Positions 1 to 63,537 of a DNA stretch of 63,537 nucleotides are shown here, piece after piece. The stretch is from Octopus bimaculoides. Lineage: Eukaryota. Within the stretch, counting starts at the first letter, position 1; every line of letters starts with the position of its first letter. The position numbers and the translations under genes are program-made. The stretch is taken from contig NC_068987.1 in NCBI RefSeq assembly GCF_001194135.2, positions 108,321,054-108,384,590 on the forward strand. The letters run 5' to 3'. The notes beneath the pieces are model-generated. The model was not told the origin of the DNA and searched no databases. It worked only from the letters and a program-made list of their open reading frames with translations.

Positions 1-881
1 TGTTGTTGTTGTTGTTGTTGTTGCTGTTGTTCTTGCTCCTGTTTAAATAATAATAACTATTGTTATTATTATTGCTACTGTACATCCTGTTGTTTTTTTT
101 GGGGGTGTTTTTCTGTTGTTGTTGTTGTTATTGTTGTTGTTCCTGCTGTTGTTGCTCTTACCACCACCACCACCACTACTACTACTACTGCTGCTGCTGA
201 ATGTTACCGGAAATGTGCTATAATTGCATTATCGTGTGTGTTTACTGTTGTTATTTAATGAAATAAGAAATGGCTACTTGTCAGTAGTTCTTATTTTATC
301 AGCCAACAATAGCATTAGTAGCATCAACATCACCATCATCATCATCATCATCATCATTATCGTCATCAATGACAACAACAACAACAGCAACGCCATTACT
401 ATCTTTAACAACAACAAACGTTATCGCTACCAACAAGAAATAATACACAAAAGCCAAAAACATCAAAAGCAACAGCTACATCAATAACATCGAATACACG
501 AATAACAACTGTTTCATCAACAATGAGAACACAGTTATGTAAAGGTTTAACATCTGCTAGAGATAGTAGATAATTCACCCTCAAATCACACGTAAGTATA
601 TTAGGAAAAACAGAAGGCACGTACGGTAGTGCACTGAAATTATTTTATAATTTTATACTTTTATTTTATTCTTTTACTTGTTTCTGTCATTGGGATGTGG
701 TCATACTGGAGCACCGCATTGGAGAAGTTTAGTCGGACGAATTGAGCTCATAATTTTTATTTTTATGCCTGGAAATTATACTATTGGTTTCGTTTGCCGA
801 ACTGATAGGTCACGGGGACGTGAAAAACTACACCGGTTATCAAGCGGTAGTAGTGGACAAAACTGGCAGAGNNNNNNNNNN

Positions 882-928
<47 letters not shown>

Positions 929-1535
929 CCCGATTGTGCCTGCTGGTGCTGCTGCTGCTGGTGGTGGTGGTGGTGCTGCTGCAGCTCTCACTGTTGTTGT
1001 TTCTTCCCCAACAGTCACTCGTTCATAATATCCTATCTGTTGCTTCAGGTTATTTTCCCCCGGAAATATACAAATATAAAAACAAAAATATAACAGACAC
1101 GTATGTAATGCGATAAAAATATTATCATCGTCAACATCACCACCACCATCGTCTTCGCCGTCTTCCCCGTCCACCCCTTCGGTGTCTCAGTCATATCCAT
1201 CGTCATAAGCATAAACAGCGATATTCTTTTTGTTACTGTTGTTATTAATATTCTTCCGATTATCAATATTAGTTAGTGATCAATATTACTATGATAATCG
1301 TGGTTTTTCTTGTTAAGCTTCTATTATCGGAAAGAAAATCAATATTGGTTTAAAACTAACATTAACATTGTGATTTTGTTGTTGTTGTTGTTGTTGTTGC
1401 TGTTGTTCTTGCTCCTGTTTAAATAATAATAACTATTGTTATTATTATTGCTACTGTACATCCTGTTGTTTTTTTTGGGGGTGTTTTTCTGTTGTTGTTG
1501 TTGTTATTGTTGTTGTTCCTGCTGTTGTTGCTCTT

Positions 1536-2400
1536 NNNNNNNNNNNNNNNNNNNNNNNNNNNNNNNNNNNNNNNNNNNNNNNNNNNNNNNNNNNNNNNNN
1601 NNNNNNNNNNNNNNNNNNNNNNNNNNNNNNNNNNNNNNNNNNNNNNNNNNNNNNNNNNNNNNNNNNNNNNNNNNNNNNNNNNNNNNNNNNNNNNNNNNNN
1701 NNNNNNNNNNNNNNNNNNNNNNNNNNNNNNNNNNNNNNNNNNNNNNNNNNNNNNNNNNNNNNNNNNNNNNNNNNNNNNNNNNNNNNNNNNNNNNNNNNNN
1801 NNNNNNNNNNNNNNNNNNNNNNNNNNNNNNNNNNNNNNNNNNNNNNNNNNNNNNNNNNNNNNNNNNNNNNNNNNNNNNNNNNNNNNNNNNNNNNNNNNNN
1901 NNNNNNNNNNNNNNNNNNNNNNNNNNNNNNNNNNNNNNNNNNNNNNNNNNNNNNNNNNNNNNNNNNNNNNNNNNNNNNNNNNNNNNNNNNNNNNNNNNNN
2001 NNNNNNNNNNNNNNNNNNNNNNNNNNNNNNNNNNNNNNNNNNNNNNNNNNNNNNNNNNNNNNNNNNNNNNNNNNNNNNNNNNNNNNNNNNNNNNNNNNNN
2101 NNNNNNNNNNNNNNNNNNNNNNNNNNNNNNNNNNNNNNNNNNNNNNNNNNNNNNNNNNNNNNNNNNNNNNNNNNNNNNNNNNNNNNNNNNNNNNNNNNNN
2201 NNNNNNNNNNNNNNNNNNNNNNNNNNNNNNNNNNNNNNNNNNNNNNNNNNNNNNNNNNNNNNNNNNNNNNNNNNNNNNNNNNNNNNNNNNNNNNNNNNNN
2301 NNNNNNNNNNNNNNNNNNNNNNNNNNNNNNNNNNNNNNNNNNNNNNNNNNNNNNNNNNNNNNNNNNNNNNNNNNNNNNNNNNNNNNNNNNNNNNNNNNNN
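1536..2400. other. Assembly gap
   Basis: N run; one of many gaps flanked by microsatellites. Confidence 1.
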
Positions 2401-2454
<54 letters not shown>

Positions 2455-2756
2455 ATATATGTCGTGTTGGTGGGACACACACAGACATATATAAATATAT
2501 ATGCATGTGTGTGTCTTTGTATCTGCTTTTGTCCTGCCATACAAATTGACAACCGGTGTTGGTGTGTTTTCGTAACGTTGTAGTACGGCAAATGTGGTTG
2601 ATAAAATCAGTACCAAGCTTAACAAAAATATGTACTGGCTTCGACTCATCCGACTGATATTTCTTGAAGGCTGTGCCCCAACATGGCCACAATCTAATCC
2701 AGGGAAGATTTTTTTCTTCTTTAGGCTTTTTTCTTCTCTCCGTTTTCTTTCCTCAT

Positions 2757-2796
2757 TCCTTTTTGTCGAAGTGCATAGGCTCGAAACGTCAAAGAC
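2757..2796 (+). ncRNA. Possible degenerate minimal hammerhead
   Basis: TTTTG-TCGAAGT-GC-ATAG-GC-TC-GAAAC-GTC-AAAGA; ACGT palindrome; core has several changes. Confidence 0.3.
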
Positions 2797-5700
2797 TCCA
2801 TTTTTCCTGGGCATCAATCTTATATACTTTTCCTGTTTTTCCTATCTCAAACATATTTTGTTTATACCTTTGACCCAGACACGCGCATATGCATATGTGT
2901 GTGTGTGTGTGTGTGTATGTGCATGTGCGGGTGTATGTATGTATGTATATATATATATATATATATATATNNNNNNNNNNNNNNNNNNNNNNNNNNNNNN
3001 NNNNNNNNNNNNNNNNNNNNNNNNNNNNNNNNNNNNNNNNNNNNNNNNNNNNNNNNNNNNNNNNNNNNNNNNNNNNNNNNNNNNNNNNNNNNNNNNNNNN
3101 NNNNNNNNNNNNNNNNNNNNNNNNNNNNNNNNNNNNNNNNNNNNNNNNNNNNNNNNNNNNNNNNNNNNNNNNNNNNNNNNNNNTAAGTAAGCTACTTACC
3201 ACACAGACACTCCTTGTGCCTATATCTATATCTATCTATCTAGCTATATATATATATATATATATATATATACGACGGTTTTCTTTCAGTTTCTGTTTAG
3301 CAGATCCACTCACAGTACTTCGGCCGGACCGGGTTTATGGTAGAAAACACTTGTCGAAAGTGACACGCAGTACTGAATTTGGAAGCATGTGTTTGCGAAG
3401 CAATTTTCTTAACATTCAGCTGTGCCAAGTAAACTTGAATAAAACTGACGAATCATAGTTAGATTGCTTCTGATTAATGTGCTTGCTCACATAGAGTTGA
3501 CTTGAGGCTAAACAAAAACGAACCACTCCAGCATAAGCGCTCGAGGGACCATCATGGCATCGATAAAGCTTCAATGTGGTCACACGATTTCCTAGAAATA
3601 CCAGCCAATTTCCCATCAAATCTGCATCGATTACGTTTGTTTTTCTCTAACACATTGTGGTCAGGAATTTTGAAGACCGTGTGGGTGCATATAGTTCAGA
3701 GTCCACATTCTAGGGCAAAAGAACGGAGGAAATAGAGTTGATCATACGTCTGCAGGATAAGACATAAGATGGAGGTATACAAGGACAGCAATAACACCAT
3801 CGACTAAAACGTGCTAAAAGGGAAGTAACTTAGTGGTCTCTGGTTGTGTCAGATATAACAGTCATAGTTTTCTCGAATTACACTTTAATTCATTAGTAGA
3901 ATGCATTGGAAAGTTTTGCTCAAAATATGTGATGACGGACCTATGACAGGTCAGATTTTAGGTTTGGGTGTAGCAAAGGAAACCACAGAAGGAATAATCT
4001 ACCTTCCGTTTATAAGTATTTACCAAAAAATTAAAATATATCTACAGATATGTGACATTCTAAAAATGGGATTAATAGATAAAGTAGAATGTTGACATAC
4101 TTGCCAAATAAAGATTGGTGGTTTTATAGTTTCAAAGTTCACTTTGCAATAATGTGCTTTCGGGGTCATATGTGTGGGCATGTGTGTGTACATGTATGTC
4201 ACTGTGTCTGTGCGTGTGAATGTGTGTGTTTATACCTATCTATGAGTGTGTGTGTATACATATCTATGTGTGTGTCTTTGTGCTTCTGTTGTTTCTACCC
4301 AGCATTCACTTGACAAGAGGTGTTGTGTTGTTTACGTTCCTGTAACATATCACATCTGCAAGCGAGATCGATGTACTAATTGTCGGACTTAAAATAAGGT
4401 CGATTTGCTCGACTAAATCTTCCGATGTGATGTCTTTCTATGGTTTCTTTCCAATGACTAAAACATATAAAAGATAAAAGACTCAACTGTCCAAGAGACA
4501 CAATACTCGCAATAAAAACAGTGATTGCTTAAACAATATTGCCATAAGGCTGCTGGAAGATATCGCCATAGGTCTGCGCAATTGTTCTGAGCAAACATGA
4601 AGAACAACAGTAATAACTCTACAACCGGTTGTACTTCTACTTTCGAGTTTTTGCATTTGTAACAATAGTTTCTGTCGTCGTCGGTGTTGCTAGATTTAGT
4701 GACGTATTGTATGCTATTTTGTTGTGTCTAAGGGGACTCGTTACGCGAATATTATTAACACACGCACTATTAGTAATATTGGCATAATGGCTCTCCCTAG
4801 ACACAGCAAAATTCGTTTTCACACACGAATACACATAAAGAATCTTGCGAACCAGATATAAAAACGAAGTATTGTATGATATTTCAATTGATATTACTAA
4901 GTCTTTGCAAAGGCTACGAGCTAACAAAATAGTTAGCACGCCGGACAAAAGGCTTATCATTATTTCATCCGTCTTTACGCTCTGAGTTCAAATTCTGCCG
5001 ATGTCAACTTTGCGTTTCATCCTTTCGGAATCGATTGAATAAGCAATATCCGAGTATTGGTGTCGATGTAATCGATTAGCCGCCACTCTCCCAAATTTGC
5101 CGGCCTTGTGCCCATACTAGAAAGGAATACTAATTCTTTGCCACTATGATGGGCATCGCCGTTTCCATCAAACCATAACAACGATCATCTTAATTCTCAT
5201 TTTACCAACGACATTTCCAGCGCCAGTATATCACCACTATTGAAACCCTACTCTTTTGTTCAGGTTCATTACCGCTATTACAAGCCCCAACAAGAATTTT
5301 ACTATCACAAGCATGATTGTCATTATTACTTATTTCTTTATTGCCCAAAAGGGACTAAACATAGAGGGGCCAGCAAGGACAGACAAAGGGATTAAGTCGA
5401 TTACATTGACCCGAGTGCGTAACTGGTACTTAATTTATCGACCCTGAAAGGATGAAAGGCAAAGTCGACCTCGGCGGAATTTGAACTCAGAACTTAACGA
5501 CAGACGAAATGTAGATATATGTACATTTATATATGTACATATATTTTATTTATGTGTTTCAGCCAAGTGGCTGCGGTCATGCTGGTGCACCACCGTGGGC
5601 GTGGCGGGCGAGTATGTGGGTGAACATGTGTGTTTCAAGCGAGGGTGATTTTGTATATACATATAGGCGAATGTACGGATTGGCTCGCTTACGCGAACAC

Positions 5701-5832
5701 TATAAACTTTTATACTCCCTTATCCGTACCCCCTCCCTTTACGTAGCGATCTACAGCTCTTTTGTCTTAATAGCGCTCAACCTCACAGTAATTTCCCGTT
5801 ATTTAACGGTCATTTTTCACAGGAATTTTCAA

Positions 5833-5906
5833 TGGCCGGATAACTGAAGAGATGTTGGCGTGGGTTCCCATCCCGGCATCCGAAACTCGGAGTTTTATCA
5901 TGGCTA
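5833..5906 (+). ncRNA. Type I hammerhead ribozyme, intact core
   Basis: Stem I TGGCCGGATAA (5833-5843) pairs with TTATC-A-TGGCTA (5895-5906, one bulge). Core CTGAAGA 5844-5850. Stem II GATGTTGG/CCGGCATC plus inner GTGG-GTTC-CCAT hairpin, with one extra C at 5881. GAAAC 5882-5886, stem III ACT-CGG-AGT, cleavage triplet GTT 5892-5894. Confidence 0.8.
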
Positions 5907-5954
5907 CCGAAAAAGTGTCACATATTTTTACAGATATATATATATTTATGTATG

Positions 5955-5986
<32 letters not shown>

Positions 5987-6459
5987 TAAACGACGAGCTT
6001 CTTTCAGATTCCGTCTCCCAAATCCACTTACAAGGCTTTGGTCGACCCGAGGTCACAGTAGAAGACACCTACCCAACGTCCCACAGTGGGACTGAACCCA
6101 GAAGCATGTGGTTTAGAAGCAAACTTCTTACCACACAGCCACATATTCGGCCTGCGCTAAGATACATTTACACGGTAGTTCCACCTATCACAAACAATCA
6201 GACAAAAAAAAAAAACGTGAATATGAGGAATAGCCTTTCGTCCAGCCATACCTTTTCTAAGCCATTATATATCTCCTCCATGGTTGATGTCATGCAACTT
6301 TCAGGAGTGAAATTACGCTATTCTGGAAGTATAATTCTTATAAATTAAATGCTTATTCTACAATATGTGTCGGGTTCTGCTTTATTTTGATTATCACTGA
6401 TTATCGTGTACTTAATATCACTTAAATTGTGTTGGTGACATTGCTGTTGGATATAATGT

Positions 6460-6804
6460 CGCAACTACTACTACTACTACTACTACTACTACAATTACTA
6501 TTACTACCACTATTACTGATGATGCTGCTGCCACTGCTATGGCTACCACCTCTACTACTACAACCACCATCACCACCGTCACCGCCGCCGCCACCATCAC
6601 CACAACCACCACCATCACAACCACCACCACCAGTACTGGTACTACTGCTGCTACTGCTACTACCTCTACTGCTAGAACCACCACCACCATTACTACTACC
6701 ACTACTATTACTACTACTACTACTACTACTATTACTACTACTACTACTACTACTACTACTAATAATAATAATAATAATAATAATAATACCACTGCTGCTA
6801 CGAT

Positions 6805-6845
<41 letters not shown>

Positions 6846-6955
6846 GCCGCTGCAATTATTTTTCTCCTTATTGCTGTTGTTTTTGCTTGTGGAAGTACTT
6901 GTTGTGGCTGTTGTGGTAGTACTGTTTCAACTGCTACCATAACTTCTACTATACA
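6460..6955. repeat. Compound trinucleotide array (ACT/ACC/AAT/GCT)
   Basis: Directly visible; explains the overlapping low-complexity ORFs. Confidence 0.95.
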
Positions 6956-7334
6956 CACACATACATCTAAGGACGGCCATATTTGATTATATTTGATTAT
7001 CTTTGAAGAATATGTTTGTTATAGCATTGATTATGGCTAAAAGCATCATCGCAGAAACAGCTATTAATGCTAGTTACAGACTGTATAATAAGAGGCCCAT
7101 GTTAGCCGTGGATTATTACAGAACTTAATTGAATGTAATCGGCATTGAATGAATATTTGCAACACTCTACAGAAGTACAGAAACAGTGTAAGCATAGAAT
7201 AAATAAATAACTAAATAAATAAATAAATAAAATAAAAGCAATGGCATCGGAGGCTGAATTGATATCGTGAAAAAAAAAGCGATATCAATTTTGTCTTTTA
7301 TGCTACCATTTCAAAAAATATGGTTGATCCATCT

Positions 7335-7384
7335 GTGTCGTCTGATGATTTACAGTTATGACAAGAAACTATTAGTACCCACTA
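7335..7384 (+). ncRNA. Possible degenerate hammerhead
   Basis: CTGATGA 7342-7348, TTTACA-gtta-TGACAA stem II (4/6), GAAAC-TATTA-GTA; stem I poor. Confidence 0.35.
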
Positions 7385-7583
7385 CAAAATATCTGTGGTT
7401 TGTTTTACTTTATCCATACGCATAACTCTGCACATTTGCATCGCGTTATATATATATTCTGTATGCAGTGACCAAACCTACCAAGATTTATAAACTTCTC
7501 CTATAGTGAACAATGCATTGGTTAAGTATTTTTAATTCACGAGTTGTTGATATAGCACTGGGCAAATTTCATATTTAAAATTA

Positions 7584-7790
7584 CGAGGGGTTGCTGTAAA
7601 GTTTCTGACTTTAAGGGCGTCACCAAAGGCCTGGTTGGAGGCCCAAACTTCTTAGTTCTTTTACAGGGCTTAGAACAAGTTAAGGACTTCTGCAATAAGT
7701 ATGAATCTGAGAGGTGAAAATGTTGACTAAAATCATAATTAACTGAACCCCCTGTATTTTCTTTTATCCAAACTTTTCACTCCCGCCTCG
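7584..7790 (+). mobile_element. Mariner internal-deletion derivative (MITE-like)
   Basis: TA-CGAGGGG... and ...CCTCG-TA termini with TA on both sides. Internal sequence decodes as a decayed mariner C-terminus (QGLEQVKD..NK..NLRGENVD*). Confidence 0.7.
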
Positions 7791-8220
7791 TATGCATTTA
7801 CATGCATTTATACCACTACACTGAATATGCATTCATACTACTTGGAGTACTGAAAAAAATATACTCGACTCCTTCCTGCTCATCTACCCAAAGATTTTGA
7901 ATGGCATGATAGAAGTTAACTCTCAGTTTTTAACGTTATGTTTCAGTACTAAATGTACTGGCTAATCACATTCCCTAATGTGACTAAGTTGTGTCGATTT
8001 GTTCTTTTTGATAATGCGAACAAGTCATCTCTATAAAGGTCTAATATATTGTTGGAAATTTCTTGGTAAGATGTATAATCTTTTGCAGTCACATAGTTTA
8101 ATGTTTTCATACAACTCTATATTGATATGAATAGAAGCAGTGGGCTGAGATCTCTTTCCGTGGCGAAATCTTTATCAAAAGTAGCGTTTTTGATAACTCC
8201 CTGCTATTTTAGCCCTGAGA

Positions 8221-8270
8221 CCATCAGACCGTACGATTTCAACACAGGTTATGGTTATGCTCATTGATGG
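8221..8270 (-). ncRNA. Degenerate hammerhead, inverted partner of 8568-8614
   Basis: Minus strand reads CCATCA-ATGAGCA-...-GAAAT-CGTACG-GTC-TGATGG; perfect 6 bp stem I, mutated core. Confidence 0.5.
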
Positions 8271-8567
8271 ATACTCGTCCGCTATGTATAGCAGTTGCTT
8301 ACTCTAGCTCGCAATATATAGAAAAATAAGTGACACACAGGTGTCTTCAAGGGGTATAAAATAGCGGTGACGTCGATTCCTAGGGAACAGCCATGTTTAG
8401 GTGAAGTTAAACACTACTTTTCTGGTTGAATACTATTTTCATCTCGTATAGAGATCTTCTTGAGTTGCTAGTTCTTGCTTGTTGCGAGATCAGTGATGGC
8501 CTGTCACTTATTTTTCTGTATATTGCGAGCTGCAGTGAACTAATGTTATGTCTAGCCGACAAATATC

Positions 8568-8614
8568 CATCAGCGAGGATGGCCCTAAGAAGGTCGAAAC
8601 CGTACGGTCTGATG
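8568..8614 (+). ncRNA. Degenerate minimal hammerhead in Penelope-like pLTR
   Basis: CATCA/TGATG stem I; core GCGAGGA (2 changes from CTGAGGA); stem II GGCC-ctaagaa-GGTC; GAAAC-CGTACG-GTC palindromic stem III. Confidence 0.6.
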
Positions 8615-9580
8615 ATCTCGAGGCTAAAATAGTAGTGAGTTCTCTCCCCGCTTGCAATATATATCGAGTGCAGAGTGCACTGCATAACCAGCTGGAAGAG
8701 GTGTCCTCCTGGGGCTAAAAATAGCACTATCGTCGATTCATACGAAACAGCCGTGTTAAGGTGGTCTTAAAGATTATTTTCGGAAGAAAAAGCTCTTTCT
8801 TAAAACAAGAGGATGATGGTAGAGTAGAGAAAGAAAATTAGAAAACCTTCATAACATCTATTTGAGAATCAGATAAGAGTATTTTTGGACGGCGCAGACT
8901 TTCTGATGAGAATCTGTTACATAGAGGGAGCTTGCTACCTCCACCCCACCCACATAGACTCAAATGTACTGGCGGAGTTCACTTCTCGAACTTTTCGCTT
9001 TCCTACACTTCCATTTTGGCTATTTTTCACGTGTTCGCTACTCATTCTCTGTTGCTAATGTATTGACGTCTCTTCTCTGTTTTGTTCAATTTAACTGGCT
9101 ATCGGTGAAAGTTGATCCAGTTTGACTTGCAATTATAATGTTTACGAAGAAATGCTTTGTATTCAAACAATGAAAGCTACTGTTACAGAAAACAATACCT
9201 ATAAAATAAAGAGGGGGGGGGAAACAATGTTGAATTTCTCCTTTGAAAAGCTACTCATTGTATCAACATACGAAATTCCTGCAGTCGTTGATCCTAAGAA
9301 TGTTATTCTTGCTAAATTGAAATCAAAATAAGCTACATTAAATTTTATTGACAATCGCTTGCAACATTTCATTGCCTAATTTATCAAGAGAAATGATATG
9401 CTAAGGTGTCAGCAAGTTCTAAATTAGCTTGCTTGTAATAGCTTCAAATATCAAGTTTTTAAACCTGTTGTTGAACTTCCCATTACCCAGGTGTGTGTGC
9501 GTGTATCTATATACTGATTATATATGTATATTATATCGTTATATATATACATGTATTATTATATATACATACATACATAC

Positions 9581-9620
<40 letters not shown>

Positions 9621-10992
9621 NNNNNNNNNNNNNNNNNNNNNNNNNNNNNNNNNNNNNNNNNNNNNNNNNNNNNNNNNNNNNNNNNNNNNNNNNNNNNNNN
9701 NNNNNNNNNNNNNNNNNNNNNNNNNNNNNNNNNNNNNNNNNNNNNNNNNNNNNNNNNNNNNNNNNNNNNNNNNNNNNNNNNNNNNNNNNNNNNNNNNNNN
9801 NNNNNNNNNNNNNNNNNNNNNNNNNNNNNNNNNNNNNNNNNNNNNNNNNNNNNNNNNNNNNNNNNNNNNNNNNNNNNNNNNNNNNNNNNNNNNNNNNNNN
9901 NNNNNNNNNNNNNNNNNNNNNNNNNNNNNNNNNNNNNNNNNNNNNNNNNNNNNNNNNNNNNNNNNNNNNNNNNNNNNNNNNNNNNNNNNNNNNNNNNNNN
10001 NNNNNNNNNNNNNNNNNNNNNNNNNNNNNNNNNNNNNNNNNNNNNNNNNNNNNNNNNNNNNNNNNNNNNNNNNNNNNNNNNNNNNNNNNNNNNNNNNNNN
10101 NNNNNNNNNNNNNNNNNNNNNTATATATGTATATTATATCGTTATATACAGATACCCACACACAGATAGGCATTCACTGTGGCAAACGAAAAATTGTTTC
10201 CCTTATAGAATTACTATTAATAAACATCGAGCTGAGCACCAATAGCCTCAGCTAACTGCTTGTCATAACGTTTGATCATCATTTTACATCTTCAGTGGCT
10301 GATACCTACTTGTTATCTGTCATTTACTCCCACCTTTTTCGAATGATCTTCGTTCAGGAAGGTGGAAGCTAGTTGCTGGTACATCTTATTCTTGCCCCAA
10401 CGACATGTCGCTTTACCTCATTTATGTATCATTGTTTTAGTTGTAATTGTAATCTTTTCTTTTGGGGATTTTCTTATAGAGTTGCCCCCTTTCTGATCCG
10501 GTAAACATATTCTTTCACGGTAATACACTAAAACAATCAGAATAAACCACATACAATAATCAAATACATTAATCTTTCTTTTTTTTCTTTTCTTTTTTGT
10601 TGTTGCTTTGTTTGATAGTGTGGCTCGATTTAACATGTGCAATGTGTGATGTGGTCTGCGGTTTTACAAAGGATGCCCATGCCAGCCGTAGATAAACTGA
10701 TAAAACTAGCTGTCACTTGAATTATTATTTGTATATCCCTGAATACAATTTCACAGCTGGTCTTTCACCTAAGAATAGGAGTCGTTAAGTTAACTTACGC
10801 TATGATCGAAAAGAATTAAAAATCATTAAACTGGAAAACTTTCGAATATTAAAATGTTCCAAGTGGCCTGTTCACATTGATGAAGTTGAATGAAAGAAAG
10901 AGCAAAACAAAAAACAATGCATGAATAAATGCAAACAAACAAAAAGGAAAAATAGATACACGACATGATCTGTTATAATAGCACGAAGAGAC

Positions 10993-11371
10993 TGGCACTC
11001 CGTCGTTCACGACGTCGAGGGTTCCAGTTGATCCGATCAACGGAACAGCCTGCTCGTGAAATTAACGTGCAAGTGGCTGAGCACTCCACAGACACGTTTA
11101 CCATTAATATAGTTCTCGGGGATATTAAGCGTGACACAGTGTGACAAGGCTGACCCTTTGAATTACAGGCACAACAGAAACAGGAAGTAAGAGTGAGAGA
11201 AAGTTGTGGTGGAAGAGTACAGCAGGGTTCGCCACCATCCCCTGCCAGAGCCTCGTGGAGCTTTAGGTGTTTTCGCTCAATAAAAACTCATAACGCCCGG
11301 TCTGGGGATCGAAACCACGATCCTATGACCGCGAGTCCGCTGCTCTAACCACTGGGCCATTGCGCCTCCAC
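10993..11371 (-). mobile_element. tRNA-derived SINE, family B, full length
   Basis: Minus-strand head GTGGAGGCGCAATGGCCCAGTGG...GGTTTCGATCCC (A/B boxes); 10 bp TSD AGCACGAAGA at 10980-10989 and 11375-11384; homologous to 51467-51856. Confidence 0.9.
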
Positions 11372-12042
11372 TTGAGCACGAAGAAGTGAGTATGAAAATA
11401 GGGACGTTACATTTGTTTTTAACACTGTTTTGTTTAATTAAACAGAGCAGGCATTCATTGCGGGAAACCGAGTTTTATCATTTTATCTATATCTGGCACG
11501 GACATCCTTTGTAAAACCGTAGACCGCATAAATTCTGTACCTGACCAAGAAGCTTGCTTGAAACAACAGCTAAATTACTTTCAATGTATATTCAGTAAGG
11601 GACTCTAATATGACCGTTTGAACTGCTGCCAAGGAAATGCAGCTCAACCTCACTGACATTACAGGCTGGCATTTAAAAACTGAAAGGATTGTGTGAACAA
11701 TATAGCGAGAGGCCTAGAATCTGCGAATAAGATGGCTGGGAAGGTTTTATGAGAGATTATGTTGGCCAGAGCTTAAAAGGGGTAAAAGAGGGTAAGGTTC
11801 CATAAACAAAATTATTATATTTGTTAACGTCATATTTTTACGTGCTATTATTTATAGCTTCAAGTGCTTCAAGATCCACTATTCAAAAAAAAAAATAGAA
11901 AAGAAAACAAGAAATACATTTGTTTGTAGAAGTGAAGCTAATGATCTTAGTATGCAAACATCTTGTTATATTGTCATACGACAAAACAAAAATAAATGAA
12001 CACGCAAACTACTACTACTACCATTACTTCTACTAGTACCAT

Positions 12043-12073
<31 letters not shown>

Positions 12074-12083
12074 NNNNNNNNNN

Positions 12084-12114
<31 letters not shown>

Positions 12115-12281
12115 ATAACAATAACAATAATAATAATAATACATTATAGTTCATTCGACTGAAGCACTCTTTCCATATTTTCAAATAGAATTCATGGTTG
12201 AGTATTAATCTAGGATCATTAGACTCAAATAATCAAACGCTACCTGCCAGCGTTTTAAGTTTCCCAGTAAACACACACACA

Positions 12282-12350
<69 letters not shown>

Positions 12351-12948
12351 CTCTATCTATCTCTCTCTCTCTCACTCACTCACTCTCTTCCTCCTATCTN
12401 NNNNNNNNNCAAATATCAAACACGTGCGTACAGAAATAGGCGTATGCAAAACCACCCACTCGTGTATGCGAGTGCGTGCGTGCGTGCGAGTGCGTGCGTG
12501 CGTGCGAGTGCGTGCGTGCAAGTGCGTGCGTGCGTGCGAGTGAGTAAACGAAGATGCCAAAGCTGCCATGTTATTTATATAACTATGAATATTGCAATCA
12601 GTTAAAATATGTTTTTCTAAACCTGCTTTTAGTAATTTACTATTTAATATACATGCACTTAGTGATTGAATGCATAATAATAACAGATTTGGTGATTTAG
12701 AGTTAAAAGATGCACATTAAATGACTTCATCGACGATTATATACTCACAGTGAGATTAAATGAGTAAGTTATATTTTATGTGGTTTCTGTATACATATTT
12801 ACTTAAATGACGTTGTACTTTTGCGTCGCTTAATAAATTCCCGATTGTTAACATTCCATCTGCTAAATTAACTTCATATCACCATTAATAGTTTATGCTT
12901 TTAGTATGGAGATTTGTGCTTTCGAATTTCTATTACTGAGTGTTTGAT

Positions 12949-12997
12949 AAATGAATCTGATGAGTTCTGTTAAATGCGAAACAAATATCAACCATTT
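12949..12997 (+). ncRNA. Degenerate hammerhead
   Basis: AAATGAAT-CTGATGA-G..C-GAAAC-AAAT-ATC-AACCATTT: perfect core motifs, stem I 6/8 pairs, stems II and III eroded. Confidence 0.45.
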
Positions 12998-13084
12998 CTT
13001 TACTCGGAGACTTTTTGTTATGGGTTGAGACTATACTCTCACAGACAAGTGTATGTCTAGCTAAGTTTTATTTTATTGGAATGT

Positions 13085-13320
13085 AAGGCGGTGAGCTAAC
13101 AGAATCGTTAGCAAGCCGGACGAAATGCTTAGCGGTATTTCGTCAGCCGATTCGTTCTTAGTTCAAATTCTGCTGAGGTCAACTTTGCCTTTCATTCTTT
13201 CGGGGTCGACGAAACACTGGGACTGTTTAGGGGTCGATAAATTAAGCACCAGGGAAACACTGGGGTCGATGTAATTGACTCATCTCCTCCCCCATTATTG
13301 CTACCCTTGTGGGAAAATTT
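13085..13320 (+). mobile_element. Family C SINE monomer
   Basis: Head and core homology. Other copies at about 4930-5130 (+), 13760-13950 (-), 26440-26645 (-), 26675-26844 (-), 35697-35840 (+), 36230-36409 (-), 46536-46765 (+), 60795-60930 (+), 62335-62480 (-). Confidence 0.8.
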
Positions 13321-14874
13321 GCAACCTTTATTGTATAGGATTTTCAGGCATACAAGCATATGTACCATCACGTAAACGCATATATGCAGGGTAATGGACT
13401 CTGTGGAGCGGAGGAACTGTTAGCTTATCGAACAATATGGCTTGTTGTATTTGTTCAAACTCTTGATATCCTGGAAGCAACGCTCTCAACGATACTGGAT
13501 ACTTGCTATTCCTTATATCCTCATCGGTGTTCCAGAGTATGGACATTTACATGCACATTCAACTGCATTTGTGTGTGCGTGTCTGAGTTTGCATGTGGAA
13601 AACGCACATGATCTTGTGATTATGTTTGTGCCGATTTTCATTTTTTAAATTCCAAGTCAGCGCCAATTTTTAAATAAACTTCACACGTCACTCTGTATTA
13701 AGACACATCATCAGCAAACGCTCCGTTTTAATTCTTAAACGTACTTTAAAACAATCAGTTCTACTAAAGGTATAAGGCCCAGAATTTGGTGGGTGGAGAG
13801 GCTCTACTGGTACCTATTTCACCGACCACAGTGCTCCACTGCTAATTATTTCATCGACCCCAAACGGAGCAAATACAAAGCTGATCTCATCTATGTTTCA
13901 ACTCAGAACGTAAAGCCAGCGCTGATGCAATAGTGTCAGCTCGCCGTGTTAACTTTAAATTAATAACTTTAATTTAACACGTGTAGGCATCAGTTGTGCT
14001 CGAATAAGTAAGCCTAACTTTTATGACAAAGGGGTGACTGATACCACCACCGATGGCATTTACCGCGCAGAAACAACGAAAGGATCATCTATTCCTCTGG
14101 TTTGCTTTCTGAGAAATTATTTACTATACAAGCTGCATCCATAGAATATATTACTAAATATGTATTTATAAAACATATTGTATATGATATTCATATACAT
14201 ATTTAAACAACCTTCTTTTGGTGTTTGTCTAACTCAAGTCACAGCCGCCAATCATACTCTTCGAAAATCGCTAGATGCAAGTAAAGGTTTACAGTTTTCA
14301 TACGTTTTATTCTTCATAATTCCGTAGCTGAGAGGCGTGGTAAGAGATCCTCATTAATATAAATAACTACAATATAACTTCATATCTTTTCTGAGACTTT
14401 TCTAAGTTTTAAGTCACATTGAGATTAAATGCCCGTTTATCAAAAATTAATTATTAGCAAAAAAAGCAGTTTTTGTACCAAAAGGCAATCTTTATGGGGA
14501 GTGGAGCATAAATAATATTTACTGCATCAGAAAAGTCATAAATGCTTGCAAATGTTGAGTACCATACGAAAATGTTAGTAGCTAAGCAAATAGCCTTCTT
14601 CAAAGGCATCAAAAACTCTATAACAGTGTTTATAATGCTATTTCAGGAAATTATCTCCGTTCTCATTAAGTATACAAAAGACAAATTTATATACACCCAG
14701 GCCTATTCCCCATTTTCTTAGGAGTGGGAAGCCACAACAAGACACAAACCAGGCATTCCCTTTATTTCCCATCTCAAAGAGGTGAGCCCCGTTATATGCT
14801 CGAGTCAAAGCATAGAACGCAACCCCCGCCGCATCATGCTGGTTCCGTATCGCTTTGAGGAACATCATAACACA

Positions 14875-15198
14875 TTTGTCCGTCCACAAACACTCTCCAA
14901 TCTTTCCTATCATTTATGAACTCTCTTGCCTCTCTCACTCGAACACCTCTAACAACCAAACTTTACTAACTCCATCCATCTACACAAACCGAGGTCTTCC
15001 TCTGGTTCTGCTGCCTACCACTTCTGCCTTCATTACCCTCCTCATCCATCTTCTCCATGTGGCCAAACCACCACAACATTTGTCTATCCATTTTTGTTGT
15101 TAGATTTTCTCTCATTCTTACTCACCTTCGCTCCTCCTTATTCCTCATCCTGTCCACCCGTGTCACACGAACTTCAGACATCTCATCTCAAACACAAC
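14875..15198 (-). mobile_element. RTE-clade LINE ORF C-terminal fragment
   Basis: VFEMRCL..VTRVDRMRN..WWFGHMEKMDEE..VMKAEV.G.RTRGRPRF.*MDGV, with frameshifts. Confidence 0.8.
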
Positions 15199-15382
15199 TA
15201 GTACCATGTAGTTGAACAAGAGAAATTAGTCATTACTTATTTTGTCCACTTTAAACGTTTCTTGATCATTTCTGTTTTTGTTCTGAAAATTGAAAAGTTT
15301 CTAATTGGACATTACTGTTGGGGAGAAATTGCCTTGGAATGCAACAGAGAAAAGAATCTTCATTCTTAAGTATCACAACATA

Positions 15383-15777
15383 TACTCTTTTTACTCTTAC
15401 TCTTTTACTTGTTTCAGTCATTTGACTGCGGCCATGCTGGAGCACCGCCTTTTGTCGAACAAATCGACCCCAGGACTTATTTTTGTAAGCCTAGTACTTA
15501 TTCTATCGGTTCCTTTGGCCGAACCGCTAAGTTACGGGGACGTAAACATACCACCATCGGTTGTCAAGCCGATGCTGGGGGGACAAACACAGACACAGAC
15601 TCATATATATATACGACAAGTTTCTTTCAGTTTCCGTCTACCAAATCCACTCAGAAGGCGTTGGTCGGCCCGAGGCTATAGTAGAAGACATTTGCCCAAA
15701 GTGCCACGCAGTGGGACTGAACCCGGAACCATGTGGTTGGTAAGCAAGCTACTTACCACACAGCCACTCCTGCGCCT
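15383..15777 (-). mobile_element. tRNA-derived SINE, family A, full length
   Basis: Head AGGCGCAGGAGTGGCTGTGTGG...GGTTCAGTCCC, CORE-like ...TTGGGCAAATGT, internal (CA/TA)n, (GTAAAAGA)n tail; many homologues in the window. Confidence 0.9.
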
Positions 15778-17394
15778 ATTATCCAGATATTTTATGACGT
15801 ACATCAATTACAATCGGGTCAAAGTTGAGGAAAAATTTCTTGAAAAATGTGCCTGTCACCTGACTATGTTTGAAACTCTCAACTTCAACAACAGCTATGC
15901 TGACCACCTTTTACTCTCAAAGATGGTGCATCAGTAAAAAATTATAATGTGATATTTTCAATGCAATAATTTCAAACGGATAAGAAAATAATGACAAATA
16001 AAAAATTACTGGTTTTGCCCCACTTAATGATTTTGCTTCACTCCACCCCATCCAACTTAACACTGGTACCTTGTTAGAGCATCAAATACTGCATTGTTAG
16101 CCTCAGGTGATCCTCTGGCATAGGTGCATCGTGCATAAAACTACACCAACATCGTATCCGATGAGAACCATCTGTTATGCGAGCCGGAAATACCATACAA
16201 AACGATTCTTATTTGCAATGATCTGTATGTGTGCTTTCATACATGAATCTTCTATGAAAAAGGTTCTCTCGCGGCTGATAAAGCAGTATTCAGTATTTTA
16301 TTCAATATATTTGTAATATTGTTCTGCTTATACATAGCTAAAAATATTTAAAATGTTATATTTGTCATTACAACTGCTGCTGAATTCTTTTAAACCAGAA
16401 TCAACTGATAAAGACTTAATTATAATAAAATTATTCCAGAGATGGATATTATATCTTATTTCCAGTATCAGAATACTACGAAACCTATACTCAATTTCCA
16501 TCCATTTGAAAAATAGTACGGTATAAATTGTACGTGATTTGGTAGTCATTTCTAGCAAGACGAACGACAACGTGGCCATCGGGTCTTTGGTTTCGTATTA
16601 TCTGATATTGTTTCTAATTTTCCTTTTGTATTCTTTCGTTTGCTAATGGACTTTTTTTTTCATTCAGCCCCATGAATGTAAACAGTTCAACTGGAACATT
16701 ATAGTATTCAATTTTTCCAGGTGAGTGCATTTTAATTTTTTTTTTTTTTATAATCATAGCCTAGATTAACTGAGTGAATCCTGTTGTTTGGTGGAAGACC
16801 AGCAATGAACTTGTTGAATGAAATGTCAACAGAAGTTCAAGTAACTAAGATTTTTTTTTTCCCTTTCATTGTTTCATTATTTACATCACACACACGCTCG
16901 CAGGCGCGCACACACGCGCGCACGCGCGCTCACACGGACGTACACGTATAATATACTTACATGCATATATATACTTCTTCATCTTGTACAAATACACACC
17001 ACTAACCACTTTAAGCCACTTCTCTTGTTTTGTGTGAGTGTGTGTGTCTATGTGTGCGTGTGTATGTGTGTGTATGTGTGTGTGCGTATGTGTGTGTTTA
17101 TGTATTTGTGTTAATTTTTTTTATGTCTGCGTTAGTCTCCCACCACTGCTTGACAACCGGTGTTAGGGAATTTCTCTTCGCGTAAGCTAGCGGTTCGGCA
17201 ACAGAGACCGATAGAATAAGCACAAAGCTTCAAAACAAAATAAGTACTGGGTCGATACGACTAAACTTCCTCAAGACGGTGCCACAGCATGGCCGCAGTC
17301 TGATGAGTGAAACAAGATAAAATATATATATATATATATTATTATTATTTGTATCAGTATATATATATATATACATATGCGTGCGTGTGTGTGC

Positions 17395-17432
<38 letters not shown>

Positions 17433-17931
17433 ACGTCACACACTAATGACGGTACTCCAGCATGGCTACAGTCATTGGACTGAAACANNNNNNNNNNATA
17501 TATATATATATATATAAACATATGTGTGTATGTGTGTGTGTGTGTTAGTGTGTGTGTGTATGTGTGTGTGTGTGTGTGTGTGTGTATTGTATTTAATAAT
17601 TACTATAAATCTTCCACTGAGGAGGGAGCCGGTTTCCAACAAAGATACAAGGCTACATCTGTCGGATGTACCGTCATAGAGGTCAACTGCACTGCAGATA
17701 TAATCATCGCTTTGGTAATCAAAGAAATAGAGGATATCTATGGAAAACTGGTATGTATGTATGTATGTATGTATGTATGTATGTATGTATGTATGTATGT
17801 ATGTGTGTATGTCTGCATCATCTATGTATATCTACATCTCTCTCTACCATTCTCTCTCTCTCTATCTTTCTTTCTGTATATATATATATATATAACGTTG
17901 AGCATTAACGTGGACATTCAATGTGCTAGAA

Positions 17932-19160
17932 TGCGCCCAGATTTGGAGCACTGCCTATCGACGAAAGAATCGAACCCTGGACTTATTCTTTGTAAGCCTA
18001 TTACTTATTCTAACGATATATTTTCCGAACTGCTAAGTAACGGGGACATAAACACCCCAACATCGGTTATCAAGCGATGGTGGTGGGGGACAAACACTGA
18101 TACACAAACATATACATACATATATTTGTATATATATATATATATATNNNNNNNNNNNNNNNNNNNNNNNNNNNNNNNNNNNNNNNNNNNNNNNNNNNNN
18201 NNNNNNNNNNNNNNNNNNNNNNNNNNNNNNNNNNNNNNNNNNNNNNNNNNNNNNNNNNNNNNNNNNNNNNNNNNNNNNNNNNNNNNNNNNNNNNNNNNNN
18301 NNNNNNNNNNNNNNNNNNNNNNNNNNNNNNNNNNNNNNNNNNNNNNNNNNNNNNNNNNNNNNNNNNNNNNNNNNNNNNNNNNNNNNNNNNNNNNNNNNNN
18401 NNNNNNNNNNNNNNNNNNNNNNNNNNNNNNNNNGGGAGGGCTGCAATCAGAAAACCACTACTTGCAAAAATTAACGTTGCAAAGCGTTTAGAGTGGAGTA
18501 AAAACCTGCAGAATCGGTCCATAGATCAGTGGAAGAATGGAGGAGGATCTGTGATGATCTGGTGGTGGGGTCTATATCTTGGATATCCGCCGGTCCAATT
18601 GTTTCCCTTCATGACAGAATTAACAGTATGTTTAAGCATTTTATCTGATCAAATTCATCCTATGGTTGCGGAACTGTTTCCGGAGGGAAACGCAATCTTT
18701 CAGGATGATAATGCACCAATTCACACAGCTAAAATTGTTACTGAATGGCACGAGGAACTTTCTAGTGAAGTTGAACATCATATCTGGCCACCTCAGTCCC
18801 CAGATCTCAATATTATTGAACATTTTTGGTGCAATTTGGTAAAACAAGTGAGGAGTCGATATCCTCGATCATCATCACTACAAGAACGGGAGACTGTTTT
18901 AGCTGAGGAATGGACAAAAATTCCTTTGGAAACAATTCAAATGTTGTACGAGTCCATTACTCATAGAATTCAAGCTTTAATTGCTGCCAAAGGCGATTCA
19001 ACACCTTATTCAAAGAAATTTGTTTGAAATTTTAAGATGTTTCCATTATTTTGTCCAACCCCTGTATGTATATATACGCCGGACTTCTTTCAGTTTCCGT
19101 CAAGCAAATCTACTGACAAGGTTCTGGTCGGCCCGAGGTTTTTGCAGAAGACTCTTGTAT
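17932..19160 (-). mobile_element. SINE family A split by a Tc1 insertion
   Basis: 3' half at about 17932-18147; 5' half resumes after the Tc1 TIR at 19065-19160 (TATATACGCCGGACTTCTTTCAGTTTCCGTC). Confidence 0.75.
18434..19064 (+). mobile_element. Tc1-family (DD34E) transposon, 3' part, internally deleted
   Basis: RKPLL..RLEW..DQWK fused directly to GGGSVMIW (first catalytic D region missing); FQDDNAPIHTAK; WPPQSPDLNIIEHFW. Right TIR TGTTTCCATTATTTTGTCCAACCCCTG followed by TA at 19065-19066. Confidence 0.92.
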
Positions 19161-19643
19161 ACCAATTCCGTCACTTTCAGAATAAGTGTGGCGCTGTGTG
19201 ACACGGCTGGAATGTTAAATTACAGGCTGAATTCATTCCGAGAAAGCTTATAGTTTCTGCCCCATGAGTTCCAATTATAATGTGTGAGTCCATCCCGAAT
19301 TTTAGAAACCGATAGTAAATCTGACCTCATGCTTGCGGCCAAAAGAATATATAAACCGTACGCATGCACCTAAACACACACATATGCACACGCATTTTTT
19401 ATTGATTTGTGTAACTCCGGGTTAGCCTCTGATCCAGTAACCATAGCACGCAACTAATAAAATGAACGACTAGAAGTGTCCCACACAATCAGTTATTCCC
19501 GATATATCAAATCAGAACTCTTGTTTCTATGAAAGAAACTCATAAAGTTCGATCTCTTTTCAGATCTTTTCCCAATTTTCAGATCATTTTTTTTGCAACT
19601 TCCAACGTTTTCAGAATTTTTCTTTCAGAATATATTCAAGTCT

Positions 19644-19930
19644 GCGCGTTCAGTACGGCCGAATGGTTAAGAGTTTCCTTTCGCAACCACGAGGCCTCGC
19701 GTTCGATCCCACAGCAAGACAGGTTGGATGAACGTCATTTTTATAGCAATTATCGGCGCATACTTTCTAAATGTAATTCAGAAGACGGAAATTGAATATA
19801 AACCCGCTGGGAGGATTGTAATTATAATTCAAAAGGCATAGTCTTGCGTGCACCCTCAATCTAAATCTAGCTGAGAATCACGTTAAAGATACACGTGTCT
19901 GAGAAATACTCAGCCATTTCGTTAATGCAG
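19644..19930 (+). mobile_element. Old mosaic SINE (A-like head, B-like tail)
   Basis: TACGGCCGAATGGTTAAG...GTTCGATCCC head; the tail CACGTTAAAGATACACGTGTCTGAGAAATACTCAGCC matches the family B 3' region. Confidence 0.5.
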
Positions 19931-20860
19931 GAGGAAGTAATTAATTTCATCGAACAAATGAATCCCCATCGGCGAACAATTGATATCTACCCATATTCAT
20001 TATTACTTCGTCCATTGTGTTCATCCATTTTTAAGACACTAGGGTAAATTTGAAGATGTGGCTGTTAACTCTAGCAATAAAGCGACCGCACGAATATCGT
20101 TATTCCTCCATTTTTTTCTTTTCTTTTTTCATGTATTAGACAGCTTAGCACAGATACTTCCAGCAAGGAAGAAATGCTTATCCAATATTCTAAATAGCCG
20201 AAACATCTAAGACCACTGTGCTTTAGGATATACCCGTTTACTTTGACAAATACATAAAACTGGACATTATCACGAAAGACTAGCTTAGAGACGGTAAGTT
20301 TAACATGACATACAGAGAAAGAGACAGAGAGATAGAGAGAGAGAGAGAGAGGAATAGAAGAAAGTGATTGAGAGATGAAAATAAGTAAGGAGAAAAACTA
20401 AGAAAAAAATTGAAAGATAGTCTATAAAAATAACAAACAAAAAAGGTACCGAAATAATTTAGTGCTCAAGGGGGCCCTGCGTTTAAAGCAACGGAAAGAT
20501 ATTTCGAGATTAAATACCTAATTCTTAGATAGGAATTGCCAAAACGATTTCTCAGTCAAGATAAGCATTCTGGGATCAATAAAAAGAAATGACACTCGGT
20601 AGTTATAGTCAGATAACGACATTTGATTATAAGAAAAACTTGGTTAGTTTATAAAACCAAATTTAAGGGACGTTTCTAAAAGTAACAGAATACGCGAGAT
20701 ACAGAAAAAGACATGGAAGTAGTGAGTGGGTTATTATCGTTAATGTTGCTGATTTTCTTGTTATTTTGTCCGAAGTTAGCCATGACAGAGCAGATCTGTG
20801 ATCAAAGTTAATCTAGCAATGATTATTCCGTCTTTTTCGTATTTTCCCTTTCATAACATA

Positions 20861-21240
20861 TAGACGCAGGCTTGGGTGTGTGGTTACGTTCGCTTTGCAA
20901 CAACAGGGTTTGGGGTTCATTTTGAGAATTGTTACCCACTACAACTCTATGACTATTTGAGTAAATAGTCTATGACTTTTGAGTAAATTTGGTTAACGAA
21001 AACTGTGTGGAAGCCTGTGTGTGTCTTTGTACCTTTGTTTTTCTCTCACCCAAAACCTTTTGACAACTGGTGATGGTTTGTTTCCACCCCGTTAACTTAG
21101 TGGAACTGACAAAAGAAAATGGTATGGTAAGTATCGTATCTTAACAAAAAAATCATAAGTACTGGGGTCGATTTGCTCGACTAAAACAATTCAGGCGATG
21201 CTCCAGCATGGCTACAGTCCAATAAATGAAATAATTCAAA
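20861..21240 (+). mobile_element. Old diverged SINE family A copy
   Basis: Recognisable head and tail motifs. Further fragments at about 672-870, 2510-2700, 3184-3412, 4270-4480, 5990-6155, 17135-17490, 27890-28092, 47740-47790. Confidence 0.65.
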
Positions 21241-21258
21241 GATACATACATATATATT

Positions 21259-21293
<35 letters not shown>

Positions 21294-21472
21294 ATATATA
21301 TATCGTGTGTTTAGATCTACATTATTCATTCTGAATAACTTTTAAGAAGTTACCGTGTGGTTTGTAGCAAATTTCGCTGATATTTCTAGCAGGTCGAGCA
21401 ACGATTTAATGACTTCACACATGGGTTCTCATTCCATCATTGTTCAGGAGTTTTCAAACGTTTTTATACACA

Positions 21473-21683
21473 TTTCTACTCTAGGCACAAGGCCCGAAAT
21501 TTGGGGGGAGGGAGCCAATCGATTAGATCGACCCCAGTACGCAACTGGTCCTTAATTCATTGACCCCGAAATGATGAAAGACAGAATCGACCTCGGCAGA
21601 ATTTGAACTCAGAATGTAAAGATAGACGGAATACCGCTAAGCATTTCGCCCGGCGTGCAAACTTTTCTGCCAGCTCACCGCCT
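21473..21683 (-). mobile_element. tRNA-derived SINE, family C monomer
   Basis: Minus-strand head AGGCGGTGAGCTGGCAGAA..., conserved CTTTCATCATTTCGGGGTC core; TSD TTTTCAAACGTT at 21451-21462 and 21683-21694. Confidence 0.88.
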
Positions 21684-22127
21684 TTTCAAACGTTCTAATA
21701 TATATCCGTTGTAGTTGGCATAAGTGCCATAAGCCCTGATTCAATGTTTATCAAGTAGGGCTACAACTCAATGACATTGTTGATATGCCTATGTCATCTT
21801 TTAATTCGGCCATTGTGGGACAAAAACTATATAATTCTGTTACTCCTTTTATTCGTTACCGGAAAACTTTGTAATTTGAGGGAGATTTAGCTGTCATTTC
21901 TAACCAAACAAATTATTTGCTTGTGCGCACAACAGCTTAACAGTGAGTGCCAAGATCAAATCATTTTTATATAGATTACAAATGAAAATAGAAATGATCT
22001 CTCTCTCAGTCCATTTACACACACACAAACACACGTACGTGCGCACACATTTATATATATATATCTGCATACATACATATATATATATACATATACGTAT
22101 ATACGTATATACATATACGTGTACTCT

Positions 22128-22278
22128 CGATATGTCGATGATATCAACTTAGTGGTAAAGACACCCCCACAAGAGAGTACCCCTGAAATAGAAATAGAAA
22201 CTAAGACTATGGAGAGCATCCAGCAAATAGCTAACTCCATCCACCAGAGTATTAGAGTTACGATAGACTACCCTACTA
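22128..22278 (+). pseudogene. Penelope-like element reverse transcriptase fragment
   Basis: Translates RYVDDINLVVK...TMESIQQIANSIHQSIRVTIDYPT: YVDD catalytic motif plus the PLE-type NSIH.SI..T motif; ends at an N gap. Confidence 0.75.
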
Positions 22279-22677
22279 NNNNNNNNNNTATATATATATA
22301 TCTGCATACATACATATATATATATACATGGATATATGTATGTATAGATAGATAAATAGACAAATATAGTTGATAGATACACACAGAGAGAGCCAGAAGG
22401 GTAAGTATAGATAAATAGAGATATCTAAATATATGGACATATATGTAAATGGATTCTATATGTGTCTATGTGGATTAACATCACTCACATAGTGTTGGTT
22501 AAGTGATGTGTGTGTGTGTGTGTGTGTGCGTTTTTGTGTGTGTGTGTGTGTGTGCCTGCGTTTGTGTGTGTATGTCTGTGTTTTCTGCGTTAAATGGACA
22601 AGCGGTGACGAGTGAAAATTCTATCAATAATAGCAATACTTATAAGCTTAAAGCCTATAAGTGATCACCCTGTACTA

Positions 22678-22784
22678 GCTAAAGAAAATAGTCTCATATT
22701 GAGGTATACAAGCCCTCGATGGAAATAAATGTGGTTATTCCTTTTAGGGATCATGTGCCCCAATGTAAGACTATTTTCTTTAGC
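22678..22784. mobile_element. 107 bp MITE-like hairpin with 27 bp TIRs
   Basis: GCTAAAGAAAATAGTCT... arms at 22678-22704 and 22758-22784, 3 mismatches. Confidence 0.55.
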
Positions 22785-23023
22785 AAATACTCGGTGATCG
22801 TTTATAGGCTTTATGCTTATAATTATTGTTAATAAATATATGTATATGTTTCTTTTCAATTTGTTTACGGGAAACGTTTTCAATATACAAATAAAGTTCC
22901 TTTAATATTATGCTGGCTACAGTCTAATGATGCTGACTGGTGAACAAGTTTTGGAGGTTGCATCAAACTGTACCGATATAATGTAGAATGAATATAATTA
23001 TAATAACAATTTATTAATACTTT

Positions 23024-23400
23024 ATGCATCACTACGCGCGTTTCTACAAGTAACGTATGTCTTAGAATCACAGTCCGTATGCCTTGGATGATTACAGTGT
23101 AGTCCATAGTATCCGTGGCCATCGGATTGATCATATTCATGGATTCATTTTTTCAGGCGACAATGGATTGATGGATAATGGATTAACGGATGTTTAAGAG
23201 AGGGATGTTTATCCCTTTTGACCAGTGCGAAGGTTGATTGAGTTACATCCATTTCTGTTATATCGCCCTGAAAAAATGAATCCATGAGGATGATGAACCT
23301 GATGCACACGGATACTGAAGACTATAGGGTAGTCATGCCAGAAATACGGACTCTGATCTTAAGAGTCATGCGATATGTGGAAACGCGCGTAGCGATGCAT
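23024..23400. mobile_element. Foldback element with about 137 bp inverted arms
   Basis: 23024-23160 and 23263-23400 are diverged reverse complements; the outer ends carry GAAACGCGCGTA. Confidence 0.7.
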
Positions 23401-23438
23401 TAATTGCTTATCAATTCTATCCAAGGATCATTGTTATG

Positions 23439-23439
<1 letters not shown>

Positions 23440-23484
<45 letters not shown>

Positions 23485-23635
23485 GTATGTATGTATGTAT
23501 GTATGTATGTATGTATGTATGTATGTATGCATGTATGCATGTATGTATGTATCTATCTATCTATGCATGTATGTATATATATATATATAATGTGTATATG
23601 TAGTCTGCATAATGAATATATGTATTTATATACGT

Positions 23636-23725
<90 letters not shown>
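23440..23725. repeat. (TATG)n and (TG)n microsatellites
   Basis: Directly visible. Confidence 0.95.
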
Positions 23726-23726
<1 letters not shown>

Positions 23727-26700
23727 ATATAATACGAATGGATGTATGCATATTTATTATGGGGAATGAAAAATAGAGAAGTGATGGAGCGTTGGTTGGA
23801 GTTAAAGTAAAATGAACGAATGTCAATGAGTGATAGTAGGAAGAGGAAATATATTTTTGGAGAATAATGATAAATTGGTAAGAGAGTTGTCGTTTGAGTA
23901 AAATATGTGGACTTATTGCATAAGAAATCCGGAGTCGTTGTAGAAGGATAAATAAGGGGGAAAAGGAGTGAAAGAAACTTGAAGATTAGATACAGAAATG
24001 GTAAGGCGTTGAGAGATGAAGAGCATAGCAGAGAAGAAGTGGATTTAGTGAGAATGTAGAGGGAAGTGAGGGGAGAAGGAAAGAGTGAAAGTAGTATGGT
24101 TTAGGTGAAAGGGAGCTGATTAAAGAAAAACACAGCGTGGGACCGTGGGGATAAAAGATTATCGGAAGAACGTCGCACTTCCTCAATAGGAAATACGTAG
24201 CAAATACAAAGATCGTGAGAGCAGAAAGGGAGAATAAAGCAAGACGGTAATTTGAAAGAAGAGGAGGAAGAGTGTGTGTGTGTGTGTGTGTGAGAAATAG
24301 AGAGAGAGAGAGAGAGAGAGAGACGGAAGGAGAGAGAGAGACGGAAGGAGAGAGAGAGACGGAAGGAGAGATAGATAGATAAAGAGCGTGTGTGTGCGAT
24401 TGTGTGTAAGATTAAGAAAGCGAGAAAGATATAGAGGAGAAAGAGAAATAATGATATGTCAGAAGAGAGAGTAAAACAACGCAGTAAATTGAATAACAGA
24501 GAGAGGGGGGAGAGGGGGAGACGTGTTCACTCAAACAGAGAGAATGAGGGAGACAAGGATAGATAAAGGAAGACAGAAAGAGAGACAGAGAGAGAAAGTG
24601 AGATAAAGAGAAAATGCGATCGCGAAAGTGCGATGATGGGGAAGAAGCTGTTATTTAAAAAGTGTAATGGTTCGGGTGGGCGAGATATATACTGAATGAG
24701 TGAGGGTGAAAGAGGAAAGAAAGAAAGAGAGAGAGAGAGATATAGGGAGAAAGGTTTGTGTAAAGGAGAGACAGCTGGAGTGCAATGGGGAGTAGGAAGA
24801 GATATGCAATAAGATTCAAAGTTATAGCAGGTCAAGCCATCATTCATCTATCGGTGTCAGGGTTATAAAGATAAGAAAACAAGATGGCGATAAAAACAGC
24901 CCCAGTTGTCATGTAAGGTCCCTATCTTCTGTACCAACACACTGCACACCAAGACTTCACGTTGCTGCTTTCTATCCATTGAGTTAATGATGTTGAAATC
25001 ACTTCCGCCGTAATGGCGTGCGCTTGCAGTTTTTCCTCTGCAGTTATTCTATCGTGTGTGCATCATATATGAACGGATGATCGTACTAACAGTCAAAATA
25101 AATACGCCTTAATGTACATAAACACATTATATGTGTGTTTATACATACACACACGCTCATACATACAAACATACATACGTTCCTATGTACGTCTGTATTA
25201 TCGCATGCGTTTACGTTTATGAACGAAAGTAAAGTATTGGATTCGTGATTGATTAGGTCATGGCTTCGGCTCTTCCAGTGAGTGGTGCGTTCTATTTTTA
25301 AGTCATTTCTCTTTGCACCCGTATACTCAACTGACATAAGTACAAGCCGCATGCTGGAATACCTTTCTTTTCCTCCCGCTGACTTAAGTTTTGACATAAC
25401 ACCCGAGTGGATTCAGTGGGTAAATTGTGAAACTTGTGAGTAACTTCAAATACGTGTGTCTGATAACAGGCATTCTGCCTTCTTGGGTATACAGATTCTG
25501 TTGGTAAAAACCCTTTAATGCTATCTGCAAGAAGCGGGGAACCGTTCAACTAACTTCAAATACTTAGTCCTGTCTTGGAGACGTCTTTTCAGATCTTCCT
25601 GCACCTGGAAGTTGTTCACTAAAAATACCCTTTGTAATAAGTATCTATTTTACTCATTTGAAGTATAACGCATACTTATAAACTAGGAAAACTATTTTTT
25701 TGTTTCTGTTGGAAGAACACTATTATGGACATTTGATGAGACATAAAAAACTAACCTCAACTTCCATACAGACAGCTATGAAATGTTCTGTTACCACCAT
25801 CATGGAGCCGCTGATAAGCGCCGCTTATTCGGCGCTGACTTATGTCGCATCAGACGTTTTAATGTTTATCTCATTCACACTGTCTTCCTCTTTCTCTTAC
25901 TTTCTCTTTCACACTCTCTTTCATTCTTTCTCTTTTCATGCCCTCTCTCCCCTCTCTCCCTCTGTTTATGTGTGTGACCATACTCCTCTCTATGTGTATG
26001 AAGAATCGGTGTTTATATCAATTGTGTTCAATAAATGAATTATAATATTCATCTCTTTTTCCCACTTTCTCACTTCATCTGCTAACTCATATCTCTAAGC
26101 GTGCAGCGCGTTCTAATTTAGTTGGTATATAATATTCAATTCAGAATTTCGTTTCTATATTATGCAGTGTAAGTCCGATCCTGTTACTCAGTACCTTCAG
26201 TGACTTCGCATGCTGGTACAAGTCTACATAAACTTGGGGAAGGAGAATAAATTAACGGGAGCTCTGATGAAGTCCATCTTATAAACTGCTCCTGCGTTTG
26301 AGTAGCGGATTTAGTTTGTTGCCCTGGCTTAATAATTAAAGACCATCAAGCGTACAGTCTGTTGCAAACATTTGGTCAATAAGCCTGGTTCGAGGATAAC
26401 TTTCCCGTTACTGCTGAATGTTCTGCAAAATAAAAGACTTGAGGAACGAAAGGATATAAAATTTGGGGGAACGGGCTGGTTGATGTCATCAACTTCAGTA
26501 ATTAGTATTTCAGACTGATACTCATTTTATCGACGCCGAAAGACAAAATTAATCTCGGCAGTATTTGAACTGAGAAAGTAAAGAGATTAGATATGCCATT
26601 AAACTTTCTGTCCCGCGTTCTAACGATCCTGCTTCCTCACCGCCTTAATAATAATAACAACCCTACCAACTATACGCACAAAGCCTGAAATTTGGGAGAG

Positions 26701-26849
26701 GGGAATAGTCGATTACTCGGCCCCACTATCTCAACTGTACTTAATTTATTGACCCCGATAGGGTTTGAACTCAGAACACGAAGAAAAATGTAATATCGCT
26801 AAGCATTTCGCCCGGCGTGCTAACGATTCTGCCAGCTGCCGCCTGGTAA

Positions 26850-26889
<40 letters not shown>

Positions 26890-27020
26890 CAATAATAATA
26901 ATTATAATAATAATAATAATATTAATAACAATAATAATAATAATAATATTAATAACAATAATAATAACAATAGTAATAATAATAATAATGAAAATGACTA
27001 TGATAATGATAATAATCCTT
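26850..27020. repeat. (GAT)n(AAT)n microsatellite
   Basis: Directly visible. Confidence 0.95.
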
Positions 27021-28091
27021 GATGTATTGACTGCGGATCCAACTGGGAGAAATAATACATTTACGATCAATAGAAACCTCGACAGGAATCATATCGCGAG
27101 AGTTTCGAGAATGTAGCTCAACAAGACATTCAACGAAATACATGTGTTTCGCCGCTTTATCTGTTATCGTATCGTTAACAACATCAATCAACTGTAACTC
27201 GAGCAAGTACATTTACCGATAGTCTGATAAATAGTCCATGAGTTTGTGTGTACGCATCTTAATTGAAAATTTTTTCTATTTTATCATCAACGAGGCTGAC
27301 TTTATCTCAACAGATCTCTGCTGGTTTCGGCACTAACAACGCTGATGAAGACGTTCTTCTCGTTCTCGTCAGCATCATTTTCTTACAACCACCACCAACA
27401 TCACCATTACCATAATCATCGTCCTCGACGTCGTCGCCATGATCATCATCATTATCATCATTGTCTGCGTTGTCATCATCATCATCATCATTATTATACA
27501 AAACCAGTTTGAAAATCCCCGCCGTTGTAATGAGATTATGAAACGCTTAATGAAATAGGGAAATGTTCCTTCCCCAACAACAGGATAGAAGACACCAGCG
27601 ATTGAATCATTCCTCTTACAATAAATCAAAACATTTTATGTTTCAGAGGAGCGGGTTTAGTAATAACGTTTGTGGTCGATATGGAATGTGGCTTCCAGAC
27701 CGAAATAACACAAGGTCTCTATCATGAAGACATAAGGATGTTTCCTAGGCAAACGCACTTAACACAGAATTTTTCTACTCTCTCAGCTGTAAGAAATACA
27801 TCTCGGCGCTGTATTTAGATCGTAAAAAGTTACAATTTAAGTCTAGTCGCCTGGAATTTTGGTGGACGGAAAATAGGTCTCCTTTTATTATTTTATTATT
27901 TTACTCTTTTACTTGTTTCAATCATTTAACTGCGGCCATGCTGAAGCACCACCTTTAGTCGAACAAATTAACCCCAGGGCTAGTACTTATTCTATCGGTC
28001 TCTTTTACCGAATCGCTAGATAACGAGGATGTAAACACACCAGCATTGGTTGTCAAGTGATGTTGAGGAGAGAAACACAGGCACACAATGC

Positions 28092-28160
<69 letters not shown>

Positions 28161-28164
<4 letters not shown>

Positions 28165-28296
28165 GTTGACCAGTAAAGTGGACATTTAATGTGCTAGAAA
28201 TAGACCACATGTTGTGTCTACTAAGACCTAGTAGTTCTCAAAAGAGTAGTGGTCTATTTCTAGCACATTAAATGTCCACTTTACTGGTCAACGTTA
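28161..28296. mobile_element. 136 bp MITE with 48 bp TIRs in a (TA)n tract
   Basis: TIRs 28161-28208 and 28249-28296 differ by 1 mismatch. A partial diverged TIR copy lies at 17893-17931, also beside (TA)n. Confidence 0.8.
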
Positions 28297-29044
28297 TATA
28301 TATAAACATATACCTTAATCCCCTAAGATCTCAGATATTTTTCTGAATCTCTCGGATTCTTTCAATGTGCTAGATTCCTGGTAATAAATCGATATTAATT
28401 AATATCTGATTTTTACCCTGTGTTTTAATTTGATTATATATATATATATAAAGTTCAAGAAAATCGTTTAGGTTTTTATATTGTGAACTGTGGTGAAGCT
28501 GTGAGGATGTCTCCAGTGTAAATTCACTTATACTAAACATTTTCTATATTTCTACCTGCTATAAATAGTTACCAAAGTTTTAGGGGTATAGCACAGATGA
28601 TAACACGGCAAAACTAAGCAGGGTAAAATAAACTATGTTTCTGTTTATGAGCTTCGATGAAGTGATGCAAGCCTTTAACGGATGTAGGAATTCAGTTTTA
28701 AAATTTCCCAGCTCTCACAAGTGTAAATAGGTATCATAAGCTGAGAAGTAGAACTTAGCACTATAAATTAACCAAAATTACTTCGGTAAAACGAGTATAA
28801 ATTCCCCATCCTCACAATGCAACAACCCAAATTTTCCATCTAGTAAGGCATATATCCCGAAGATTTGGTTGAATATATTAGAAATATATAATGCAGAGGC
28901 TGCAATAGATGACATTAAAAAACAAAATGGCGATTTTGTTATATTTCGGAAGAAGGTGAAACAAAGACTTCATAAATAAAATAAATCATACTTACCAAAT
29001 GAGAGCAAATATAGAAATGATAAGCATTATTATAAGGGACGACT

Positions 29045-29260
29045 CAACTAAGCAACAACCATGTTCTAGATGAGAGGAAGTTCGACAAATACAGGAGCCT
29101 GACCAGCCACTGTTTGTAGCAGTTACTATCAAGACGTCAGGTATTCTCGGACCCCGCACAGCTGATTTCGCCTGCAAGATATGGATAACAGCGACCCGTC
29201 TGAGAAATGAACCCCTCGAGGGGGAGTTGTGGATATTCTTCGCGGCAGACTCGGTGGAAC
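29045..29260 (+). pseudogene. CRE/NeSL-like non-LTR retrotransposon restriction-like endonuclease C-terminal relic
   Basis: DERKFDKYRSLTSH, then a frameshift to LFVAVTIKTSGILGPRTADF; resembles the E..K..KY..L...F.P.A.ET.G..G..A..F motif. Confidence 0.55.
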
Positions 29261-30187
29261 ATGGCAGTTGGTCTGAGGTGTACAACCTCTTACTCCACCC
29301 TACTTTATCTTTTGCTGCTTAATTCCCCCTCTTTTCTTTTTCTTTGTTTTCTCGGTGAGGTAGTTCTGCGATTTTATTTGTTTGTTTTTTTTTTCGATCA
29401 ATAATTTCATCTTTTATACTTTTAATACTTTTGATGTGTTCGTTTTATCCTTCTTCCTGTAAAAGTGTGTGACGAAATAAAACTTTTGTTTCTCGATAAT
29501 TGAAAGCTGTTGCAATATTTGAGGAATATTTGGTAAGAAATTCCAACTTGTTCTTCACTGTCTAAAACATAAAACATGGAATGAACGACATAATGACAAA
29601 AATGCTGGAATCTTCTGAAAAATAGTTGCTACCATTTTAAACTAGGGTGGAACAAATCACTTAATCTGCTTAGTGATCTGATTATTTTTATTAAAAAGTA
29701 ATCAGAAGTAGAGACAATCGAAAATCTACACCCAGAGGAATTTATACTCGAGTGGATTTTCCTGAAATTTTTGATAAATATCCTCTGAATATGTACCACC
29801 AATTTTACGAGTTTATTACCAAGAAAGTCAATAAACAATAAATCATCAGTAAGTATCTTTGATGAAAATGCTTCTTGAGAAGTACAACATTGTTTGAAGT
29901 ATGTATATGACAAACCAAATACTGAAATGTTGCTGATTTTGTTCATAACGCCAACAATGGTGAATATTGAGGCTTCTATGAAAGGTAATATATTTGTAAA
30001 TGGAACTTTGCTTTACGCTCATGTGAACAGCAACAAGGCTTCACTGTTGGTAGGTCTATACGGAGAGGGTTTGCATTTTTCGGATTTGGCTACTTTAGAA
30101 TATTTCTACAATTTTCGTATGCAATCAGGCAAAACAGCCTCAGGCAAACTCCAACATAACCTATAGCCCATAACTCAACAAATCAGA

Positions 30188-30568
30188 CGGTGAAGTAGGT
30201 GTATGCTGTCAACTTAATGTGACAGTCCCTTGAAGGGAATAATACTGCTGTTGGTTAGACCTAGGAAGCTGCACCGCTTCCTGTCAGCCTTGATATATTT
30301 TCTGTGTCCTTATGTTTATAAGGGGGGGGAAGCACCTCCACCCAGCTAAGCCTACATGTTTCTGAGTCTTTGCTCGTCTCCAGAAACGTGTCTCTGGATG
30401 CAGGCTTAGCCAGTTGGAGGTGCTTGTCTCCCCCTTGTAAACATAAGGACACAATACATGTGTCAAGGCCGACAGGAAGCGGTGCAGCTTCCTATGTTTA
30501 ACCAACAGTAGTATTATTCCCTTCAGGGGACTGTCACATTAAGTTGACAGCATACAACTACTTCATCG
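30188..30568. mobile_element. 381 bp foldback element (palindromic MITE core 30258-30498 within palindromic outer arms)
   Basis: Left and right halves are reverse complements along almost the whole length, with a central loop of about 11 nt (TCTTTGCTCGT). Confidence 0.8.
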
Positions 30569-31542
30569 TATCATTACTGCATAAATCTCTCTGAGAGATT
30601 TAGAAATGTATTATTTCTAAATAAGACTGTGTTCTCTATCCGTTATGTTTCCTCTATGAAAACTCTAGTCCACAGGACATTTATGTATTATCTGAAACAA
30701 TATACCAATATTTACCAGCTGTATGCTGTGTACCTATAAAACGTTGCCGCTGATGCTGCTACTAAATTGATTAGATTTTCCTTTCTAGATATTTTGTCCG
30801 TGAAATGCATATATTAATTTATGTATTGCATACATATCTCATACGTGCTCTTCACATAACTTTAAATCGTATTCATTGAAATATGTTTGTATAGGAATAA
30901 AATGGCTAGGTAATGCAATTTATCTTTGAACGAAGATAGATGTTCCTTCTGCTTTATATATTTATTTTAAACTCTTTTCTGGAAAGTCTCTTTACGATGT
31001 TTTAAAATAGACAAAGAAATGTGTAGTACAATTCAAACGCTCAATAATCGTGACATAAGTTCACCTGATTCCTATAAGCACAGCTAACTTTCACAAGTTA
31101 CACTGATATTTAAGAACAAGATCGACTTCCACAAATGAACCTGGCTTCCGGAACAAGTACAACTCTCTACCTTATTCAACAGCAAATATAGTGACGCCAC
31201 AGTATTCTTATGCTGCATCTTACCTTAAAAATTACAACATTAGGAAATTCTTGTAACCGACAATACAATCATAACAGATAGCAATCGAAATAGAAAGCAT
31301 CCAGTATTTCGAAATTATGGTGATCGTAAGACCAAACAGTCAGTTATAGAATTTAGTGATCTTTTCATTTTGACAACCGACGGCTACGAAAGGAATAACC
31401 AACATTTAATTTGAATCAGTCTCTCGGTATCAGGTGAAACGCTTTAGATTACGTTGCTGATATTTGAAAACATTCATACAAACATTCATACGCAGGCTTC
31501 TTCTTCCAGGCAAATAAATAAAAACAAAAGGGGGTTTTATAA

Positions 31543-32060
31543 AGCGCAGGAGTGGCTGTGTGGTAAGTAGCTTGCCAACCAACCACATGGTTCCGAGTTT
31601 AGTCCGACTGCGTGGCACCTGGGGCAATTGTCTTCTACTATATCTTCGGGCCGACCAAAGCCTTGTGAGTGGATTTGGTAGACAANNNNNNNNNNNNNNN
31701 NNNNNNNNNNNNNNNNNNNNNNNNNNNNNNNNNNNNNNNNNNNNNNNNNNNNNNNNNNNNNNNNNNNNNNNNNNNNNNNNNNNNNNNNNNNNNNNNNNNN
31801 NNNNNNNNNNNNNNNNNNNNNNNNNNNNNGCTTGTGTTTCTGTGTTTGTCCCCCAAACATCGCTTGACAACCGATGCTGGTGTGTTTACGTCTCCGTAAT
31901 GTAGCGGTTCGCCAAAAAAAGACCGATAGAGTAAGTATTAGGCTTACAAAGAATAAGTTCTGAGGTTGATTTGCTCGACTAAAGGCGGTGCTCCAGCATG
32001 GCCGCAGTCAAATGACTGAAACAAATGAAAGAGAAGAAAAGAGTAAAAGAGTAAAGAGTA
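31543..32060 (+). mobile_element. SINE family A, full length (gap in internal microsatellite)
   Basis: Same head, body and GAGTAAAA tail as 15383-15777. Confidence 0.9.
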
Positions 32061-32580
32061 TAATATACTATCCTCGTTGAAGGCTTGAAAATCTCAAACT
32101 ATAGCAGGAATCAACAATTATCCATTGGAACGGACAAAAACATCAAAGGATAGCAATACCAATTATAAAAGCAATATGTCTCAAGATAATGAAACTGGTC
32201 AAGAATAACCAAAGTATGGTAAAACCGACATGGGTCTACAATGGCATATCACTAATCATGTATAATCCTTGAGTTATAATCATGTTTAATCCTTGAGTAT
32301 AAATGCATTATAATATAATACAACATAAGATAAGTATGGTCCTCAATGGTAAATACATTATATAAGAGGAATAATTGACCAACAACGACATGAATTTCAC
32401 CAGGTTGTAAAGGTCTGCAAATATCGCTAAGAGTTCAGTTGGTTGGTATATACTTTGTGCTATTCCTCTTATATTTGCTATAAAACAGAAGCGTGTGTAA
32501 AATAGAAGTGCTTGGTTGAAAATATTACATACATATGTTATAGACTACGCATAATGTTGTGAGTTCAGTTGCTTGACCGA

Positions 32581-32786
32581 TGTCCTTATGTTTACAAGCG
32601 GGAGACAAGCACCTCCACCCAGCTAAGCCTGCATCTAGAGACATGTTTCTGGAGACGAGCAAAGACTGAGAAACATGTCTCTGGATGCAGGCTTAGCTGG
32701 GTGGAGGTGATTGTCCCCCCTTGTAAACATAAGGACACAGGAAATGTGTCAAGGCTGACAGGAAACGGTGCAGCTTCCTAGGTCTA
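32581..32786. mobile_element. Second, left-truncated copy of the palindromic MITE core
   Basis: Hairpin 32581-32737. Shares sequence with 30258-30498 in the opposite orientation and ends at CCTAGGTC-TA with a different flank. Confidence 0.8.
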
Positions 32787-33616
32787 TCCTTGCTTCTTAG
32801 GCAAGGCAGTTTATTTCCTGTTGATACAGTCTCTTAGGCTGAAATTGGGTAGCAGCCCAGTACTGATGTATCCCTCCCTCCCTATTGCTGTCACATCCCA
32901 GATGTTCCATCGGGGCATACGAAGGATGGCCGAGAGACTTAGGTATCTACATTCGACCACATAGGTATTAAAAAACATTCGACGAAAGCATAACGTAACC
33001 ATTGCAACCAAGTCAAACTCGCTTGCAAATATGGCTATACTTTATTACATAATGTAACGGGACACGATGGTCACGTGATCATTACTACTTAACATGTTTA
33101 TCTAATCGTTGCAGAAATGAATTTTGATTCACTTGAATATGGCTCCTTATATTAAAGAAACCTATTTGATTCCAGATTTACTTGCATAAATATTTTATTT
33201 TATTTTTACTTCATTTACTTGGCTCGGTCATAGGAATGCTGAATCGTCCTCCGTATTTCTATTTGTTTCGGATTTTGCTGCCGAACCGCTAGGCGACGGA
33301 GGTCGTGATCAAACAAACACCGATTGACAAACGGCGTAGAGGAAGAAAACACAAGCACAAAGACACACACATGTACACACATACACACACAGACACACGC
33401 ACACACGCATACATATATATACATATGTGTGTGTTCGGCAAACGTCCATACAGTGTCCGTCTTCTAAATTTATTCCTAAAACTGTATTCGACCAGGGACT
33501 ATAGTAAAAGATACCTGCCCAAGTTGTTGCGAGGTAGGACTGGACACGGAACCATATGGTTGCAAAGCGAGTATTGTAACCACACATTTATGCTTGCGCC
33601 TCTTGCAAGCGTTTAT

Positions 33617-33818
33617 TTACTCTTTTATTCTTTTACTTCTTATAGTCATTTGACTGTGCCATGCTGGAGCACCGCATTTAGTCGAGAAAATCGACTCCAG
33701 GACGTATTCTTTGTAAGCCTAGTACTTATTCTATCGATCTGTTTTGCCGAACCGCTAGATTACGGGGACCTAAACACACCAGCATCGGTTGTCAAACAAT
33801 GTTGAAGGGACAAACACA

Positions 33819-33850
<32 letters not shown>

Positions 33851-34150
33851 NNNNNNNNNNNNNNNNNNNNNNNNNNNNNNNNNNNNNNNNNNNNNNNNNN
33901 NNNNNNNNNNNNAGAAAACACAAGCACAAAGACACACACATGTACACACATACACACACAGACACACGCACACACGCATACATATATATACATATATACG
34001 GCAGGCTTCTTTCAGTTTCCGTCTACTAAATCCACTCACAAGGCTTTGGTCGACCCGAGGCTATAGTAGAAGACACTTGCCTAAGGTGCCACGCAGTGGG
34101 ACTGAACCCGGAACCATGTGGCTGGTAAGAAAGCTACTTACCACACAGCC
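33617..34150 (-). mobile_element. SINE family A, near full length
   Basis: Homology to 15383-15777; an old diverged copy precedes it at about 33205-33600. Confidence 0.85.
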
Positions 34151-34747
34151 AAGTCCTTAAATTTTTGTTATGAGAGACTGTGGATATGACTCCCTCCTTG
34201 ACTCACAATGCTATGAGTGGTCATTATAACTCGAAGAGGCCCTGTTTCGCCAAATCTGTTAACCTGATTTATGCATATTAATATATGGTAACAATTTCAT
34301 TAATGCTTGACTTGTGACCCTGTTACTTAAACGTCTCTATATACATCATTTCCTAGAAAGCACAGATTTACTTATGAAAACAAAGATAAAGCAGCGACAA
34401 AGGAAAATGATCCAACAGTTACACTATACGTTAGGGTAACATATCAAAGAAGCGCTATATGAATGCTATGCAGAAAATAAATGAAGAGAAGACATACAAA
34501 CTGTAGTAAGTATTCAGGAATGCGTAGAGAAATGACATATACGTATTCTTTTTATTAGATCTTTTAAATAAAAACAAGTAATAGCAAAAATCTCAAGTTG
34601 ACATTTTTTAAGCTTAGATCTCATAATGCGAGACATTTTTGAGCCAAATTGGTGAGAGAATATGTGTCAAGAAGTAATCCTTTCTTTACTTGTCATGTCG
34701 ACGATTATTATTAGGAAGACAGAAATGAAAACAACAACAACAACAAC

Positions 34748-34825
<78 letters not shown>

Positions 34826-35145
34826 GATAAGAAGAATCAGTAATATATTATGAATACTGACACGTTACAAAAGAAGAAGTGAAACAAAAACAAATGTACA
34901 AAAGGAACATTCCGGAAGAAAAAAAAAACAGAATATAATAAACAACATAGTTTAAATTATTAACCATGAAGAGGTAGAACAAAGAATTCAGTGAAGCAAA
35001 TTCAACAGGCAATTGGTTTTGTACACAAATTTAGACAGTATAAGCTAACTAAACAAACACTGTACATCATTTCTTTGACATGATTCTATTTTAGTGTGAA
35101 AGATGTTTAGTAATTCCTAGAATATTGTTTGTCATAAGTCATGAT

Positions 35146-35192
<47 letters not shown>

Positions 35193-36703
35193 TACTTTCT
35201 TTTATCTCTTCGCTTATATATGTGTATGCATGTGTTTGTGGTGATGGAAATGTGTGTATATGTATATATATATATATGTGTATGTATGTATGTATGTATG
35301 TATTTATAACGATATATTACGACCAATGTATAAAGAATTATTTGAAGACTTGATAATGGAGTTTTTATCAAAACGTTAACATAAATGTCTAAATGTTTCA
35401 ATGTTCATTTGTTTTCGGTAATAAACATGTGCGATTGCAGAAGTTGATTCTTTTGTTGTTATAAAATAATTTCTATTAATATAAAGTGCGTTTCTATTAT
35501 TAAAGACTTTTCTTTTTAAATATTGAAAAAAGAAATAAACTCTACTAAAATTTCTTTTATAAAGCTATAAATGATGAATGACATTTGTAGTCGTCTGAAC
35601 TTGTACAGTTTTAGGAACATTTAACATTTAAATTAAGCGTAACTTATGCCGAACTCTATATCTCTTCCGATTGGCAATATTAACGATTGTAAAATTAATG
35701 GCGGAGAGTTGGCAGAAACAATATTTCAGCACAGTAAATAATTTACGGTGTTTAGCTACATTTTTCTGGACTCTGAGTTCAAATCTCATTGATCTAAATA
35801 TTGCCTTTCATCATTCCGGGGTCAATAAAACACAAGTTAATTGCATTCTGGCTCATTAGAATATCTTATACAGAGTTTACGCAAAACTTTTGTAAAATTC
35901 TTCTTGTAATTGTTTACCATTATCCATAGAATGCTTCGCTTCTTTGTTAGATGTCACTACAATAATCTGAATATGCTGGTAATGAAATGAAACCACATCC
36001 CTATATATCACGAAAAGGTTGTCGGTGAGTAGGGTATGCCATTGGCTCTTTACTGATTCCAATCTTCACTCCCACTGTTTTCATTCTTTCTGCTAGACCG
36101 GCTTTCGTTTGCATTTTCCATTACAGCGGACTATTTTCAACCAAACAATCGCATGTACCTGTTGAAAAAATACACCAAACAGCTACAAGGTAGATTTATT
36201 CTAATAATAAATAAAGTTTTAATAATCCTTTCTACGGAAGGCACAAGGTCTGAAAATTTGGGGGAGTGTACTAGTCGATTACATCGACCCCGTGTTTCAC
36301 TGGTACTTAATTTATACACCCACGAATGGATGAAAAGCAAAGTCGACCACAGTGGAATTTGAACTTAGAGCGTAGTGATGGGCGAAAGATTCTGCCAAGC
36401 TCGTCGCCTTAAAGAATGTTGTAGTAATACGAAGTTAAAGCTGCAGTATATATTATGAGCGAAATCGCAAATTATTAAATCCCTACGATGGGTCTGGAAA
36501 CAAAGTACGTCAAATTTCTGTAGAAGATATCTCGAAAGCGATCAACAATTGCCCAAAATGTCGTTACGTTACTACATTCCAATATATTTTGACAACGCTA
36601 TGGAAACAATTTCTGAAGTTTACACTGTAACTTTTCTCCTTTGCTATAATATGATTTCTGCATTGACGTATGTTCTTTGGAAGGGTCAACCACTTTTTTA
36701 TAG

Positions 36704-36773
<70 letters not shown>

Positions 36774-37130
36774 NNNNNNNNNNNNNNNNNNNNNNNNNNN
36801 NNNNNNNNNNNNNNNNNNNNNNNNNNNNNNNNNNNNNNNNNNNNNNNNNNNNNNNNNNNNNNNNNNNNNNNNNNNNNNNNNNNNNNNNNNNNNNNNNNNN
36901 NNNNNNNNNNNNNNNNNNNNNNNNNNNNNNNNNNNNNNNNNNNNNNNNNNNNNNNNNNNNNNNNNNNNNNNNNNNNNNNNNNNNNNNNNNNNNNNNNNNN
37001 NNNNNNNNNNNNNNNNNNNNNNNNNNNNNNNNNNNNNNNNNNNNNNNNNNNNNNNNNNNNNNNNNNNNNNNNNNNNNNNNNNNNNNNNNNNNNNNNNNNN
37101 NNNNNNNNNNNNNNNNNNNNNNNNNNNNNN

Positions 37131-37182
<52 letters not shown>

Positions 37183-38178
37183 TGCACTAAAAGCAAATGC
37201 TGTTGTTCATTTAGGACACAAAACTCCTATACGCTCACTATTCCTAAGATGGTCATAGATTCCTCAGTCACCTTCTCCATTGGACCCTACCAGGAGCGAC
37301 TGTTATTACAAACTTTGGCTCTATTCCCAAGCCTGGCCAACTGAGAACATGGATGTTATTCAACCACTACCTGCATCGTCTCCTGTCGGTTAGATAAGAA
37401 GAATCTGTTTGGCGATTTTTCTTGCGACATTATAATTACATATCCACAGTACCAGAATTGTGACCTCTGAATGCGAAGAAGAAACAACTCGCTTAAATGC
37501 AAACATAAAAGTTTTGGAGAAAACTTATACAGATGCTATAGAGGTCAGATGCACCGTAAATGTGAACATTACTTTAGAAAAAATGAAGTGAGGAATACAT
37601 ACAGACTACTTTTACGTGACGTGCAGTTACAACAGAATGGCTATAAATTCTAACTCATAACATATAATTATTGTTGGACTCGGTTATGTTGGTACACGTC
37701 TAGATAATAATATAGAAAACTTAGGTTATGCATACAGAGGAAACGACCGGCTAACACGCACTTTACAAATACAGTCTGTATTCCTCGCACTAAATATGCA
37801 CAACTTTCTAAACTTTAAAATAAAACGTCTTGCTATTTTTATTATTTGGGTCCCGGTGATGCGGCATATTTCTTATAACTTTTACATACAAATGATATAC
37901 ACAGGATATCCGAGTCGAAACACAAACTTAAGAAATATGTTGGCTTTCCTATTGTTAAATTTTCTATTCGATAAAATATACAAATGACGTTTGTGGGTGT
38001 CTGTGTGTGCGTGTGCATGCATGTAGTAAAACGGTAGTGAATATCGTTTTTATTTAGGAAACCAAAATCCCGGGACGATTACTGGTAAACAAAATCCTAA
38101 ATCCTGGTATGTGTACATATGTGTGTGTGTTGCTGTACATGGGTATATACATACTAATATACATGCATATATTTATAA

Positions 38179-38254
<76 letters not shown>

Positions 38255-38896
38255 ATAGAGACTGGACTTGATTACTGACCTGACCTATTTTCGTCCATTT
38301 GGCTACACTAGATATACATCTGAGTTGAATCAGAAGCACCAAGAATATGGGTTGGCTTTCGTATTGTTAAATTTTCTCTTTGATAAAATATACAATGATG
38401 CTCAATATATATTTCACTTTTTTACTTGATAGATTGTCATTTTGAAATTTGTAGTAGGTTTTGCACACCTTCGAGTAAAGTCTTGTCTGACACGGAAGGA
38501 ATGAATGCAGCGATGATTCTCGATTTCGGAATTTCCAGGAATGTGTTCCGGTATCATGTACCATTTGTTAGATCCACACATGTTCAGCCGTTTTATATAT
38601 ATNNNNNNNNNNNNNNNNNNNNNNNNNNNNNNNNNNNNNNNNNNNNNNNNNNNNNNNNNNNNNNNNNNNNNNNNNNNNNNNNNNNNNNNNNNNNNNNNNN
38701 NNNNNNNNNNNNNNNNNNNNNNNNNNNNNNNNNNNNNNNNNNNNNNNNNNNNNNNNNNNNNNNNNNNNNNNNNNNNNNNNNNNNNNNNNNNNNNNNNNNN
38801 NNNNNNNNNNNNNNNNNNNNNNNNNNNNNNNNNNNNNNNNNNNNNNNNNNNNNNNNNNNNNNNNNNNNNNNNNNNNNNNNNNNNNNNNNNNNNNAG

Positions 38897-39434
38897 CGCA
38901 ATAGAGGACGATACAACAACCGGACAGATAGGCGAGAGAAAGGCGGACAGGATAAACAACAATTAGAGGAACAAGAAAAAAAATGACCGGTCATTCGTGG
39001 CCTTCTTTCGTCTGTCAAATTACCAAATGTCCTTACAGTTTCGGGCAGTTACACGTGAGACTGTTCGATCCGTTTAACCCCCAAAATTTTAAGCTAGGAG
39101 CATTAGATTTGTTGTAAGAAAACTAACGAATGTGTACGACGACAAAGACAGAAAAAAAAAACAAAAAAAAAACGGAGAACATGTTTCCTGCCTTAAGGCT
39201 TTCACTTTATACACGCCAGCTCAGTTTGATTTGTCCTCAGCCGAAAGACACCTGTTGTTATATTCTTGTTAGTTGTAATTGTGTACCATGTTGTCCCTAT
39301 ATGTATGTATATCTAGTAATTTAACTGACGATATAAGGCCACGAATGACCCATCCTTTATTTCTTGTCCCTCTAATTGTTGTTTTTCCTGTCCGCCTTTC
39401 TATCTCTCCGGATGTTTTATTGTCCTCTATTGCG
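38897..39434. mobile_element. Long-TIR non-autonomous element
   Basis: 38897-39023 and 39316-39434 are diverged inverted repeats; TA-rich flank on the right, gap on the left. Confidence 0.65.
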
Positions 39435-39448
39435 TTTTTGTTCCATTA

Positions 39449-39486
<38 letters not shown>

Positions 39487-40348
39487 TACCATAATTGGTA
39501 AAGTCATATGTGTAACACGTTCTGTACGTTCATATATATATGGGGCGTGTAGTTTGTTGATTGTTTGTGTGTGTACGTATGTATGCATGCATATATATAC
39601 AGATACAGATATTACATACATAAACTAATACATACGTACAGATAAACGTACATAGGGTAGTGCATGTGCGTACCCTGTTCTGCATGTATCCGGGCGCTAG
39701 TGCGTGATACATACTAACGATACACGATATTGAATACGCAGTCTGGAACTAAACAAGATGATGTCCCACTGAATGTGAGTCACTAGTGTGCCTGTGCGAA
39801 AGAACACAAAGAAACAAAGAAAAGCTGTGGATAGTTGGAATCATACGCAATGAGCAAAAGAAATGAATGCAGTGGGACGGAACGTATGAGGTGTATGGGA
39901 GGTGATGGATGGGGAAAGTTGTGTTAAGCGATCCGCAGAGAAAGAACGTACGATATGACGAAATTAGGGCGCGGGGAAAATGGAAAACTGACGAATAATT
40001 TTCTCTAGAAACAGATTTTGCGAATGATAGGGCAATATACTGTGACACGTGACAAAGCGCTGCGCTGTGCTGAAGAGGGTTTCTGTAAACCATGCAACCC
40101 GGGGCTATGACGGAAAAATTATCTGCAGACGTATATGTGTGCATGCGTATGTCTATATGTATGTGGGGGGGGGGGTGTTTACATTACATTATGCACATGT
40201 AGGCATGCAAATACTCCGTAGATTGACACATGCACATATATATGCATGCATACATGTAAAACATCACAACCAATAATAACATTACGTCACATTTTACAAA
40301 CATATTACACACATAAAAAATGAATACATACGCACATATATATATGTA

Positions 40349-40384
<36 letters not shown>

Positions 40385-40410
40385 CATAAATATATAGGGA
40401 TTGACAGTAA

Positions 40411-41389
40411 NNNNNNNNNNNNNNNNNNNNNNNNNNNNNNNNNNNNNNNNNNNNNNNNNNNNNNNNNNNNNNNNNNNNNNNNNNNNNNNNNNNNNNNNNN
40501 NNNNNNNNNNNNNNNNNNNNNNNNNNNNNNNNNNNNNNNNNNNNNNNNNNNNNNNNNNNNNNNNNNNNNNNNNNNNNNNNNNNNNNNNNNNNNNNNNNNN
40601 NNNNNNNNNNNNNNNNNNNNNNNNNNNNNNNNNNNNNNNNNNNNNNNNNNNNNNNNNNNNNNNNNNNNNNNNNNNNNNNNNNNNNNNNNNNNNNNNNNNN
40701 NNNNNNNNNNNNNNNNNNNNNNNNNNNNNNNNNNNNNNNNNNNNNNNNNNNNNNNNNNNNNNNNNNNNNNNNNNNNNNNNNNNNNNNNNNNNNNNNNNNN
40801 NNNNNNNNNNNNNNNNNNNNNNNNNNNNNNNNNNNNNNNNNNNNNNNNNNNNNNNNNNNNNNNNNNNNNNNNNNNNNNNNNNNNNNNNNNNNNNNNNNNN
40901 NNNNNNNNNNNNNNNNNNNNNNNNNNNNNNNNNNNNNNNNNNNNNNNNNNNNNNNNNNNNNNNNNNNNNNNNNNNNNNNNNNNNNNNNNNNNNNNNNNNN
41001 NNNNNNNNNNNNNNNNNNNNNNNNNNNNNNNNNNNNNNNNNNNNNNNNNNNNNNNNNNNNNNNNNNNNNNNNNNNNNNNNNNNNNNNNNNNNNNNNNNNN
41101 NNNNNNNNNNNNNNNNNNNNNNNNNNNNNNNNNNNNNNNNNNNNNNNNNNNNNNNNNNNNNNNNNNNNNNNNNNNNNNNNNNNNNNNNNNNNNNNNNNNN
41201 NNNNNNNNNNNNNNNNNNNNNNNNNNNNNNNNNNNNNNNNNNNNNNNNNNNNNNNNNNNNNNNNNNNNNNNNNNNNNNNNNNNNNNNNNNNNNNNNNNNN
41301 NNNNNNNNNNNNNNNNNNNNNNNNNNNNNNNNNNNNNNNNNNNNNNNNNNNNNNNNNNNNNNNNNNNNNNNNNNNNNNNNNNNNNNNNN
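40411..41389. other. Assembly gap
   Basis: N run flanked by (TA)n-rich sequence. Confidence 1.
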
Positions 41390-42039
41390 ATATATACATA
41401 TATATATATATATTCATATATGTGCATATATACATATACATACATAGACACGCATATATTTACATGTGTGTGTGCATACATATACGCATAAACACAAATA
41501 TGTATATATATATATATATGAGTGTGTGTGTGTGTGTGTGTATTTATACGTACATTTATATGCTGACATATATACATACATATTCACATACTTGCAAATA
41601 TTAATACATATATATACATATACATGCAAACGTAAATATATTCATAAATATACATCCATATACATGAAGATGAAAATTTCTTGATATTTTTGTGATTAGT
41701 TTGTTTGTATGTATCACTACATGACACTGAAAAAGTAACATACAACACGGGATACATAAAGTGTTTTAGAAAGAATTCGTTTTCTTAATTCCGCAGACAC
41801 ATTTCGAGCACACGAATCAATCATGTTTTCAACAGATTCATAACTATAAACGATAGAGAAACGGAGTAGTCACGTGGGAACGGATTGCTTAAAGGCTAAT
41901 GTGTTTAGCAAATGAAAATACCAGTTGAAGATGAAGTGATTGAAGAGTTAGAGGTAGAATGGTAAGTAGTGTTTGTATGAAAGGAGAGGAGTGAGTGAAA
42001 AGGGACAACATGAAGCAGTCATGCCTGTGATGAAAATGG

Positions 42040-42370
42040 TGGTGGTGGTGGTGGTGGTGGTGGTTATGAGCTGAGGACGAAGAAACGGAGAAAGAAGATA
42101 GGACGAGGAGGGTGGAGGTGACGGCAGAAAAAACTTACATGACGACGACGACGACGACGACGACGACAACGATATTGTTGCTGGAGTTGGTCCTATTGCT
42201 GCTACTGCTACTGCTGCTGCTGCTGATGTTGATGATCACGATAACGACGATGATGACGACTATGATGACAATGACGATAATGACAACGACGACGTGGTGG
42301 TGGTTGTCATCGTCATCACAACGACGATCATCATCATCAACATCATCAACATCATCGACGTCACCATTGT
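42040..42370. repeat. Compound (GGT/GAC/GAT/GCT) trinucleotide array
   Basis: Directly visible. Confidence 0.9.
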
Positions 42371-42631
42371 GAGCAAAATAGGAAACATTTTCGCAAGTTA
42401 AGGAATATTGAGAAAACGTAAGGATAAAGGGAAAAGATTTCTTTTTTTTTTCAAATATATATCAGAGAAAAATAAGACAGAATAGAAAATAAAGATGAAG
42501 CATTTCTCTCAAGAACATAACCAGCACCGACACCATTTCTAGCACACTCGATATTCCCAACAAAACCACCAATACCAGCATCACAAGCGATTCTAGAGAA
42601 GTTTTCGCCATTATTGCCATCACCAATATCC

Positions 42632-43045
42632 TTTTCTACTCTAGGCACAAGGCCTGAAAATTTGAAGGAGGGGGCCAGTCGATTAGATCGACCCCAGTAC
42701 GAAACTGGTTCTTAATTTATCAACCCCAAAACGATGAAAGGCAAAGTCAATCTTGGCGGAATTTAAACTCAGAATATAAAGACAGACGAAATACCGCTCG
42801 CCCGGCGTGCTAACGTTTCTTATTTCTTTACTGCCCACAAAGGGCTACACAGAGAGGGGACAAACAAAGACAAACAAACGGATTAAGTCAATTATACCAG
42901 TGCGTAACTGGTGCTTATTTCATCGACCCCTAAACGATGAAAAGCAAAGTCGACCTCGCGAAATTTGAACTATGAACCTAAAGACGGACGAAATACCGCT
43001 AAGCATTTCGACCGGTGTGCTAACGTTTCTGCCAGCTCGGCGCCT
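42632..43045 (-). mobile_element. Dimeric family C SINE
   Basis: Two C units joined at AACGTTTCT|TATTTCT (42820/42821); imperfect TSD TTGCC(A/T)TCACCAA(T/A)ATC at 42614-42630 and 43051-43067. Confidence 0.85.
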
Positions 43046-43192
43046 TCTTCTTGCCTTCACCAAAATCATTAACTGCGACAGCAGCTATAGTAACAATAAT
43101 ACTAGTAGGAATGCTAAGAGCAAACAAAACACCGAAAGCAACATGCTTTTCAACGAGATTCTATCTGTATTTGGTTTGTTCTTCTTATCAAT

Positions 43193-43226
<34 letters not shown>

Positions 43227-43273
43227 CAACAACAACAAAAACAACAACAATAATGATAATAATAATAATAATA

Positions 43274-43327
<54 letters not shown>

Positions 43328-43666
43328 TGTACACAAAACACGACACCTGCAGGAATGACTTAAATAAAGAAGAGAATGTGACAGGTCCCGCGATGTGAGT
43401 ACGAAGGCCTTGACACGGTGGTTAATACAGATGCCAGTGGATTTGGACTCATTGTGGATGAGGAATTGAAGAAGACAAATGAGAAGGAAATACCTGTAGA
43501 ATATGATGAATTATTAATCTAAAGAGTTCCGGAACGTGATGCCATTGCCATACGTAATCGTTTTGCTTAAGAGAAATTCCTCTTTCACGTTCAAGTCTAC
43601 CTGCCTTCGACTAGAAGTAACAGCAGCTGCAGCAACAGCAGCGGCAGCAGCGGCGGTAGTAGCAGC

Positions 43667-43724
<58 letters not shown>

Positions 43725-44349
43725 TTTGGTTTTGACGTTTTATTCCAGTTTATTCCTGAACGTCCATATTTCACGTCAATGATTTTCCAGACGTGGCCAT
43801 CTCATTTACCCAAAATGACTTATTCGTTCTCTTTGTGACAGAAACTTGTGACTTTAGAGAGCTTTTACGTATATGTTCTCTCGTTAGTTCGTACCATATT
43901 TGAGTGAAAATTTTGTTTTTGAGCATCAAAAATCGAAGTCAGTTACACAGAAATTCAAAAACAAATGCAATAAAAAGTCAAGTGGATCTCCAACGGTTTC
44001 GGCCATGAAACTGTTAAATAAACTGAACCTTCTCGTTTAATCGACTGACCTACCAATTCCTTAAATTCCACAATCAATGACCGAGTGTTCCACACAATTT
44101 TATTGCTCACTTAAGCCTCAAGTAGATTCAGCGTGACTCAGAGTGCGTGTGACGAGACTACACTCATAGTTTCTCACAATTCAATTTCAGTCACATACCG
44201 AGACTGTGACCGTAGACATTTATCCAAGACGAAATGTAGAAGATCGGACATCAGACCTTGTGATTACGAAGCTGCTATCAATATTGTATATAGACAGACA
44301 GATAGATAGAGACAGATGGATAAATGGAAAAACCTATGTCATGGGAGAA

Positions 44350-44398
<49 letters not shown>

Positions 44399-44594
44399 AT
44401 TAAGGAGGGTATTGGATTTAACCAAACCCAAAGATACAGGTAATACCGAGTAAGTGCTGTATACCGACTAGCTACGCCCCAATCGTTGTATAAACAGGAT
44501 CGGTGATTATAAGTCGTGTATTGGCGTGTGTATGTATAAATAGAGAAAAGGATAAAGAGAACAATGGTAAAGTTAGAAATATATTTTATGGATA

Positions 44595-44646
44595 GAGTCT
44601 TACAGCTGTTTCAGGGAAGATCCAAATAGTCCCGTATGTGTGACGC
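44595..44646 (-). ncRNA. Degenerate hammerhead remnant
   Basis: Minus strand GCGTCA-(core decayed)-GGGA..TCCC-T-GAAAC-AGCT-GTA-AGACTC; palindromic ACAGCTGT stem III. Confidence 0.4.
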
Positions 44647-44791
44647 ACATGGAATAGATTTCTTTGAGATGGGATGCCTGAACTCACTAGCCGATGAATT
44701 CGTAAGTGCCTTTCTTATCGTTGATTTTTGGTGTCGCATGGCCAAAAATTACCGTGAATTTTTTTAGAGACACTTTCAAATTTATCAGAAT

Positions 44792-44856
44792 ATCGGACTG
44801 ATGATTTGGAATAGGGAAATTTTCATTCTCTTAACCATGAAACGATCGTATCCGAT
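44792..44856 (+). ncRNA. Type I minimal hammerhead ribozyme, intact core, partly decayed stem II
   Basis: Stem I ATCGGA/TCCGAT (6 bp perfect). CTGATGA 44798-44804. Imperfect stem II 44805-44838. GAAAC 44839-44843, palindromic ACGATCGT stem III, triplet GTA 44848-44850. Confidence 0.75.
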
Positions 44857-45493
44857 TAACTAAAGACTTGTTTTGTTTATGCTTTCCCCTCCGGTTTTTT
44901 GTTCTATGTGTGCCATAAATATCGCCATCCATTTAGAGAAACATTTGTAGTTTAGAATCAGTAGTTCTTTGATTGCTATTTCTAAATTTTCAGTATGTTG
45001 GAGAAGCAACTCAATGCTAATCCCTGTATATATATATANNNNNNNNNNNNNNNNNNNNNNNNNNNNNNNNNNNNNNNNNNNNNNNNNNNNNNNNNNNNNN
45101 NNNNNNNNNNNTTCTCATGACATCAGTGATTCCATTTGTATGTATATTTGCACGTCTATTTACATGTATAAGCTTACCTATTTATATACTTAATTATGAA
45201 CATGAAACATGTCAGTCCTGTTGTTGTTTCAACCCAAGTTAACCTTAAATGAACATCCAATCATGACCATCTCTTCGTGCAAAGACATTGTAAGAAAGAT
45301 TGTCCGTGGCTTTGTTTGATCGGGTGCTTTTTCCAATATATATTCCAACAAAACAAATTCACTCTCACAAAGAACAAAATCACATAACAATGGACTTCAT
45401 TGGAGTTATTTCCCTTGATAGTATTTTTCTCAGATTTTAACTTTTTAGCATGATGATTATTATGTGACATATAACGCTTATTTATTGACATTC

Positions 45494-45888
45494 GCGCAGG
45501 AGTGGCTGTCTGGTAAGTAGCTTGCTTACCAGCCACTTTGTTCTGAATTCAGTCCCACTGCGTAGCTACTTGGGCAAGTGTCTGCTACTATAGCCTCGGG
45601 CCTAAAAGCCTTGGGAGTGGATTTGGTAAACAGAAATTGAAAGAAGCCCGTCGTGTATGTGTGTGTGTATGTGTGTCTGTGTTTGTGCGTCTGTGTTTGC
45701 CACCCCAGCATTGATTGACAACCAATGTTGGTGTGTTTATATCCTCGTAACTTCGCAGTTCGGCAAAAGAAATCGATAGAATAAGTATTAGGCCTACAAT
45801 GAATAAGTCCTGAGATCGATAAAGGCGATGCTCCAAGATGGCCGCCGTGAAATGACTAAAACAAATAAGAGAATAAAAGAATAAAAGA
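45494..45888 (+). mobile_element. SINE family A, full length
   Basis: Head GCGCAGGAGTGGCTG through (GAATAAAA)n tail. Confidence 0.88.
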
Positions 45889-48800
45889 ATTGTTTTGAAT
45901 CAATCATGGATTATTTTGTAGCTTCAAGTGTTCGATGATGGGATTGTTTGTTTCTATAATGACAATGTAGAGTAGATGTGAGGGACCGGATTTGGCCAGT
46001 TTGAATATAAAGCAGGTAGAATATTTTGACCGGATATCGCAGCGAGACATTTACCTAATGATTATGTGGATAATCGGTTTTTCAGCTCACTTTGTGGAAT
46101 CCTAACGTATTTTTATTTCGTTTACAGAACCTTCTTTGGTATTTTCCTCAGCAATATCCTCAATGCTTCTTCTCTCATATATAGTACTTATATTCCAATA
46201 TAAACAATTTCTGCTGTTATAAACAGTATTTCTGTTCCAATAAACACTATTTGTATTATGGTAGGTGAATGTGGATTTGTTATTTAATACCTTAAGCTGT
46301 GAAATAATGTGATATCGGAAAAAATAAGCGCTAACTTATGACGCAAACTGCAAGCAAGAGATCCTATGTGTGTGATGTCGTGTGGTCACTCAGCATGCCA
46401 GAAATAACAGCCGAATGTTCTGCAAGCAACGCCCTACTATCATGCAAAAAAGCCTATTGGATAGTGTAGTCAGGAGCAAAAGAAAGTATTTATTTCACTA
46501 TCTTCACCACTATTGTCATTTTTACTGTTGTCATGAAGGTTGCAGTCGGGCAAAATTGTTAGCGCGCCGAACAAAATGCTCAGCGGTATTTCGTCTGTCT
46601 TCCGTCTGTCTTTGCGTTCTGAGTTCAAGTTTCCCCGAGGTTCGCTTTGCATTTTATACTTTCGGGGGCATGAAATAAATATTAGTGGAACACTGGGGTC
46701 AACATAATTGACTGTTTTCACACCCAAATAATTGCAAGGCTTGTAATTTTAGTAGAAAAAAGAAGAAAAAAAGAAAACTATTACACACACACACACACAC
46801 ATACACACACACACACACACACAAATCCACATATAAATTGAGAGAAAGAGATATTTTCTGAAAAATATCCCGGAATAATAATGACTTGAACGCACTCAAA
46901 TGAGTTGCCTGTGTTTAAACAACAACACCAAGGACAATTCCTAGGTCAGGAACCATGTATATAGAGCTTGAAGAACTGAACATAAGCCTGAGCAACTTTC
47001 ATTAAATTTCCTTAGGGAAAAGCTATAAATGGACAGCAGTGAAATATATTATCGTACTAACGCTAAGCACGATTCTTGTGCAAATCAAGAATCTTGATAC
47101 TTTCTCGTGTCTGTCTTAACCCGGTACTTGTGACGTTGCATTCTACACGGTGGAACGAACGTCACGCACCAAAACATTTGGCATTATATTCATATCATGG
47201 TGTTATTATCATTATTCGTTTTGTTCATTATGTAATAAAGTACGCGTGTATTCATCATTGTTTTACTTATCGTATTAATTTTTTTTAAATATCCGGTGCG
47301 TATTGAACTTATTTTGTGCTTGACTTTTGACCCACTCTGTACTTAATCTATAACTGAAGTACATTCATATAAGCAGTAATAACAACGATCTCTATAATTG
47401 GCACAATTCTACAAACTACGAACTATTTGGAGGATGAAATATCGCACTCATTTTATCAACCACGAAAAATAAAACGTTTAATTTGACTTCGACAGAAATG
47501 AAACACAGAAATAAAAAGACAATGAAATATATATTGTTCTGTTGTCTACAGATCCTGGCTCTCTCTGCCTTTGGTAAAACAAACTATTTATCGATGCTTC
47601 ATAAAAAAATGTTTTATTTATACACCTCGGCTTACATCATGCTGATGTTTTCTAAAAAGAATGAAACAATGAATACCAACAATTAAATGTTTTTCAGAAC
47701 AGTATAAGAAATTGAAAAATAATAAATATGTATGTTAAGGCGATGCCCCAACATGGCCGCAATCACATGACTGAAACAAGTAAAAGAATATTCCTTGCAT
47801 TTCAGCCTCATTCTTATTTAACTTGTACTAGCTTCTCGCTAGGGGACTGAAAATATTATTTTCTCTTCTCATTTTTAAGTATAGAAAACACCTCGACAGT
47901 TCTTTTGTTTCTATTAAAAGTCTTATACAGAAGAACACAGATACTTGGATGCAGCATTAGAGAGTCATCCCCTATGCAAGAGTATTAAATATGTATTTTG
48001 CCGGAGAGAAGCTGAGTAAATAAGGACAGAAGGTGCAAATAGCGTTGAGGAATAAATTTATACGCTTTGCTATTTGTTATCACAAAGATTCCTTTCTCCG
48101 TCTGGTAGCAGGTGCACGCGTGCATATTGTGAAATTGTCGATGTGGTTTCAGTTTTTGATGACACAGACATTATCATTATTGTTTTTGTAGTTGTTGTTT
48201 TCTTGTTTTGTGATAGCTATTTTTTTACGATGGTATTGCCGTTGTTCAGAGTAGAGGAAGCCTTCAGCCAAGTGATTCTCGGTGTTTTAATGCTATTATA
48301 GGAGTGAGTGTGCGTTTCTCTGTGCGCACAAACACACACACACACACACATACACGCACAGACACAAATACACGTACATTTTCTGTGTTACTGCACATGC
48401 AAGCACATCCACACAATAGAGGGCGAATGTTAAAGTTCCCGACCTAAAATCGTCCGCTCACAATAAAATAATTATATTTTATATGAAAGAAACATTCAAA
48501 AAATAGTTATTCACGTTTAAGTTGAGATCAAATTTATTTTCATCACTCGACAGTCTTCATTGTTTTATTTTCTCCTGCTTTTCTTTTTCTTTTTTCTTTT
48601 TCCCTCATTTGGTGAATAGGAAAGGGTACTATTCGTTTTTCGTTTTTATTTTTAGTCATTTACTTAAGGATACACAATTCATAATGATAGATCAAATTGC
48701 CCAAATCGTATTCTTCGTAGCAGAAATGATAGTTTATGGTGAATATAGACGAGATGTGGCGAAGGGAAAAAGAAATGTGGGGAGTAGGTCATATAACAGT

Positions 48801-48899
48801 GATGGTGATAGGAAGTGGAGAGAAATGATAATTGATAGAAAGAAGAAAGATGTGAAGGAGAAGCAGGGCGGGAAGCGATGATAAATAAATGTAAAGGAG

Positions 48900-49364
48900 A
48901 AGAGGATGGTGGAGGAGGAGGAGGAGGAGGAGGACGACGACGACGACGAGGAAAAGAAGGAGAAGGAACAGAAGAAGGAGGAGGGGTGATGTGAAGGAAG
49001 AAGAAAAGAAGAGAAATGATGAAGAAGAATAAAAAGGAGAAAAANNNNNNNNNNAGGGGGAGGACCAGGACGAGGACCAGGACGAGGAGGAGGAGGACGA
49101 GGAGGAGGAGTACGGGGACGAGGAGGAGGACGACGACGACGAGGAGGAGGACGAGGACAAGGACGAGGAGGAGGACGAGGACGAGGACGAGGAGGAGGAG
49201 GAGGAGGAGGACGACGACGACGACGAGGAAAAGAAGGAGAAGGAACAGAAGAAGGAGGAGGGGTGATGTGAAGGAAGAAGAAAAGAAGAGAAATGATGAA
49301 GAAGAATAAAAAGGAGAAAAAGCGCAAGAAAAATGATGATGATCATGATGGTATTGATGACGAC

Positions 49365-49403
<39 letters not shown>

Positions 49404-49550
49404 AAAGAAGAAGAAGAAGAAGAAGAAGAAGAAGAAGAAGAAAAAGAAGAAGAAGAAAAAGAAGAAGAAGAAAAAAGAAGAAGAAGAAGAAAAAGAAGAA
49501 GAAGAAAAAGAAGAAGAAGAAAAAGAAGAAGAAGAAAAAGAAGAAGAACG
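48900..49550. repeat. Purine-rich (GAG/GAC/GAT/GAA) trinucleotide array
   Basis: Directly visible; includes a duplicated block across a 10 N gap. Confidence 0.95.
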
Positions 49551-50394
49551 TGGTCAAGCGGTAGAAAGATATAAGTGGAGGTACTCCAGAGAGGAAGAGA
49601 GAGAGAGAGAGATACATACTAAGTTAGTGAAAAGCAGTAAAAATGGAATGCGTGCATCAAGTATGAAGAGGAAAAGATAACTCAATGAGGGAGAAAGTGA
49701 GATAGAAAAAGATTGATAGAGAGTTGGTGAGAGTGAAGTGAATATACAGAGAGAAAGAGAGAAAATTGAAGGGAAAACAAGGAGAAATATTACGATGTGG
49801 AAGACAGTAATAAGAAAAAAGAAAAAAAGAACAAGAGAATGCGAGAAAGAAAATCAGCAACATAAACAGAGAGACAAATAAAAGGAAAGTGATGAGAAAA
49901 AGATTCACAAAGGCGAAAGAGAGGAGATGAAGAACAATGAAGGAGAGAAGTGAAAGATGGCTATGAAAGATTTAGGTGATGGATAGATAGAAAGAAGAAA
50001 GATAAAGAGTTTGGAGAGGGATGGTGGGGCAGTAGTATTTCTTTACCGTTGACAAGTCATGCGTTAGGCCACCGATAAGCAGGAAGCTAAATTTTTCCTT
50101 AAAGAACGGAAGAAATAACTTCCAATCTGATCCATGATATAAAAGCGAGGAGAAGATAAAAGAATAAAAAAAAAATCGAATCTAAGATGGCGCTTAACGA
50201 TATTTTGTAGCTTCCGCTTAAACTTAACGTGTAACGTTATTAAAGACGGGTCTTGATCAGAACTAGCTAGATAGATATCGCACTATGAAGACCTACTATA
50301 AGGCCAGAAAGTACTTATTATATAACATAACAGCATAAACATAGCCATACATTAAATCACGTGTTGCAATGGTAGAAAGATCTGTGAGGGCACT

Positions 50395-50700
50395 CGACCA
50401 GCTAGAAATAATATCTAAAATTCCCTCAAACCATACCCTTTCGACGTAAGGAGGAAGGAAACATCGCATCATGTACTCTTAGATACAGAAGCCGAAATAA
50501 GATAGGCTTGTCATATCTGAAACACTTGTGATCAAAGGATGCATTTTAATACCTCAGATTTGAACTAAGTAATGATACCGAATCAATGAGGGAGGCTGTG
50601 CAAAAATCTTGCTAGAAATAGCAACCAAATCTGCCTTAGATTATACACTACTGTCTCAGGAAAAGGAGATATTGGAAAATGTAGTAGAGGATATTCATGC
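50395..50700. repeat. Two diverged copies of a short dispersed repeat (GCTAGAAATAGCA.CCAAAT..CCCTCAAA)
   Basis: Related motifs at about 555-600 and, reverse-complemented, at 21359-21400 and 21875-21905. Confidence 0.45.
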
Positions 50701-51466
50701 AATGTATGTATGTATGAGGAGAGATGGAAATGGTTGGATGTTCAATAAAAAGGGATAACTAGGGTTGAAACAACAAGGACATATATCCCAGGTTTATAAC
50801 TATTTATATAAGTACATAACTCCCCCTCACTAATCCTATTGGTAATCACTCTCTTTCTCTCTCCCTTTCTTTCTTTGCTCTCTCTCTCTTACTCTTTTTC
50901 TCTCTCTATCTCGCTCTCTGTAAACAGCCATAAGCAGCAGTAGCAGCAATTTCTAGTCAAACAACCAAGATTATAAGCACGTAAGTTTATACGCATAAGT
51001 ATACATACATATGAGTGTGTGTGCGTTAGCGTGTGTGAGCGTGTGTATGAATGTGTGCATATATGCCTGTTTGCACGCATAAACATACGAATACAAGTTT
51101 CTTGTATATAGCAACAAACTCAATATCACACACGTACGCACGCGCGTGCATACATCCATTCTTAGTTCATTGCCTAATGGTTATAGATTTGCTTTTTTAC
51201 TATCTGAAGTAACTTCTACCAAACCATATGAGTGAAAGTAGGTACACGTAAAACGTTCTGAAGCCTAAAGAAAGTACTCTCTTGATACATCCAAGTATAG
51301 CACAATCTTACCAAGTACAGCACACCACTATGTCCGTCCTCACACTTTATTTGCAATACTCTTATCGACAGTTTACTCAACTACATACAAATTCATACAC
51401 AGAGAAAATAGTCCCTTTCACTGAAAAATCTTGGTCAAAAACGATGCGGTGACCATGGTATCATTT

Positions 51467-51856
51467 GTTGTTGATGTTGGCACTCCGTCGCTTACGACGA
51501 CGAGCGTTCCAGTTGATCTGATCAGCGGAACAGCCTGCTCGTGAAATTAACGTGCAAGTGGCTGAGCACTCCACAGACACGTGTACCCTTAACGTAGTTC
51601 TCGGGGAGATTCAGCGTGACACAGTGTGACAAGGCTGACCCTTTGAATTACAGGCACAACAGAAACAGGAAGTAAAAGTGAGAGAAAGTTGAGGTGAAAG
51701 ATTACAGCAGGGTTCGCCACCATCCCCTGCCGGAGCCTTGTGGAGCTTTAGGTGTTTTCGCTCAATAAAAACTCACAGCGCCCTGTCTGGGAATCGAAAC
51801 CGCGATCCTATGACCGCGAGTCCGCTGCCCTAACCACTGGGCCATTGCGCCTCCAC
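51467..51856 (-). mobile_element. tRNA-derived SINE, family B, full length
   Basis: Same sequence as 10993-11371 with an (AAC)n tail; TSD GTATCATTT at 51458-51466 and 51859-51867. Confidence 0.9.
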
Positions 51857-51992
51857 TTGTATCATTTAACACATAATTATTAAACATATGTATCATTAAA
51901 CACATAAGCACATGTAATGCCATCGTTTTTGTTTTGCTTTGTGTTGTGTGATTGTCTGCATCTCGTCATCAGGTTTATAAATATTATACATA

Positions 51993-52390
51993 ATAATTAT
52001 TATTATTGAGTGAGAGCAGCGCGTGCCATCAAAATATCACTGGGGTACATATATATACGAAGCCCAATATACCCATCATGACTATCCATATGATAAAAGT
52101 ACACCAAACACATTGCCTCACAACCATGTGTGCGTGGGGTACTGACCTTATATCAAGATAAACCTTGCAAGTGGGGCCCAGTTAGAATTTTCTTCAGATC
52201 GAGTAGATCATCACGCTCAAAATCTCTCGGAATAAGGGTTGTTTACGGATGATGAACCAAACACTTATATTTCGAGAGATGAATTATTGAAACCCCAGAG
52301 AATTCCACTCAAAACATGGCTATGATGCTCCCCGACTACGCCTGATCTTGATCAGAGATGTACATGTCATCAGCAAGTAAGGGACATGTA
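51993..52390 (-). mobile_element. Probable 3' end of a retroposon with an (AAT)n tail
   Basis: Complex sequence ending in a (TAT)n tract on the + strand. Single copy in the window, so the family is unassigned. Confidence 0.35.
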
Positions 52391-52528
52391 TGTATGTATG
52401 TATGTATGTATGTATGTTGCAGGTATGTATGTAGGTATGTTGTATATATATATTCATATAGACGTAGATATAATTACTTAAACCAGATGTCCAACTACTT
52501 ACTTATTCATGTGCACATAAGTAATATT

Positions 52529-52931
52529 CTTTTCTACTCAAGGGACAAAGCCCGAAATTTGGGGAGAGGAGGCCAGTCGGTCAGATCGACGAGCCTGCAA
52601 GGATGAAAAGCAAAGTCGACCTCGGCGGAATTTGAACTCAGAATGTAAACACAGATGAAATATCGCTAAGCATTTCGCCCAGCTTGCGAATGTTTCTTAT
52701 TTCTTCATTGCCCACAAGGGACTAAACATTGAAGGGACAAACAAGGACAGACAAAGATATTAAGTCGATTACATCGACCCCAGTGCGTAACTGGTACTTA
52801 ATTTATCGACCCCGAAAGGATGGAAGACAAAGTCGACCTCGGTGGAATTTGAACTCAGAATATGTAAACACAGATAAAATACCGCTAAGAATTTCACCCA
52901 GCGTGCTAACGTTTCTGCCAGTTCGCCGCCT
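52529..52931 (-). mobile_element. Dimeric family C SINE
   Basis: Same junction (52696/52697); TSD CATAAGTAATATT at 52516-52528 and 52936-52948. Confidence 0.88.
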
Positions 52932-53195
52932 CATCCATAAGTAATATTACATATAAACTGAACAGAATTTTGTTCAACAGCTATGCATATATTCATACAC
53001 ATACCACAATAAAACTAACAAATATATTTACAGACTTAACGATGATTCAAAGAGATGCCCGGTACATAAACGAATACACATAACCATGCACGAATATGTT
53101 ATATGCAGACAAGAACACACTCATAAACGTATAAATGCGTTAAACAGACACACACCGAATATACCTACACACACACACACACACACCGAATATAC

Positions 53196-53232
<37 letters not shown>

Positions 53233-53796
53233 TGCATACTTTCATTTATACATCTGTATACAAACATACCACCAGACAAACAGACACACACTCACTAACA
53301 GGCGTATCACATACAATTAACCATGACGTTGTTCAGTAATCATTCTGACAACGATGTCTGTAGTTTGTAGATACGAAAAGTAGATAAAATTATCCAGCAA
53401 GATCTATTCAATGCATATCAAAAGTTTATCTATCGCAGACTGACTGGCTGAATGTTACATATTTAAAACTATGCAAAGGGTATCTTTAAGTTTAAATTGT
53501 TGCCCAAGGATTCAACGAAGTGCTAACGATAATCAGCATTTCGAACTGTGAGTATGCTGGAGAAAATTACTTCGACAGCCCGAATACTCGTAGCAACATA
53601 TGACTGGCGTATACTGCTGAATGTTGGAGTATATATAGCGGTCTAGTGAAAGGCATCCAATGACCTGTAAATATGTGTGCGTGTGCGCACGCGTGCATCG
53701 CTCTTTCTTTCGTTTGCCCCTCACTCGTATACATACATATATACACACGCATATATATATATATATATGTGTGTATGTATGTATGTGTGTATGTAT

Positions 53797-54960
53797 AGGG
53801 TGCGTAATGTATTTGAGGACAAAACTGTTGTTTTAGAAAAACATATAACAGAAAACAACTTTATTATTGAAAAAGACATGTGCATATAAACTAGATTATC
53901 TTCTTTATAATATGATGTTATTCAATGTAGCTTCCTTCACCACCTATAACTGATTTTGTACGAGACCTAATTTGTCTTACAAGCCTGTATTTAGTGACCG
54001 TGATTCATATCGAACATTACTCTGGTCATGGCGGTCTTCAGAGAATTCTTGGCGCTATGCCGATGTTGATTGACTTCTCTTTCAACAACCCTCCACACGT
54101 AGTAGTGCAACGGATTTAGATTTGGTGAGTTTAGAGGCCAAATGTTAGAGACTATATGGTCATGAAAATTGTCATCCATCCATTCTTGAACTGAACATTC
54201 TGTGATGCGGCAGAGCCGTGCTGAAATATGAACAGGTCTTCCATTGCATACTCTGTCTATTCAGGGCTTGAAAACGTCTTCCAAAATTTCATTGCAAACA
54301 GCAGAGCTAACTCTAAGGCCCTGTCGAAAGAAGTGAGGAGGCATCATAGGTCCTTCATTACTGACAACTCCAAAAGCAATGACACTTTCAGGAAATTTTG
54401 TGTGTGTGACTGTCGACACTTCAAAGGGTCCGAACCTAACTATCTGTAATTCTTACTGTTAATCTTTTCCCTGGTCAAAGCTTTTCTCATTCGAAGAAAA
54501 GAAAATCATGTTTAATAATCTTTGAGATTTAATCAAATGATTTTCCTTTCTCTTTTCTAACATGAACTGACCTCCCTTCATCACGTTAGGCTTGTACTGT
54601 ATGTCTTCGTAGAAAGCATTTCTAATCTTCCCTCCTGACACATGGAGATCTTTTGCAATCGACCTCATGGATTTTCTGGGTTTTCAGACAATGATCTGCT
54701 GAAATTGTTGAATAAATTCAGGTGTTCTGATGGTATTGGGGCGTTGTGATGATGGTGATACCTTTCAATACTGGTGATACCTTTTCATCTGAGGCTTCTG
54801 ACTCCTTGCGATAATTGTGGTGGACAGATCTGGTGACTTTTAAAACCTGAGCTACCTCTAAACCGCTATGTTCAACCTATGAGCCACAATTACAGTATCC
54901 TTCTTTATTTCTTGATTAAGCTGAGTGTTTGCCATTATTATTTTCTGGAACGTAAATGAC
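53797..54960 (-). mobile_element. Degenerate maT/DD37D-type mariner transposon
   Basis: Minus strand from ATG at 54935 to TAA at 53918 with frameshifts and stops: SMRSIAKDLHVS, FFSSNEKSF, TKFPESVIAFGVVSNEG..MPPHFF..GLRV, WPLNSPNLNPLHYYVW, EGSYIE*. TA-TAGGGTG end near 53797. Confidence 0.85.
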
Positions 54961-55086
54961 ATAAAGTTAATTTAAAAACGGTAATAACTCAAGAATGTCA
55001 TATGTATAAATACACGAACACACATACATGCACATATACATATATAGATATATATAGAGAGAGAGAGATAGATATACATATACACA

Positions 55087-55171
<85 letters not shown>

Positions 55172-55380
55172 NNNNNNNNNNNNNNNNNNNNNNNNNNNNN
55201 NNNNNNNNNNNNNNNNNNNNNNNNNNNNNNNNNNNNNNNNNNNNNNNNNNNNNNNNNNNNNNNNNNNNNNNNNNNNNNNNNNNNATATATATATCTGTAT
55301 ATATATTCGTGTATATATAAATATATATACGTATATATATAAATACAAATATGTGTGTGTGTGTGTATGTGTGTCTGTGT

Positions 55381-55432
<52 letters not shown>

Positions 55433-56189
55433 TCATATATGTATGTATGAGTATATGTTTGCCACTGAGTTTCTCATTATGGATATTTTTCCGGTGAAAG
55501 TGCTCGTAGCTTTCTCTAATTACTAGAAAACTCTTGGTAATTCATTAATTGCTGAAGTAAAAACTTATCTGAAACATTCTAAAATGGTCCAGCATCCTCA
55601 CTCTCATCAGCTTCGTCTTTAGAACGCTATTGTTCTTATATGTTTGAAGTTCTCATTAGACATTTCTTCCCGAGTAATTCAATTATTTTCAGTTCACATT
55701 GTTTATTTCTTCAAATAATCCTACCTGATGCATCTGGCCAACAATTTCCTGTTGAACAGTATCTACCGGCTCCACTCTTTTGATAGACATTACTCCCGAT
55801 ACAATTCATTGTTGCTAACCATATCTTACAACAACACTATCAAAATTGAAATAGCATTTCGGATGTATATATAACCGAGACTAAAATCCATCACATATTT
55901 CACTTAAAGTAAATATAGGGTATGACTGTAGCAATAACTTCCTGATTTCTAGGCCGGATGAAGATGGTTATGTTTGTAGACTTGTATTGTTTCATTTATC
56001 CACGTTAGTCAGGTGACATGAAACATTTTCATTAGGATCCAATCATTTTCAACGCTTTCAGTCAGACAAATGAAAAATGCGAAATACTTTTCTTTGCATT
56101 TTGGTGTAAACGCAAAGTAAGCCAGTGAAGCAATCTGAGAGCATTGTTCTAATGGTCCTCTCGACTACCTACGTCATGAATGATCAATG

Positions 56190-56522
56190 GGTGGACCTAA
56201 GAGGTTCCTCTCCGTTGTACAAGTCTGGGCGGAAAGTCGCTTCACTTGCGAATACACAACCTAGTGTTGTTTTTATGGAAGACAAGCAGTCGCTCATGTA
56301 TACCAGCCTCCCCTCTCCACAGCACTGAGGTTATCCAAGGGAAAGCAAAGGCCGATACAGCTTTGCACCGGTGACGTCGGAACACTACAGCTGAGTGAAC
56401 TGGAGCAACGTGAAATAAAGTGTCTTGCTCAAGAACACAACACGCAACCCGGTCAGGGAATCGAACTCACATTCTCACAATCGTAAGCTCGACACGCTAA
56501 CCACTGAGCTATGCGCCTTCAC
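56190..56522 (-). mobile_element. tRNA-derived CORE-like SINE, family D
   Basis: Minus strand GTGAAGGCGCATAGCTCAGTGG...GAGTTCGATTCCC (A/B boxes), then TGTGTTCTTGAGCAAGACACTT; 3' boundary approximate. Confidence 0.75.
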
Positions 56523-56776
56523 TCTAATGATCCATTCCCTTTATATTTGCTGGTCATATAACAGGAAGTTGTGTTGTAGAGTAGCCTTTAGTTGAGATTA
56601 ATACTTTAGAAAGTTTAAATACTAGCAGTAGCACTATAGATGTCCTGAAGCATTGCTTCAAAGTCATACTAACTTTGGCATCCTTGAACCGTGTTGCTCC
56701 TTTGTCTTTAAAGATCTACGTTTTGACGTTCGTTTGCAAAACAACTCTGCCCCATCTTCGTTAAAATTTGCTGCAA

Positions 56777-57186
56777 TACTCTCTTTTACTCTCTTTTACT
56801 TGTTTCAGTCATTTGACTGTGGCCATGCTGGAGCACCGCCTTTAGTCGAGCAAATCGACCCCAGGACTTATTCTTTGTAAGCCTAGTATTTATTCTATCG
56901 ATCTCTTTTGTCGAACCGCTAAGTTACGGGGACGTAAGCACAACAGCATCGGTTGTCAACCGATGTTGGGGGGACAAACACAGACACACACACATACACA
57001 TATATGTATATACATATATATACGACGGGCTTCTTTCAGTTTCCGTCTACCAAATCCACTCACAAGACTTTGGTCGGCCCCAGGCTATAGTAGACGACAC
57101 TTGCCCAAGGTGCCACGCAGTGGGACTGAGCCCGGAACCATGTGGTTCGTAAGCAAGCTACTTACCACACAGCCACTCTTACGCCT
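56777..57186 (-). mobile_element. SINE family A, full length, inside the Tigger relic
   Basis: Highly similar to 15383-15777. Confidence 0.9.
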
Positions 57187-58999
57187 ATGTGTATCCTTCT
57201 TCATCAATATTTTTCTTTAATTTTGAAAAGCATTACAGCTTCTTCATTGGCACTTGACGACTCATTTATTATCTGTCTTACAATTCTGACTGATTCTTGA
57301 GACGCTGAATCCCAAATGACTAGTCGTGATGTTCTTCATTCTTAGAACATCTTTCTTAATCTTATGAAAGGGGCTTAGCACTGTTTGCTTCATTCAACAT
57401 ATGTTCTCTATACATATATTATCTGTTAATTCTGTAGCAACTAATGCTAGAACTCCTGAAGATGTTCTTTCGACATTTCTGTGAATTATTCACACAGAAG
57501 TCGCTCACACTCTGAGACGTTTATCGTCCATTTCTAAAACTTCACTATGCTTCTAATTTACTTTCTACTGTTACACTTTTCATCATTTTAGTTTCTTTGT
57601 TTTTATGTGCAATAGTGGTACCTAGAGCATGCTTATCGGCATTGCAACAAAGGTAAATCAAAAAATAAATTTTATCGTATCCCTATGTAATAAACATATT
57701 CATCGCTTCTATTCGCTTAATAGTCTTATTTTATATTTGTCAACTGGTCAGCTATTTAACCAATTAACTCATTGGTTGTTTGGTTAATCTTTCAGCCAAT
57801 CAATCAACCGTCTCGGTTTGTCAAAGTCTTTTCGTCGCCATTTAAAATCCATCAATAACATGCTCTGTCTACTACATATCTGCTTCAGGTCTTTGAAGCC
57901 AAAAGCTGTTAGGAACACTTCAAACTGAAACAACGATAAAAACCGATTGATTTTAAATCTCGAAGGCTTGTTAATTTTCTGTCATATTAAATGTTTTACT
58001 AAAATCAATAAACTCTACCTCTATAAAAATGTCTACCAGTTTCAAAACTAGCTCAGCTGTTTCGTTTCAATTTTTACACTTACCCATTTCCAAACTTACA
58101 TATTTATTTTTCCAGATTTCTTGTAATTTTCAGTTAACGCTATGCCCCAAAGGCCTGTAGAATATGAACTTGCTTATTAGAAAACTGGAATAGAAATATT
58201 TTCGGTCAGCATGTCGAAGAAAGTAGCGTTACTTATGAGAATATTAAATGGATTATTAAAGATGAAAGAAACGCTGCTTTAGAAATATGTTTCCTGTATC
58301 TGTTACATACAGTTTCATTCCTTTTGTTTTTTGCATTGCTATTCGTTGATTGATTTATATATATTTTAAGTATCGTTGTATCTTAAGGGCATTATATCGC
58401 CATCACGTAGACAAAAGAAAAAAACATTTTATCTTAAGTGAAAATCGTGAACGAAAAGAGAGTGAATGCTTAGTAACTTTATTCATGATAATTCTTTTTC
58501 TAATTTTGTGTAGGTACAAATGTATGTGCGCATGTGTATAACAAAAATATTCTCTACGAAAAAGATTAGAAAATACGAATCACGATGTATTATATACTAC
58601 TCATAAAATAATTTCATCGATCGGATCTTCTGGATCTAACTTACATGTATACTCCAAAATACACTTCTCTCTTTCGGATTACCATGTAGACTGTTAGCCG
58701 CGTCCGTTACAAGGGCTTTTCAGCGTGATAGCTGTACGATTCTCTGTGTTCACATATTATACAATTATGTATATATGGTGGTTTTCTACTCCTTATGCAG
58801 AGGCTAACCACCTCCCATACCTACATCTTAGATCCATCATGGCGTCTGATGTGGCTTTTAAAACCAGACAATGTTTTGAAAAGACACCCACATAGATTGC
58901 ATATCTGATCTGGACCACCAAGGGATGCAGTTCGATATCTTAAGTATTATTATATGCGTTTCACAGAGATATTAAACCACCAACTATTAAATGTGTACT

Positions 59000-59055
<56 letters not shown>

Positions 59056-59473
59056 TGTGTGTCTGTCTGTCTGTGTGTCTGTCTGTCTGTCTGTCTGTGT
59101 CTGTGTCTGTGTCTCTGTATATTTTCGTTATTATATTATTTGAAAACAGTGTTTTTGTTTGTTTTAAATCTGTACTAATAACATGACAGTGTGTAAGGTT
59201 TTCGTTATTATAATCTTATTTACATATTTTCGAATAGGTTTCTTCATTGTTCGTTTGGAACTGAAAAGTTAGCAAACACTTCATCAATCTATTTGAATAA
59301 AATGATTTGAGAATGCATTGCTCTCGGTTCATACTGTATGTGGCCAATGCAGTATAAAAGATAATTTACAAACGTGGTGAAAGATTTGCAGAACTTAATA
59401 TTTCAAATATCCTAAAAGTAATTAATGCAAAAATGTGAAAAGGGAAGGACGTTAGCAATTCTATATATGCGTA

Positions 59474-59475
<2 letters not shown>

Positions 59476-59541
<66 letters not shown>

Positions 59542-59543
59542 AT

Positions 59544-59612
<69 letters not shown>

Positions 59613-59675
59613 TTATCTATCTATTTATCATTCTATCTATCTAGCAAGCTAGCTAGCTATCATTCTATCTATCTA
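59476..59675. repeat. (TCTA)n tetranucleotide array
   Basis: Directly visible. Confidence 0.95.
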
Positions 59676-59834
59676 CCTCTGCATTTTGAAATCGAGTTAT
59701 TCTCAGTTTTAACTACTTTCTTTTCTTGCTGTGCAGTTACACATACTTTACGTTCGTATGAATGCTTGCACACACAAACACACACACACATACACGCACA
59801 CGCACATATATACACACATACATATATATTTCTG

Positions 59835-59870
<36 letters not shown>

Positions 59871-61081
59871 TGTATNNNNNNNNNNNNNNNNNNNNNNNNN
59901 NNNNNNNNNNNNNNNNNNNNNNNNNNNNNNNNNNNNNNNNNNNNNNNNNNNNNNNNNNNNNNNNNNNNNNNNNNNNNNNNNNNNNNNNNNNNNNNNNNNN
60001 NNNNNNNNNNNNNNNNNNNNNNNNNNNNNNNNNNNNNNNNNNNNNNNNNNNNNNNNNNNNNNNNNNNNNNNNNNNNNNNNNNNNNNNNNNNNNNNNNNNN
60101 NNNNNNNNNNNNNNNNNNNNNNNNNNNNNNNNNNNNNNNNNNNNNNNNNNNNNNNNNNNNNNNNNNNNNNNNNNNNNNNNNTGTGTATGCCTGTAAGAAG
60201 TTACTTCGTTAGTGTATATCAATATTCATGAATATATGTGCGTGTCCGCCTGCGTGTATGCTTGCCTATGTGAACGTGAAAGTGTACGTGATTACTTTAC
60301 AGTGTTACTCTGCGTGTGTCTTTGGTTTAAAGATTGGCCTTTGATGTAACGAAATCAAATCCACATAGGCCAATTGTGTCACAGGTCAAACCACAGCCAC
60401 CACGACTACATTCACACACACAGGCAAATGCTGACCACCCACCACCACTAATCTACTTCACCTCTACTACTCAAACGAAATTACTTATTGATTCAAAAGA
60501 CGCATCACTACATCTATCTCTAATTAGTAATTAACTTCTCTGTTTAATTGTTCTGTGTTGTAAAATGTTAGATAAGAACGTTGTAGTGTGTGTAGGGACT
60601 TGATAACGCGCTAGAAATTGGCGGTCAGATTCTATGGTTACTAATATATGCAAATCTGATGGTCAAACATTTTATGTATATATTTCTGCCATGCTTGTGC
60701 GTGTATTTTTTTTTTTTTTTAATAAATATAACTTTGAAATATTTAACCCCTCTCACAAGTAATTTCTTCCCAATATCGTGATACTGAATATTGTTGGATT
60801 GGTAAAATCGTTAGAGCGTCGAGTAAAGTGTCTTGTGATATTCCGTTACGTCCGTTTAAATTGCGAGATCAAGTCACACCCAAAGTCGATTTTACATTGC
60901 ATCCTTCTGGAATCAAAAAAATTATGAGTTTAGTTATGATGTTGCTTCTGTCTTCTCTTTTCTGTCATTTCGTCTCCCTTCCTCTTTTCTCCTTCTTCTA
61001 TTCTTCCTTTTCCATCTCTCCTTTTTCTGGAAGAACCGGTTTTAATCGGACCTGTAGAAGAAATGGTTTTGTTAGGGTTAA

Positions 61082-62067
61082 AATGGCCAAGACGAGAAGT
61101 ATCCCATGACGGATGATGCCGCTACGACATCATGCGAGTTGAAAGCCGTAGGAATAATAAGGCAAGACAAAATAGAAGTCAAATGCATTTTTTTCTCGAG
61201 CCCTAGGACTTACCAGACCACCCAGTTTCCATGGCTAAGATCATAACACACCCTTGAACATGACGCCATTCTATTGCAGGATTAAATACCAGCAATCTTG
61301 AGAGGATGGGAAAAGTTGCTTACATCGATCCTAGGACTTTACTGGTACTTTATTTTATCAAACCTGGACGAAATAAAGGGACAGATGGTTCTAATAGAAC
61401 TCAGAACGTAAAGAGCCGGCAGAAATGCCTCTAAACATTTTGTCGATGCGTGAACGATTCTTTTCTACTTTAGGGACAAGGCCAGAAATTTTTTGGTGGG
61501 GGGCGCCAGTCGATTAGATCGACCCCAGTATGCAACTAGTACTTAATTTATCGACCCCGAAAGCATGAAAGGCAAAGTCGACCCCGGTAGAATTTAAACT
61601 CAGAACAAAGACAGACGAAATACCGCTATACATTTCGCCCAGTGTACTAAACGTTTCTTATTTCTTTACTGCCTACAAGGGGCTACACACAGAGGGGACA
61701 AACAAGGACAGACAAACGGATTAAGTCGATTATATCTACCCCAGTGCGTAACTGGTACTTATTTAATCGACCCCGAAAGGATAAAACGCATAGTCGACTT
61801 CGGCGAAATTTGAACTCAGAACGTAACGGCAGACGAAATATCGCTAAGCATTTCCTCCAGCGTGCTAACGTTTCTGCCAGCTCGCCGCTTTAGACAAGTA
61901 ATGGTGGCCTTATGATTAATCCGTCCACAACAAAATTTGACGCATTGTAAGTATGTTAGGAATCCATTACCTGGCTTCAAAGAATGGCCAAGACGAGAAG
62001 CATGCCACGACGGATGATGCCGCTATGACATCATGAGAGTTGAGAACCGTAGGAATAATAAGGCAAG
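61082..62067 (+). repeat. 85 bp direct repeat pair
   Basis: 61082-61166 and 61983-62067 are closely similar, 901 bp apart. Confidence 0.85.
61458..61890 (-). mobile_element. Dimeric family C SINE
   Basis: Same junction (61658/61659); abuts an older C copy at about 61300-61457. Confidence 0.85.
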
Positions 62068-62627
62068 CCTTGACCATTCTTCAAAGTGGTAAGTTTGCTA
62101 TGTTGGAGTGAGGAGCAAAAGTTATATTGTTATAAAATCCAGGCGTTTTGGCTCAGTTCTTAGCACGTTTTTTTATTATCATCTCATTATCATTTTTTTA
62201 TTATTATATTATCGTTTTACCACAAGGATAGACAAAACAAATAATTTTCAAAGAAGAACCAGGCAAGAGACTAAATGCCCTTCCCTAAAGTTGCTGCTAC
62301 TCAATAGATCCAAAAATAATAATGGCTTCCACCATCGGTACAGAGCCTGAAATTTGGAGGAAGGAGTTACTCAGTTAAATCGACTCTGGTAATTAACTTG
62401 CAATTTATTCTATCGNNNNNNNNNNGGGGGGGGGTGAACGGCAAAGTTAGCCTCGCCGAGATTTGAACGCTGAACATTAAAATGCGTAAATAGAAAGAGA
62501 TATATAATTTTCCCTTACTTTAATTTAGTCTTCTCCGTTGATGATCTTTAAAATATTAATAATTATCAAGTTCATCTGAAGGTCTTTTAATTAACGGTCG
62601 GCATGATGACAACTGGGTTTTCATCAA

Positions 62628-62859
62628 CGAGCTGACAGAAACGTTAGCACGCCGGGCGAAATGCTTAGCGGTATTTCGTCTGCCGTTACGTTCTGAGTTC
62701 AAATTCCTCCGAGGTCGACTTTGCCTTTTATCCTTTCGGGATCGATAAATAGAGTACCAGTTACGCACTGGGGTCGATGTAATCGACTTAATCCCTTTGT
62801 CTGTCCTTGTTTGTCCCCTCTATGTTTAGCCCTTTGTGAACAATAAAGAAATAAGAAAC
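62628..62859 (+). mobile_element. Family C SINE monomer with the second tail type
   Basis: Corresponds to the 5' unit of the dimers and ends AAAGAAATAAGAAAC; another copy at about 5328-5510 (-). Confidence 0.85.
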
Positions 62860-63537
62860 TTCTGGTCGTTTATATTTGGTTTCTTGTGAAAACTCGGAAC
62901 TAGCAATGAGTGGAGTCATATACTCAGCGGACTGAACACAGACAGAAATATCAAAATTCATAACACAAAGACGCATATATATACATGAATATGTGTGCGT
63001 GCGTGTGTGTATGTGTGCTTGTGTGTGCGTGTGCATGTATCAGTGGCGTATCTAGTAACTTGAGTCAGAACATGACATGCAATTTTTAAAATCAAGAGCA
63101 TGGAATAGAACTGGAGTAGGTGTGGTACATATGACATGGAAGTATCGCCTTCCAACCTGTCTCACACGTAATGAAAAGTTTACATATTAAAACCCGATTT
63201 GTTATTTTCATTCATTTTAGTAGCTTAGTTATGCATTCCAAGCCTTCCATCCACGGGTGAATCGTCACTGGTACGTGTGCGTGTGTGTGTTTTTCTTTTT
63301 TTTTGGGGGCGGGGTGCACGTGTATGTGTTTGTGCGAGTGTATGCACTGATATACATACGTATATGATTTCAGTTTTATTTCCTGGTGAAATGGATTATC
63401 TTATTCAAATTAATTGATTACAAATTCATAACAAACTTATTATATGCTTGATGTTGTTTAAGCTTGATCCCTGTAAACAGCTGGAGATCACAAAAATGAA
63501 ATTTCGAAATATCATTTGAAACTTTCTGTTTTGTTCT

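What the first reader, a model, noticed from the sequence alone, without database searches (positions are those of the whole stretch)
5833..5906. Apparently intact type I hammerhead ribozyme hidden in repeat DNA
Seen: all conserved core nucleotides (CUGAAGA, GAAA, GUH), an 11 bp stem I with one bulge, an 8+4 bp stem II with a GUUC loop, and a 3 bp stem III whose sequence ACUC-GGAGU is one base short of the palindrome ACUCCGGAGU. Known: Penelope-like elements and retrozymes carry minimal type I hammerheads with palindromic stem III that cleave as dimers. Inference: this is a self-cleaving relic of an ORF-less retroelement (about 5600-5935) sitting between two halves of a family A SINE. The GUU triplet and the extra C at 5881 may slow cleavage.
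Basis: partly seen in the sequence, partly recalled or inferred. Interest (0 to 1): 0.85.

Follow-up and report, generated by a model that had tools for sequence, protein, structure and literature searches.

The report
Solitary hammerhead ribozyme motif in repeat DNA
A 74-base stretch has all the sequence and pairing features of a dimer-type hammerhead self-cleaving RNA, the kind already known to litter animal genomes through Penelope-like retroelements; it is probably real but is an ordinary, solitary and probably inactive copy.

Summary
A motif this good is expected about 5e-6 times per window by chance. In 400 simulated windows the best chance hit had 16 paired positions, against 22 here.

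It is a type I hammerhead. Helices I and II are long and stable. Helix III is very weak (3 bp, about 3% probability as a monomer), but its segment ACUCGGAGU is self-complementary except for one central G/G. This is the architecture of the dimer-dependent hammerheads of Penelope-like elements and animal retrozymes.

Evidence against a firm call:
- No Rfam hammerhead model matches, even at E<=10 on 85 bases.
- An extra C lies between C11.1 and G12, and the cleavage triplet is GUU.
- There is no second copy, tandem unit or RT/endonuclease remnant in the 63.5 kb.
- No homologue could be reached with the available collections, so covariation is untested.

The claim that it was inserted between two halves of a SINE is only weakly supported. 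Only a 46-nt tail-like piece lies on the left, and the SINE body is absent.

Best reading: a solitary relic of a hammerhead-bearing non-coding retroelement fragment, probably inert at this locus. It is a new member of a known kind, of low to moderate interest.

The parts
5833..5843 (+). Helix I, 5' strand (UGGCCGGAUAA)
   Evidence: Pairs with 5895-5906 as 5 bp, a bulged A5900, then 6 bp. Pair probabilities are mostly above 0.8.
5844..5850 (+). Conserved core box C3-A9: CUGAAGA
   Evidence: Read directly. It matches the CUGANGA consensus used in published descriptors (PMC8557442 methods).
5851..5880 (+). Helix II hairpin: 8 bp, a C/C mismatch, 4 bp, and a GUUC loop. G5851-C5880 is the 10.1-11.1 pair.
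   Evidence: Pair probabilities are 0.72-1.0. The hairpin is present in both the minimum-energy and the centroid folds.
5881..5881 (+). Unpaired extra C between C11.1 and G12. This is atypical, because hammerheads of Penelope-like elements carry their extra base on the other strand, between positions 9 and 10.1.
   Evidence: Read directly. My descriptor needs register e3=1 to accept the site. The comparison is with PMC4209133.
5882..5885 (+). Conserved core box G12 A13 A14 A15.1: GAAA
   Evidence: Read directly.
5885..5893 (+). Helix III / near-palindrome ACUCGGAGU. As a monomer it forms 3 bp with a CGG loop. Between two copies it forms 4+4 bp around a G/G mismatch.
   Evidence: Monomer pair probability is about 0.03. 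The intermolecular duplex is -12.1 kcal/mol. It passes the palindrome descriptor.
5894..5895 (+). Predicted self-cleavage site: after U5894 (H17, triplet GUU) and before U5895 (position 1.1)
   Evidence: Inferred from standard hammerhead numbering applied to the sequence. No cleavage was tested.
5895..5906 (+). Helix I, 3' strand (UUAUCAUGGCUA, with A5900 bulged)
5668..5928 (+). Non-coding segment that carries the hammerhead near its 3' end. This is the minimal extent; it may start at 5595. GC is 0.44. It is single-copy in the window.
   Evidence: - No other copy was found by blastn, nhmmer or the covariance model.
- It is not homologous to the SINE body.
- No Pfam hit in six frames.
- It is not unusually structured as a whole (z -0.34).
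- GC content.
5549..5594 (-). Flank: SINE tail-like fragment, about 82% identical to the tail of the canonical SINE copies in the window
   Evidence: Local alignments to the copies at 56760-57010 and 15370-15615.
5929..5989 (.). Flank: (TA)n/(TATG)n microsatellite directly 3' of the segment. A shorter TA-rich stretch lies at 5650-5667 and another at 5510-5548.
   Evidence: Tandem Repeats Finder and repeat tables.
5990..6160 (-). Flank: tRNA-derived SINE head on the opposite strand to the hammerhead. An A-box-like site lies at 6131 and a B-box-like site at 6088 on the minus strand.
   Evidence: Matches to five or more other heads in the window. It is 73-81% identical to them. Box scan.

Best explanation
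5833-5906 is a genuine hammerhead-lineage motif of the dimer-dependent type I kind. This kind is carried by the pseudo-LTRs of Penelope-like elements and by their non-autonomous derivatives, the animal non-LTR retrozymes.

Proposed mechanism in the parent element (inferred):
1. A transcript or transcripts carrying two such motifs pair their self-complementary helix III segments (ACUCGGAGU) into a double hammerhead.
2. Each core then cleaves its own strand after U17. At this locus that is between 5894 and 5895.
3. By standard hammerhead chemistry the products carry a 5'-OH and a 2',3'-cyclic phosphate. The RNA is thereby cut to unit length for reverse transcription or circularisation.

The copy in this window is a solitary, non-coding fragment of about 260-330 nt with the ribozyme near its 3' end. 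It lies among TA-rich microsatellites and SINE fragments. It has no partner copy within 63.5 kb. Helix III is very weak, an extra C follows helix II, and the triplet is GUU. It is therefore most likely catalytically silent or very slow in place.

Shown here: the motif, its statistics, its fold and its genomic setting. Inferred: its retroelement origin, the dimer mechanism and its present inactivity.
For: - All core nucleotides and all three helices are present.
- Helices I and II are stable in the ensemble.
- About 5e-6 equally good motifs are expected per window by chance. The best of 400 simulated windows had 16 pairs, against 22 here.
- It is the only hit of a dimer-type descriptor that requires a palindromic helix III segment. 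That descriptor's null rate is 0.013 per window.
- The intermolecular helix III duplex is -12.1 kcal/mol, against a monomer helix III probability of about 0.03.
- Published hammerheads of Penelope-like elements have a long helix II (6-8 bp), a G10.1-C11.1 pair, a palindromic 15.2-16.2 segment and loop 3, mostly occur as single dispersed motifs, and show very low activity even as dimers (PMC4209133).
- Insertion bias toward microsatellites is described for the Naiad/Chlamys clade of Penelope-like elements, with (TA)n common for Naiads (PMC8557442). This segment abuts TA-rich repeats on both sides.
- Animal retrozyme units are about 300 bp with GC below 45% (PMC7229834). This segment is 261-334 bp with GC 0.44-0.45.
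Against: - No Rfam hammerhead family matches, even at E<=10.
- The unpaired base is on the 3' side of helix II (C5881). The published Penelope-like-element consensus has it between positions 9 and 10.1 (PMC4209133).
- GUU is not among the triplets listed for the viroid and satellite hammerheads in PMC1636495.
- There is no second copy, no tandem unit and no reverse transcriptase or GIY-YIG remnant nearby.
- No homologue could be retrieved, so there is no evidence of covariation or of a family.
- The alternative pairing CUGA (5844-5847) with UCGG (5887-5890) competes with the active fold in about half of the ensemble.
Confidence: 0.65

Rival explanations
1. Chance look-alike. An ordinary stretch of hairpin-rich non-coding DNA happens to carry CUGANGA, GAAA and UH at the junction of three helices. 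It never was a ribozyme.
For: - No Rfam hammerhead hit.
- Only one copy, with no family evidence.
- Several deviations had to be allowed: a bulge in helix I, the extra C5881, a 3-bp helix III and the GUU triplet.
- A weak chance-level descriptor hit does occur elsewhere in the window, at 44798-44850.
Against:
- None of 400 simulated windows came within 6 base pairs of it.
- The near-palindromic helix III segment is an independent feature that a hammerhead does not strictly need, yet it is typical of the animal dimer-type class (PMC4209133).
Confidence: 0.1
2. The segment is the body of a distinct SINE subfamily that shares the head at 5990-6160 and the tail at 5549-5594. The hammerhead then lies on the antisense strand of that SINE, either as a passenger or as an antisense-encoded module.
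For: - Head and tail pieces lie in the same orientation on either side.
- The head is a diverged subtype, 73-81% identical to heads that are 79-91% identical to one another. A different body would therefore not be surprising.
Against: - The hammerhead is antisense to the SINE's Pol III promoter.
- A5 at 5910-5914 reads as T5 on the SINE-sense strand. That would be a Pol III terminator ahead of the segment.
- No second copy of such a body exists among the seven or more SINE copies in the window.
- Other heads of similar subtype carry only a microsatellite, without body or tail.
Confidence: 0.1
3. A host-domesticated, single-copy regulatory hammerhead, for example intronic or in a UTR. It would be kept by selection at this locus rather than being a transposon relic.
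For: - All 23 helix I and helix II pairs and the whole core are intact, although the neighbouring SINE pieces are about 20% diverged from their relatives.
- The segment is single-copy in the window.
Against: - No gene context is visible. The surroundings are SINEs, microsatellites and assembly gaps.
- The motif lacks a stable helix III and has no geometry for loop-loop contacts, so it is poorly suited to cleaving as a monomer in cis.
- An intact motif is equally well explained by a recent insertion.
Confidence: 0.05

Closest known systems
Minimal type I hammerheads in the pseudo-LTRs of Penelope-like elements (Cervera & de la Pena 2014, PMC4209133; reviewed in PMC6765202)
   Same: - Type I topology.
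- A long helix II: 8 bp before the first interruption here, 6-8 bp published.
- A G10.1-C11.1 closing pair.
- A very weak helix III whose segment is self-complementary, which implies action as a dimer.
- Occurrence as a single dispersed motif in repeat-rich DNA.
- A position close to the 3' end of a non-coding fragment.
- An ATG at the first bases of helix II (5852), as reported for the Anolis PAc element (PMC11167929).
   Different: - The extra unpaired base is 3' of helix II (between 11.1 and G12), not between 9 and 10.1.
- Helix I is much longer: 11 bp, against 4-5 bp.
- Helix II carries a second 4-bp segment.
- The palindrome has a central G/G mismatch.
- The triplet is GUU.
- No RT/GIY-YIG ORF or second pseudo-LTR is nearby.
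- No family of copies was seen.
Animal non-LTR retrozymes: tandem repeats of about 170-400 bp with type I hammerheads that are expressed as circular RNAs (PMC7229834; preprint 10.64898/2026.07.22.740005)
   Same: - A non-coding unit of similar size (261-334 bp) and GC (0.44-0.45).
- A type I hammerhead with a short palindromic helix III.
- The preprint's analysis counts solitary ('solo') monomer copies alongside dimers and multimers.
   Different: - There is no tandem arrangement.
- It does not have the canonical 6-bp helix I and 4-bp helix II with loop-loop contacts.
- The segment as a whole is not unusually structured (z -0.34).
Canonical type I hammerheads of newt satellite 2 and Schistosoma Sm-alpha (Rfam Hammerhead_1, as I recall the family's content)
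   Same: The same catalytic core boxes and type I topology. They sit in repetitive DNA, and the newt ribozyme also depends on dimers (PMC7229834).
   Different: No match to any Rfam hammerhead model at E<=10. Helix II is three times longer. No loop 1/loop 2 contact geometry is recognisable. It is not co-oriented with a Pol III promoter, as Sm-alpha is (PMC6765202).
sCYDV-RPV (+) satellite hammerhead with an atypically long, segmented helix II (Table 1 of PMC1636495)
   Same: [quoted passage not shown]
   Different: It belongs to a plant virus satellite and has a stable 6-bp helix III and an AUA triplet. No relationship is implied.

Membership tests
Hammerhead ribozyme (any type) | Conserved core: C3 U4 G5 A6 N7 G8 A9, G12 A13 A14, the A15.1-U16.1 pair, and H17 (not G) | tested here: met
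   CUGAAGA at 5844-5850, GAAA at 5882-5885, A5885-U5893, and U5894.
Hammerhead ribozyme (any type) | Three helices radiating from the core, with helix II closed by G10.1-C11.1 directly adjacent to A9 and G12 | tested here: inconclusive
   Helices I and II are strong and helix III has only 3 bp. G5851-C5880 closes helix II, but an extra C5881 separates it from G12. Whether this is tolerated is unknown.
Hammerhead ribozyme (any type) | Match to a curated covariance model (Rfam hammerhead clan CL00010) | tested here: not met
   No hammerhead match at gathering score on the whole window, nor at E<=10 on 601 nt or 85 nt.
Hammerhead ribozyme (any type) | Site-specific, Mg2+-dependent self-cleavage | not testable with these tools
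   This needs in vitro transcription of monomer and tandem dimer, or mapping of RNA ends at 5894/5895.
Minimal hammerhead of Penelope-like elements | Long helix II (6-8 bp) | tested here: met
   8 contiguous pairs plus a further 4. Criterion from PMC4209133.
Minimal hammerhead of Penelope-like elements | Palindromic 15.2-16.2 segment and loop 3, which allows a dimeric helix III | tested here: met
   ACUCGGAGU is self-complementary at 8 of 9 positions. The duplex is -12.1 kcal/mol.
Minimal hammerhead of Penelope-like elements | [quoted passage not shown] | tested here: not met
   A5850 is followed directly by the paired G5851. The unpaired base is on the other strand, at C5881.
Minimal hammerhead of Penelope-like elements | Location in a pseudo-LTR flanking an RT plus GIY-YIG ORF, or demonstrable homology to such a pseudo-LTR | tested here: not met
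   - No Pfam domain in the six frames of 5596-5928.
- No ORF of 130 aa or more in the window other than a Tc1/mariner transposase fragment, low-complexity runs and SINE-derived frames, judged by inspection.
- No similar sequence was retrievable.
- Most published motifs are likewise solitary (PMC4209133), so this failure does not exclude descent from such an element.
Minimal hammerhead of Penelope-like elements | Membership in a multi-copy consensus family with compensatory changes | tested here: inconclusive
   There is no second copy in the 63.5 kb. The source genome is not available in any searchable collection, so the genome-wide test could not be run.
Animal non-LTR retrozyme | Head-to-tail tandem repeats with a hammerhead in each of at least two units | tested here: not met
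   No direct repeat or tandem unit longer than the microsatellites around the motif. There is only one hammerhead in the window.
Animal non-LTR retrozyme | Unit of about 170-400 bp with GC below 45% | tested here: inconclusive
   The segment is 261-334 bp with GC 0.44-0.45, but its boundaries are not defined by any repeat.
Animal non-LTR retrozyme | Canonical helix I (about 6 bp) and helix II (about 4 bp) with loop 1-loop 2 tertiary contacts | tested here: not met
   Helix I has 5+6 bp and is open-ended. Helix II has 8+4 bp. No canonical loop geometry is present (inference from PMC4209133 and PMC7229834).

The most novel reading that the evidence does not exclude
The motif is the first sighted member of a lineage-specific family of hammerhead-bearing non-autonomous elements, apparently in a cephalopod. 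In this reading the ribozyme is still active as a dimer despite several unusual features. It has a bulged C between C11.1 and G12, which mirrors the 9/10.1 bulge of known hammerheads in Penelope-like elements. It also has a 12-bp two-segment helix II, an 11-bp helix I and a GUU cleavage triplet. This would extend the tolerated core-adjacent variation of natural hammerheads.
Probability: 0.15. Interest if true: 0.45.

Novelty: new member of a known kind. Interest (0 to 1): 0.25.

Why it matters
Hammerheads of this dimer-dependent kind are already known to occur by the thousands in many animal genomes, as parts of Penelope-like elements and retrozymes. One more solitary copy therefore changes little.

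Two things could matter modestly:
1. If the source genome holds a family of these, it would document such ribozymes in a lineage where I found no report. Full-text searches for hammerhead plus octopus or cephalopod returned only a paper on PLE clades that lack canonical hammerheads.
2. The extra C on the 3' side of helix II and the GUU site, if active, would widen the known natural sequence space of the hammerhead core surroundings.

For annotation, this case shows that Rfam models miss this class and that descriptor searches are needed.

Tried and rejected
1. Rfam scans at three scales found no hammerhead. The only matches near the site are microRNA models that hit the (TATG)n microsatellite, which I take to be false positives.
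2. Searches for other copies in the window found none. I used blastn with word sizes 9 and 7, nhmmer, and a covariance model built from the single sequence and run with filters off. The next best score was 12.8 bits at E 0.58.
3. I tried to fish for copies elsewhere through spurious ORFs.
   - An 84-aa frame and a concatenated six-frame query were run against the 5.8-billion protein set. Neither gave a hit.
   - Exact look-ups of five window ORFs found none in the collection.
4. A pattern scan of metagenome contigs gave 6 matches. All lack GAAA after the helix II match and look like chance matches in protein-coding DNA. The viral contig scan gave none.
5. I tried to identify the organism through the Tc1/mariner fragment at 18551-19027.
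   - The best hits are 74-79% identical, from unnamed JGI and ENA contigs.
   - Two long ENA contigs fetched through lower-ranked hits of that search do not carry the window's SINEs.
   - The organism therefore stays unverified. My impression that the SINEs are octopus SINEs rests on memory only, and a literature string search found nothing.
6. I considered that the motif is a mutated antisense copy of the canonical SINE body, because GUCAAGCGAUGUUGG resembles CUGAAGAGAUGUUGG. I rejected this because local alignment of 5591-5935 to three canonical bodies scores within the shuffle range.
7. I considered a tRNA-like or Pol III reading of helix II, which contains the B-box-like GGTTCCCATCC at 5863. 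ARAGORN finds no tRNA, the only A-box-like site on the same strand is 300 nt away, and U-runs would stop Pol III.
8. I tested whether the whole segment folds like a viroid-like retrozyme RNA. It does not (z -0.34).

Full report
**Observation.** The sequence at 5833-5906 on the plus strand reads UGGCCGGAUAA-CUGAAGA-[GAUGUUGG C GUGG GUUC CCAU C CCGGCAUC]-C-GAAA-CUCGGAGU-U|UUAUCAUGGCUA. In standard hammerhead numbering this gives:
- Helix I of 5 bp, a bulged A5900, then 6 bp (5833-5843 with 5895-5906).
- The C3-A9 box at 5844-5850.
- Helix II of 8 bp, a C/C mismatch, then 4 bp closed by GUUC (5851-5880).
- An unpaired C at 5881.
- G12-A15.1 at 5882-5885.
- A helix III of only three pairs (A5885-U5893, C5886-G5892, U5887-A5891) with a CGG loop.
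- U5894 as H17, so cleavage would fall between 5894 and 5895.

RNAfold keeps helices I and II in both the minimum-energy and the centroid structures (z = -2.2).

**Is it more than chance?** I wrote a descriptor that allows everything this site needs. It accepts one optional unpaired base on either side of helix II, one bulge in helix I, a helix III of at least 2 bp, and any H at position 17.
- In the real window it finds this site (helices of 11, 8 and 3 pairs) and one much poorer site at 44798-44850 (6, 4 and 2 pairs; helix II is three G-U pairs and one A-U).
- In 400 first-order Markov windows of the same composition, loose hits occur 0.26 times per window. The best had 16 paired positions in all, against 22 here.
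- An analytic estimate for an equally good motif is about 5e-6 per window.
- A second descriptor requires the A15.1-U16.1 segment to be self-complementary, the hallmark of dimer-type animal hammerheads. It finds only this site, and its null rate is 0.013 per window even at its loosest thresholds.

The motif is therefore very unlikely to be a chance arrangement, even allowing for the screening of many windows.

**The covariance-model test.**
- Rfam 15 gives no match at gathering scores anywhere in the window.
- It gives no hammerhead match at E<=10 on 601 nt or on 85 nt around the site.
- The nearby matches are microRNA models hitting the (TATG)n microsatellite.

I read this as 'not a canonical Rfam-type hammerhead' rather than 'not a hammerhead'. 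The 30-nt helix II, the extra C and the 3-bp helix III are all penalised by models built from canonical sequences. The Penelope-type minimal hammerheads themselves had to be found with dedicated descriptors (PMC4209133; methods of PMC8557442). I could not score a positive control of that class, so this reading is an inference.

**Fold and likely activity.**
- The hammerhead secondary structure has -22.7 kcal/mol, against -26.4 for the minimum-energy fold.
- Helices I and II have pair probabilities mostly above 0.9. The three helix III pairs have about 0.03.
- An alternative pairing of CUGA (5844-5847) with UCGG (5887-5890) occupies about half of the ensemble and would sequester part of the core.
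- Two copies could pair their helix III segments into a duplex of -12.1 kcal/mol.

This is the behaviour described for newt, axolotl and Penelope-type hammerheads, which cleave poorly or not at all as monomers and better as dimers (PMC4209133, PMC7229834, PMC6765202). Three further features argue for low activity:
- The extra C between C11.1 and G12.
- The GUU triplet. Natural viroid and satellite hammerheads mostly use GUC, with GUA and AUA as exceptions (PMC1636495).
- Helix lengths that do not fit the canonical loop 1-loop 2 contact geometry.

A long segmented helix II does have a natural precedent, in sCYDV-RPV (+) (Table 1 of PMC1636495).

**Surroundings.** The window is AT-rich (GC 0.37). 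It is full of N gaps, microsatellites and copies of a tRNA-derived SINE. From memory these look like octopus SINEs, but I could not verify the organism with the tools.

Around the motif the order is:

| Coordinates | Feature |
|---|---|
| 5510-5548 | TA-rich microsatellite |
| 5549-5594 | 46-nt piece about 82% identical to the SINE tail |
| 5595-5649 | GT-rich stretch |
| 5650-5667 | short TA-rich stretch |
| 5668-5928 | unique segment, with the hammerhead 22 nt from its end |
| 5929-5989 | (TA)n/(TATG)n |
| 5990-6160 | SINE head |

Both SINE pieces lie on the minus strand, so the hammerhead is antisense to them.

The idea that an element sits between two halves of one SINE is weak, for five reasons:
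1. The roughly 190-nt SINE body is missing.
2. 5591-5935 aligns to canonical bodies no better than shuffled sequence does.
3. The head here is 73-81% identical to other heads, which are 79-91% identical to one another.
4. Other head-plus-microsatellite units without body or tail occur at 3221-3420 and 19063-19152, and a solitary tail occurs near 17278-17338.
5. The run A5 at 5910-5914 is T5 on the SINE-sense strand, where it would act as a Pol III terminator. This argues against the segment being a working SINE body.

**What the segment itself shows.**
- It has no other copy in the window by blastn, nhmmer or a covariance model built from the site.
- It has no tandem or long direct repeat.
- It has no Pfam domain in any frame.
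- It has no unusual overall structure (z = -0.34).
- Its size (261-334 bp) and GC (0.44-0.45) fit a retrozyme unit or a truncated pseudo-LTR, but they also fit ordinary DNA (PMC7229834).

Two small parallels with Penelope-like elements are worth noting, though they prove nothing:
- The segment abuts TA-rich microsatellites. Microsatellite insertion bias, with (TA)n common for Naiads, is reported for the Naiad/Chlamys clade of Penelope-like elements (PMC8557442).
- An ATG (5852-5854) sits at the first bases of helix II. In the Anolis PAc element the ORF starts at the beginning of helix II (PMC11167929). Here that ORF runs only 45 codons, into the microsatellite.

**Related sequences elsewhere.** None could be reached. 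The searchable DNA collections are bacterial, viral or metagenomic.
- A family-specific pattern gave six chance matches in metagenome contigs that look like protein-coding DNA, none followed by GAAA. It gave no match in viral contigs.
- Fishing through spurious ORFs gave nothing, and exact look-ups gave nothing. The protein set does contain ORFs called on eukaryote-like ENA contigs.
- The tests for covariation and family membership are therefore open, not negative.

**Best explanation (confidence about 0.65).** This is a solitary relic of a hammerhead-bearing, non-coding retroelement fragment of the Penelope-like/retrozyme lineage. In the parent, two motifs in one multimeric transcript, or in two transcripts, would form a double hammerhead through the self-complementary helix III segment. 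Each would cut after position 17 and so trim the RNA to unit length. At this locus there is no partner, and the motif carries unfavourable features, so it is probably silent.

**Rivals.**

| Rival | Confidence |
|---|---|
| Pure chance | about 0.10 |
| Antisense body of a distinct SINE subfamily | about 0.10 |
| Domesticated single-copy ribozyme | about 0.05 |

**Comparison with known families.**
- It works like the dimer-type minimal hammerheads of Penelope-like elements. It shares their long helix II, the G10.1-C11.1 pair, the palindromic helix III and the solitary dispersed occurrence.
- It fails two of their listed features: the unpaired base lies on the other side of helix II, and there is no demonstrable pseudo-LTR context.
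- It fails the tandem-repeat definition of retrozymes.
- It fails the Rfam models.

I therefore file it as a hammerhead of that general kind, not as a proven member of any one family.

**Verdict.** Novelty is 'new member of a known kind', and interest is 0.25. The most novel reading still open is an active, lineage-specific family with a mirror-image bulge and a GUU site. I give it about 0.15 probability and 0.45 interest if true.

Noticed in passing
window 44798-44850 (+): A second, much weaker hammerhead-descriptor hit: CUGAUGA, a 4-pair helix II made of three G-U pairs and one A-U, GAAA, a 2-bp helix III and a 6-bp helix I. Rfam Hammerhead_3 touches 44777-44823 at 12.2 bits (E 5.3). Its quality is within what simulated windows give, so I take it as chance.
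   Followed up: yes
window 5852-5989 (+): An ATG sits at the first bases of helix II and opens a 45-codon ORF that runs into the microsatellite. In the Anolis PAc Penelope-like element the ORF also begins at the start of helix II (PMC11167929). The peptide had no database match.
   Followed up: partly
window 5863-5873 (+): The tip of helix II contains GGTTCCCATCC, which has two mismatches to the Pol III B-box consensus GGTTCGANNCC. No tRNA-like fold is found, and the only A-box-like site on the same strand is 300 nt upstream, so it is probably a coincidence.
   Followed up: yes
window 5910-5914: A5 on the plus strand reads as T5 on the SINE-sense strand, a Pol III terminator between the SINE head and the hammerhead segment. 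The plus strand also has U4-U5 runs, including UUUU across the predicted cleavage site (5893-5896).
   Followed up: partly
window 18551-19027 (+): A C-terminal fragment of a Tc1/mariner-type DDE_3 transposase (Pfam PF13358 relatives). The best matches are 74-79% identical, from unnamed JGI and ENA contigs. Named hits are spider and amphipod 'Tcb1/Tcb2 transposase' entries.
   Followed up: partly
window 4930-5110 (+) and 5340-5510 (-): Two copies of a second SINE family lie in inverted orientation just upstream of the finding. The second copy is cut off by the TA microsatellite at 5510.
   Followed up: no
window 3221-3420, 19063-19152, about 17278-17338: SINE head-plus-microsatellite units without body or tail, and a solitary tail-plus-microsatellite piece. 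The SINE seems to be modular, or is often broken at its internal microsatellite.
   Followed up: partly
window 5927-5994 and 5500-5559: Rfam microRNA models (mir-297 at 35.5 bits, mir-1277, mir-3149) match the (TA)n/(TATG)n microsatellites far below their gathering scores. These are low-complexity false positives.
   Followed up: yes
whole window: There are 4261 N bases in many gaps, nearly all flanked by microsatellites. This indicates a short-read draft assembly, so repeat copy structure near the gaps is unreliable.
   Followed up: no
window 6418-6990 and 48679-49617: Long trinucleotide and low-complexity tracts (ACT/ACC repeats; poly-T- and CT-rich runs) give long spurious ORFs on both strands.
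   Followed up: no
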